Assembly (NCBI GenBank): GCA_002269645.1
Contig: NIVC01002839.1
Coordinates: 62,001-126,000, forward strand
Source of the DNA: Macrostomum lignano
Taxonomy: Eukaryota
Direction of reading: 5' to 3'
DNA length: 64,000 nucleotides
The translations under genes and the position numbers were made by a program. Below, piece after piece: positions 1-64,000 of this stretch; positions within the stretch are counted from its first letter, which is position 1, and the number at the start of each line of letters is the position of its first letter. A model generated the notes under the pieces. That model was not told the origin of the DNA, ran no database searches, and saw only the letters and a list, made by a program, of their open reading frames with translations.

Positions 1-327
1 GATCTTCTGAAGCTCGCTCTCAATCTTAAGACGATATTCTTTTCCCATGGCAAGTTTGGCGTTGGACTTGTCATTTGCACTCTCACTCTTGCTTTCAATG
101 CTGGAAATTACTCTCCAGGATGAACGACGAGCTCCAACGACATTTTTGTAAGCAACGGAGAGAAGGTTTCGTTCTTCGTTGCCAAGCTCTTGGCCCTTCT
201 CGGTAACGGACTTCATAGCTTCTGCCATGTCATCGTACCTTTCAGCTTGTTCAGCTAACTTTGCAATATGAACAAGATCATCGCGAGAATAAGAACCAGA
301 ATTCAGCCATTCAGTAAAAGAAGCCAT
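1..327 (-). CDS. 14-3-3: 14-3-3 protein, N-terminal 109 aa; runs off the window edge
   Basis: Manual translation from ATG at 327: [78 protein letters not shown]..., containing the 14-3-3 signatures KLAEQAERY and [20 protein letters not shown]. Confidence 0.97.
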
Positions 328-1464
328 TGCAAGACAAAATTTTAAATAATAAGATTATGAATTTATGCACAAATTTCCGCTTGTTAAAGCGTAATTAATC
401 CAGAGATCAATAACTTTGATTCTAGCAAGTCGCAACGCTCTCAATGTTAAAGGAGATGTTGATTGATGATGATGATGTAGATAACAAATATTTCTTCCTT
501 AATTTTAAATTTTTGCTACAATGAGTAGTATAACAATTTCAACGCAGATAATGGTAAAATTTGCACAGAAGTTAAAATTAATTACTTCTGATATTCGTTT
601 TTATTGTTTTTAATTTATTGATTACTTTTTAAGAAAAAAGTTACTGTATCTTTGAGTATAAAGGACTCATGTAAAAATTTAAAGAGGACATCTTCGCAAA
701 TTTTTCGCCTGCACATGCGTGCGTGATTATATTTGCTTTTGACGAATGCGTGATTGTGATCGTATCGAAAAATCAACAACTGTTTGTTTTTTCCTTACAA
801 TCAAGATTACCGTTACACTATGAGTCCATTAACTATAAATTATCGAAGTGTACTGCTAACGGGATGATGGGAGCATTTACTTCTGGTTTAGTTGTCTACT
901 ATACAAACAATACAACAAACTTAAACAGTAGATACTACCATAAAAAACCTCAATGTAGTGAAATCAAACCTAGCCTAGATCCAACTTTTAGTAAATATTT
1001 ATCTGATTTTTAAAACAATCAGTCACACGCGTTCTGGAGCAGAAGCATAGCTACCTCTGGCCATCCGTCTATCAGCTCATAACAGTCCCGAAAAATCGCT
1101 GTTGCACAGTGAGTTCAAAGCAAATTCATGAGTTTTTGCAGTTAATTGGCCCTTTTTTATTTTAGTTTAGGCTGCTCCTCAATAATAATGCCTTTTATTC
1201 CAATATTAATTCATTTTTGTTTAGTGAGTACAGAAGATATTCAAGAGCTCACACCTATTCCTTGGAACAAAAATATTTGTGTCAAAAATATCGGTGTCTT
1301 AGGCTTTATTTGCCAGCTATTATGTCTTTTTATTCTTTTCTCTTTTTGGTGTCAAGTTTTGTATATTGAAAAAAGGTGATATACACATCACAACTTAGGT
1401 AATTCAACTAAATACTATCACTCAACAAAAAACAAATTCTATTCAAGCTCATTCTGGACACGAA

Positions 1465-3276
<1,812 letters not shown>

Positions 3277-3404
3277 CTGCTTAACTTGGGAATTTTGTAA
3301 AGATTGTTATATCCAGCTCAGTTTGCTTTCTGAAAAATTCATTTTGATGACTTGCAGATTAGCTGCATCCTAGATGGAAATCTGCTTAGATATTCTGAGT
3401 GATA

Positions 3405-3885
3405 ACTCCCCCTAGAGTGTGATGGCGCCCTCCCCTAGAGTAAGAGCCCCTCCCCTAGAGTGTGATGGCGCCCTCCCCTAGAGTAAGATCCCCTCCCCTA
3501 GAGTGTGATGGCGCCCTCCCTAGAGTAAGAGCCCCTCCCCTAGAGTGTGATGGCGCCCTCCCCTAGAGTAAGATCCCCTCCCCTAGAGTGTGATGGCGCC
3601 CTCCCCTAGAGTAAGAGCCCCTCCCCTAGAGTGTGATGGCGCCCTCCCCTAGAGTAAGAGCCCCTCCCCTAGAGTGTGATGGCGCCCTCCCTAGAGTAAG
3701 AGCCCCTCCCCTAGAGTGTGATGGCGCCCTCCCCTAGAGTAAGAGCCCCTCCCCTAGAGTGTGATGGCGCCCTCCCCTAGAGTAAGAGCCCCTCCCCTAG
3801 AGTGTGATGGCGCCCTCCCCTAGAGTAAGAGCCCCTCCCCTAGAGGACAGGAACGAAAGAGCCCCCCCCCCTAGAGTGTGATGGC
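3405..3885. repeat. 43-bp minisatellite made of two CCCCTAGAGT-based subunits
   Basis: GATGGCG recurs at 3421 and 3464; about 11 units. Confidence 0.93.
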
Positions 3886-4314
3886 GCACCCCTGTGTGAT
3901 GCCAACAAATGAGAATTTGTGTACATGTAGTACTCAACCAAATTATAAGTTAATATCATTGATGGTATATCTGCATTATATTGTTATTGCTTGTAGCAGT
4001 TATTAATTTAATCCATCCTTTTTCAAGTTGTGTTTCTGCCTATGCACTCGATCTAGATTATGTCCAGCTGTACTAAAATGGATTTTCTGAATTGTTATAA
4101 AAATATACCCCGCGTATATAAAGCATTCAGATTTATTTGCAAACTTATTATCAGTTTCCTTAACAGAACTTTCTCAGTGGCTTTTGGCTGACAGGAATTT
4201 GAATTGATTTGAATTTGAATAGAAGCAGAAACGGCGTGCTAAAATTTCAAAGTGACTCAGGCTTGTTTTTCAAAGAGCAACTCTTTTCAGATGTCTGCAC
4301 GGTGTCTTGGAGCC

Positions 4315-6050
4315 GGCAGGGTGTCTTCGGGTCTTCAGGGTGTATAAGGGTCTTCATGGTGTCTTAGGGTCTGCAGGGTGTCTTAGGGTCTGCAGGGTGT
4401 CTTGGGGTCTGCAGGGTGTCTTAGGGTCTGCAGGGTGTCTTTGGGTCTTCATGGTGTCTTAGGGTCTGCAGGGTGTCTTAGGGTCTGCAGGGTGACTTAG
4501 GGGTCTTCATGGTGTCTTAGGATCTTCATGCGGTGTGTCTTAGGGTCTGCAGGATGTCTTAGGGTCTACAGGGTGTCTTAAGGTCTGCAGGGTCTCCTAG
4601 GGTCTGCAGGGTCTCCTAGGGTCTGCAGGGTCTCCTAGGGTCTGCAGGGTGTCTTAGGGTCTGCAGGGTCTCCTAGGGTCTGCGGGGTGTCTTAGGGTCT
4701 GCAGGGTCTCCTAGGGTCTGCAGGGTCTCCCAGGGTCTGCAGGGTCTCCTAGGGTCTGCAGGGTCTCCTAGGGTCTGCGGGGTATCTTAGGGTCTGTAGG
4801 GTATCTTAGGGTCTGCAGGGTATCTTAGGGTCTGCAGGGTGTCTTAGGGTCTGCAGGGTGTCTTAAGGTCTGCAGGGTCTCCTAGGGTCTGCAGGGTCTC
4901 CTAGGGTCTGCAGGGTCTCCTAGGGTCTGCAGGGTCTCCTAGGGTCTGCAGGGTGTCTTAGGGTCTGCAGGGTCTCCTAGGGTCTGCGGGGTGTCTTAGG
5001 GTCTGCAGGGTCTCCTAGGGTCTGCAGGGTCTCCTAGGGTCTGCAGGGTCTCCTAGGGTCTGCAGGGTCTCCTAGGGTCTGCAGGGTCTCCCAGGGTCTG
5101 CAGGGTCTCCTAGGGTCTGCAGGGTCTCCTAGGGTCTGCAGGGTATCTTAGGGTCTGTAGGGTATCTTAGGGTCTGCAGGGTATCTTAGGGTCTGCAGGG
5201 TGTCTTAGGGTCTGCAGGGTGTCTTAGAGTCTGTAGGGTATCTTAAGGTCTGCAGGGTCTCCTAGGGTCTGCAGGGTCTCCTAGGGTCTGCAGGGTGTCT
5301 TAGGGTCTGCAGGGTCTCCTAGGGTCTGCGGGGTGTCTTAGGGTCTGCAGGGTCTCCTAGGGTCTGCAGGGTCTCCCAGGGTCTGCAGGGTCTCCTAGGG
5401 TCTGCAGGGTCTCCTAGGGTCTGCGGGGTATCTTAGGGTCTGTAGGGTATCTTAGGGTCTGCAGGGTATCTTAGGGTCTGCAGGGTGTCTTAGGGTCTGC
5501 AGGGTGTCTTAAGGTCTGCAGGGTCTCCTAAGGTCTGCAGGGTCTCCTAGGGTCTGCAGGGTCTCCTAGGGTCTGCAGGGTCTCCTAGGGTCTGCAGGGT
5601 GTCTTAGGGTCTGCAGGGTCTCCTAGGGTCTGCGGGGTGTCTTAGGGTCTGCAGGGTCTCCTAGGGTCTGCAGGGTCTCCTAGGGTCTGCAGGGTCTCCT
5701 AGGGTCTGCAGGGTCTCCTAGGGTCTGCAGGGTCTCCCAGGGTCTGCAGGGTCTCCTAGGGTCTGCAGGGTCTCCTAGGGTCTGCAGGGTATCTTAGGGT
5801 CTGTAGGGTATCTTAGGGTCTGCAGGGTATCTTAGGGTCTGCAGGGTGTCTTAGGGTCTGCAGGGTGTCTTAGAGTCTGTAGGGTGTCTTAGGGTCTGCA
5901 GGGTGTCTTAGAGTCTGTAGGGTATCTTAGGATCTGCAGGGTGTTGATAAGGATTTGCAGGGTGTATTAGGGCCTGCAGGCTGTTAATTAGGGTCTGAAG
6001 GATGTCAATTAGTGTTCACAGGGTGTCCTAGAGTCTGCAGGGTGTTTTAG
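4315..6050. repeat. 19-bp G-rich minisatellite (AGGGTCTGCAGGGTCTCCT / AGGGTCTGCAGGGTGTCTT)
   Basis: About 90 units; variant blocks at 4771 and 5417 recur 646 bp (34 x 19) apart. Confidence 0.95.
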
Positions 6051-7241
6051 AGTTCTTTGTATTTATAAAATGTAATAACTTTTATAAATACAATTATTTC
6101 AAATCAAAATTCAGGCAAAGTTCTGAAAGGGGTTTCAGGCAAAATTTTGATAAATATTGTCATTCTTCGAAAGTCGGTACTTTTTCATCTGGTTTTGGGG
6201 TCTCCAATTGTATTGAGAATACAGAAAATTTATAATATTAACTGTTATTTTAATTTAACCAGCCATTTTGCTAATTACTAATTACTTATTACTTATTTTG
6301 ATAATTTCTGCAGTTGAGACATTGGTCAATACTCGATGGCAAAAAATAATAAGTAATCGGCAAATAATGGACTCGATAAAGTTTTGATTATGAGCTGAGC
6401 ATTATAGTTCTCTAGTGAACTGCTTTAGTACAGAGCAACAGGAGCGGCAAACAAAAAAGGGAAGAATTACACGTAGAAGCACGTAACATCGTAGATTTTC
6501 GATCAACCTCGTAGAATAAGCGTCGCTACTGATTGATGCTTCCGAATTGAAAGCCACCGACAGGCAGACAGACAGGCAGAGACAGCAATTTCAACTTCAA
6601 ATGATGTTTCCGAAAAAATCTACTGCGTCGAAAGAGTAGCTAATAAAAGAAACAAATTTATTGTTTGCTTTTTCTGCAAATCGGAATTCACTTTTCAGCG
6701 ACGCTACAGAGATTCAGGGAGTTCCAAACAGAAGTCTGGAGCTAATTTGCTCGTAACTTGTACACCTTCAGAAACCTTTGAATTTGCTTAAATTCATAAA
6801 TACATGTAATTAGAATCCGACTTTCTGAGTCCCTAGATATACTCTTGCTCAGGATGCACAGATAACCAGACTTCCTCATCAACAGACTCTCCATGTGCCT
6901 TGGAGCTTTGGCCCTCATGAACGCGCCAAAGGTTTAATACGAACACAAACTGGCGATTTTTTAAAGATATTTTTCTGCAATTTTTATTTGCAAGCTAGTA
7001 AAATTCAATCCTGAGCTACCAGCTTCTAATCCAGAGCTCTAACCCGAGTCGTCCATGGATGTTCTTTTAGATCAAACGCAGCGCACCGACAAGCAAAACG
7101 GGCCGAAAGGCTTTCTCTTTTTCCAGAAGAGAGCAATTGTTGCTGCCGAACTAATTGTCTAGACCGTCTATAAAATCAGTTAATTTGTTTGTCGTCGGCG
7201 CTGCATCAGGGCGCGATAAAGAGTGCTAGCGAGCTCTAGCG

Positions 7242-7676
7242 ATGGGTTGCTGCCGAACCAGCCTTCTGACACTTTTAACCCTCCTATTGCTGGCTAAACT
7301 GTCAACGGCTCTTGACTGCCCACCTCCGTACGCCATCGAGGCTGGCAAGTGTATTTATACTAGACGAAACGATATCTACACCTGGTGCCAGGCGAACGAA
7401 ATCTGCCAGTCGATGGATGGCGAACTCATCAACCAGTACGAATCGTTGAAGGTGCTGGACAACATGCCCAGTGCAGTGAGTGCTGGCTGCAGGCTGTGGT
7501 ACGGAGTCAGCGACCTGGCGGACGAGAGAGACACCCTTAAGGGCGGCTGGCAGCGGATCAACGACTATGGAAATGTACCCTACAACACCTCCCTGTGGTA
7601 CATGGGTATGCCTAGTAGCCTTGGCAACCAGGACTGCATATCTAGCTCAACTGCCACTGTGCAGTTCATTGACACC
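7242..7676 (+). pseudogene. Secreted C-type-lectin-domain protein, 5' part, cut by LTR retrotransposon insertion
   Basis: Signal peptide (SLLTLLTLLLLAKLSTA); CTLD pattern CPxxY..GKC..TWCQANEIC..GEL..WYGVSD..W..DC. Frame rejoins at 16740 (FIDT|ECSNLRGFMCEY) when the element and one TSD are removed. Confidence 0.85.
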
Positions 7677-8735
7677 TGAAATAGATAGCGTTTTTCTCGG
7701 GGTGGCCTGGTAGGTCTTTGAATCCCACCGCTGCCACCAGTGAAGTACAATGGGTTTTCTTCCCGGTTTAGGCCCTTGCGGATTACCTTAATCTTGAGTC
7801 TCTTCAGTGGGAAGTTCTCTCAACTCTCTCAGTAGCGTAGGTAGTGCTGCCACCAGTTCCTTCAGGTCTCGGCCTTCGATAAGGTGAGCTTCCCGTCGGA
7901 ACGAAATAAACAAGTCAACGAACTCAGCACAGTGTGCAGATTTGCAGATTAATGAACAAGGCGTCCTGATCAGCAGATCCCCGCCGGGCTCAGGGGTGGC
8001 TGGGAAGGCAGTGTTAGCCTCCCTTAGGCTTGGGCTTTAGTGGGGTCTCAGTCAGACCAGTACAAACGGATTCAGTACGCAAAGGGCACTTAGTTAGACA
8101 CTGACGCACACGGGTTCTTAGTGAATTCTCCGCAGATAAGAAGCCAAAATCCTTGACGGAAACAAGGGGAGAGGGGTCCTATTTATAGCCGGGAAACACC
8201 CACGCACAAGACCTCGTGACTTGTTCTATTTTTAGAACTGACGTCACTTGAGATCTCGAGGCAGGGTCTCAGTGCGCGCAAGACCTCGTGACTCGTTCTA
8301 TTTTTAGAACTGACGTCACTTGAGGTCTCCGGCCAGAGTACACGCGGCTGTGACTCAGTTGCTATTTTTAGCAACATGAGTCACTCCTCTCCTTAGAGAA
8401 GGGAGGGTTCCGAAAGCACGTGATTCTCCCGGTAAACAGGGCCAACGAGTGCAGTAAACATGTTTACTGCACTTTAGGACTCGAAGAACGCAGAGTCTGT
8501 CATGTGACTTGCTCACATGACAGAGGAAAACGGGACGGGAACGAAACAGAGACAGCCCACAGCAGAGAAGCTGAGGGCTGAGAACAGAGACGCAGAAGGG
8601 CAGAACAGGCCAAGGGCAGCAACAGACGGGCCAAGGGGGTGGGAAGCTGACCAGCGGCAGACAGCAACCCAGGGCGAGGGCGAGGGAGACTGCTGACAAA
8701 GTGGGACGCCTAACATCAACTAGCGGATCACTACA
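7677..8735 (-). repeat. 3' LTR (1059 bp)
   Basis: Matches 15676-16735 by eye except one G in a G-run (G5 here, G6 there). Confidence 0.96.
8180..8187 (-). promoter_or_regulatory. LTR TATA box TATAAATA (second copy 16179-16186)
   Basis: Plus strand TATTTATA, downstream of the U3 motif cluster in element orientation. Confidence 0.7.
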
Positions 8736-8746
8736 CTCTCCCCGTT
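8736..8746 (-). other. Polypurine tract
   Basis: Minus strand AACGGGGAGAG directly abuts the TGTAG start of the 3' LTR. Confidence 0.8.
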
Positions 8747-9266
8747 CAAATGAAGAGGCGGAGTGAAAGCGAAGCGCGCTTTATTTAATAAACAAAATAG
8801 TGATTTTACTAAATAAAATTATTACAAATGCCTGGCAAAAGGATGGCAGTGTCACAAGGCATGCAAATTATTACACGGCTGGGCCAAGGTCAGGATTGTG
8901 ACCCAAAATGGCGAAGCACCAATAGCACCGGTGGGTTGCCCACGCCAAGGCAGAGCCCTAGAAAATCATAAAATCGGAGGGGCTGGCAAGTCCCTCGGGC
9001 GTACGCAGAATCAGGACCTCAGTCCAACAGCGGTTTGGGGGCGCCGGCCCGGAAAATGGGCGCCTAAATATACGGGATACCATAGACAGCCGGCAGAGCC
9101 CGTCACTGGGGAGAAGGGGGATGCAGAACTGCATCAGAGCAACAGCTCACGGGAAGATAAAAGAGTACGCATTGCGGGGGCGCTGGCCTGCTATTGAGGC
9201 GCCACATAAAGTAGAGCAGGGAAAAATCAGAGGGTGCCTGTCAGCACCAAGTCCACAGAGTCAGAG

Positions 9267-12200
9267 TTAATTGCTGCGTTGGGTTGATCGGTGCACGCAG
9301 ATGCGGGCAGTGCGACTAACATACGTCTTGGCCCTAGGATTAATAATTAGCCTCTCAGGCTGCCTACGATTCCTAGCCGGCCTACCGACATCTACAGACC
9401 CTAATGACGCTTCCACCGGAGTGGTGCATAACGACGGCCCAGGGGTCTGGACCACAGAAAAAGCAGCACTGGGAGCGGGAGCAGAAACGGGCGGAAAAGA
9501 AACAGCAGGCATAGACGCATCAAGAACAGGCTTATGCAGATGACATTCACCATACGGCACTGGCTCACGCCGAAGTGCACTTGCCTGGTTCGCTGGTGTC
9601 GTGACCGGTCCACCTCCTGGCTGCACCTCCGGGATCGCCAAAGGCCGGAAGTGCCATCGGAAGGCCGGCCTTGCGTCGTAGCCGTCATCATCGTCATCGT
9701 CGGGGTCGTCCTGGTCGTCCTCGGGATTGGCGTCAAGGTCGCGGGTCCTGCGCCGTCGGGGACGTCGGGCGGCCGCCGGCGTTTCTTCGGTTTGTCGACT
9801 TCAGGGTCCGAAGTTCTCGTGTAGTCAGCGTCAGGCACGAGCAGAAGGTTCCGGCGATGGACGACTAGTTCGTCTCGTCTAGCTCTCGGGTTTGGCAGTC
9901 TCCGTCGAATCTTGTAGACGACCTCGCCCTTGGGCTCGACGACTTCGTATAGGGCTTTGCGAGGTCGATGAAACTTCGCCGCCTCATCCGGTTCGAGTAC
10001 CGGGTTGTTGAGGAAGACCAGATCTCCGGGTTGAAGCTTCTTGGCGACGGGCAGGTTCGAATAGTGCTCGTCTCGCAATTGCTGGTGCAGGTGCAGGCGC
10101 TCCTTGGCCAGCTCAGTCGCCTCGTCCAGGCGACGTTGAAGTCCTTGACGTAGTCGGGCAGGTCGGCGTACTCGGGCAGCTTCTTCAGCGCGTTGTCGAT
10201 CGGGAGTCGGAAATCACGGCCGAACACCAGGTAGTGAGGCGTGAAGCCGGTCACCGGGTGCACGCTGGAGCGGAGAGCCATCAGACAGGCCGGGAGGAAG
10301 GTGTCCCAGTCGTTGTGGTTGCGCTCGAGCAGACAGGTGAGGACACTCTTCAGCTGTTTGTTGAGGTTCTCGACTTGTCCGTTGGAAGCTGGATTGTACG
10401 GTGTTGTTGTCGTATGCCGAATGCCAAACAGGTCGCAGAACTTCTTGAAGGCTGAGCCGGTGAAGTTGGTGCCTTGGTCAGTGTGGATCCAGCATGGTAC
10501 ACCGAACTCGGGATGAAGCGCTCCTGCAGAAGCTTGATGACTGTTTTGGCTTTCTGGTTTCTCATCGGGTAGGCGAATGGATACTTCGACGTCGCATCGC
10601 ACAAGGTCAGGATGTAGCGGTTGCCGCTCTTGCTCTTCTGCGCGATTGGTCCTACTACATCACAGTGGATTCTACCCAGAACTTCGCAAACTGGGAAGCT
10701 CTGGACCGGAACTCTCTCTCGCCGTCGCGATTTACTTTCAAGGCAAGTGCGGCACTTACTGATGAAGGTCTTGGTAGCACGGGCTAATCCGGGTCTCCAG
10801 AACCGTTCTCGTAGCCGCAGTAACGTCTTCGTCTCGCCGAGGTGTCCACACAGTGGCGAACTGTGGAGCTCCTGGAGCACCTGGGCGTCAAGGGCCTCAG
10901 GCAGAACAACCTTTGGCGGCTGCTGGCCATCGGACAGGTCAATCAGCAGCAGGCCGTTGTCCTCCTGCAGGTTCTCATAGTATCCGAGCAGGTTCCGCTG
11001 CTCCTTCGTCAGGCGCAACCGGGCGTCGAACTCAGGCTTCGGGGCTTCGTTCTTGACCAGGTTGAGCACGTAGCTGATGGCTCGGTCAGCGCGCTGGGCT
11101 TCAACGAACTGTTGGCGAGTCATCGGCAGCTTCAGAAAATCAGTGAGCACAGCGCGGCATGGCTGAGGGGTCCGGATTCCCGCAGTCTCCGCTTTAATGG
11201 CTCCAGGTCGATCACACGGCACCGTCTTGTCGGCGTCAGGATTAGGTCGCTCCGAGGGACTTTGTCTCGCAACGTCGGCGTACGTCCGTTGATCTCGTTT
11301 CGAAGTTCTCATCGTCGCTCTATTGACAGAAAAATCCGCAGATGGAGCAGTGCACATGCCTCCACTGCCTAGCCCAGGCGACTCTTGGCTGTAGGGCGGG
11401 ACGCAACACGTGAAGCACGCCTCGTCACTGGCAGCCGTAGCCGTCGGCTCAGTCGTCGTCAAATCTGGGTGAGTCTTCTCCTGCACTGGGCGGTGTCGCA
11501 AAGGGGGAATCGACTTTCCGCACAGGCGATGAGCAGCTGTCTGTCGCCCGGGGGACAGAGCTTCGACCTTGCAGCTGGCGCGAGATTCTGGCCCTGTCAA
11601 CATGGCGAGAGATCTCAGCGAAAGGCTCAGAAGGGTTGTACTTAGGTTGCTGTCCTGGAGTTGCGTTGCGGGCCGTCATCAGAAGGGCTGCTGGCGCGGT
11701 GGCCTTTGAATCTTGGTCCGTGGGCGTCTCCAGATTCCGAGACCGGAAGTCTTGGGCGTCGTCAAGGAGGTCTGCTTCGGCGGTGGCCTCTAGGACTTCG
11801 TCCAGGTTGGTCTCCAGGTAACGGCAGTCGGCGTGGGCATCGCTGCAGAGGGCTGTCGTCACAGTGGCCTCTGGGTTGTCGTCCAGGCCGATCTCCAGGC
11901 GTTGACTGCAGCGGTGGGCGTCGTGCTGGAAGGCTGCTGGCGCGGTGGCTTCCAGGTCTTCGTCCAGGTCAGTCTCGGCCTCCAGGTAGCGAGGGTGGAC
12001 AGTCTTCGGGAGGGCTGCTCTGGCAGTGGCCTCGGGTGTCGCGTCCAAGTCCGTCTCCAGGAAACGTCGGCGCTCAGTCTTGGGGCTGCCGCCGGCACCG
12101 GGTTGGGCTGTAGAACCAGGTTGCTTTAGCAGTCGGCCATGCTCGAAGTTGATCGGTGGTGTCTCCGGTCTTCTTGACAGGGCGTCGGCGTTGGCGTGGT

Positions 12201-14559
12201 CCTTGCCTTTGCGGTGGTTAAGCTGGAAGCGGAACTCGCTAAGGCGTTCGATCCAGCGGCCTAAAATACCTGTGGCCTGAGTTTGGTTCAGTAACCACAG
12301 TAAGGCCCGATGATCGGATCGAACTTCAAACTTCTTGCCATTAAGTAATGACGGAAATGTCGCATAGCGTCCAAAATTGCAAGCAGCTCTTTCTTCGTGA
12401 CCGTGTAGCGCTTCTCAGGATCGCGAAGTTTACGGCTAAAGAACGCAATTGGACGTTCGACGCCGTCGGATTGCAGTTGTCCAAGGCAAGCGCCTATTCG
12501 AATATCAGAGGCATCCGTGTCGAGGACAAACTTCACTGCAGGATCAGAATTAAACTCAGGCAGAGCGAGAACTTCAGTAGAACACAGTTTCTTCTTCAGA
12601 GTGTCGAACGCGTGCTGATGCTCAGGAGTCCAGTGCTGCCGCAGGCTGCCAATGTCCTTTCGCGTCAGGGCATGCAGCGGCGCAGCCACTCCAGCGTAGC
12701 CGTCGACAAACTTGTGGTAGTAATTGGCGAGGCCTAGGAATTGTCTCAGTTGAGTAACGGACTGTGGCACGGGCCAATCACGGATCTGCGCAATCTTGTC
12801 CTCACAGGTCTTCAGGCCGTCGGGAGTCACGACGTGACCTAAATAATGCAGCTCCTTGAGGAACAAATGACATTCTTCGGTTTCACTTTGAGGTTGGCTG
12901 CGATGATGCGCTGGAGTACAGTTCGCAGTTATCCAGCTGTTCCTCGAAAGTCACTGAGTGCACCACGATGTCGTCCATGTAGCCAAGCGCAGTCTTTGGC
13001 GTCAGGCCGTCCAGGAGCTTATTGATGCAACGCTGAAAGCTGCCGGGACTATCGTGGAGACCCATCGGTAGAACGTTGAAACAGAATTGGCCGCGGTCGA
13101 TTACTGAGAATGCCGTCAAGTGCTGGTCGCAGTCGCGCAGCGGGATCTGCCAGAATCCTTGAGCAAGGTCCAAGCTAGAATACCACTGAGCACCACGAAG
13201 CTTCGCGAAGGTTTCCTGGATGTGCGGGAGCGGATACGGGTGATACACACACCTGTCGTTGAGAGCTCTGAAGTCGTGGACTAGTCGGATGTTGCCGTCC
13301 TTCTTGGGCACGATGAGCATTGGCGAATTGTAGCTCGAGTAGGCAGGGCGAATGATGTGCTTCGCCAGCATCTCGTCTAGCAGGGCGTCGAGTTTGTCCT
13401 TCAGATGAGGCGGGATTCGGCGCGGTGGTAGCGCGACTGGTGTCCGGTCCTTCAAGATGATCTCGTGGGTCACCAGGTGAGTCAGGCCGGCGTCTAGCGA
13501 GTGCTTGGAGAAGGCCGCTTGACATTCGACTAGTAGATCTCGCACTCTTTGATGTTGTTCTTTGGACAATTCGCTGTTGATCTCGACTTCATCTAGCCAT
13601 GCTGTGCTGGACTCTTCAGAGTTCTTCGGGAGGTGTCGCACTTCAGGTTCGGGCGTCTCGCTCAAGTACATCAGGTCGGCAGTTCGGAGTGGCGTCGCAA
13701 CGCCAACACGGATACCGGCTTGCAGGAACACCTCGCTGTCGGCGGTGTTGACGACCTCAATGTAGCCGCGACCTTCAGGCATCGTCATCAGAGCAGGCGC
13801 TGCTTCCAGAGCGTTGCAGCTGGGATGCAGCCTCGACTTAACCAGCTCGACAATTGATGGCGATCCTCGATTCTCAGGGTGGCCGTCATCCAGTCTGACG
13901 GCAAGCAGCGCTGAACTTCTAGGCGGCAGGGTGCACTTCTCGGAGGTGTACACTCGGCAGTTCTGAAGCTCACGACGTGAATAGCGAACGGGGATGCACG
14001 CGCCATTGTTAAACTTCAACATTCCTTGAGCGAAGTCCAAGTTCTGGCAGTGCTCTCGCATAAATGATACGCCAAGTAAATTTTCACAATCGGAGACCGT
14101 AACGAGGAATTCGGTGTCCGCGACGACATCACCGAACTCCACCGGGATGGTCACCTTACAAGCAAGCGGGAGCTGCGTCCCGTCATACATAGTTACGCAA
14201 TCGGGAATAGCATGCGATATAATACAACGAGGCATCCGGCGTCTAATAGCGGCCCAGGTTGACGAACCGAGGAAGTTTTTCCGGCTGCCGCTGTCTAGCA
14301 AGAAAGGGACTTCTCGACTCGCAACTCGACCTGTGACGTACGGATCGGCCTCACGCGCATGGATTTTTTGATTCGGGGAGGTGTCCACGAAACCTCCGCA
14401 CTCCGCGTCACTTACTGACGAGCGACTGTCGGACTGGGCATTGGCGCCTGCACAGCCGACATCCTCTTCTTCTGGTGACCTCTCGGAGTCTGCCAAGTAG
14501 CCTGGGCTTGGACCTCGCGGAGGGCGGTGCCGTTGTCGCTCTCCGCCTGGCCGTTTCCC
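9267..14559 (-). CDS. pol: pol polyprotein (protease, RT, RNase H, long linker, integrase), broken by several frameshifts in this sequence
   Basis: LLDSGS (PR); LDLAQGFWQ, PMGL, YMDD (RT); LDTDASD, KELLAI (RNase H); H-x7-H...CRTC, HCDVVGP, HTDQG, NGQVE (IN); C-terminal RPARNRRQPERL. Confidence 0.93.
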
Positions 14560-15585
14560 TGGTTCTGGCGCATCGGGCACTGGGCACTGCGGTGACCGGG
14601 CTGTCCGCAGCCGTAGCAGATTGTAGTCTTCGCCGGCGGGCTGTTCTTCTGCTGTTGGTCACGCTGCACCAGGTGATCAAGCAGTCGCTGCTGCTTCTCG
14701 ATCAAGTCGGTTAGAGTTAGCAAGGCTTGGGCGGTGACGTCGGGCTTCGGGTCGCCGTCCTGCTCCCCGTCCAACATCCTAACCGGGGGTTGAGCAGATC
14801 GGTGCGCCAATTCTTTGGCGCCTTCTAGTCGTCGTAGCTCTCGAATCGCAGCAAGAAGATTGTTCGGGCGAACCCAGTACAGCCGTTCACGCAGATCTGG
14901 AGTCGTCCGGATACCAGCAAGAAATTGATCAGTAATCTCCTTCTCGCGGTCTTCAGGATGCATTCGGGATATGCACGTTCACCAGAGTTCTCAGGGCGTC
15001 AGCGAACTCTTCTGCTGACTCATTCTTGCCTTGTTGACGACGTCGCAACAGTTCTCGATACTCATCAGCACCACCATGACGGGCAAATCGCTCAATAAGA
15101 CGCTGCTTGACCTCCTCGTAGCTGGCGAAACGCGGAAGATTCATACCAAGCAAGGAAGGATACGCAGTAGCCAAATCAAGACTCGCGATGAGGTGTTGCT
15201 TCATCTCGAACGGGTCGACGATGCGCTCCATCTCGCAACGCTGCTCGAACGCGGCAAGCCAGACGTGAATGTCCTGACTTGGAGTAAACTTCACAATTTT
15301 AACTTGTTTACTTACAGGCCGCTCCATCTGCTGCTGCAGAGCTGCCATCATGGTCCTGACGTCTTGGTGCGTGATGTTCCGGCCGATGTTGTCCAGGCCT
15401 TGCAGAAGCTCGTCTGGCGGGTCGTCGGACGCGTCGCTTCTGGCACCTCGCCTCGGCGTCGGCTGCTGACCGAAGTCGTTGATCGCTGCTGCTGCTGCGG
15501 CGGCGTCTCCGGCCGCAGGCCTCGAACTGCTGATGTGCTGATCCGGCCGGCTGCTGCACCGGCTTTCGTCTCGCTCGTTGAACAT
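14412..15585 (-). CDS. gag: gag with CCHC zinc knuckle; one frame break near 14960
   Basis: First ATG after the PBS at 15585 (MFNERD...); capsid-like WLAAFE...RRRQQGKNESAEEFADALR; CYGCGQPGHRSAQC. Confidence 0.85.
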
Positions 15586-15656
15586 GTTGAACTCGTCGTA
15601 GTCGCTGGCCGAAGTCGTTCTCGAAAGAGCGGTTGGCTTGGGTGTGTCGTAGTCGG

Positions 15657-15674
15657 ATCCCACCGCTGCCACCA
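15657..15674 (-). other. Primer-binding site complementary to the tRNA-Leu 3' end
   Basis: Minus strand TGGTGGCAGCGGTGGGAT, 1 nt from the 5' LTR; complement of ATCCCACCGCTGCCA+CCA, the recalled 3' end of metazoan tRNA-Leu(AAG/TAG). Confidence 0.88.
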
Positions 15675-15675
15675 G

Positions 15676-16735
15676 TGAAATAGATAGCGTTTTTCTCGGG
15701 GTGGCCTGGTAGGTCTTTGAATCCCACCGCTGCCACCAGTGAAGTACAATGGGTTTTCTTCCCGGTTTAGGCCCTTGCGGATTACCTTAATCTTGAGTCT
15801 CTTCAGTGGGAAGTTCTCTCAACTCTCTCAGTAGCGTAGGTAGTGCTGCCACCAGTTCCTTCAGGTCTCGGCCTTCGATAAGGTGAGCTTCCCGTCGGAA
15901 CGAAATAAACAAGTCAACGAACTCAGCACAGTGTGCAGATTTGCAGATTAATGAACAAGGCGTCCTGATCAGCAGATCCCCGCCGGGCTCAGGGGTGGCT
16001 GGGAAGGCAGTGTTAGCCTCCCTTAGGCTTGGGCTTTAGTGGGGTCTCAGTCAGACCAGTACAAACGGATTCAGTACGCAAAGGGCACTTAGTTAGACAC
16101 TGACGCACACGGGTTCTTAGTGAATTCTCCGCAGATAAGAAGCCAAAATCCTTGACGGAAACAAGGGGAGAGGGGTCCTATTTATAGCCGGGAAACACCC
16201 ACGCACAAGACCTCGTGACTTGTTCTATTTTTAGAACTGACGTCACTTGAGATCTCGAGGCAGGGTCTCAGTGCGCGCAAGACCTCGTGACTCGTTCTAT
16301 TTTTAGAACTGACGTCACTTGAGGTCTCCGGCCAGAGTACACGCGGCTGTGACTCAGTTGCTATTTTTAGCAACATGAGTCACTCCTCTCCTTAGAGAAG
16401 GGAGGGTTCCGAAAGCACGTGATTCTCCCGGTAAACAGGGCCAACGAGTGCAGTAAACATGTTTACTGCACTTTAGGACTCGAAGAACGCAGAGTCTGTC
16501 ATGTGACTTGCTCACATGACAGAGGAAAACGGGACGGGAACGAAACAGAGACAGCCCACAGCAGAGAAGCTGAGGGCTGAGAACAGAGACGCAGAAGGGC
16601 AGAACAGGCCAAGGGCAGCAACAGACGGGCCAAGGGGGGTGGGAAGCTGACCAGCGGCAGACAGCAACCCAGGGCGAGGGCGAGGGAGACTGCTGACAAA
16701 GTGGGACGCCTAACATCAACTAGCGGATCACTACA
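15676..16735 (-). repeat. 5' LTR (1060 bp)
   Basis: Copy of 7677-8735. Confidence 0.96.
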
Positions 16736-16739
16736 CACC

Positions 16740-17058
16740 GAGTGCTCAAACCTTCGCGGATTCATGTGCGAATACGTCGCCCCCAAGTCAACTGTTCCGG
16801 CTTTCAAGCTGGCCGTCTGGAAACGGACCCAGTTCAAACGGACCAGCTACAACTACGACGCTAACTACACTGTACTGCTTCAAGGACGTCGAAGTGGACA
16901 GCGTGATTGAATGCGCCGCCGCTGCAACCAGCGAGGGCAGCACCAGGCGGGCTCTGTTCAACACGATGACTAAGAAGTGCCGTCTGCTGCAGTTCACGGA
17001 TGCCCAGGTTGATGAATGGATTGAGACTGGCGCCAACTGGGTCAAGTTCAGCGTCTGA
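16740..17058 (+). pseudogene. C-type lectin gene, 3' part: end of CTLD plus PAN/apple-like segment; frameshift near 16870
   Basis: ECSNLRGFMCEY completes the CTLD; shifted frame gives YCFKDVEVDSVIECAAAA...LFNTMTKKCRLL...VKFSV*. Confidence 0.75.
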
Positions 17059-17299
17059 AGATCTACCTGAATATGAGCAGGAATCGATCAAAAAAATTAA
17101 CTCTTTTTAAGCAGCAGATTTTTAATCAACACAAATATAACCAACTAGCCTAAAAAAACGATTTTCGTTTGCAATAACAACCCGACGAGTTTAGAGTTTT
17201 TCAAAAATAAAGTTAAGATTGTTAGCTATACTACTTTAAAGCGTAAATATCAGACCTGAGGATTATTGGTTGTTCCTCAATCTATCAGATCTATCAATC

Positions 17300-17548
<249 letters not shown>

Positions 17549-17582
17549 ATTGAGCTACTGGCTTTATTACTCAATCCGCTAA

Positions 17583-18410
17583 TCATTGGCAATCACGGGA
17601 AGCTGGTGCTGCAGAGAGATCCGGTGGTGCCAGCGTCCGCAGCGCGTTCCTCCCCCTCGATTTCAGGAGGTGGATGGTTGCTCTCTCGGTAGCCCTTCGG
17701 TAACAGACGAGCTGGCAGAGATTCTGGGGCCTGAAAAAGTCTGGAGAGGTCCGGGTTTCTTGGGCCAAGGCAGTCACAGAGGCAGAATGGTCATTCCTTA
17801 ATTTGAGGATCTTTCCGTGAAGGTAGCGATGCCTGGCAGAAGCGGTGTAATTTCCTATTTGAAACAATTATTACACCTGCTTTTTCGAGAGCCAGACAAA
17901 TTTTACATCTATTCAAGCCTACAAACTCCCTAGCTAACCTAACAACAAACATATTGCCCTGGCATACACTACTAACACTTTTAAACCCCAGAGAGAATTA
18001 TCTCCGTAGATCTACAATACAACTAAAAAATAGACGCTCGAATATTGCATAATTTTCACTGAACAATATGTGATGAATGATTTCAGAAAGCAATAAAAAA
18101 TTAAAACTTTTCAGTAAGTTAAAACTAATTATTAATGCGCATACGATGCCGTAATTGTGCATTTCAAAATTTTATAAAGTCGTACCTCTTGGAGATAAAA
18201 TAATATTTTTTAGAGTTTCAGTTGTTTTTTAAGTTGACCATGAGCACCATTTATGTGCAGATTCCCTGCAGTTGTCATCGATCCTTGACATCAGAAGGTA
18301 GTCTGCCATCTTTGTCAGGAGCACACTTCCGATTGTAGAATTCTTCACTTAAAGAAGTAGGCATTGCGTTTGAAGTTGCCTGATATTTATCAACAATTTC
18401 CTAAACTTTA
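17583..18410 (-). pseudogene. Unassigned exon-like coding remnants (about 18250-18410 and 17583-17850)
   Basis: AG acceptors at both starts, coding-like composition, AATAAA at 17563-17568; no stop-free joined frame and no family recognised. Confidence 0.3.
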
Positions 18411-18443
18411 ATACGGCTTAAAAGTAAATACTCGACAAAGAAT

Positions 18444-19005
<562 letters not shown>

Positions 19006-19143
19006 TGTCTACTCCCATCTTGGAAGGATAAATTTTTAATAACTGGAAGTGGAACGGACCTGGGCAAACTGTAAATAAGTTTCCATACTGTTGGCATTGG
19101 TAAACGGCCGGATCGCAGGTGTCTATCAGCTCTCTGCAGCCTG

Positions 19144-19481
19144 TTAATTTTCGCCGCGCACCGCAGCCCAGCCGATGGTGTCAACAATTTCAGCTAAACT
19201 GGGCACTCGACCGTCGAATATGCCGAACTTGTACCGACGATGCCCGCCAATAACGTACACGTCGAATATGTTGGTGTCGAATTCCGTACCCGAGGCCAAC
19301 ACAGGCGTGAAGGTCACCGCGGGAATGGGAAGAATTCGTATTCAGTAAGTCGCTGCCGGATTTGGGCCATGCGATCGGCATAGTTGTGCATGTCGGTGTA
19401 GTGAACGTACACGTGTACCGGGAAGAATACGCGATGCACAGAGACGGCCTGCTGGGCAGCGGAAGAGGCTGTGAAGTCCAT
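19144..19481 (-). CDS. Coding segment with possible Rdx-family (SelW/MIEN1-like) fold; one frameshift near 19328
   Basis: Reconstructed VYVHYTDMHNYADRMAQIRQRLTEYEFFPIPAVTF...TNIFDVYVIGG...GRVPSLAEIVDTIGWA; strongly coding-like codon usage; similarity judged by eye only. Confidence 0.4.
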
Positions 19482-19649
19482 TGTAGGCAAGGGGGCCTTT
19501 TTGGATTCGGACAAAACTTTTAGATAAGTTTAGTGTCTGCCATCCTACCTTAGCGACTATTTTTAGTCTATGCCATAGACAGCGATGTACACAGTTAAGT
19601 AATTTGAATGAGAATCTCCGTGGGGTAATTAATACACCAAATGTTTGTC

Positions 19650-19965
<316 letters not shown>

Positions 19966-20748
19966 AACTATAATATTCTGCCCGTAAATACGCGCGAAGT
20001 TTTGAAAACTATCTATACGCATGCCTAAAGCTTTTAAGTATGTTGAAACGCTACGATTCCTGGTTGCAAGTAGGAAGCTCCGCAAGTGGATCTTGGATTC
20101 CCCATATGAGTATCTGATCTTGACTACTGCGGTCTCCTTACACTTAGGAAAGCGACAAGGTCTGTACAATATCCTAGCGCGGATATTTGTGGTAAATCCC
20201 TTTTTACTGTGTACTCCCTGTGAAACAGGCTGTGAAACAAGTTAGGTCGTCGATGTTTTCTTAGAACTTCGAAGCTCTCCCAGCGCGTCCACATCGTCGG
20301 ATTCAGGCTCACCTGGCGTGAATACCATAGAAAGTGAAGACAAGATTGCAGCTTCTCGTCTCGTAAGTCGTACACTCACAGAATACCACAGAATGCTCAA
20401 TGGATTCAAGTAGAATGCGTCTCGAATTAAAACACCATAGATGCTACTCTTCCTGTGAACATTTATAAGTAGTTGTAACTAATTGATAACATTAAAGTAG
20501 CAGTTTACTGCTTGTGCGAGCTCCTAGAGCAGCCGGTGTAATTGAAATTATGCAATTGTTATAAAACTTAAGTGGCAAGATCTTATGGTGGTTAACAATC
20601 ACTCATCCAGTATTGGATTCCATACCGCATAAGCAAAAAACTGTAAACAATTTGACTTAAGAACAATAAAAGGTTCATAAATGGAAAGAATGTAAAGTAC
20701 ACTTATGCAGCGCTTAAGTAAACAAATTCAAAATTGAAAACAATGTAC

Positions 20749-21255
20749 TTGGGGATAAGGTTGAGGATCGTGAAGCGCAGCAGAAGCAGGACTGCAAGGG
20801 TCTGGCCGTGCCGACACTCTTCGAACTAACGGTGGCTTTCGTTTTCGTTCAACCGAGGAGCGTCCTTGTAAAGGTTCAATGCAGGATATGCACTGCTTAA
20901 AAGGCGCGTTCCCGGCTCGCGACGTTGATTTGGGCAGGTGTACATATCATCCCTGAAGTGTTAACTGCACACAACCGCTCTCTTCCATTTGTGTTCGTTT
21001 GCTTTTCCCAGGAGGTCAGCTCGAAACAATCGCCGAGCCCAGTCTTCGCACCTGAAAGATGCAAGAGTTTGAACACTAAAGTGATTCTAAAATCAAAAAA
21101 GAAAACTCATACCACAGGAGTCAACTATGTGTTCTCTGAACTACATACCTTGCACTGTCTCCAGAAGGAAATGCATGAAATCGCGTCAAATGCGGGCACT
21201 TGTAGGCATAGGAATTGCAGCCATAAGCTGCGCACTGGGCTCGAGATTTTGTCAT
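20749..21255 (-). pseudogene. THAP zinc-finger gene (exons 21149-21255 and about 20749-21051) with in-frame stop and frameshift; absent from ORF track
   Basis: MTKSRAQCAAYGCNSYAYKCPHLTRFHAFPSGDSAR|CEDWARRLFRADLL...VVCS*HFRDDMY...TRLLSSAYPALNL is the C2CH THAP signature; GT-AG intron 21052-21148; TAA at 20961-20963; KRKPPLVR follows in a shifted frame. Confidence 0.85.
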
Positions 21256-21367
21256 GATAGCACCGCACTGCTCTTCGCCTCAGAATAAAATAATGTTGTT
21301 GATCTACGACGTATGATTATTAAAAAAACAGAAGACAAAAATCACAAGCCCATGCGAGTGATATCGT

Positions 21368-23242
21368 CTATGGTGATTCTTCTCCATACTACTTTCCCAC
21401 AGCTTCACAGGAAGAGTAGCACAAAGCGAAAATTCCATTGAGATTTTTTCTTCAGGGCGGCTGAAGTATACATTCTCCTCCTTTTCCCAGTGTGGCTATG
21501 GAAAAGTAAGTCCGAGGATGCATTTCTCAGGCCGAGGCGAAGCCGAGGCCTTGAGAATATCATCCGAGGACTTTCTTTTCCATAGACATATTTGGAAAAA
21601 GGAGGAGAATGTATACTTAACCTACTGAAAGCAAAATACGCATCAATATCCAGTACAGTTAGTCTATGGCACAAGCTATGTGACTGACTGGCTAAAGTGT
21701 TATAAATCGTCTACCTAGATGGAGCACTGAGCAGTCCATCCATTTGCATATATAATAGAACCATGGAAGACGACTTAGATCTAGTGCTACGATATTTTGA
21801 AAGTAAAGAATCCGCTGCAACGAATCCTGCTGCTGGTAGTGATCGATTCGCTACGCTCTCGACTGACGAAATACATGGGAAGCTGGACGCTGCTATCCCA
21901 CCAAATACGCGAAGGAAGGAACTATGGGCTGTAAGAATTTTTGACCAGTGGTTTGACACAATCGAATTCTACATGGTGATACAACTGGCCTTCTCGTGTT
22001 GAAGGAGCGTCATGAATGGAACGCTTGCGATTGGAACTATCTATTAAAGATGTTCATTCTCGAGGTGCGAAAAGTCGATGGCACTAAATACAATGCTACG
22101 ACCCTTAGGGACATATTTTCCATGATGCAACACTATCTGCAGTACACGCTCAAGAAAGAACTGAATCTCTGGAAGGACGCTGCGTGCAGGGATGCAAGAA
22201 TGGCATTGGATGCTGCCATGAAAGAAGCTACTAGAGAGGGCCTAGTTCCGGGGACAAATGCGTCTAGCCGAATTCCCGCAACTCTGGAGGAGGAGTTGTG
22301 GCAGAAAGGACGTCTTGCAACAACGTCGCCGAAATTACTGCTGTTTACGCTTGTGTTCTACCTTGGCAAGCAGTTCGCTTTGCGTGGAGGCACGGAGCTG
22401 CATGGTCTGAGATATAGCTGTGAGATCCAGTTGCAGCATGAAGACGGTCAAGAACTTCTAGTTTACTGTGAGAACAGAGCCACGAAGACCAACAACGCTG
22501 GCATAAAGCGACGTTTTGTTCCATTGAAAACCGTTAAAGCATCTCATACTGCTGATCATGATATATGTCTACCCTGCATCTACAAGCTGTATGTGGACAA
22601 AAGACCGGAAAACTGTACGGTTCAGAATTTGTTCCTGGCTTGGATGCGTAGCGATGCCAGCATCCAGCAAGGCAGGTGGTACCAAAACGCACCCGTCGGC
22701 CGGCACAGCTTCGACGGTATTGTTCGTGAATTAACGGCTCCCCTAACTGGAGTGACTGAGAGGTACACTAATCAGTCTCTACGCAAGACTTGCGCAAGTA
22801 CTCTACACCGTGCTGGCTTTGCTAGAGAGGACATCGCTCGTGTTACAGGACACTCTTCGACAGCTATTGAGCGCTATATTCAGTTTGACGTACAAGACCA
22901 TGTTAAAGTATCGCATGCTCTTCAATCTGGTGGTCAGTCATCAAGTCTGTCTATTGACACCGAGCCTGAACGCTCTGTTGAAGCTATGGAACAAAGTAAC
23001 GTAGACTGCTAATCCTGCAAAGAAAATGAGGCTTAACATCAATGGTAACACCAACACCGTTGAAATCGTTTTCGAGTGAGTGCTTACAAGACGCTTCTAA
23101 ATCTTACTATTTGAACTTCCTGTTGTTGGTTTACATATGTTAAATACAACTGTTTATAGCAGGACTGAGAACTATTTCTCAGGCCTCGTTTGGGGACTGA
23201 GAAATGGTTCTCAGTCCTCCTACAACCGATAAATTACCATAG
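21368..23242 (+). mobile_element. Crypton-like tyrosine-recombinase element; boundaries provisional
   Basis: YR gene flanked by long hairpins at 21464-21618 and 23161-23218 and an outer inverted pair CTATGGTGATT (21368-21378) / AATTACCATAG (23232-23242). Confidence 0.6.
21763..23079 (+). CDS. Tyrosine recombinase of the Crypton/DUF3504 (KCTD1, ZMYM, QRICH1-related) type; frameshifts near 21958 and 23005
   Basis: RFATLS..IPPNTRRKELWAVRIFDQW; LKMFILEVRKVDGTKY; EEELWQKG; catalytic candidates LRGG, TKT, TNQSLR, TGH, ERY. Confidence 0.88.
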
Positions 23243-23649
23243 AAAAATATATCTATTATATTATACTATTATACGTATGTATATTGAGAATTTTTTCCAA
23301 TGCTCGACCAATGCCTTACGCAATGCCAGATTTTTGCGCTCAGGCACCGAACTGAGACTTAAACGGAGTTACAAGTATACAATTATCTGTGAATAAGTAA
23401 AATTAACAGTTCACTACGGAAAGACTGGACTTGGTTAAATTAAAAACGTTCAATAAGACAAAGTTTATAGTTCTACTGAGATCTTAAACAGAGGGTAAAT
23501 ATAATTGGTGTTATATTTTTGTAAAACTGCTGATCAAGTCAATAGTTTTGCCATCAGGAGTCCGAGTTCAGAGTGAGTTGTCGTCAGTGCCAGCGAGTCT
23601 CAAGCTTTGATGAAGCGAGTTGGGTCTGAGATGTGGCTGCGGTTTACAT

Positions 23650-23844
23650 TTAACCAAGCCTAACCCTGACCCTAGCCCTGATGAACTTCTTGGCGTTGTG
23701 AACGGCCTCCTCCGACATGCTGGACTCGTCCACGTTGGACAGAGCCTCCAGATCGGCCATGGCCTCAGCCTTCTCCTCCTGGGTGGGCTCGGCGACAGCC
23801 AGGGCTGCGCACAGCAAAAGTCCGAGAGCGAGTTGCCACTTCAT
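23650..23844 (-). CDS. Small secreted protein, possibly only the first exon
   Basis: Clear signal peptide MKWQLALGLLLCAALAVA followed by an acidic helix and KKFIR; GC3-rich codons. Confidence 0.6.
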   Translation of the reverse strand: MKWQLALGLLLCAALAVAEPTQEEKAEAMADLEALSNVDESSMSEEAVHNAKKFIRARVRVRLG

Positions 23845-24905
23845 AATTGCTTGAGTAGGATTGATATTCGAGTGTTTGAGCTAAGTCGAGTCTGGAGCTT
23901 GTTATCTTGAGCAGTTGGCAGATGCGAATTTATGCGCATCGGATTGGCACGTGTTTCCGCGGTCGGAGCAGCGGCGTTGGCTGAGTTGAAAGCGTTCGTG
24001 TGAGCAGGGCGGAGCAGAGACTGTACGGCTTGTCTATATGTTTAACAGGCAGAATTTGTTTGCTAGATGACCTATGCAATCAAATGGTATCTTGAGTTTT
24101 CTTATAACTCTTTATGACTTTTATTGACACTTCGCATGCATAGTAAATTTGAATGACAGTCGCTCAGGCAGTTGCACAGAATTAGGATGTCAGTAAAACC
24201 GTGACTTCAATTGTGACGTAACAACCCTTGAGTTGTCAGGGGTATTCTTGAACTCCACTCCCAGACTCCCAGCTGTGGAGACATTCTTGAGACTTCTTGA
24301 CATTTCTAACTTGCATTTTAAGCTTGTAAAGCAACACTTTGCGATGAAACGTCAGATTTATTCTCCAAAAATAACGAGCATGAAGTCATGTAACATACTA
24401 CAACAACACAAACTTCGTGGTTTTTCGTAAACTACAAAGCGTTGCTTTACGCTCAAATTTGTCACAGACAAAATGTTCTGCTTTGCCCATAGGGTCAACA
24501 GTCTGAAAGGGGGGATCCTCATGTTTTTGGCGTATTCCCAGCTACAGCCTTTTGAAACTAGACTGTCTCTTTTTGATAGTAGTATTTGAAGTTGTTGTTT
24601 TATATACTGGCATTCCTCAAGTTCAAAAGCCTCTCTCTCTCAGAGCGACTCTCTGTCTGCGAAGATCCACAGGACTAACAAATGCTCTAAAAATAGTAAC
24701 AGTCTCCTGTGCAAACCGTCTATGGCCGCTGGCTTAGGTAATTTCGATTGAAAATCGAAGTCTGTGTCCCTCAGCTAAGCCGTACAGTACCACATCACAT
24801 CAAGCCGAGCGAAAACAAGCCTCGAGCAACGCCGAAATTTCAATCGAAAACTTCGAAATCATCAATTGCACTTTAGCTAACCAAAGCAATTCAAAGTTCG
24901 ACACA

Positions 24906-27900
24906 ATGTCTGAAGAAGTGAGCACTCCCGGTAGCACTACTGATCGACTAATGCGAATGCAGCTGTCCCCCTCGGCTCCAACCGCAGCCAATGTCGGAGA
25001 GTCTCCAGCACCCGAGGCCGAAGATCTCGACGAGTTAATCGCGCAAATAGTCAGCAACGATCCGCCGACGCGATTTTTTGGCATACAAAATCTGCGCCGA
25101 CGTGTCTGCGACGATCGCGAAAGCTCCTATGCCAGACTGTTGCGCAGCCCCGCTTTCGATGTGATTCTTGAAGGCCTGGGCAATAGTCAGCTACCGGACA
25201 TGCAGTACGAATGCGCCTGGGTGCTGACCAATCTGCTGTCTGGCCGACAGGAGAAGTTCGACCTGCTAGCCCGAGGAGGTCTCTGCCAGCCGTTGGTGAA
25301 GCTGCTGGACGCTGGCGCTTCAGCCGATCGAACTCGTGAACAAGCTTGCTGGGCCTTGCCAACATTGTCGGCGAATGTGCCGAATGGCGCGACCAAACTT
25401 TGGTCTGCGGCCTCCTGCCAGCGCTGACCTCGCTGCTGGACTCTCGACCATCGTCCGGCGTGTTGGATGCCACTTCGCTGCTGCTAGTGAATCTGTTCCG
25501 CGATCACGAGCCGCGAGTCAGCTTTGAAGTGGCCAAGACTTTGGTGCCCTACCTGATGCAGCTGATGGATCATCCGCATAGGTAAGCTGAGATCAGTGGT
25601 GTACGCTCAGGGAGCCAACAATAGGTGCGTGTTTGGAGGGGCCAGCCGTCTCTTGGTGTGTGTGGGTGTCCCTGTCTCTTAATGTTGGGTGTCCCTGTCT
25701 CTTAATGTTGAGTGTCCCTGTCTCTTAATGTTGGGTGTCTCTGTCTCTTAATGTTGGGTGTCCCTGTCTCTTAATGTTGGGTGTCCCTGTCTCTTAATAT
25801 TGGGTGTCCCTGTCTCTTGATGAGTAGGCGTCCCTGTCTTTTGGTGTGTAGGCGTCCCTGTCTTTTGGTGTGTAGGCGTCCCTGTCTTTTGGTGTGTAGG
25901 CGTCCATGTCTTTTGGTGTGTATAGGTGTCCCTGTCTCTTAATGTTGGGTGTCCCTGTCTCTTAATGTTGGGTGTCCCCGTCTCTTAATGTTGGGTGTCC
26001 CTGTCTCTTAATGTTGGGTGTCCCTGTCTTTTAATTTTGGGTGTCCCTGTCTCTTAATGTTGGGTGTCCCTGTCTCTTAATGTTGGGTGTCCCTGTCTCT
26101 TAATGTTGGGTGTCCCCGTCTCTTAATGTTGGGTGTCCCTGTCTCTTAATGTTGGGTGTCCCTGTCTCTTAATGTTGGGTGTCCCTGTCTCTTAATGTTG
26201 GGTGTCCCTGTCTCTTAATGTTGGGTGTCCCTGTCTCTTGTTGTGTTGGAGTCCCTGTCTCTTGTTGTGATGGAGTCTCTGTCTCTTGTTGTGGTAGAAT
26301 CCCTGTCTCTTGTTGTGGTGGAGTCTCTGTCTCTTGTTGTGGTAGAATCCCTGTCTCTTGTTGTGGTGGAGTCCCTGTCTCTTGTTGTGGTAGAATCCCT
26401 GTCTTTTGTTGTGGTGGAGTCCCTGTCTCTTGTTGTGGTAGAATCCCTGTCTTTTGTTGTGGTGGAGTCTCTGTCTCTTGTTGGGTGGGTGCCATTGTCT
26501 TTTCGGTATTCGGAGGTTCGTCTTACGAGTCGTATTTCAGATGGAGAACTAACACACAAAAGCCAACAGCCAACTATAACACAGACTCTCCAGACACCTT
26601 AGTGCCATCAATACGCACATGTCGTCACGAATACAAATCTTAATAATAGGCCTGGCTTTCTTTCTAAATGGTCGAATACGAATGACAGTTACACTTTGAA
26701 AGCCAGGCAGTAAAACTTCGATTGACTTTTAGAAGATCTGTCTATCAAAAAGTCTCCGTGCATTTCAAAAGCTCAAATGCCCACCTCAACTCTCAGGTCT
26801 CTCGTTCCTCACCTACTTTGGGCAATGTCCTACCTCATCGAAGATAGCGAGCCAAGAGCCAGCCTCCTACTCAGGGAAGATGTGCTTCATCATTTGCGAC
26901 GCTGTTTAACAAGCGGAGACGACAACGAGTTAATACCTGCTCTGCGAGTGTTTGGCAATTTCGCCTCGTCCATGACTCTGCTGCCAAACTGCGTGCTGGC
27001 AGACAATCTGCTAGCCAAGATGAGACCTCTGCTTGACCATTCGGACGCCAAGGTTCGCCTGCAGGTGCTGTTCTTCACCAGCATCGCGTCGGACGGACCG
27101 GACACCTTCCTGGACCAGATCGCCGATGCTGGTTTCCTGCCTCGCGTTGGCCAAATTCTATTAGAAGCTGACGAGCGCGAGAAACGCGAAGCCTTCTGGA
27201 TTGTACCGAACTTTGTCATCACTAGGGGCAACAAGTTTGTAAGCTATTTGCAAGGTTAAACGAACATGTTTAAACTAGCCGATTTAAATTATTATTTATT
27301 TTGCAACTAAAATATTTTATAAATTGCATAATCCCGCATCCTGCGGCTTCCACTCAATTGTACACGAATCACGTGACACCTATCCAGGAATCCAGGAAAT
27401 GGCACCTATTTACGACTCAAAGTCGCACCTATCCACCAATCACTCATCGCACCTATCCACCAATCACTCATCGCACCTATCCACCAATCACTCATCGCAC
27501 CTATCCACCAATCACTCATCGCACCTATCCACCAATCACTCATCGCACCTATCCACCAATCACTCATCGCACCTATCCACCAATCACTCATCGCACCTAT
27601 CCACCAATCACTCATCGCACCTATTCACCAATCGCACGTCTCACCTACTCACACTCCGTTGTCTTTCACAGAAAAATCTCGTCGTCGAGAACTGTCTGGA
27701 AGGCTTCCTGGAGACGCTGACCCTGTCGGACACCGAGCTCACCCACTGCGTGCTGCTAAGCGTTCGCGAACTTCTAATCAGCGCTGCCAGACGCAAATCC
27801 GAAGACAGCGGTCAAAGTTTCGAATCGTTGCGCAAACAAATCGAACACTGCGGCGGATTAAAAAAGATCGAATTGGTGCAGAATTTGGCCGACAACGATT

Positions 27901-28958
27901 TGGCTCAGATGAGTCGACAGATTATTGACGACTTTTTCGTTCACAATGGAGCGCTTTATGAGACCAACTCCGCTGCCGGTCTGGATGAAGGAGCGAACCC
28001 TGGTTCTGAGCCAGCTGCAGATGTAGGAGAGGTGGGGGCTGAGGCTGCTGGTGAGACTGCCAATGAAGCTATCAATCAAGCTACAAATGAAGGTACCAAC
28101 GAAACTACAAATGAAGGTAACAACCAAGCTACCAACCAAGCTACAAATGAAGGTACCAATGAAACTACCAATGAAGGTACTAACCAAGCTACCAACCAAG
28201 CTACAAATGAAGGTACCAACGAATCTACCAACCAAGCTACAAACGAAACTACCAACGAAGCCACAAACCAAGCTACCAACGAAGCTACCAACCAAACTAC
28301 AAATGAAGGTACCAACGAAGCTACCAACGAAGCTACCAACGAAGCTACAAACGAAGGTACCAACCAAGCTACAAACGAAGGTACCAACCAAGCTACAAAC
28401 GAAGGTACCAACCAAGCTACAAACGAAGGTACCAACCAAGCTACAAACGAAGGTACCAACCAAGCTACAAACGAAGGTACCAACCAAGCTACAAACGAAG
28501 GTACCAACCAAGCTACAAACGAAGGTACCAACCAAGCTACAAACGAAGGTAGCAACCAAGCTACCAACCAAGCTACCAACCAAGCTACCAACCAAGCTAC
28601 CAACCAAGCTACAAATGAAGCTACAAACGAAGCTACCAACCAAGCTACCAACCAAGCTACAAACGAAGGTACCAACCAAGCTACCAACCAAGCTACAAAT
28701 GAAGGTACCAACGAAGCTACCAACCAAGCTACAAACGAAGGTACCAACCAAGCTACCAATGAAGGTACCAACAAAGCTACGAACGAAACTACCAACGAAG
28801 CTACGAATCAAGCTACCAATCAAACTACCAATAAGGCTACGAATGAGGCTACCAACGAAACTGCAAATGAATTTACTAACGAAGTCGGAATGGAGACAGT
28901 AAACAGGATTGCGCAGCCAACGCTCGAGGTGGCCAATGAAAAGATTGCTAGCGAATGA
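24906..28958 (+). CDS. Divergent importin-alpha, exons 24906-25581, 26797-27238, 27672-28958; frameshift near 25362; long TNEG/TNQA repeat tail
   Basis: ARM motifs QYECAWVLTN, REQACWALANI, LWAMSYL, PALRVFGN, KREAFW, IEHCGGLKKIELVQ...QIIDDFF match importin-alpha; GT-AG junctions are phase-compatible. Confidence 0.88.
25650..26485. repeat. Intronic minisatellite, 23-bp units grading into 24-bp units with shared core TCCCTGTCTCTT
   Basis: Period 23 at 25681/25704; period 24 at 26281/26305. Confidence 0.93.
27424..27625. repeat. 24-bp intronic minisatellite GCACCTATCCACCAATCACTCATC
   Basis: About 8 units. Confidence 0.95.
28060..28880 (+). repeat. Coding 12-bp repeat giving TNEG/TNQA/TNEA tetrapeptides
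   Basis: In frame with the last importin-alpha exon, no stop until 28956-28958. Confidence 0.9.
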
Positions 28959-29710
28959 TAACGCTAAAAAATAACAAGTGACGGTTTTATTAGCCGTTGT
29001 CGTTAAAAAGTCGCTAGCAGAGAAACAAAGCGGGGAATTAAGTTTGCATATAGGAACAATTTATTTGTTTAAATCGTTTCGCAAATAAGGCAATTCAACC
29101 AGATGAGCAAATGCAATTCTGCCAAAATCTTCATTTAAATTTCTCTGCCCACGTAGCAATGAGCAATGTAAAAATATCTTCCGCTTTGAAATGACAAAAC
29201 TATTGCAAATAAAGCTGGACTCTCCTGGCCAACTTCATTAACCTAATAGCTGGTTATTCTCCTTGCTTGGGAATTCTTTTTATTCAAAACAGGTGAGGAG
29301 CAGGGAAAGAAGGGAGAATCTAGCTAGAGGCAAGAGTGGAGAATAGATGGAGAGAGAGAGAGAGGGCATAGTGGAGAGAGAGAATAAATAAGATGAGAGG
29401 GGAGAGGAGATAAAAGAAGACGAACCTTACGAACCGAACCGTACTGCTGTTGTGAAGTTCCCAAGGACCCAACGGCCGGATAGAGAGGCTTCGCTAGCCG
29501 GAGTTTGTCGACCCCCTGTTGTTCAACCTAAAAGCTGCATGCAGAATTTTGACTAAATCGCATGTCTCTGTGACGACAGGGGGAACTGCACTTTAACTCT
29601 TCATCTTGAAATTACGAAATGACTTTATACAGGAAATACATGTCCGAGCGTACATGAACATTATATTACAATTTAATTCACCCAGAGTTATATAAATGAG
29701 CCATCTCATC

Positions 29711-30817
29711 GGGAACCAGTTAATTCGGCGACAGGTTGACTCGGCGACAGCCAATTCGGCGACAGTCAGTTCGGTGTCATTTTGTCATCCATTGCGTTGA
29801 GTTTGAGTTTGCATGTTTACTCGGATTTCAAAATCAACATCGTATCGCATGTACATTACATGCACAATGAAATGCGTTCCACTCAAAAGCTCATTCACAA
29901 TCGCTATCAAATGAGCTATCAAATCACACGACTGCTGTATACAAAGTATAATGAATAAAGGGAACACAAAGTTAAGTTAGCTTTTAAAATATACAAAGCG
30001 AAGATCGAAAGTAAAAATGAGCTACGTATTTTGAGTGTGCGGTCTTTGCCCGTCTTAGCATGTACATCATTTGGATTCAATCGATTGATTTTTTGCCTAT
30101 TATGTGGTGATGCATATTAGCTCGTCAATGCGCGACAACTCAGAATGGGTAGAGTAGAAATTGAATTTGCAATAATTGTAACAAATGGACAGTATGGACC
30201 ACTGCATTGTATGCAAGAAGACTGTCACCAATGACGCTGCCGCCATTGACTGTGATGTATGTCACAAGTGGCAAATAGAATGTAATTCCGGTAAGTATTT
30301 GTACATGTACCACTGAAATACCAAAGTAATTTGGTGCTGGTAGAATACATGAAATACAGTTAACGTATGGTATACAATGTACATGTACAGTGATACGAGT
30401 GTCAGTTCAATTCTGTGTGCAGGCATCTCTAAAAGACTCTATACTCGTCTTAAGTCTGTTGATTCATTCGACTGGAAGTGCAAGAGTGCAAGCAATGCAA
30501 TCAACGAATACAGGCAGCAAAAAGAGGTAGAAAAAAAGCAGCCCGTGTCACAGTCCCAGAAAAGTCTGCTGAGCTACACTGCTCAGCTGATGCTGCTGCT
30601 GCCCGTGTCTCTACTGCAGTGCAAGAAGAAATAATTAATGCGTTAAAATGGTTAAAACAAACCTTTATTTAAATGGCAAGGACAAATGGCAATATGTTAA
30701 ATTTCGTTTTCTAGTTTCGTAGCTTTCGTAGCATTCGCCGAATTGGCTGTCGCCGAACTGACTTGTCGCCGAATTGGTTTTCGCCGAATTAGCTTGTCGC
30801 CGAATTAACTGGAAGCC
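29711..30817 (+). mobile_element. 1107-bp non-autonomous TIR DNA transposon, 8-bp TSD ATCTCATC, carrying a PHD-finger gene
   Basis: Ends GGGAACCAGTTAATTCGGCGACA and TGTCGCCGAATTAACTGGAAGCC; TSD at 29703-29710 and 30818-30825; repeated subterminal TCGGCGACA motifs. Confidence 0.88.
30185..30672 (+). pseudogene. Two-exon PHD-finger gene (30185-30290, 30423-30672), degenerate
   Basis: CIVCKK...IDCDVCHKWQIEC|GISKRLY...DWKCK(E)C; the His ligand is missing and one base is lost near 30485; GT-AG intron. Confidence 0.7.
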
Positions 30818-32397
30818 ATCTCATCAGTGTCCTCAGCTGCCCTACCGGCGAGGACAGGGGCAGGCTGATGTCGCGGCTCCGAGGTCGAGGCGGGACCCTG
30901 TGGACTCTGATGTATTTGTGAACTATAACAGCGTTTTTTTTGTTGCTGTCATTTGTAACATGTACTACAGTAAAAGCGAATAGTTTCAGTTAGTACTATT
31001 CCTGTGAGAATAATTCAATTGCTGCCTGATCACCACCTTCCATCACCTCTGCTGCTGTCGCCGCCGCTGGCGGTGGTATATTTAGTATAAAGGATGTGTA
31101 GTTTATCCACTACTTCTGTCTCTACAACAACAAAGAATGGAACACAAAAACCGGTTTTAAATGCCTGGGGGTAATTTTTTTGGTAGCCAAAAGCCTACTG
31201 CCAAGCCAGGCCAGTAGTGGAAAGGTCGGTGCATGGAGTCTCATATCAAACTGATGCGCGAGTCGAGTACGAGCTTATATTTAACTTTTCAAAGAGAGAG
31301 AGAATTCATGAAAGCTGGTCTTCGCTTGCGTTCTATTTACTGTCCTCGCCTTCTATAGGGCAAGGGGGTAGCAGTGATGCGGTTCGATCGCACGTACGTA
31401 TCAAAGCTGCCACGCAGCGGGCCTGTGCCGCACTTTTAATGCGCGACCAACACGAGAGTCGATCATTTGTGCAGGCCGCGTGGCCTAAACAGCGTTGAAC
31501 GCTGAGATATACTGCAGATTTCAATATAGAAACGATCACTGTACTAGTTCAATAAAAAGATGGTCGAAAGACTGGTAAAGTTTGCATGTCCAGAAATCTT
31601 ACAGTGCATTCTTCGTGCAAACCAAATTCTCAAAATTAATGATGTTAATTCAATTTCTATCCCTCGCCCAGTTGCATCAAGGACTATACTCAAGTAAGAC
31701 TGGAAACTACGTTTCTTGGAAAATTTTAGGAAGCAGGGTTTTTTCCGAAAAAATACACTACGGAGACACGGATACACTATGGAAGTTTTCTTTTCAGCAC
31801 AAAAATTGTTATTGTTTTCGATTTTCGATAGGAGGCAGACCCACGGCACATGTTTATCTTTCGATATGTTTTGCCTTTTTTCGAACACAATCAGTCTTCT
31901 GTATGGTATTTTTTGTACTGAGCTTTTTTGAATAGTTAATACCAATGAGAATAAATACCCTCAGAACGTTTCTTAAGTGATGCTTTTGTTTTAATCTCTT
32001 AACGTGTAATCTCAGTCAATCCTTGCCGCACTTTTTTAAATGAAGACCTGCTTGAATAACTATTGCGGCCTTTAACCGTAAGGCAAGATGCTTTGAGCCT
32101 GACCAGAGTAATAATGTTTGAATTAATATTGTACGTGTCTCCCTAAGTAAGGATACGCAAGACTATATTGAAGAATAAAAGCTTATATGATATTCTATAT
32201 ACAAAATGTAGTAGTAATTAGGCCCACTAGCTAGTACTACTATTACTATTACTAGTACTATGCCAAAAGTCATATAATAGCCCCTAATTTTTCGGCATCT
32301 ACAAAATATCTAACATAGGAATCGTAGCATAACTGTAAAAACAAAAAAGGCAATTCTTTGACTGTATGCAGGAGTCTAATTACTGATAATAGTGATT

Positions 32398-32512
32398 GGC
32401 TATCCTGTAGTAGTTTCGCACGTTAAATTATTTTACGGAATTATTTCGCCCTCTATTCAAGGGTGGTGGGGGGTGGGGGTAATAATTCAACGTGCGAAAC
32501 TACAGGATAGCC
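32398..32512. mobile_element. 115-bp MITE with about 32-bp TIRs and 8-bp TSD TAGTGATT
   Basis: GGCTATCCTGTAG..TTTCGCACGTTAAATTATT and AATAATTCAACGTGCGAAACTACAGGATAGCC; TSD at 32390-32397 and 32513-32520. Confidence 0.88.
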
Positions 32513-32687
32513 TAGTGATTTAATTGCAGTGATTTTTCACCTTTTAAACTTTGTCTGACTGGGAATATTCCAACCATTGTGATTGTTCCAACATGTAATG
32601 CGGTTAAATAGTTCTTTTCAGCACTGGACAAACAACAAGATATGAATATATATATCATATTCTATATATATAAAATAATTAAAAATA

Positions 32688-33072
32688 TAATTAAAAGCAA
32701 AATACCCTGTCCTTAGTCTAAACTTGGAAATCTAGAAATTTTCTATAATTGTACCTATATGGCATATAGGGAGTCTAATGATTTTATTCTGGTCTAGATA
32801 GCCTTAGTATATATATAAATATTATATTATATATATTAATATATAAATATATCTACTAATATAAATATTAGCCAATTTTTTTAATTTTTAATTTTTTACT
32901 TTTTTTTATTTTTTTAATTATAAATATATCTGCTAGGCCTAATATATATATACTAAGGCTATCTAGACCAGAATAAAATCATTAGACTCCCTATATGCCA
33001 TATAGGTACAATTACAGAAAATTTCTAGATTTCCAAGTTTAGACTATGGACAGGGTATTTTGCTTTTAATTA
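32688..33072. repeat. Foldback inverted repeat, about 130-bp arms with an AT-rich spacer
   Basis: 32688-32816 is the near-perfect reverse complement of 32943-33072. Confidence 0.9.
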
Positions 33073-33824
33073 TTTTTTATAATATAGGCCCCTATCTTAT
33101 AGACTTCTGGCCATAATAAAAATCATCAGTTAAGCATCAGTATAACAATTCTTGGATGACATTTTCATTAAGAGTTAAAGAGTTGTTTGCAAAAAATTTT
33201 TGGCAACTCTTGTCATATCATATTTTTTAATAGGTTAAGATTGACATGAGCTATATATATTTAAAGATACCCTTGACATCTAGAATGGACTTTGGAAGAC
33301 ACATTTTCATGGAAATAATGGTCAATCATTTGCATACTTCTTATAGTAGGAAGTCAAGAATCTTATTAATTATTGTATACAAGTACTACTTTGATATGAA
33401 AGTAATAAAGATATTGTAAATGGAAAGTATGCCATGACAAAGCCAAAGAATAATACTCCTACAATTTTTTTCTTTATCTCTTTTGTCCTAATCCCCAGAT
33501 ATCTAGAGATATCTGAATCTAAAAATCTATAAAATAACACTTTAAACACTAAAATCTATTATGAAATAAAAAAGTTATAGACATTTTACTACAAAAAACT
33601 TGCTTTTTGCCCAAAAATAGCACAGTTTTTAGTGTATTTGAGATAGGGAACAAACACCATTTTTTGAAACAAAAAACTTTATAACTTTTTTATTACTTGA
33701 TCAATTTTCAAAAGTTTGGTGTCATTTCACTCATAACATACAGGGCTACAACATGGCATGGTTAAAATTTTGGAATTCAAAAATATTTTTTCTCACTTGA
33801 ACCCCTATTCCTATGTAGCCTATA

Positions 33825-34685
33825 TCTCTACATATAAAAATCAAAACTGTCTGTCTATGTGTGAACAATTTTGATTGCTTTGGACTCCCAAACCGCTCAG
33901 TCAAACTACACCAAATTTTGCACCCACCCTAAATTCACTACAGAAAGTGTCTAGGCTACCTTAAAATTTCCTAAATTTGAGTCTTCACACCTAAAAGTGC
34001 AAAAAACTGCTTAAAATGCACGATTTTTTCACTAAATCCTCCATAGCGCCGCTCCACTTTTACCTATCGTCTTCAAATTTAACACAATCAATCTCCAACT
34101 ATTTTGACACAATCGTGTAAAATTTCGAGTCTTAAAGTTAATCCTGAACGGCGTTGTGCACTTTTAAAGTTAGGCTGTTTTTTTGGCAAGGCAGCCAGCC
34201 TAACCTCCGCCCGCCTGCCTCTCTTTCCCGATCTGGGCAAAGGGTAAATAGGTTTTAAAATGACTAACTTTTGGCTACCATAAGTTTGCTCCACGTAAAG
34301 CGATTGACTTCAAACTTGACACAATTCTTCATTGACTCATTATCTATCTAAATGTAAAGTTTCAACTCTGTAACTCAATCAGAACAGAAACTGTAAGCAT
34401 GTGAAGTTTGTCTGCTTTTTCTGTTGTTTGTGCCGCTCACTCACTCATTCCCCCAGCCCAGACAAAGGGTCAGGCGATAGGGCTCAATGTACATAGCATT
34501 AGCAAATATCCTTATCTTTCTAAGAATTCTAGAAAGTATAACACTTCTTCTATTTAGCTTCTAATGGTTAATTGCCAATTTTCTAATTTTTATATAATGC
34601 CGCAAGGTATGGTTTATTTTATACAGTGTTTCGGAATAACTTTTTAATAGCCTTCTCTGCATCTCCGCGCATGGAGAGGCTACGT
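33825..34685 (+). mobile_element. Possible non-autonomous Helitron-like repeat
   Basis: Begins TCTCTACATATAAAAATC...TGTCTGTC; recurring ...CAAA(C/T)TTGACAC-like blocks; GC hairpin at about 34649-34681; no CTRR end found. Confidence 0.3.
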
Positions 34686-35029
34686 TTAGCCATGACAGTT
34701 TAGTGAGAGATTCAAAACCACTGTCCTCTGTATAGACAAGTCTGCAGCAGTTTAACAGTGGATGCCGGATGGCAAATCAAGGCGATTCTGGATGGTTTGT
34801 AAAAATAGCAAAAAATTAATGAATAACTGATTACAATGCAATCCTACTAAATTAGTTACACCACGAATCTTTTAACTTTAAGTTTCGCATAAGGTACTTA
34901 AAGCATGAGAAATGATAACAACTAAGTCCCAAGAACTGGCTTTCGAAGCTGCGAAGCAGGGATCGGCAGATTTTTACCTCAAAGGCCAGATAAAGAATCC
35001 AGCTCAAGGCTGCGCTGCGGGCCAGATGC

Positions 35030-36210
35030 GAGTGGAAAGGAGAAGGAATAGACTGGTAGAAAGAGAGGAGGGGCGAGAGGGGGATAAGAGAAAAGATAGA
35101 AGATAACAGGAGAGACGAGGGTGGTGAGGAGAGAGCAGAGAATATGGGAGGAAGAAGCGAGAGGAGGGGAGAGAGGAGAGAGAAAAGAGTAGAGGTGAGA
35201 AGAGGGAGGGAGAAGAGGGGAGAGATAAGACAGATGATCGATGAGAGAGGAGAGTATAGAAGAGTGAGATGAGAGTAGAGATGAGAAAACAGAGAGGAGA
35301 TCGAGAGGAGAGATTAGAAAGGATAGAGAGGAGATGAGAGGGGGAGAGAGGAGAGAGAGAGTTGAGAAAGAAGAGAGGAGAAAGGAAGAGGAGGAGAGAA
35401 GAAAGAGATGAGATTGTAGAGATGAGAGAGATGAAAGGAAAGATGAGACATTAAGGAATAGAGAGCAGGGTGTGCAGAAAGACGAGAGAAGAGAATAGAG
35501 GGGAGAGAGTATAGAAGAGGAAAGAGAAGAGATGAGTAAGGAAAGAGGAGTCAGAAGAGGGGAAAATACACAGGAGAGAGAAGAGACAGAAGAGAGAGGG
35601 GGATGAGAGAGCAAAGATGAGAATGAACAGACGATATATGAGAGGAAAGAGAAGACAAGAGAGGGAGAGAGTTTAGAAGAGGGAAGAGAAGAGAAAAGAA
35701 AAAAGGAGAGATGAGTCACAAGAGGGGAAGAGAAGAGTACAGTGGAGAGAGGTGAGACAACATACGAGTATAAGAGAGTAAAGATGAGAGATGAGAGAGG
35801 GGAAATGAGATAGCAGAAACGAGAGTGAACAGACAAGAGATGGGAGAGTAGAGAGAAAAGAGGAAAGATAAGAAATAAGAGATGAGATGAGACAAAGGGA
35901 GAGAGAAGTGAGTGAGGAGAGAGGAAGTGGAAAGAGAATCGAGAGGACAGGGGAAAGGACTAGAGAGGAGAGGAAAGAGGGGAGAGATTAGAGAGGAGAA
36001 AAGAGATGAGACAGGAGAGAGCAGGGAGATGAGAGAGAAAAGATGAGAAAAGAATAGAGGGGAGAATGGAGAGATGAGAGAAGAGGGGACAGGAGAAGAA
36101 AGAAGAGAGGAGAGGAGAGAGAGAAGAGATGGGAGAGAAGAGAGGGAACAGAAGAGAAAATAGATGTTTCAAAGAATCCAAGGGACATAGGGAGAGGCAG
36201 AGGTAGAGAC
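35030..36210. repeat. Purine-rich (GA) low-complexity tract
   Basis: About 1.2 kb of mostly A/G on the plus strand without a fixed period. Confidence 0.92.
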
Positions 36211-37151
36211 CAGAGTTTGCCTGACATTCTGCGCAGAACCCCAGACAACAAGATCAATGTTTGCCTCAAATACTAATTTTACACGAATGTACTCTATTTT
36301 TATGTTTAACTCTATCCTAACTATTAACAAGTTTTTTGTTTGAGTTTGACCTCAGATTTTAGAATACATGCAAAAATAGTTCCAGGGATTGGAATTCGCC
36401 GTGTTCAAAATCTGCAGGTTTCAACAGCTTGTTATATTTATAGTCTTTTAAATTGAAATTATTTGCCTAGACTAGAATGGAATCTTTGCATGACAGTTTT
36501 GGAACAGAAAGTTGCATGCAAGTTTTAGGATTATCTATTATAAAATATTCAAATGTGCAAAACTAGAGGATTGCCAAGTTTTTTGTGGTTGCAACAATAA
36601 AAAACAATGTTCATACATACTATAACAATCTTATCATGTCCACTTCATCTTTATGGTAGCTTGCTATAAAAGGAAGTTCTGATCTTTATTCTAAATTACC
36701 CCTATCCTGACTAGACTAGGGGCAAAGTGCTTTATTTTCAACTTCAATCGTGCATTTTTAAGTTTTCTTGTTGTTATAAAGTTGGGCAAGTTTACCATGA
36801 AATATGCAGGCAAGTACATAAGTTTTCTAGATTCCTGCAATGTCTTCTTACAACTATATCTTAAGTCTATTTTTTATTGTAAGTCTAATTGGGTATCTTT
36901 CTTAAATAGACCTACTATCACTTCAATGCTAGATGTTTTGGTGCCAGATACTTTGGTGTCAGGTCACTTTTGTGCCAGGTTGTATTGTATACTAAAGTGA
37001 ATGTGCCTAACCCAATATGCCAAAAACAAGTACTTCTAATACTCTTATAGTAGATACTCGCACCTATCTATCTGTATAATCTCAAAGGCAAGAATAGAGC
37101 TCTAATAAAATGTAAATATATATTTCTGCAGCCTAAACTGTTATAAAAAAG

Positions 37152-40100
37152 ATGCACACTTTGAAATTATTGATTCGGCCATGTCTGCTTCTATCACTGC
37201 TGTTGCTGTTGTTGCTATGCACTTCAACATTGGCCGCATCTGGCAGCGAAGACTATTATACCTTGCTTGGCGTGTCTAGAACAGCCACCGCTGCACTGAT
37301 TAAAAAGGCCTTCAAAAAGCTCGTGATGGAGAAACACCCGGATAGGAATAAAGCAGACCCTGGAGCCAATGCTCTGTTCATGCGAATAAATCGAGCCTAT
37401 GAAGTTTTGAAAAGTCCCGAACTACGCGAACGCTACGATCGATTTGGCGAGGCCGGCATTAAAGCTCACGAAGAGGAGGGCCAGCAGTACGAACGGGCGC
37501 ACGGGGCTGAGAAAGCTGGCGGTCTGTTTGCCGACGATCCTCAGATTGTCAAACTAACCCCGGAAAGATACGAATCTGTTTCTAGGAATATCGGCGAAGG
37601 TGGAGACGGCCAGATTTGGTTTGTTAATTTCTACGCTTCGCAAGTGACTCGAAGCGAGAAATTTGCTCAAATGGTTAGTGGAGATATATCACAGATACTC
37701 GGGAAAATTCGCTTATCTTTATTTCCTTAATTCTTGCCTTGAGATACAAAATTTAATAAATTTTACAAGATTATGCAAAGTTTTTGAAGCTGCAACAAAG
37801 TTATCTGGCTTTCGACAAGCAGACCTGTGATTAAATTTGCATCTTCACCCCGTTCAAAGCTGCACTCAAATCCACAGTGCGTGTGCATAGCGAGCAGCAA
37901 AAAAAGTTACGCTCCAGCCCCCAGCCAGGCCGATAAAGAGTGGTTTTCCTCTTACCTCGTGTCTGACTAACTTTGACCTCTCTCCTTACTGCTCCCTCAT
38001 TGGCTGAGCTAGATTGGGCCTGCCCCCTAGGCTGAGTTTCGTCCGTCTGCCTTTAACCTCTCTCCTTACTGCTCGCTCATTGGCTGAGCTAGATTGAGTC
38101 TGCGCTCTGCCCCTAGGCTGATTTTTGTCCGTCTGACTTTGACCTCTCTCCTTACATTGGCTGAGCTGGATTGGGCCTGCCCCCTAGGCTGGGTTTCGTC
38201 CGTCTTGCGTTCACTTGTGTACATTGAATTAAATGCTTGCTGTTCATTCTTAACCCCATGTACCTCTGAGGCTGCAAACCGCAAGGCAAGAAGGGAAATT
38301 TTTGCTCCCACAATAAATTTAAATAATGCTGCGCAGACAAACTACTGAAAAAATAGTAGACTACATTTTCGCAACTACTGGCACAGCTGGCAGCGCCCAG
38401 ATTAATTCTGCTCATTCCACTGACTGTTGAGCGCACACAAGCGCTCCAATACTATACATAGGCACGCTCTCATACACACGCTCACACAGGGTGTAAAGCG
38501 GCCCTGACATGTACACTCTGGTCTTCATTGGTCCCTCAACTCTGTTGTATTGTTTTGTCCACTCTGAAGGCAGTGTATTGTAAGTTATATTAGTAAAAGA
38601 TGTCGACACAAAGCAGAAAAATTCCAATTGCCAGTGTTAAACGAATTGTTACTTAACTTTTTATAAACAATATTGTTTTATTATTTATCTTGTATCATTA
38701 TTATAATTATGCAGTGGCGCGAGGTTGGTCACGAATTGGAGGACGTTATCCGCGTGGCTGCAATCGACTGCCAAGAGGCCGGCTACCTGTGCGAGAATAT
38801 TCCCGAACTGCGAAACGCCGAGCCGCCCGTCTTCTTTTTCTATCCTGTAATTAGGCAATTAGTAATTGTTTAAATTGTGTGTCTGTATAGACAGACAGGC
38901 AGACAGACAGACAGACAAGTAGACAGACTCTAAGACAGACAGACAGAAGACAGACAAGTAGACAGACACTAAGACAGACAGACAGGCAGACAGGTAGACA
39001 GACACTAAGACAGACAGACAGGCAGACAGGTAGACAGACACTAAGACAGACAGACAGGTAGACAGACACTAAGACAGACAGACAGGCAGACAGGTAGACA
39101 GACACTAAGACAGACAGACAATTCGATAGACACTTTGACAGACAGACAGACAAATCCAGGACACTCAAGCAGACTACCTGACTGAGACAAATTTAGATAT
39201 TTCAATTAGCATAGCAACTCATCTTGCACAATCTGAATTGACCCGCAGGGCCACCGCATGTACACGGGCCCGCTAACAAAAGAGTCTTTATTGGACGCCG
39301 CTCTGCGCCGTATCGAACAAAGCCACGTCGAACTAACCGAATCGAATGTACTGAGCCGCCTGTCCGATCAATCGGCCCCGGCGCACTGGCTTGTGACTTT
39401 CTGCGGCGGTCGTGGCGCTGTGGACTGTTTCAGTCAGAGAACGCTGAAAAAGCTTGCCTTCGTGTTTCACGGCTACGTTGGCGTCGGCCGGGTCGACTGT
39501 GGTCAAGACGCCGCCCTGTGTAGTCGGTTGAACCCGGCGTCATCTGCCACTAGCGGCGCCGGAGCTGATGGCGCGCACGCGCCCTCTGCTCGCCTGTTTG
39601 TGAACGCCAACAGCGGCGGCGTAGATCTGGACGCTCTCGGAGCTGCCGGACTGCCTGTGACATCGCTGCACACTCAGGAGACCGTGCGCGGAGTGCTGAG
39701 GCTGCTGCCGCCGCTGCCCGCTGATGAAGGTCGGGTTGCTGACCGACTAGCTACTGCCGTGTTTGATGTGAGTTGTTTTTGACGGCGGGATTCTGAGGAA
39801 TAGTGGGATTTTTAATTGATAGGGAAATTCTGAGGGGATGGGGCGATTCTAAGGGGATGAGGAGATTCTGAGGGGATGGGGAGATTCTGAGGGGATTGGG
39901 AGATTCTGGGGATGGGAGATTCTGAGGGATTAGGAGATTCTGAGAGTATAAGGAGATTATGAGAGTATGGGGCGATTCTGAGGGTATTGGGAGATTCTGA
40001 GGGGATGGGGATTCTAAGTGGATGGGGTGATTCTGAGGGGATGGGGAGATTCTGAGGGGATGGGGAGATTCTGATGGGATTAGGGAGATTATGAGAGTAT

Positions 40101-43100
40101 GGGGAGATTCTGAGAGTATGGGGAGATTCTGAGGAGATTATTCGATGCTGAGGGATGGGGAGATTCTGAAGGGATGGGGAGATTCTGGAGGGATGGGAGA
40201 TTCTGAGAGTATGGGGAGATTCTGAGTATTGGGAGATTCTGAGGAATTGAGACGATGCTGAAGGTATTGGGAGATTATGAGGGGATGGGGAGATTTTTAT
40301 GGGATAGGGAGATTCTGGGGGATGGGGATTCTAAGTGGATGGGGAGATTCTGAGGGGATGGGGATTCTGAGGGTATGGGGCAGGATTCTGAACGGATAAG
40401 GAGTTGCTGAGGGAATGGGGTGATTTTGAAAGGATGGCTGGATTCTGCGTGAAAGAGACTCCATCTTTTTGAGAACAGGATATAAAGGGAATTCCGATGG
40501 GATTAGAAATTTTAATGCATGGGGATGTGCAGAAGCAGAGGATGTTTAAATCGTATTTTATTCCCGCCTTTGTCTCTAGGGCGGTTCTCTCCGCCAAGCT
40601 CACCTGCTACTACTCGACGAAGCTTCATCATCCACTTCGTCGAACGCCGACGCCCAGCTCAAACGCCTCGAGCCGTTGCTGAAGCCTCATAAAATTCGAG
40701 TTGCTCGTCTCGCCTGCGGTAACTCAGCTGATCAATCGACTCGCAATCTGTGTCAGCGACTGCCAATTCTTCGCAGTGCCAAGAAACAGCAGCACCAGCC
40801 TGCCGCGGTGCTGATCAAACGAACTGGCGATTTTGAAGTTTATTATGGTGAGTGAGACTGTTGATAGAGTTGCACAGATACAGATGAGAGTGATAGAGAT
40901 GCTGAGGTGCTGGCGCCCCTGGTGCTAAAGCCCCTGGTGCTGGCGCCCCTGGTGCTGGCGCCCCTGGTGCTAAAGCCCCTGGTGCTGGCGCCCCTGGTGC
41001 TAAAGCCCCTGGTGCTAAAGCCTTTGGTGCTGGCGCGCCAGCACAAGGGCACAAAACTTTTGGGCGCCATTGCCAGTCATTGGCCACGCCCTAGCTCAGC
41101 ATCTTGATCACCATATAGCTGTCACGCACCCGTTTCAGGCGAAGTTCACTACATGGACATCAAAGAGTTCGCATTGGCCGCCATCGCCAATCCAATGACC
41201 GGACTGACAGGCGAGACTTTTGCCAATCTGGTGGATTCCGCGCCTGACGGCACCTATTGGTTCTTGGACTTTTTTGCTCCGGTAAGTGCTTGCATTTTTA
41301 TAGGGCGAAGTGACGGTTGGTACGGATAAGAGAGGGAGGTATGGGCTAGGGCTCAGAGAGGGAGGTAAAGATGAGAGAGGTAGGATAGGGATGAGAGAGA
41401 CAGGTAGGGATGAGAGAGACAGGTAGGGATGAGAGAGACAGGTAGGGATGAGAGAGACAGGTAGGGATGAGAGAGACAGGTAGGGTTGAGAGAGACAGGT
41501 AGGGATGACAGAGGGGGCTGGGATGAGAGAGACCGGTGGTGATGAGAGAAACAGACAGACAGGGATGATAGAGGGGGCTGGGATGAGAGTGACAGGTGGT
41601 GATGAGAGTGACAGGTGGTGATGAGAAAGACAGGTAGGGATGAGAGAGACAGGTAGGGTTGAGAGAGACAGGTAGGGATGACAGAGGGGGCTGGGATGAG
41701 AGAGACCGGTGGTGATGAGAGAGACAGACAGACAGGGATGATAGAGGGGGCTGGGATGAGAGTGACAGGTGGTGATGAGAGTGACAGGTGGTGATGAGAA
41801 AGACAGGTAGGGATGAGAGAGACAGGTAGGGATGAAAGAGGGGGCTGGGATGAGAGTGACAGGTGGTGATGAGAGAGACAGACAGGTAGGGATGACAGAG
41901 GGGGCTGGGATGAGAGAGACAGGTGGTGATGAGAGAGACAGGTGGTGATGAGAAAGACAGACAGACAGGGATGATAGAGGGGGCTGGGATGAGAGTGACA
42001 GGTGGTGATGAGAGTGACAGGTGGTGATGAGAAAGACAGGTAGGGATGAGAGAGACAGGTAGGGTTGAGAGAGACAGGTAGGGATGAGAGAGACAGGTAG
42101 GGATGAAAGAGGGGGCTGGGATGAGAGTGACAGGTGGTGATGAGAGAGACAGACAGGTAGGGATGACAGAGGGGGCTGGGATGAGAGAGACAGGTGGTGA
42201 TGAGAGAGACAGGTAGGGATGAGACAGACAGGTAGGGTTGAGAGAGACAGGTAGGGATGAAAGAGGGGGCTGGGATGAGAGTGACAGGTGGTGATGAGAG
42301 AGACAGACAGGTAGGGATGACAGAGGGGGCTGGGATGAGAGAGACAGGTGGTGATGAGAGAGACAGGTGGTGATGAGAAAGACAGACAGACAGGGATGAT
42401 AGAGGGGGCTGGGATGAGAGTGACAGGTGGTGATGAGAGTGACAGGTGGTGATGAGAAAGACAGGTAGGGATGAGAGAGACAGGTAGGGTTGAGAGAGAC
42501 AGGTAGGGATGAGAGAGACAGGTAGGGATGAGAGAGACAGGTAGGGATGAGAGAGACAGGTAGGGATGAGAGAGACAGGTAGGGATGAGAGAGACAGGTA
42601 GGGTTGAGAGAGACAGGTAGGGATGAGAGAGACAGTTAGGGATGAAAGAGGGGGCTGGGATGAGAGTGACAGGTGGTGATGAGAGAGACAGACAGGTAGG
42701 GATGACAGAGGGGGCTGGGATGAGAGAGACAGGTGGTGATGAGAGAGACAGGTAGGGATGAGAGAGACAGGTAGGGTTGAGAGAGACAGGTAGGGATGAA
42801 AGAGGGGGCTGGGATGAGAGTGACAGGTGGTGATGAGAGAGACAGACAGGTAGGGATGACAGAGGGGGCTGGGATGAGAGAGACAGGTGGTGATGAGAGA
42901 GACAGGTGGTGATGAGAAAGACAGACAGACAGGGATGATAGAGGGGGCTGGGATGAGAGTGACAGGTGGTGATGAGAGTGACAGGTGGTGATGAGAAAGA
43001 CAGACAGACAGGGATGATAGAGACAGGTAGGGTTGAGAGAGACAGGTAGGGATGAGAGAGACAGGTAGGGATGAGAGAGACAGGTAGGGATGAGAGAGAC

Positions 43101-46100
43101 AGGTAGGGATGAGAGAGACAGGTAGGGATGAGAGAGACAGGTAGGGTTGAGAGAGACAGGTAGGGATGAGAGAGACAGGTAGGGATGAAAGAGGGGGCTG
43201 GGATGAGAGTGACAGGTGGTGATGAGAGAGACAGACAGGTAGGGATGACAGAGGGGGCTGGGATGAGAGAGACAGGTGGTGATGAGAGAGACAGGTAGGG
43301 ATGAGAGAGACAGGTAGGGTTGAGAGAGACAGGTAGGGATGAAAGAGGGGGCTGGGATGAGAGTGACAGGTGGTGATGAGAGAGACAGACAGGTAGGGAT
43401 GACAGAGGGGGCTGGGATGAGAGAGACAGGTGGTGATGAGAGAGACAGGTGGTGATGAGAAAGACAGACAGACAGGGATGATAGAGGGGGCTGGGATGAG
43501 AGTGACAGGTGGTGATGAGAGTGACAGGTGGTGATGAGAAAGACAGGTAGGGATGAGAGAGACAGGTAGGGTTGAGAGAGACAGGTAGGGATGAGAGAGA
43601 CAGGTAGGGATGAGAGAGACAGGTAGGGATGAGAGAGACAGGTAGGGATGAGAGAGACAGTTAGGGATGAGAGAGACAGGTAGGGATGAGAGAGACAGGT
43701 AGGGATGAGAGAGACAGGTAGGGATGAGAGAGACAGGTAGGGATGAAAGAGGGGGCTGGGATGAGAGTGACAGGTGGTGATGAGAGTGACAGGTGGTGAT
43801 GAGAGAGACAGGTGGTGATGAGAGAGACAGGTGGTGATGAGAGTGACAGGTGGTGATGAGAGAGACAGGTGGTGATGAGAGAGACAGGTGGTGATGAGAG
43901 AGACAGGTATACCTACGTAGAGATGAGAAGAATCAGTGCAGAAGGGGGAGATGGATGAGAAAGGAGATAGAAGAGATGTGTTACAGAAGGGGGGACAGGA
44001 GCAGCAGAATCAAGGAGAGAGACAGGTTATCAATAATATCAGTGGTATAGTGCTAGCAGTCCAGTCCCCATCAAGGCCACACCGTGCATCTCTACCTACC
44101 AAAACCCCCACCCCTCCACCCAGTGGTGCCCGCCCTGCATGAAGGCTCTGCCGCAGTTCCGCGAAGCGGCCCGCCTCTACGAATCCGAACTGGGCGTCGA
44201 CCTGCCAGCCGGGGTTCGTCTACGCTTCGGCGCAATCGACTGCACTATTGACAAAGCGTTGTGCAACAGGTTCTCAATCAATAGTTATCCCACACTGCTG
44301 CTGCTGTTGAAGGGCAATTCAAAGCGAGTGAAATTTCGCGGCTCAAAATTTGCTCACCAAATGCTGGCTTTTGCCGAAGCGTTTGTTAAACCGGCGGCAG
44401 TGTATTTCAATCCTGATAGCTTCGAGAACACGGTGGCTGTCAGCAAGCGGACTCACGTCTGGCTGGTGTACTTTCATTCCGTTAATTGCCAGCCGTGCGT
44501 TGAGTTTATGCCCGAGCTGAATGCCTTGGCTAAGGTTTGTGTGTACTGTGTAATAAATGTATGGGGAAAATTTCTTATCTAGGGTGTTTTGGATAAAATC
44601 GGAATGATTTCCCAATGGGATATTTTGGAATGGTATGGGATTATTTCCTAGTGGGATATTTTGGAATGGGATAGGATGATTTCCCAAATGGGATATTTTG
44701 GAATGGGATAGGATGATTTCCCAAATGGGATATTTTGGAATGAGATACGATGATTTCCCAATGGGATATTTTGGAATGGGATAGGATGATTTCCCAATGG
44801 GATATTTTGGAATGGTAAAGGATGATTTCCCAATGGGATATTTTGGAATGAGATAGGTTGATTTCCCAATGGGATATTTTGGAATGGGATAGGATGATTT
44901 CCCAATGGGATATTTTGGAATGAGATAGGATGATTTCCCAATGGGATATTTTGGAATGGTAAAGAATGATTTCCTAGTGGGATATTTTGGAATGGGCTAG
45001 GATGATTTCCTAGTGGGATATTTTGGAATGGGATAGGATGATTTCCTAGTGGGATATTTTGGAATGGGATAGGATGATTTCCTAGTGGGATATTTTGGAA
45101 TGGGATAGGATGATTTCCTAGTGGGATATTTTGGAATGGGATAGGATGATTTCCTAGTGGGATATTTTGGAATGGGATAGAATGATTTCCCGAATGGGAT
45201 ATTTTGGAATGGGATAGGATGATTTCCCAATGGGATATTTTGGAATGGGATAGGATGATTTTCCAATGGGATATTTTGGAACGGTATAGGATGATTTCCC
45301 AATGGGATATTTTGGAATGGTATAGGATGATTTCCTAGTGGGATATTATGGAATGGGATGATTTCCTAATGGAATATTTTAGAATGGTATAGAATGATTT
45401 CCCAATATAATATTTTGGAATGGGATAGGATGATTTTCCAATGGGATGTTTTGAAGTAGGATAGGATGATTTCCCAATGGGATGTTTTGGAGTGGGATAG
45501 GATGATTTCCTAGTGGGATAGAATGATTTCCCAATGGGGTATTTTTGAATGGGATATGATGATTTCCTAGTGGGATAGAATGATTTCCCAATAGGATATT
45601 TTGGAATGGGATAGATGGTTTCCCAATGAGGTATTTTTTAATCGGATGGATAATTTCCGAATGGAATATTTTGGACTGCGGATAGATGATTTCTTAAAGG
45701 GATATTTTTTAACCGGGATGATTTCCCAATGGGAAAATTAGTATAGTCTTAAAACTTCTAACATGCTTGGTAACTGCCGTCAGCTGTCTATGGAAAGTTA
45801 AAATCCTTTCCATTCGCTCCAACAGAACTTTCAAGGCCATCGGCATATTCGCATTGGCGCTGTGGATTGCGTCACTCATCCAAATCTGTGCAGCAGGAAC
45901 GGAATCCGGTCCTATCCAACCATCAGGGCCTACCCAGTGGATAAGACTGGACCAGACGATTATTTGTAAGCAGTTTAGTTTCTATCAATATTAACTTTTT
46001 TTGCATTTTCATCCTAGTAGTCTACTAATAGTAGAAATTTTATAAAATTACCAGTAAATATAATGATACGTTTAATACTGGATGCTTTATAACTTCACTA

Positions 46101-48518
46101 CTTACAGTAAACATAGAAATTTGCTTGCTTATTTCAGCGACTACAACAGTCCGTTCCGCAACAGCGATTCCATTGCTAGCTGGCTGGAAACCTTCTCGCC
46201 CCAGTCTATACTGATGTTTAATAGTCGATCATTGTTTCAATCGGAATTGGCCTCCGACGAGCCCTGGGTTGTGTACTTTTATGCCGACTGGTGCGGGCCC
46301 TGCCAGGCGTTTGCGCCGACGTTTAAAGTTGTTGCCAACGTGAGTTCAAAGCGATCAAACTGAGCTGAGAATCGCCCCTAAATTGACCTAAGAATCATTT
46401 CTAAGCTAACCTAAGAATCACTCCTAAACTAACCTGATATTCATTTCTAAACTGACTTAAAATAATTCCTAAACTAACTTAAGAAACAATCCTAAACTAA
46501 CCTAAGAATTGCTCTTAAACTGACCTAAGAATACTCCTAAAGTGATCTAAGAATCGCTCCCAAAGTGATCTAAGAATCGCTCCCAAAGTGATCCAAGAAT
46601 CGCTCCCAAAGTGATCTAAGAATCGCTCCCAAAGTGATCCAAGAATCGCTCCCAAAGTGATCTAAGAATCGCTCCCAAAGTGATCCAAGAATCGCTCCCA
46701 AAGTGATCTAAGAATCGCTCCCAAAGTGATCTAAGAATCGCTCCCAAAGTGATCCAAGAATCGCTCCCAAAGTGATCTAAGAATCGCTCCCAAAGTGATC
46801 TAAGAATCGCTCCCAAAGTGATCTAAGAATACTCCTAAAGTGATCTAAGAATCACTCCTATTAAACTAACCTAAAAATCACTCCTAAACTGACCTAAGAA
46901 TCGCTCTTAAACTGACCTAAGAATACTCCTAAAGTGATCTACGAGTAAGAATCGCTCCTATTAAACTAACCTAAAAATCACTCCTAAAATAACCTAAGAA
47001 TCGCTCTTAAACTGGCCTAAGAATCGCTCCTTAACTAACCTAAGAATCGCCGCTCCTAAGCTGACCTAAGAATCCTAAACTGGCATAGGAATCACTCCTA
47101 AACTGACCCAAGAATCACTCCTAAACTGACCCAAGAATCACTCCTAAACTAACCAAATCACTTCTTTCCTTGCAGAAGCTCGGCCGCTACGCCAATTTCG
47201 GCAAAGTCGACTGCGACCCCTATCAGGATCTGTGCGTGTCCAAGGGCATTCAGACTATGCCCTCTGTGGCTCTGTTCACTAATGGAAAGGTAAAAAGCCA
47301 CCATCTTCCCAGACTCAGCCACCGCCCTCCCAGACCCCGGACTCAGCCACCGCCCTCCCTGACGCTAGGCTCAGCCACCGCCCTCCCAGACCCCGGACTC
47401 AGCCACCGCCCTCCCAGACCCCAGGCTCAGCCACCGCCCTCCCAGACCCCAGGCTCAGCCACCGCCCTGCCAGACCGCAGGCTCAGCCACCGCCCTCCCA
47501 GACCCCAGGCTCAGCCACCGCCCTTTGCAACTTGAACAACAAAAGCTTGGACAAAAGGCGCTTGGGACCGGGGGCGCTGAGCACGCAGTTGTTATACTCA
47601 TGCCAGGCTCAGCCACCGCCCTCCCAGACCCCAGGCTCAGCCACCGCCCTCCCAGACCCCAGGCTCAGCCACCGCCCTCCCAGACTCAAGGCTCAGCCAC
47701 TACCCTCCCAAGCTCAGCCACCGCCCTCCCAGACCCCAAGCTCAGCCACCGCCCTCCCAGACCCAGGTGCAGCAGCCCCTCAGCTTACATTATCAGTAGT
47801 TGCGCCTCCAGCTGCTCAATATGCAGCCATCAGAGGCAAATTCGCACCCAGTTGAGCTCTGATATTGACAGCAGTTCTCACAGTGTCGCATCGGAGTTGG
47901 CAGTTTGGGTTGCAAGAGAGACACCGGCGCCTCTGCGCTTATCATGGGCCCGCAGTCCGGAACAATGGACCGGCCCGTTAGTCACGAGGCGGACAGCTTT
48001 AATGCTGATCCCAGATCCCCAGTTTATGAACTAAAATTCAATCATTGTCTCAGGTTGAGCCGCCATTGTCCGTAGCTGGGCCAGTCTCTCAGATCCTCAG
48101 TTGCTGGGCTAACCTATCAGATCCTCAGTTGCTGGGCCAGCCTCTCAGATCCACAGTTGCTAAGCCAGCCTTCCAGAGTGTCAGTTGCTGGGCCAGCCTC
48201 CCAGAGTGTCAGTTGCTGGGCCAGCCCTCCAAGTCCTTAGTTTCCCATGTGCAAGATGTTTGTATTTCATTATCCTTGCAGCTCCTTCAGCACCTCTCGG
48301 GCCAGTCAGTCTACAATCTAGAATCAAGCGTCAAAACACATTACTCTAAGAAACGCGATAAAGCTCGAGTATTCTACGGTTACCATAGCAACCAGTTCGA
48401 CGATGACGAGGGCGGCGGCGGAGGCGGTTGGCAGCGGGTTGTCATTAACGACGGCAGCGGCCAGTTCTTCACCATGGGCGACGGAATGCCGTTTCAGTTT
48501 GTCCACGATGAGTTCTAA
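37152..48518 (+). CDS. DNAJC10: ER J-protein with thioredoxin domains (ERdj5). Exons 37152-37673, 38715-38846, 39249-39767, 40580-40847, 41139-41281, 44124-44534, 45826-45965, 46138-46339, 47176-47289, 48282-48518; a further exon in 47766-48030 is unresolved
   Basis: Signal peptide; J domain DYYTLLGV...HPDRN; Trx motifs WCPPC, CQPC and WCGPC; C-terminal HDEF; all listed junctions are GT-AG and phase-compatible. Confidence 0.92.
37960..38260. repeat. Dispersed repeat with internal ~80-bp tandem units; second copy at 61865-62390
   Basis: Shared unit (GTCCGTCTGACTTTRACCTCTCTCCTTACTGCTC..ATTGGCTGAG) and shared tail CTTGTGTACAT.GA.TTAAATGCTTG.TGTT.ATTCTTAACCCCAT. Confidence 0.85.
38878..39170. 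repeat. Degenerate (GACA)n intronic microsatellite
   Basis: Direct read. Confidence 0.93.
39830..40400. repeat. About 21-bp intronic minisatellite GGGAGATTCTGAGGGGATGG
   Basis: Direct read, degenerate. Confidence 0.9.
40905..41035. repeat. 15-bp intronic minisatellite CCCTGGTGCTGGCGC
   Basis: Direct read; source of the GAPAP ORF. Confidence 0.92.
41390..43910. repeat. 2.5-kb intronic compound minisatellite based on 19-bp ACAGGTAGGGATGAGAGAG
   Basis: Period 19 at 41401/41420; mixed with GAGGGGGCTGGGAT and GGTGGTGAT variants in recurring blocks. Confidence 0.95.
44590..45740. repeat. About 36-bp intronic minisatellite GGGATATTTTGGAATGGGATAGGATGATTTCC
   Basis: Direct read. Confidence 0.93.
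46380..47150. repeat. 23-bp intronic minisatellite AAAGTGATCTAAGAATCGCTCCC
   Basis: Period 23 at 46562/46585; homogeneous centre, diverged flanks. Confidence 0.92.
47305..47765. repeat. 28-bp intronic minisatellite CAGGCTCAGCCACCGCCCTCCCAGACCC
   Basis: Two blocks, 47305-47525 and 47600-47765. Confidence 0.92.
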
Positions 48519-49311
48519 TAAGAAATTCTCAAATGTTATAATAGAAACATTCTCTTAGCCTACTTGAAGTAGTCTTCATTCTGTCAAAATTTTGAACTTT
48601 TTGATTCTTTTAGACGTCTATTAAACAACTACTGGTGTTTTTGTTGTCTGTAATTGTTTGTTCGCGATCAAAATATGTGTTTTTTATTTGCATTACTATT
48701 AGTTTAGTAGTGGTTGAGGTCCGTCTCTGCCTTTTTTTCTGTATTGTTAAACTAAGATTTTTCTAAAGTCTTCCCATAAGGTTGCAGGACCAGAATTGAG
48801 GCAATGAATGTTTCTTTTTTGTTTTTTAGTCCGTTTGTTTTTGTTGAAGCGCATTATTAAACCTCCCAAGGATTTGCATTCGTTTTCAGTTAAAATGTGT
48901 ACGATTTAAAGATTAGCTATTTGTTATGTTGTATGCACAAATATAATATATACTGGTAGTAGCTATTTAAAAATGTGCCAAAATTTGTCCTTTTTGTTTG
49001 ATTTTTTTCAAATTTGTATCATAACTTAACACTTCTGTGCGATTGATATGCGAAATGACTAGTAGGGTTTTAAGGGGGTCACAATGTAGAGTGGGTCAGT
49101 GTAACCACCGCTTGTATATGAAGCTAAGAGACCACCCTAAATATTGTTATAGAGGTCTATGACCCTTCTCAAGTTGTAGAATCAAAGTAGGTTAATAGCC
49201 ATCCTCAGGATGTATTATATAAAAGGTGGGCAATGACCCCTCTGAAGTTGTAGGATCTAATGGGTCAATAGCTACCCTCAAGATGTATTATTGAAGGGGG
49301 TCGCTGATAAC

Positions 49312-50015
49312 CCTGAGAGTCCAGAATCAAAGGGGTCACAATGACCACCCTGAGAGTCCAGAATCAAAGGGGTCACAATGACCACCCTGAGAGTCCAGAA
49401 TCAAAGGGGTCACAATGACCACCCTGAGAGTCCAGAATCAAAGGGGTCACAATGACCACCCTGAGAGTCCAGAATCAAAGGGGTCACAATGACCACCCTG
49501 AGAGTCCAGAATCAAAGGGGTCACAATGACCACCCTGAGAGTCCAGAATCAAAGGGGTCACAATGACCACCCTGAGAGTCCAGAATCAAAGGAGTCACAA
49601 TGACCACCCTGAGAGTCCAGAATCAAATGGGTCACAATGACCACCCCGAGAGTCCAGAATCAAAGGAGTCACAATGACCACCCTGAGAGTCCAGAATCAA
49701 AGGGGTCATAATGACCACCCTGAGAGTCCAGAATCAAATGGGTCACAATGACCACCCCGAGAGTCCAGAATCAAAGGAGTCACAATGACCACCCTGAGAG
49801 TCCAGAATCAAAGGGGTCATAATGACCACCCTGAGAGTCCAGAATCAAAGGGGTCATAATGACCACCCTGAGAGTCCAGAATCAAATGGGTCACAATGAC
49901 CACCCCGAGAGTCCAGAATCAAAGGGGTCATAATGACCACCCTGAGAGTCCAGAATCAAATGGGTCACAATGACCACCCTGAGAGTCCAGAATCAAAGGG
50001 GTCCAGTGACCACCC
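49312..50015. repeat. 37-bp minisatellite GAGAGTCCAGAATCAAAGGGGTCACAATGACCACCCT
   Basis: Period 37 at 49321/49358; about 19 units. Confidence 0.96.
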
Positions 50016-50705
50016 TCAAAAGTTAGAACTTTATTAATATCGTATTTGTGTGCTGCTTTTACCGTACCTTTCCTGTCTGTTATCTGAACGGTTTTAGGTA
50101 TTATTTTGCATTTCTATTTTTAGCTTAATTGGTGGCTCTCATTTTATCGTTGCCATGGCTTCTGTGCTTTGAATTTGATCCCTTCGCTTTAATTTCTGGG
50201 TTTTTCGTTGCTCCCAAAAATTCGGCCTTCTTGCCTTTTTGTTGTTGTTTTTTTCTGTTCCATCTTATGGAATCTCTTGCTGAGCCCCCAACTTATCTCT
50301 GCATTAAACTAATTTCATATAGATGTAGTCTGGAAGGTTATTTGTTTCTACGTTGAAAAGTAACAGGTTAGCCATTAATTCGTGCACAAAACACCGATGC
50401 GTGCACCTGTGCCTCTGTGTCATGCGAGTTGCTTTATCTATTATTTAAGCTTGCCTATAATATATTAAACTATTATATTTCTTAATCCTACAATAGTCTG
50501 TGTAACTTGTAAAATCAGAGTCAGAACCTTCTGCAAAGAATTTCAATTTCAATAGAAATAGCAAGAAAAAGATTAATGTGCTAAATAAAACAAGAAATAC
50601 TTGCTCTTATCTTCTTTAATGCGCCGTTTTGCAACAGTGAAATTTAAAAAATATTTGTTTCAGTCTTATTTGTTTGCTAATTTTAATTATCATAATCCTT
50701 GAGAC

Positions 50706-51540
50706 GTTAGATTGAGTCATAGAGAGTCACTGATATGGTACCTTGGCTAGATTGAGTCATAAAGGATTATTGATATGACACCTACAGTTAGATTGAGTCA
50801 TAGAGAGTCACTGATATGGTACCTTGGCTAGATTGAGTCATAAAGGATTATTGATATGACACCTACAGTTAGATTGAGTCATAGAGAGTCACTGATATGG
50901 TACCTTGGCTAGATTGAGTCATAAAGGATTATTGATATGACACCTACAGTTAGATTGAGTCATAGAGTCACTGATATGGTACCTTGGCTAGATTGAGTCA
51001 TAAAGGATTATTGATATGACACCTACAGTTAGATTGAGTCATAGAGAGTCACTGATATGGTACCTTGGCTAGATTGAGTCATAAAGGATTATTGATATGA
51101 CAGCTTTAGTTAGATTGAGTCATAGAGAGTCATTAGTATGACATATTGGTAAGATTTAGTCATAGAGGGTCAATAGTATAACACTCTGGTTAGATAGAGG
51201 GTGTCATACAGGGCAATTTGTATGGCACCTTCAGAATATTTAGTCATAGAAGGTCATTGGTATGACATCTTTTGAGGACTGAGTCATATAGGTTCATTGT
51301 TATGACACCTACGGTAGATTGCGTCATAGAGCGAGGGTCATTGGTATGACATTCAGTAGATTGAGTCATAGAGCGAGGGTCATTGGTATTACATTCAGTA
51401 GATTGAGTCATAGAGCGAGGGTCATTGGTATGACATTCAGTAGATTGAGTCATAGAGGGAGGTCATTGATATATGAAACCTCTGGTAGATTGAGTCATGA
51501 AGGGAGGCTCATGACACCTTCGGTAGATTGAGTCATAGAT
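50706..51540. repeat. 81-bp dimeric (40+41) minisatellite with AGATTGAGTCAT core, degenerating toward GLOD4
   Basis: Period 81 at 50706/50787. Confidence 0.93.
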
Positions 51541-51673
51541 AGTCATCAGTGCGACACATTGTAGACTCAAGTGACAAGATAAGAGATCGAGTCGAATAGG
51601 TAATTGCAGCTGAAATTTCAATGCTTAAAATTTCTTTTGTCTTTCATGCGTTGCTTTGACCCACGCCGGCCAC

Positions 51674-53702
51674 ATGATCCGAGCGCTGCATTTCGTATTC
51701 AAAGTTGGCGATCGGTTTCGCACGGCGGAGTTCTACCGCAAAGTGCTGGGCATGCGGTTCCTTAGGCACGAAGAGTTCACCGAGGGCTGCGCCGCGGCCT
51801 GCAACGGTCCCTATCAGGGTCGGTGGAGCAAGTCTATGGTTGGCTACGGGCCAGAGGATGAGCACTTCGTGTTGGAGCTCACCTATAATTATGGCATTGG
51901 ACGATACGCGGCTGGTAACGACTTTGCCGGTATTGTTGTTAGGTGAGATTGATTGTTTTGTTGTTATTAGTTGCCAAATTCTTTAGGCAGTCTTAGAGAT
52001 TGCTTCTAGAGGCGTTCGTTGGTTTGCATTTAAATTCTTCTTTGAGAAAATTTCTTTCGAATCTCGTTCGACCGACTTAAATCGCCCTCTCCAACCCACC
52101 TCAAGAATCGCCCTCTCCAACCCACCTCAACAATCGCCCTCTCCAATCCACCTCAACAATCGCCCTCTCCAACCCACATCAACAATCGCCCTCTCCAACC
52201 CACCTCAACAATCGTCCCAAAGCCCCATAATTTATTATAAAAATCGCCTTGCACCCCACAGCGCCACCCGCGCCGACCTGGACCGAGCCCTCCAATCCGG
52301 CTGGCCAACCGTGATTCCCGAAGGCGCCTCCGATGTCGTTGTTGTTCAATCGCCCGACGGTCACCGATTCGAGCTGACCATGGCTAGCCAGTATTCGATT
52401 GGGGACTCCTCGAAGGCCGGACAGTCGCGCGTTGCGGCTGTGCGACTTGCCAGCTCGAACTTGGATGCCACGGTGACCTACTGGCGAGATCTTCTGGGCT
52501 TCTGCCTGCTGGAGAGGTGACGCAACTAGATATGACTGTAGTACACTAACTAGCTCCCGACAGCTACCCCAATATCCCTCACCAATGTACACTAGCTCCC
52601 GACAGCCACCCCAATATCCCTCACCAATGTACACTAGCTCCCGACAGCCACCCCAGTATCCCTCACCAATGTACACTAGCTCCCGACTCATCTCAATTTC
52701 CCTCACCAATGTACACTAAGCTCCCGTCAGTCACCCCAATATTCTTCACTAAATGTACACTAGCTCCCGACAGCCACAGCCACCCTAATATACCTCACCA
52801 ATGTACACTAGCTCCCGACAGCCACCCCAGTATCCCTCACCAATGTACACTAAGCTCCCGTCAGTCACCCCAATATTCTTCACTAAATGTACACTAGCTC
52901 CCGACAGCCACAGCCACCCTAATATACCTCACCAATGTACACTAGCTCCCGACGCCACCCCAATATTCCTCACCTGTACACTAGCTCCCGACTCATCTCA
53001 ATTTCCCTCACCAATGTACACTAAGCTCCCGTCAGTACACTACCAGTTTCTAACTGCCTTAGCGATGTACACTGGCCCATCAGCTAGTAAACACACTCTA
53101 GCAGAGCCACCACCTAATTGACCAATTAATTCGCTCAAACGCCAGAGACGCAGCCAAGGCAACTCTGCAGCCTGGTGCCGGGCAGTGCCGGTTAGAATTC
53201 TTCCAATTGCCGGGCGCCAACCCTACAGTGGAGCGAGCCAAAGCCTACGGCCGAGTGGCCTTCTCTTGTCCGGCTGACGCCCTGCCAGGCATTCAAGCAG
53301 CCAGCGAGCGAGCCGGACAGAAGGTGCTCACTCCGCTGCTCAGTCTGGACACGCCTGGCAAAGCTACTGTGCAGGTAAATTTTAGAGAATAAAACCTGAC
53401 CTTAAATTTGATACTTTGATACAATTGCATCATTTCTGTAGATTTTCTGTAAAATATGTTACTTTTTTCTTGTCGTTCTACTATAAGTAGATCAATTCGG
53501 CATACTGCATTTTTAAAATAAATTATCGCAGGTGGTCATCCTAGCCGATCCTGACGGACACGAGATTTGCTTTGTCGGCGACGAGGCATTTCGCCAGCTG
53601 TCGCAGGTCGATCCCAAGGCTGATAGCCTGCTCGACGAGGCTATGGCCGGCGACAAAAGCGCCGAGTGGTTCGCTAAACGTGGTGGAAAAGCCGACGCTT
53701 GA
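51674..53702 (+). CDS. GLOD4: Glyoxalase domain-containing protein 4; exons 51674-51942, 52262-52516, 53146-53374, 53532-53702
   Basis: [12 protein letters not shown]...[22 protein letters not shown]; [31 protein letters not shown]...EWFAK closely match recalled GLOD4. Confidence 0.97.
52075..52210. repeat. 26-bp intronic repeat AATCGCCCTCTCCAACCCACCTCAAC
   Basis: About 5 units. Confidence 0.9.
52540..53050. repeat. About 42-bp intronic minisatellite (TGTACACTAGCTCCCGACAGCCACCCC...)
   Basis: Period 42 at 52571/52613. Confidence 0.9.
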
Positions 53703-56700
53703 AGATGATTGAAAAAACGAATTTATCTCTCAAATTTTAAGTCACAAATATTCCAAAAAGAACTTAATTTATGCTATTTTGTCCAAAATTTGAATATTTA
53801 TCTTTCTGTAAATCATTTAAAAAGATTAAGAATTTCTATGTCAACTATATTTTTGAGAAGAACTGCTTCCAGTAGTGTGTATCACGTTTTGTTATTTCAT
53901 TCTTAAGCTATATCGAGCGCCATTCTTCAGAACTAATTATAAATTTCTTGCAATATGCTTACTTTTTTCCATCTTCCCCTGTTTTGCATGCAAAATCTTT
54001 GATTGTTTCACTGTAGTAAAAAATCATTTTGCAAATATTATTACAAAATTTCTACTTGACTTTTTACTAGTTATGATAATAAACGAATAATTTCTGTCTA
54101 ATTATTTATAATATATTTCATTTTTCTATCCTAAAACTGATTGATTGCTATCTTCGTTTTGTTTCGTGCACTAAAGCGTACGGTTTTGTGCATGTGCATT
54201 CATGTCCATGCAGCAGCTAACAGAACAGACAAATATTAAAAGCACCTACGTAGCGACACGGTACGATATAGAAAATCAGCAGAATGAGAACCAGTTATTA
54301 TTACACTTATTCCACTATTAATATACTACGTGCCTTATTGCAGGTCTGTTTTCAAGATTGATTTTGAAATAACAATTCAGACTCGGATTCGGATTTACTA
54401 GCATTGGGCTCCAGCGATTATTGCAAGGCTTCTGTCTGCATATGGTATTTTTGACATGTATTTAGGAATTTCAGTCGAAAAAGCTCGTGCGTGCACAGTG
54501 CGCTGCACAATGTAAATGCATAATTATTAATCCTACTAAATCCTGATTAAGATATAATGCTTCTGAGCGCTTTATCTGTTCCTGGCAGAAGAAATACTCA
54601 ACTTTCTTTGTCAGATATATTATTTATCAAATAATTTATCACAAATTTGCCCAAGGACCACTGTATAATAGCAGTATAAAACTATACAGTGGTAATTAAA
54701 TTGGCAGCTCGTATTCATGACATCTGGGTTTGAATTACGCCATGTAAAGTAAATGTCCCGTCGTGTCAAATTGCTTAGTTCGCTCCTAAAAAACGCTTTA
54801 CGCTTGTATCAAAAACCAGTCTAATTTTTACTTAATCTTTGTGGTAAATAAATGCGACTTTTGGTAACTTTTATTGCTTATATTTTGTTCATTCCGGTAA
54901 GTATAAACTTGAATTTAATTTAGTATTTATTCGGAGTAAGCTGACAATCCTTAAACTTTTACTATTAGAAGTAATGTTTCTCAATTTTAATATTAATTAT
55001 AATATTTTACTAATCATTAATACCAAATCTTGTTTTCTTAATTAGCTAGGCCTTCAATAATTTATTTCTTACTGGTCTGTTTTGAAGTATGTATCAGCAA
55101 TAAAACATTTAAACAATAAAATAACTTTTTTATTTTAAACTATTTTTCACAGAAGACTGCCAGTAAACAATGCTAATGGTTATAGAAATGCTTTCGTTTT
55201 GCTACTTTTATACATTTCTTTGCTTTTCAGTTATATTTACTACTGTCTCTCTTTACTCTTTCCATTAATAGGCCTATATAATGTTCACTTTTAAAGTTTA
55301 AGTGTGATAAATATTATAGGCCTCTTTCCTAGGCCTCTTTATAGGCCTCTTTGACTGAAAATTTGCTGTCTGGCATAGCTTTTGGATAGCTCCGACTGTG
55401 ATGCCATGCATTTTTTCTTTTTAAATGCTACACTGCTATGTGAAGCATGCAAAAAAACTTTTTAACTTCGTGATGCATGCCAAAGATCTGGTACTAGATA
55501 GACTGCCTATGACTATGTTGCATACAAGAATTTTCTCCGAAACAGTATTGTTGGGAGTATGGAACATGGGAGTATTAACAAATTCTGGCCATTTTGCCAT
55601 CAAACTTTTTTGGCTAGACAATTTATCTTTATCCCAAGGCCTTAGGGCCCTTGGGCCTTGGCTTTCCTATAGATAGGGCCTATCAATTCTATAGTTTCTA
55701 TAATCTAGTATTCTAAAAATGAAAAAGTTGTTTGCTTGCTTATATGCAATCAATTATCTCCCAAACAGCTCAACCAACTTTTGCTGTTTCTTCGCCAAAA
55801 TATGTCAAATATGTCAGGGATGGACGATAGGCCTAGTACATGCATTTTTATTAAGCTCTAGCTCATTGATAAAGGAATTATCGATGCCAACTGATAAGAA
55901 AACTCATTGCACCCCACTACCTTGATAATTACTCTATTTAAATTGTGTAACCATTAAAAGGGGGATATAATAAAACTTCTAGATGCTGGCAGACAGCTCT
56001 AATTAGCTAGTCTAAATATACTAAAAACAAAAAGTTTCTAGCTTGTATGCAATCAATTTTCTCCTAAACAGGTCAACCAATTTTCTCCCTTTCTTTGCCA
56101 AAAGATGTCAAATGTGCCTGGCATGGTAAATATATTTTTATTAAGCTCTAGCTTATTGCTAAATGGAATTAATATTGAAAAACTGTATTTTCCCTATCTA
56201 GCCCCCCCCCCCCTAATTGGTGTATTTTTTTGCAGTGAAAGCTCAATATGTCTATGGCTATAGACTAAACTTCAATTTCTTGAGCTGATGCTACAAGCTA
56301 TAAAAATTAAATATTTGAAAGTAAAAACTATTAAATATATACAAGGGAAAAAAATTCTCAGTGGCTGTGTATGTACATTCTGATCCTGGCTAACTGGCAG
56401 ACTGCATATACAATTGCTATTTATAGATTTCACTCAACTATGCATTGGCTCTGCCTGCACACTGAGCAGCCTATCGCTGCTATGTATTTGACTGCAGTGC
56501 TAAAGCATATATGGCTGATATTCTAACCCTCCAATCAATAGGCAGAGTAGCCGCACTGTAGGCACTATGACTGTTTAGGCCAGGCATAAGGTCCCTAGTC
56601 TCAGGTGCTTGCTAAGACTAGGTGATGCTTGCTATATGGGGGATGCTTGCTGTCTAGGGGAGCTTGCTGTCTGGGGATGCTTGCTGTCTGGGGGATGCTT

Positions 56701-57289
56701 GCTGTCTGGTGGATTCTTGCTGTCTGGGAGATTGATTGTTTGCTATATTACTTCATTACATTTTTTCTTTGCTCCCGATAGGGGTATACATTGCTAGTAA
56801 TATACTATTTCTATTCTAGAAAATCCAAAGAATCTAGATCAACATTACAATACAATATACAATACAAGCAAACTTGATACAATATCACAAGATCTTCAAA
56901 ACACATTTGTCTTAATTGTCAAGTTATTATTTAAATTAAATTAATTTTGTCTTTTTACTCATTCTTTGAGTGGCTTTCTTTCTTTGCCACCTTTAGCTTT
57001 ATGTTTATAAGGTACTATCCACATATTGTTTTTTATTCCAACAGGGCCAATGTCTAATAGGCTGTATCATAATTATAGCAATACTTTTTTATCCCATGAA
57101 TAAAGTTTTTTGTACTTATTATTATAATTGTTATTTGCCAAAACATTCCAGACTTTATTAGAGGCAGAGGCTGTATATTGTAGCATTCTAAGCAATGTTG
57201 TCAATACCACTAGCAAGAGAAATTACTGCTTATTCTTTTAACTCACCTGAGCAGGTACACAACCATATCAGATATATATGCAGTCAATA

Positions 57290-57480
57290 TACATAGGCAC
57301 ATACTCACATTGGAGTGTTAGCAAGCCTAACTTTATTTATTGTTAGGTGTGTAAATTTCACTGTGCCTTTAAGGGGTTGGTCTTCAAGGGTGCAAGTAGA
57401 CCCAAGCCAAGATTCCAATTTAGCCCCAAATTAATATGACTTTATTTGGAATCAAGCCTGGGCTGCTTGCACACAGGATG
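57290..57480. repeat. Dispersed repeat homologous to 60235-60425 and partly to 38460-38520
   Basis: Shared CCAAGCC.AGATTCCAATT.AGCCCCAAATTAAT.TGACT...TTGGAATC.AGCCTGGG. Confidence 0.8.
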
Positions 57481-57744
57481 CTGAATCAATATACCATACT
57501 AGGCTACAACCCCACATAGTTCTATATTTTTTTGGATATCAAGACATTTGCATTGTGCAACTTCTTTAGGTCAGAAAGGCTTAACAATGTAAGTGGTAAG
57601 GTAGTGTAGAGATGTTCATATTTTTTGACTGATGCCAGCTGGCATCTTTGCTCCTATCTTGAAAGGAAAGTTGAATATTTCACATAATTATTCACCAACA
57701 TGAAGCAAAATGTGTGCTATCTTGCAGACCCAAAATCAGGCAAC

Positions 57745-57957
57745 ATGCCAGTCCCCGAGCACAGGAAAGAACACGTTGCCAAACTTGAACGCGATTTGGC
57801 CTCTGTGACTCGCGAATATCAAATGAATCGAATGAAATCGTCTGAAACCATACCCCAGATACTGCAGTACATCAAGGACCACGCCAATGAGGACCATCTG
57901 CTGCATCCAGCCAAGGAAAATCCGTTCAATCCCAAGCGCTCCTGCGTACTTCTTTAA
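57745..57957 (+). CDS. Heterotrimeric G-protein gamma subunit (70 aa)
   Basis: GGL pattern (LERDL..REYQMNRMKSSE...ILQYI..EDHLL...ENPF) and CAAX CVLL; splice acceptor at 57727. Confidence 0.9.
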   Translation: MPVPEHRKEHVAKLERDLASVTREYQMNRMKSSETIPQILQYIKDHANEDHLLHPAKENPFNPKRSCVLL

Positions 57958-58329
57958 ACTAATTTTATGCTTTGAAATCTCTTTTAGCTGGGTTAATAAC
58001 TTGATTCATTATTGATTTTCGGGTCTGTTTTTCGGCTTTTGTACTTGCTATTTTTCTAGTGTAGTTTGGATTAGTTTATTAAACTGTTATATTTTTCATT
58101 AGCAAAGATTTCACACGTGTCTCCTGTTCTGTCCATTGTACTATTATTTTGAATTGTTGAAACGTTAAAGCATTGTAACTGTATTAAGATATCTTTGTCT
58201 TTATCTTTGATATATCAAAGATATCTTTGATCTTTGTTTTAATTATTGATTTTTGCTCTCTGAATATCAGATTCAGTTAGTCATCGATCTACCATGCTCT
58301 TGAAATCTATTTAGTTACTGTTTACCAAA

Positions 58330-59075
58330 TTATTTAGGCCACTGGTCTACCAGATTCAGTAAGGTCACTGATCTACCAGATTCAGTAGGTCACTGATCTA
58401 CCAGATTCAGTAGGTCACTGATCCACCAGATTCAGTAAGGTCACTGATCTACCAGATTCAGTAGGTCACTGATCTACCAGATTCAGTTGGTCACTGATCT
58501 ACCAAATGCTGTAGGTCACTTATCTACCAGATTCAGTAGGTCACTGATCTACCAGATTCAGTATGGTCACTGATCTACCAGATTCAGTAGGTCACTGATC
58601 TACCAAATGCTGTAGGTCACTTATCTACCAGATTCAGTAGGTCACTGATCTACCAGATTCAGTATGGTCACTGATCTACCAGATTCAGTAGGTCACTTAT
58701 CTACCAGATTCAGTAGGTCACTGATCTACCAGATTCAGTAAGGTCACTTATCTACCAGATTCAGTAGGTCACTGATCTACCAGATTCAGTAGGTCACTGA
58801 TCTACCAGATTCAGTAGGTCACTGATCTACCAGATGCTGTAGGTCACTGATCTACCAGATTCAGTAGGTCACTGATCTACCAGATGCTGTAGGTCACTGA
58901 TCTACCAGATGCTGTAGGTCACTGATCTACCAGATTCAGTAAGGTCACTGATCTACCAGATTCAGTAGGTCACTGATCTACCAGATTCAGTAGGTCACTG
59001 ATCTACCAGATTCAGTAAGGTCACTTATCTACCAGATTCAGTAGGTCACTGATCTACCAGATGCTGTAGGTTACT
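58330..59075. repeat. 25-bp minisatellite TAGGTCACTGATCTACCAGATTCAG
   Basis: Period 25 at 58381/58406. Confidence 0.95.
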
Positions 59076-59994
59076 GATCTATCATATTATGTTGGGTATC
59101 AATCTAGATTGTGTAGGTCACTGATGTAATGTGAGCATTAGGTGTACTACTTAGTTTTACAGCAACTAATCAACTAATTTTCAGCGTTTAGTTATTGAAG
59201 TTTCTGTGTCCAATTTTTAACGACGAAAATATCAGTTATTAATTTGTCGCTGGTTTAACAAACAATTAATTATAAATTATTGCAATCGAGTTTTTATTTA
59301 AGTTGTGTGCTTTTGTGTATATTGACAGCAACTAATTACAGTAGTATAAGCAACTGTTGCTTGCTTTGCTTATATTATAACTGACCTACTGCTGCAATAC
59401 TATGCTTCGCAAAATTGTCATTTATTATGTTAATTAAAAATATAGTTACTTTCTCTATAGCTGTTTTTGTTAGTTTACAGTAAAACTCAAGTAAATTTAC
59501 CCTTAATTGATTAGTAGGCACTCCAGGCTTTTTGCTTTTTTGTTCCGCTTCATTTATTAGCTAATTTTTGTCACCTGTCCTAATTGTCTCTTCTAAGTCA
59601 ACTTTTGAATCAACTACTGATTAGGGCTTGATAAAGTAGTATGTAGCGAAATGTTGCTATTTTTTGTGCAATACATTTTTGCAATAATTTTTTAACAAGA
59701 ATTGTGTCTCTCTAATTAAGGTCGGTCTATTTTCCAAAAGGATTCAATTGATTGTTGAAAGATCTTTTTGTCGAAGATCAACGATTTTTTTATTCTAGAT
59801 ATTTATTACATAATTAATTGATAATTAACTTTTTTGAAATTATTCGCTCGACACAGTCTTTATATATATATAAATAGATGTATATTATTACACTTGTCTA
59901 TGCTTATTGTGCAATCCTATGTCGGTTTTTTATGACTTATTTTCTTTTGTATACTGTCTAGTCATGAAATATCCCACTAATATTTTAAACTAGA

Positions 59995-60930
59995 TAATCT
60001 CCCAAATCTACCCCCGATAATCTCCCAAGTATACCCTAAATAATTTCCAAAATCTACATCAGATAGTCTCCCAAATCTACCTCAGAGAATCTCCCGAATC
60101 TACCTTTTTTATTAGAGGCAGGGGGGTTGTGTGCACCCTGGCGCACTTTAAGCGACATAGGCACACAACCGGTGAGAGGCATTGCTGCCCATTCCGCCGA
60201 CTCCCCTGAGCAGGCATACAAGCGCGCGGATACGTACGCATGCACACGCTCACACAGGAGTGTACAGCGGCCCTAACTTTATATTATCGTTAGGCATGTA
60301 CACTTCACTGCGCCTTGGGGGGTTGGCTCTCAAGGCCGTTAATTGCACGAGCAGAGCCAAGCCGAGATTCCAATTCAGCCCCAAATTAATGTGACTGCAC
60401 TTGGAATCGAGCCTGGGTCGCTGGAACACCGACCATCTCCCAAATGTACCCCAGATAATCTCCCAAATATACCATAAATAAATCTCCCAAATCTACCTCA
60501 GAGAATCTCCCGAATCTACCTTTGATAATCTCCCAAATCTACCCCAGATAATCTCCCAAATCTACCTTAGGTAAAATCCCGAATCTACCTCAGATAATCT
60601 AATCTCCCAAATCTATCTTAGATAATCTCCCAAATATACCCTAAATAATCTCCCGAATCTACCTCAGATAATCTCCCAAATATACCATAAATAATCTCTC
60701 AAATCTACCTCAGAGAATCTCCCGAATCTACCTTTGATAATCTCCTAAATCTACCTCAGATAATCTCCCAAATCTACCTTAGAAAAGTTTCCAAATCTAC
60801 CTTAGATAAACTCCCAAATCTACCTAAGATAGACTCCCAAATCTACCTTAGATAATCTCCCAAATCTACCTAAGATAGACTCCCAAATCTACCTTAGATA
60901 ATCTCCCCTAAATCTACCTTAGATAATTTT
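59995..60930. repeat. 23-bp minisatellite ATCTCCCAAATCTACCTTAGATA interrupted by a ~320-bp dispersed repeat at about 60110-60432
   Basis: Period 23 at 60841/60864; array resumes after the insert. Confidence 0.9.
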
Positions 60931-61147
60931 GCAAATCTTCTTCTACTTATTACCTGACTCATGGGCTGAATATTATGCAAATTGTCTTAAAATATCTTCC
61001 ATAAAGTCCGGAGTTAATTAGTTCAGTCACCACAAAACCTCGTTTTTTAATCTTCTAATTTAATGATCTGTTGCAATCTTCAAAGCGGAGTTAACTGCGA
61101 ATTATAAATTTTTACCACACGCAACGACCCTAGCCACAATTTTACGC

Positions 61148-61627
61148 ATGTCGGCCGCCGCCGCAGCCTCATCAGCCGCCTCAGTCACCGAGCCAGACGA
61201 GTTCTCATTTAGCGACAGCGATGAAGAATCGCCTAATCGACTCTACAAAGAATCTGGCGGTCCGCCAGACAGCATGATGATGCAACTATTCGAAGAGATC
61301 AGCAAAGGCGGCGGCGAACTCAAACTAGAATGGAAACGGCCTCAGCTTCCGACTGCCGGCGACAATGCCGCTTCATCTGCTACGGAATCGACGGCCAATG
61401 TGTCAACTGCAACGACAAGTGCAAGTGCTGCGAGCACTTCGTCAACTTCCACAGCCGCCGTCGCTGCCACAGCCAATCCGTTTGAATTCAGCGACGCTCC
61501 TGAAGGCGACAGTCTAGTCGGCGCGGGTTCTACCGCTGTTGGATCGTCGACTGTTGGCGCCGGGACTGCGGTGGCCGCGGCGCCTCAGCTGCGTCCACGG
61601 GGCGGCCTGCACTCGGCGAAGTTGCTT

Positions 61628-61658
<31 letters not shown>

Positions 61659-62810
61659 CGTCGCAGATGGAAAAAATTCTTGGCGATTATATGCGCAGTC
61701 GAGGCAAAATGGTCAGTTGGTCCCGCAAAAATGCGCTTATCTTCTCTTTTTTCAGTAGCATAATAAGCGTTTTTGTCCTAAAAGTGTTGTGCAAGCATCT
61801 TCACCCAGTTTGAAACTATACCCAAATCCAGAGCAAGAGAGAAAAGCGGCACCGAAAGAGGTCTGGCTTTGACCTCTCTCCTAACTGCTCTCTCATTGGG
61901 TGAGCTGGATTGGGCCTGCCCCTGGGCTGAGTTTTGTCCGTCTGACTTTGACCCTCTTTCCTTACTGCTCTCTCATTGGCTGAGCAAGATTAGACTTGCC
62001 CCCTGGACTGAATTTCGTCCGTCTGACTTTAACCTCTGTCCTTACTGCTCTCTCATTGGCTGAGCAAGATTAGACCTGCCCCCTGGACTGAATTTCGTCC
62101 GTCTGACTTTAACCTCTGTCCTTACTGCTCTCTCATTGGCTGAGCAAGATTAGACCTGCCCCCTGGACTGAATTTCGTCCGTCTGACTTTAACCTCTGTC
62201 CTTACTGCTCTCTCATTGGCTGAGCAAGATTAGACCTGCCCCCTGGACTGTTTCGTCCGTCTGACTTTAACCTCTCTCCTCTCTCATTGGCTGAGTAGAT
62301 TGGGCCTGCCCTAGGCTGATATTCATTTGTCTTGGGTTTACTTGTGTACATCGAGTTAAATGCTTGTTGTTGATTCTTAACCCCATATTTCTACATGCCT
62401 TCAGGAAAAGTGGTGCAGGACTGAAGGTAGCAGATGTTCAAATACTACTGAATCGACAGTTTCCGCTGTCTAAGAATAGATGCAGAACTTCCACATCTAC
62501 TACTTGATTAATAGAAAGTATAGCTAGTGTCCGGAAAATTTGGCGAATTATACGCGTACTCGGGGGTCACGCGAATTGGCATAACTGATAGACCGTCTGC
62601 CCCCCCCCCTCTATTCATCAAGGTGGACCCAGTGAAGCTGCAGCAGCAGGTTCAGCAAGTGCAGCAGCCGCTGCAGCCGCTACCGCCCCAGCCAACTGGT
62701 ACAGCTGGGGTCGGCCTCTCCCGCGTGGTGGTCACCCAGCACGGGGCTGTCAATATTGGTGTGCCAATCACTATCCAACAGAAGCCGCCAGGTGAGATGC
62801 ACGCATTGAT

Positions 62811-62845
<35 letters not shown>

Positions 62846-63345
62846 AACATCACCAGCATCATCAGCAGCCGCAGCAACACCAGCAGCATCCGCAAAATCA
62901 GCAGCAGCCGCACCAGCAGTTGCGTCAGCCGCAGTTTATCGCTCTGGATCAGCGGGCGTCGCTTGATCGTTTCTTTCAGCAGCAGCAGCAGCAACAGCAA
63001 CACCAGCAGCATCCTCAGCATCATCCGCAGCAGCATCAGCAACAGCATCCAATTCGTCCGGCTCACATTGTTCATCTAATCCAGGGACCCCAGCTGCATC
63101 AGTTGATTCAGCATCATCAGCAGCAGCAGCAGCGTCCACAGCATCATCCGCAGCATCATCATCAGGCGGCTCCGCCTCACGGATTTGCCGCTGCTCATAG
63201 TGTTGGCCAGCCGATTCAGGTGAGCCTGGCTCCTATTGGAGCTATGCAACATCAGCAGCAGCAACAGCAGCAGCAGCAGCAGCAGCAACAGCAACAGCAG
63301 CAACAGCCTCAGCTGCACATTGGTCACAATGCTGTGTCATCCTGA
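61148..63345 (+). CDS. PAGR1: PAGR1/PA1-like protein (exon 61148-61711) probably spliced to a Q/H-rich exon (62623-63345)
   Basis: DSDEE..PPDSMMMQLFEEISKGGGELKLEWK, FEFSD and MEKILGDY resemble recalled PAGR1 blocks (SDEE..PPPSEIQRLYE..GTLEL, FDFDD, LDKVLSDM); both junctions are phase 0. Confidence 0.62.
61865..62390. repeat. Second copy of the ~80-bp-unit dispersed repeat
   Basis: Period 80 at 61981/62061; homologous to 37960-38260. Confidence 0.88.
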
Positions 63346-63629
63346 GCGACTATGCAAACATTTTCATTCTATAATGTGTGGATGAATTTGGGCAGCTGTC
63401 AGCGAGAGTTAACGACTAGTCTAAGGAATTCCCATTATACGTTTTGCTTCCCTTTAGCATCCATATCGCTTTCAGAGAAACTGGTGAAGGAGAAGCAGAG
63501 ACATTTCAAGTTGCAGACTTTTCTGTATGGTGGAAAAGTAGGTGCCCGAGAATTTGGGATTTTAGCTTCAGCTTTAATATCAATATTGACCTTCGGTATT
63601 AGCTCGGTATTCTTTGTTAAGAACTGATT

Positions 63630-63790
63630 AGCCAATCAAAGCCACTGCCACAGAACTCTCGGCCATAGACAATAAAGCCAATCAAAGCCACTGCCACAGA
63701 ACTGCTCTCGGCCATAGACAATAAAGCTAATCAAAGCCACTGCCACAGAACTGCTCTCGGCCATAGACAATAAAGCTAATCAAAGACACT
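63630..63790. repeat. 46-49-bp tandem repeat, 3-4 copies
   Basis: AATCAAAGCCACTGCCACAGAACT at about 63634, 63680 and 63729. Confidence 0.88.
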
Positions 63791-64000
63791 ATCACAGCTT
63801 TTAGTATAATTATCCACTTAATTGACTTTTACTGGCTATCGTCAAATCATATTTTTTGTTTTGAGGCGTTGAAAGTCAAAATTAATATTTTGCTTTTGAT
63901 AACTGATTTAACTTGTTTTAGTCAATATCTAGTGAAAAAAATGTACTTTAGAACGCGTGAAATGGTGTATCACATTGAAAAAGATTGATAACATTTATGA

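Follow-up and report, generated by a model that had tools for sequence, protein, structure and literature searches.

Introduction

In retroviruses, plus-strand strong-stop DNA terminates with 18 nt copied exactly from the primer tRNA, and m1A58 is the stop for copying into this tRNA. In Ty1, a multipartite primer-binding site (PBS) consists of a 10-nt PBS together with boxes 0, 1 and 2.1 (PMC3592414, in excerpt), and in Drosophila gypsy, which has a 5′ and a 3′ PBS, only one of the two is needed for cDNA synthesis (PMC1635307, in excerpt). For mouse ETn/MusD elements, escape from 3′ tRNA fragments as well as tRNA-templated reversion have been proposed, and Ty3 is said to inherit its PBS strictly (both in excerpts of PMC7472051).

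Here we analyse a stretch of 64,000 nucleotides of the Macrostomum lignano genome (hereafter the window), in which a retrotransposon carries its PBS, joined to an LTR end, a second time inside its own LTR. In the open-licence PMC and bioRxiv literature, with older subscription papers outside the scope, we found no description of whole PBS plus LTR-end units repeated in U5. A preceding sequence-only reading had drawn attention to this arrangement and had offered several explanations, which are weighed below against the element's family, the host tRNA-Leu genes and related families.

Results

A young Ty3/gypsy element on the minus strand

The window contains, on its minus strand, a young Ty3/gypsy LTR retrotransposon, in which env was not found. 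Its main features are the following.

7673..7676, no strand: TSD CACC, 4 bp, with its partner at 16736-16739
7677..8735, minus: 3′ LTR, 1059 bp
8736..8743, minus: polypurine tract adjoining the 3′ LTR, assigned from sequence
9401..15600, minus: gag (CCHC knuckle), protease-like motif, RT, RNase H and integrase, in this order
15657..15674, minus: true (outer) PBS, 18 nt, perfect complement of the 3′ end of host tRNA-Leu AAG/TAG
15676..16735, minus: 5′ LTR, 1060 bp, with TG..CA ends on the element strand
16179..16186, minus: TATA-like box, a promoter predicted from the letters

The assignment to Ty3/gypsy follows from a pair of direct LTRs that are bounded by TG..CA and flanked by a TSD, from a Leu PBS and a polypurine tract, and from the Pfam domain order RT, RNase H, integrase downstream of gag. 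The top two solved matches of the RT were 4ol8 (1.4e-25) and the Ty3-G Gag-Pol structure 7q5b (8.6e-25), and the putative protease is a DSG motif alone, with no Pfam match. Two ORFs past the integrase core gave no family match, ~530 nt being left before the polypurine tract, and classification as an endogenous retrovirus or errantivirus was rejected for lack of env in these two ORFs. The two LTRs share 1059 identical bases and differ by one gap; despite this near-identity, frameshifts spread the gag-pol reading over several frames, which reflects either long-read indel errors or a defective copy.

Several other observations concern the element and its surroundings. RNase H and integrase are separated by a repetitive insert (~11450-12100 of the window), and U3 contains, at 16198-16335, two near-identical blocks of 60-70 nt with TGACGTCA and TTCTATTTTTAG words, possibly enhancer repeats. 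In the sense orientation of the LTR, no canonical AATAAA was noticed. Tandem repeats with periods of 4-8, 12, 19, 36 and 37 nt form large arrays at positions 1790-2900, 4180-5600, 17230-19000, 27950-29000, 41300-43900, 44600-45600 and 49150-50100 of the window. Elsewhere in the host genome (G000, a 764-Mb assembly), tandem elements with a common LTR were seen (C1903, C3668 and C255; L103 and L106), recognizable by an LTR between polypurine tract and PBS or by junctions ~8 kb apart.

The primer site recurs inside the LTR

The end of the LTR next to the PBS is organized as follows.

15676..15739, minus: optional unit, 64 nt, at the LTR end; 3′ LTR copy at 7677-7740
15683..15690, minus: GATAGCGT, one allele of the hypervariable LTR terminus, present in 8/27 units
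15700..15716, minus: conserved box, GGTGGCCTGGTAGGTCT on the plus strand, which aligns with tRNA D-arm boxes of sister families
15721..15738, minus: inner perfect PBS; copy at 7722-7739
15830..15855, minus: deep site, i.e. a 10-nt partial PBS, a short spacer and the complement of tRNA nt 1-8; copy at 7831-7856

The sequence-only reading had noted a 23-mer spanning PBS and LTR end at three places and a third, partial copy deeper in the LTR. All of these are real: ATCCCACCGCTGCCACCAGTGAA is found at 7722, 15657 and 15721, 100 shuffles giving 0 matches even when 3 mismatches are allowed, and the partial copy GCTGCCACCAGT lies at 7846 and 15845. The LTR borders, the one-gap identity of the LTRs and the CACC duplication together identify 15657-15674 as the true PBS and place the copies at 15721 and 7722 inside the LTRs. 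In this element the outer PBS is perfect and 1 nt away from the LTR end, and the inner PBS likewise adjoins an LTR-end junction (G + TGAA, 15739-15743). A longer match that had been read at the inner copy stood in part, since its TTTGA extension mismatches the tRNA (TTCGA) and is not constant between families in the final three bases.

The tRNA-Leu start given in the sequence-only reading is correct. Twelve host tRNA-Leu genes (7 AAG, 5 TAG) match the PBS exactly at their 3′ ends, and all twelve start with GGTAGCGTGGCCGAG[C/T]GGTCT. Single contigs from two other public sequencing runs bridge both PBS copies in tandem, and the layout is thus not an assembly artefact.

The inner unit is optional in the family

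A leader motif retrieved 63 5′ junctions of the family, of which 59 were read; merging those with identical flanks left 54 insertions, a set that still holds one duplicate pair (L029/L030, alike by their 3′ flank) and in which two merged rows are LTRs inside tandem elements. The inner unit is optional and not fixed: 32/54 insertions have none, 17/54 have one and 5/54 have two, and one LTR with three units was found (L034). Throughout the family, the unit measures 62-65 nt and consists of an old LTR end, a spacer and a PBS, i.e. it runs from the hypervariable LTR terminus through the conserved box to the inner PBS, which is perfect in 25/27 copies. The 17 nt adjoining the LTR-end junctions exist in 38 alleles among the 54 insertions. 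As a further observation, these LTR-end alleles swap between inner and outer junctions (15676-15695 and 15740-15760 in the window), and the rest of U5 is conserved.

On a tree built from the LTR core, leaving out the variable part, the presence of the unit takes 13 changes at best, and at least 9 by well-supported branches, compared with a mean of 17 after shuffling. With respect to conservation, the two inner copies pointed out earlier thus part ways: the one at 15721 is absent from 32/54 insertions, and the partial one at 15845 belongs to a deep site that is present in 59/59 junctions (scored with up to 4 edits).

Such an optional unit, shuffled across the tree, would also be expected if ordinary tandem duplications of the U5 end and PBS simply accumulated and were rendered harmless by a fold-back hairpin, the tRNA-5′-like words then resulting from the complementarity of the two tRNA ends. 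We regard this neutral explanation as rather unlikely, for reasons that lie mainly in the box described below.

The true primer-binding site is usually imperfect

In 41/54 insertions, the outer PBS carries a 2-nt insertion, in most cases with one further substitution (family junctions in the range L043-L112). The predicted duplex energy with the tRNA end is -39.0 kcal/mol for a perfect site and -32.9 or -26.0 kcal/mol for bulged ones. Genome-wide, 101 PBS copies with this +2 insertion were counted, as compared with 3 with +1 and 2 with +3. The insertion always sits at one position, five bases from the CCA-pairing end, and involves at least 9 different inserted words in several families. Twenty of the +2 sites were read, and 16 of them follow a leader in three family types, the other 4 being inner copies in AT-rich arrays. 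A second tRNA that matches the bulged PBS is an unlikely reason, as it would have to match over 20 nt and the letters of the insertion are variable.

Perfect outer sites are scattered on the LTR-core tree (11 changes, shuffled mean 11.8), which may represent tRNA-templated reversion or recombination. They occur in 8/22 insertions with and 5/32 insertions without the unit (p 0.11), so units are not enriched with bulged sites. One unit of 36 nt (L192) combines a perfect inner with a bulged outer PBS. This is what is expected if inner copies are templated by the tRNA, as is the general pattern of 25/27 perfect inner and 41/54 bulged outer sites. In the AT-rich family (L180, L190, L193 and L195), bulged PBS copies are found at inner positions too, so that not all inner copies can have been templated by tRNA.

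The bulge invites an explanation in terms of host defence, according to which priming at a bulged PBS escapes 3′ tRNA fragments and the perfect inner copies act as decoys that soak up such fragments or hold a spare primer. The recurrence of +2 with varied words in several families agrees with this, as does the scatter of perfect outer sites, which resembles that in mouse ETn/MusD (excerpt of PMC7472051). However, 27/41 bulged-outer insertions lack the unit, and units show no enrichment with bulged sites; moreover, a perfect site in the RNA should itself invite silencing. We therefore consider a decoy function improbable, even though the perfect inner site was not used by any of the 11 bulged-outer insertions with both ends available, as shown in the next section.

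Priming probably occurs mostly at the outermost site

The end of the 3′ LTR marks the place where priming began. Of 22 unit-bearing rows, one was left out as a duplicate and two because their 3′ LTR had not been retrieved, so that 19 insertions enter such a tally, with TSDs confirmed for 15/19. The unit is kept in the 3′ LTR of 17/19, and the 3′ LTR stops at the inner junction in 2/19 (95% interval 1-33%). These two, C163 and C2478, are the kind of LTR variant, ending at the inner TGAA or its equivalent, that the sequence-only reading had proposed to look for; their TSDs match and their LTR cores are identical at 995/996 and 983/983 positions, respectively. Their short 3′ LTRs fit the footprint expected of inner priming and could instead reflect transfer from one co-packaged RNA to another, of which only one has the unit. 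C511 and C206 show that the two LTRs of a pair can differ in this unit.

All 11 bulged-outer insertions with both ends available kept their units, and must thus have been primed at the bulged site with a perfect site 64 nt away (inner-site use 0/11). A connection of inner priming with a perfect outer site was rejected (2/8 compared with 0/11, p 0.16). Neither does folding explain why the outer site wins, because predicted accessibility does not differ between the inner (0.29) and the outer site (0.25). Inner copies are likely to be used for priming only rarely.

A tRNA-like box and a deep site accompany the primer copies

The sequence-only reading had seen tRNA-5′-like words ahead of each inner copy. 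One of them holds: GTGGCC..GGTCT forms a conserved box that lines up with longer D-arm boxes of sister families. GATAGCGT, by comparison, was discarded as a conserved tRNA 5′ mimic, being a minor allele. Five-mers from tRNA nt 1-22 cover 21/43 bases of the unit spacer, compared with a shuffle mean of 4.0, 0/2000 shuffles reaching 21, and with 6 in the best U3/R control window. In the sister families, L073, L083 and L148 carry TGGCCTGAG[C/T]GGTCTA, a copy of the D arm with the same spacing and extra T as the box (p<1/300 each). By local alignment, a box corresponding to tRNA 1-30 was not significant in about half of 19 sequence clusters, that of the window family included. Matches of 15-23 nt to the tRNA-Leu 5′ end and D arm were also observed inside LTRs of other Leu-primed families, in L073 (417), L083 (8502), L148 (987), L140 (853), L158 and L091.

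Within the RNA of the element, two 6-bp helices can form between the box and the inner PBS (predicted -19.6 kcal/mol), and in longer predicted folds the box pairs with the outer PBS instead. Compared with shuffles, this hairpin is not clearly stronger (z -1.67, 14/200; p 0.078), and its strength was set aside as evidence for a lock. In predictions that include the tRNA, the unit pairs with the two tRNA ends, and binding is as strong as that of the outer site (cofold ddG -26.4 kcal/mol for the unit, -25.5 for the outer PBS and -15.3 for the deep site). The hairpin and tRNA-pairing readings are confounded, however, because the 5′ and 3′ ends of the tRNA are complementary to each other, so that a sequence complementing the tRNA 5′ end also complements the PBS.

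Variation in the box bears on the neutral accumulation of duplications introduced above. In its favour, nearly all of the 22 box variants are predicted to form the same hairpin, and in L160 a change from GGTAGG to GGTGGG improves pairing with the PBS and breaks the match to tRNA 1-5; four variants break both kinds of pairing. Columns that are unpaired in the hairpin and match the tRNA are nevertheless conserved among in-register variants (C in 20/20; T, C and T in 20/20, 19/20 and 18/20), the GGTCT lying in the hairpin loop, and the long D-arm boxes of the sister families cannot pair with a PBS at all. Conservation of the box columns may, on the other hand, stem from common ancestry of one cassette.

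The deep site speaks against neutrality as well, since clusters that possess it keep the tRNA-type GGTAG and not the PBS-type GGTGG. In the prediction it forms 10 and 9 pairs with the two acceptor-stem strands, and the other tRNA arms stay folded. In sister families it takes the form GGTAG..CTGCCACC, with the GGTAG arm present in 7/19 clusters. The earlier suggestion that the RNA offers several tRNA-binding sites is thus borne out in so far as extra complementary segments exist, with pairing that is judged from sequence and partly confounded; tRNA may bind at these extra sites. Such complements of the cognate primer outside the PBS are also a feature of a multipartite PBS.

Another proposal had been that the antisense strand folds into a CCA-ending acceptor-stem mimic. 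The plus strand at 15830-15854 can indeed form a 6-bp stem before ACCA, with an AATAAA ~50 nt further on (15904-15909, a motif also seen on this strand in several sister families). Yet the fold is no better than chance (z -0.11; -0.14 and +1.13 for longer stretches), any sense sequence that binds both acceptor strands yields such a stem by complementarity, ARAGORN detects no tRNA in the window and there is no sign of a processed CCA end. An antisense tRNA mimic can hardly be credited.

The words in the window do appear in tRNA order (1-8, 7-12, 17-21 and 54-76), as if reverse transcriptase had once read on beyond m1A58 into the tRNA, jumping over the anticodon and variable arms, and had left a copy that was later enclosed by a new LTR end. 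An exact TTCGA in one unit (C206:36855) and L076-type leaders, which start with the complement of the T loop, point in the same direction. The 1-8 word, however, is the minor allele mentioned above, the spacer aligns with an ordinary LTR end over ~20 nt, and inner copies of other families start exactly at 18 nt. We thus find it highly improbable that the unit is a relic of such read-through, which could still be the distant origin of the D-arm box. Words from tRNA nt 23-58 are not enriched in the 43-nt spacer, and matches of mid-U5 to the anticodon and variable arms of host tRNAs were rejected, being at chance level (p 0.18-1.0). A separate observation concerns one family (L076, L081, L141 and L176), in which the leader directly inside the PBS consists of TCTCGAATC-type words, arrayed in tandem, that resemble the PBS end plus T loop.

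Primer-site units are a habit of Leu-primed families

Units of PBS and LTR end are a clade-wide habit of Leu-primed families, as observed in the host genome and in three contigs of one marine metagenome. The host genome contains 666 perfect Leu-PBS matches, 318 of which are preceded by the box core GGYAGGTYTT; with about half of the matches flanked in this way, PBS-based annotation can misplace LTR ends. Among the matches listed, other Leu-primed families have units of 35, 59, 71-74, 78 and 85-86 nt (20 + 40 loci drawn from the first 100 Leu-PBS sites listed). In two unit-bearing families, the RT is 63-68% identical to that of the window element. AT-rich families contain rows of decayed PBS–LTR-end junctions, and in some LTRs older junctions lie deeper.

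In L084, the 35-nt unit stops at 5 nt of microhomology (ATCCC) in U5; microhomology at the unit edge, which is expected if a DNA end re-anneals inside U5, was found in this one family and not seen for the unit of the window family. The metagenomic contigs (L173-L175) are AT-rich and contain 2-5 tandem 60-63 nt units of Leu-PBS, AATT and a TG-starting end, with no long ORF or flanking retrotransposon ORF seen nearby. Arrays without a lock, which occur in other families and in the metagenome, again agree with neutral tandem duplication.

Discussion

Overall, we favour, with some reservation, an explanation in which the LTR end is an accordion of optional units, each consisting of an LTR end and a tRNA-Leu primer site, which arise by mis-transfer and spread by recombination, with U5 acting as a multipartite PBS. 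That U5 grew by repeated capture of PBS/LTR junctions, as the sequence-only reading had considered, is well supported by LTRs with 0-3 units, from other unit lengths, from decayed junctions deeper in the LTR and from the two insertions that end at the inner junction.

In mechanistic terms, plus-strand strong-stop DNA may miss the PBS and re-anneal inside U5. The primer and the final 17-68 nt of the LTR would then be recopied, so that the LTR comes to contain a perfect PBS. Subsequently, template switches from one PBS repeat to another would gain, lose and multiply units, the distribution of which is what we observe. Priming would take place mostly at the outermost site, even if it is bulged, with the inner site used in perhaps a tenth of insertions, i.e. 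those that bear the footprint of a shortened LTR. The D-arm/5′-end box is predicted to cover the inner PBS in the absence of tRNA and to pair with the 5′ part of the tRNA when this is bound, and in this way the unit might persist. Finally, the invariant deep site would grip both acceptor strands, which could make U5 an upstream multipartite PBS comparable to the Ty1 boxes. What counts against this accordion with a function in primer binding is that the unit is dispensable, 32/54 insertions doing without it.

A more elaborate variant, which we think unlikely, is a division of labour in primer handling. Here, the masked perfect sites in U5, i.e. the inner unit and the deep site, would capture and open the tRNA, and the bulged outer PBS (+2 nt, five pairs from the primer end) would prime and thereby evade 3′ tRNA fragments. 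The poor match during second-strand transfer would in turn breed new units, so that host defence would ultimately drive the growth of U5.

Since LTR ends are set by the position of the primer, the natural alleles with 0-3 units represent a ready-made series for studying the choice of priming site and the lengthening of U5. Furthermore, the recurrent +2 bulge (101 copies, as opposed to 5 with +1 or +3) extends the trade-off of priming against silencing that was proposed for mouse endogenous retroviruses to Ty3/gypsy elements and makes this trade-off testable.

Among the known systems, we know of no reiterated PBS or LTR-end junction connected with the U5–primer contacts (PAS) of HIV-1 and Rous sarcoma virus. 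The likeness to these viruses is that U5 pairs with the primer outside the PBS (a point mentioned in the excerpted part of PMC3592414). Helenus TRIMs also have tRNA-like sequence inside their LTRs; they are non-autonomous, however, and keep pol III boxes A and B in a tRNA-like part that has no complementarity to their own PBS (PMC10886601, in excerpt), whereas the pieces in the window element are those of the cognate primer, without any tRNA gene call. An element of the Helenus/TRIMp3 type, i.e. non-autonomous, <1 kb and with a whole tRNA-like pol III promoter in the LTR, is ruled out by a length of 9 kb, the gag-pol remains and this lack of a tRNA call. With mouse ETn, MusD and IAP, the window family shares that the commonest PBS is imperfect and that perfect ones are scattered on the tree, but it differs in having a position-specific 2-nt insertion, in an env-less Ty3/gypsy element and beside perfect inner copies (according to the excerpt of PMC7472051).

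The bipartite PBS of Ty3 and gypsy is similar in that a Ty3/gypsy element has more than one tRNA-binding site, which for the window family is a prediction; in Ty3/gypsy, however, the second site lies near the 3′ end of the RNA and concerns a different part of the tRNA, whereas the window family repeats the complement of the acceptor end (as far as described in the excerpt of PMC1635307). Ty1 resembles it in having extra sequences near the PBS that complement other arms of the primer tRNA. Its boxes are located downstream of a 10-nt PBS, whereas those of the window family are upstream, in the LTR, beside whole 18-nt PBS copies and old LTR ends, and vary in number (both points from excerpts of PMC3592414). 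Thus, what is new relative to the multipartite PBS of Ty1 and Ty3/gypsy is that a whole PBS together with an LTR end is repeated inside the LTR, in variable number.
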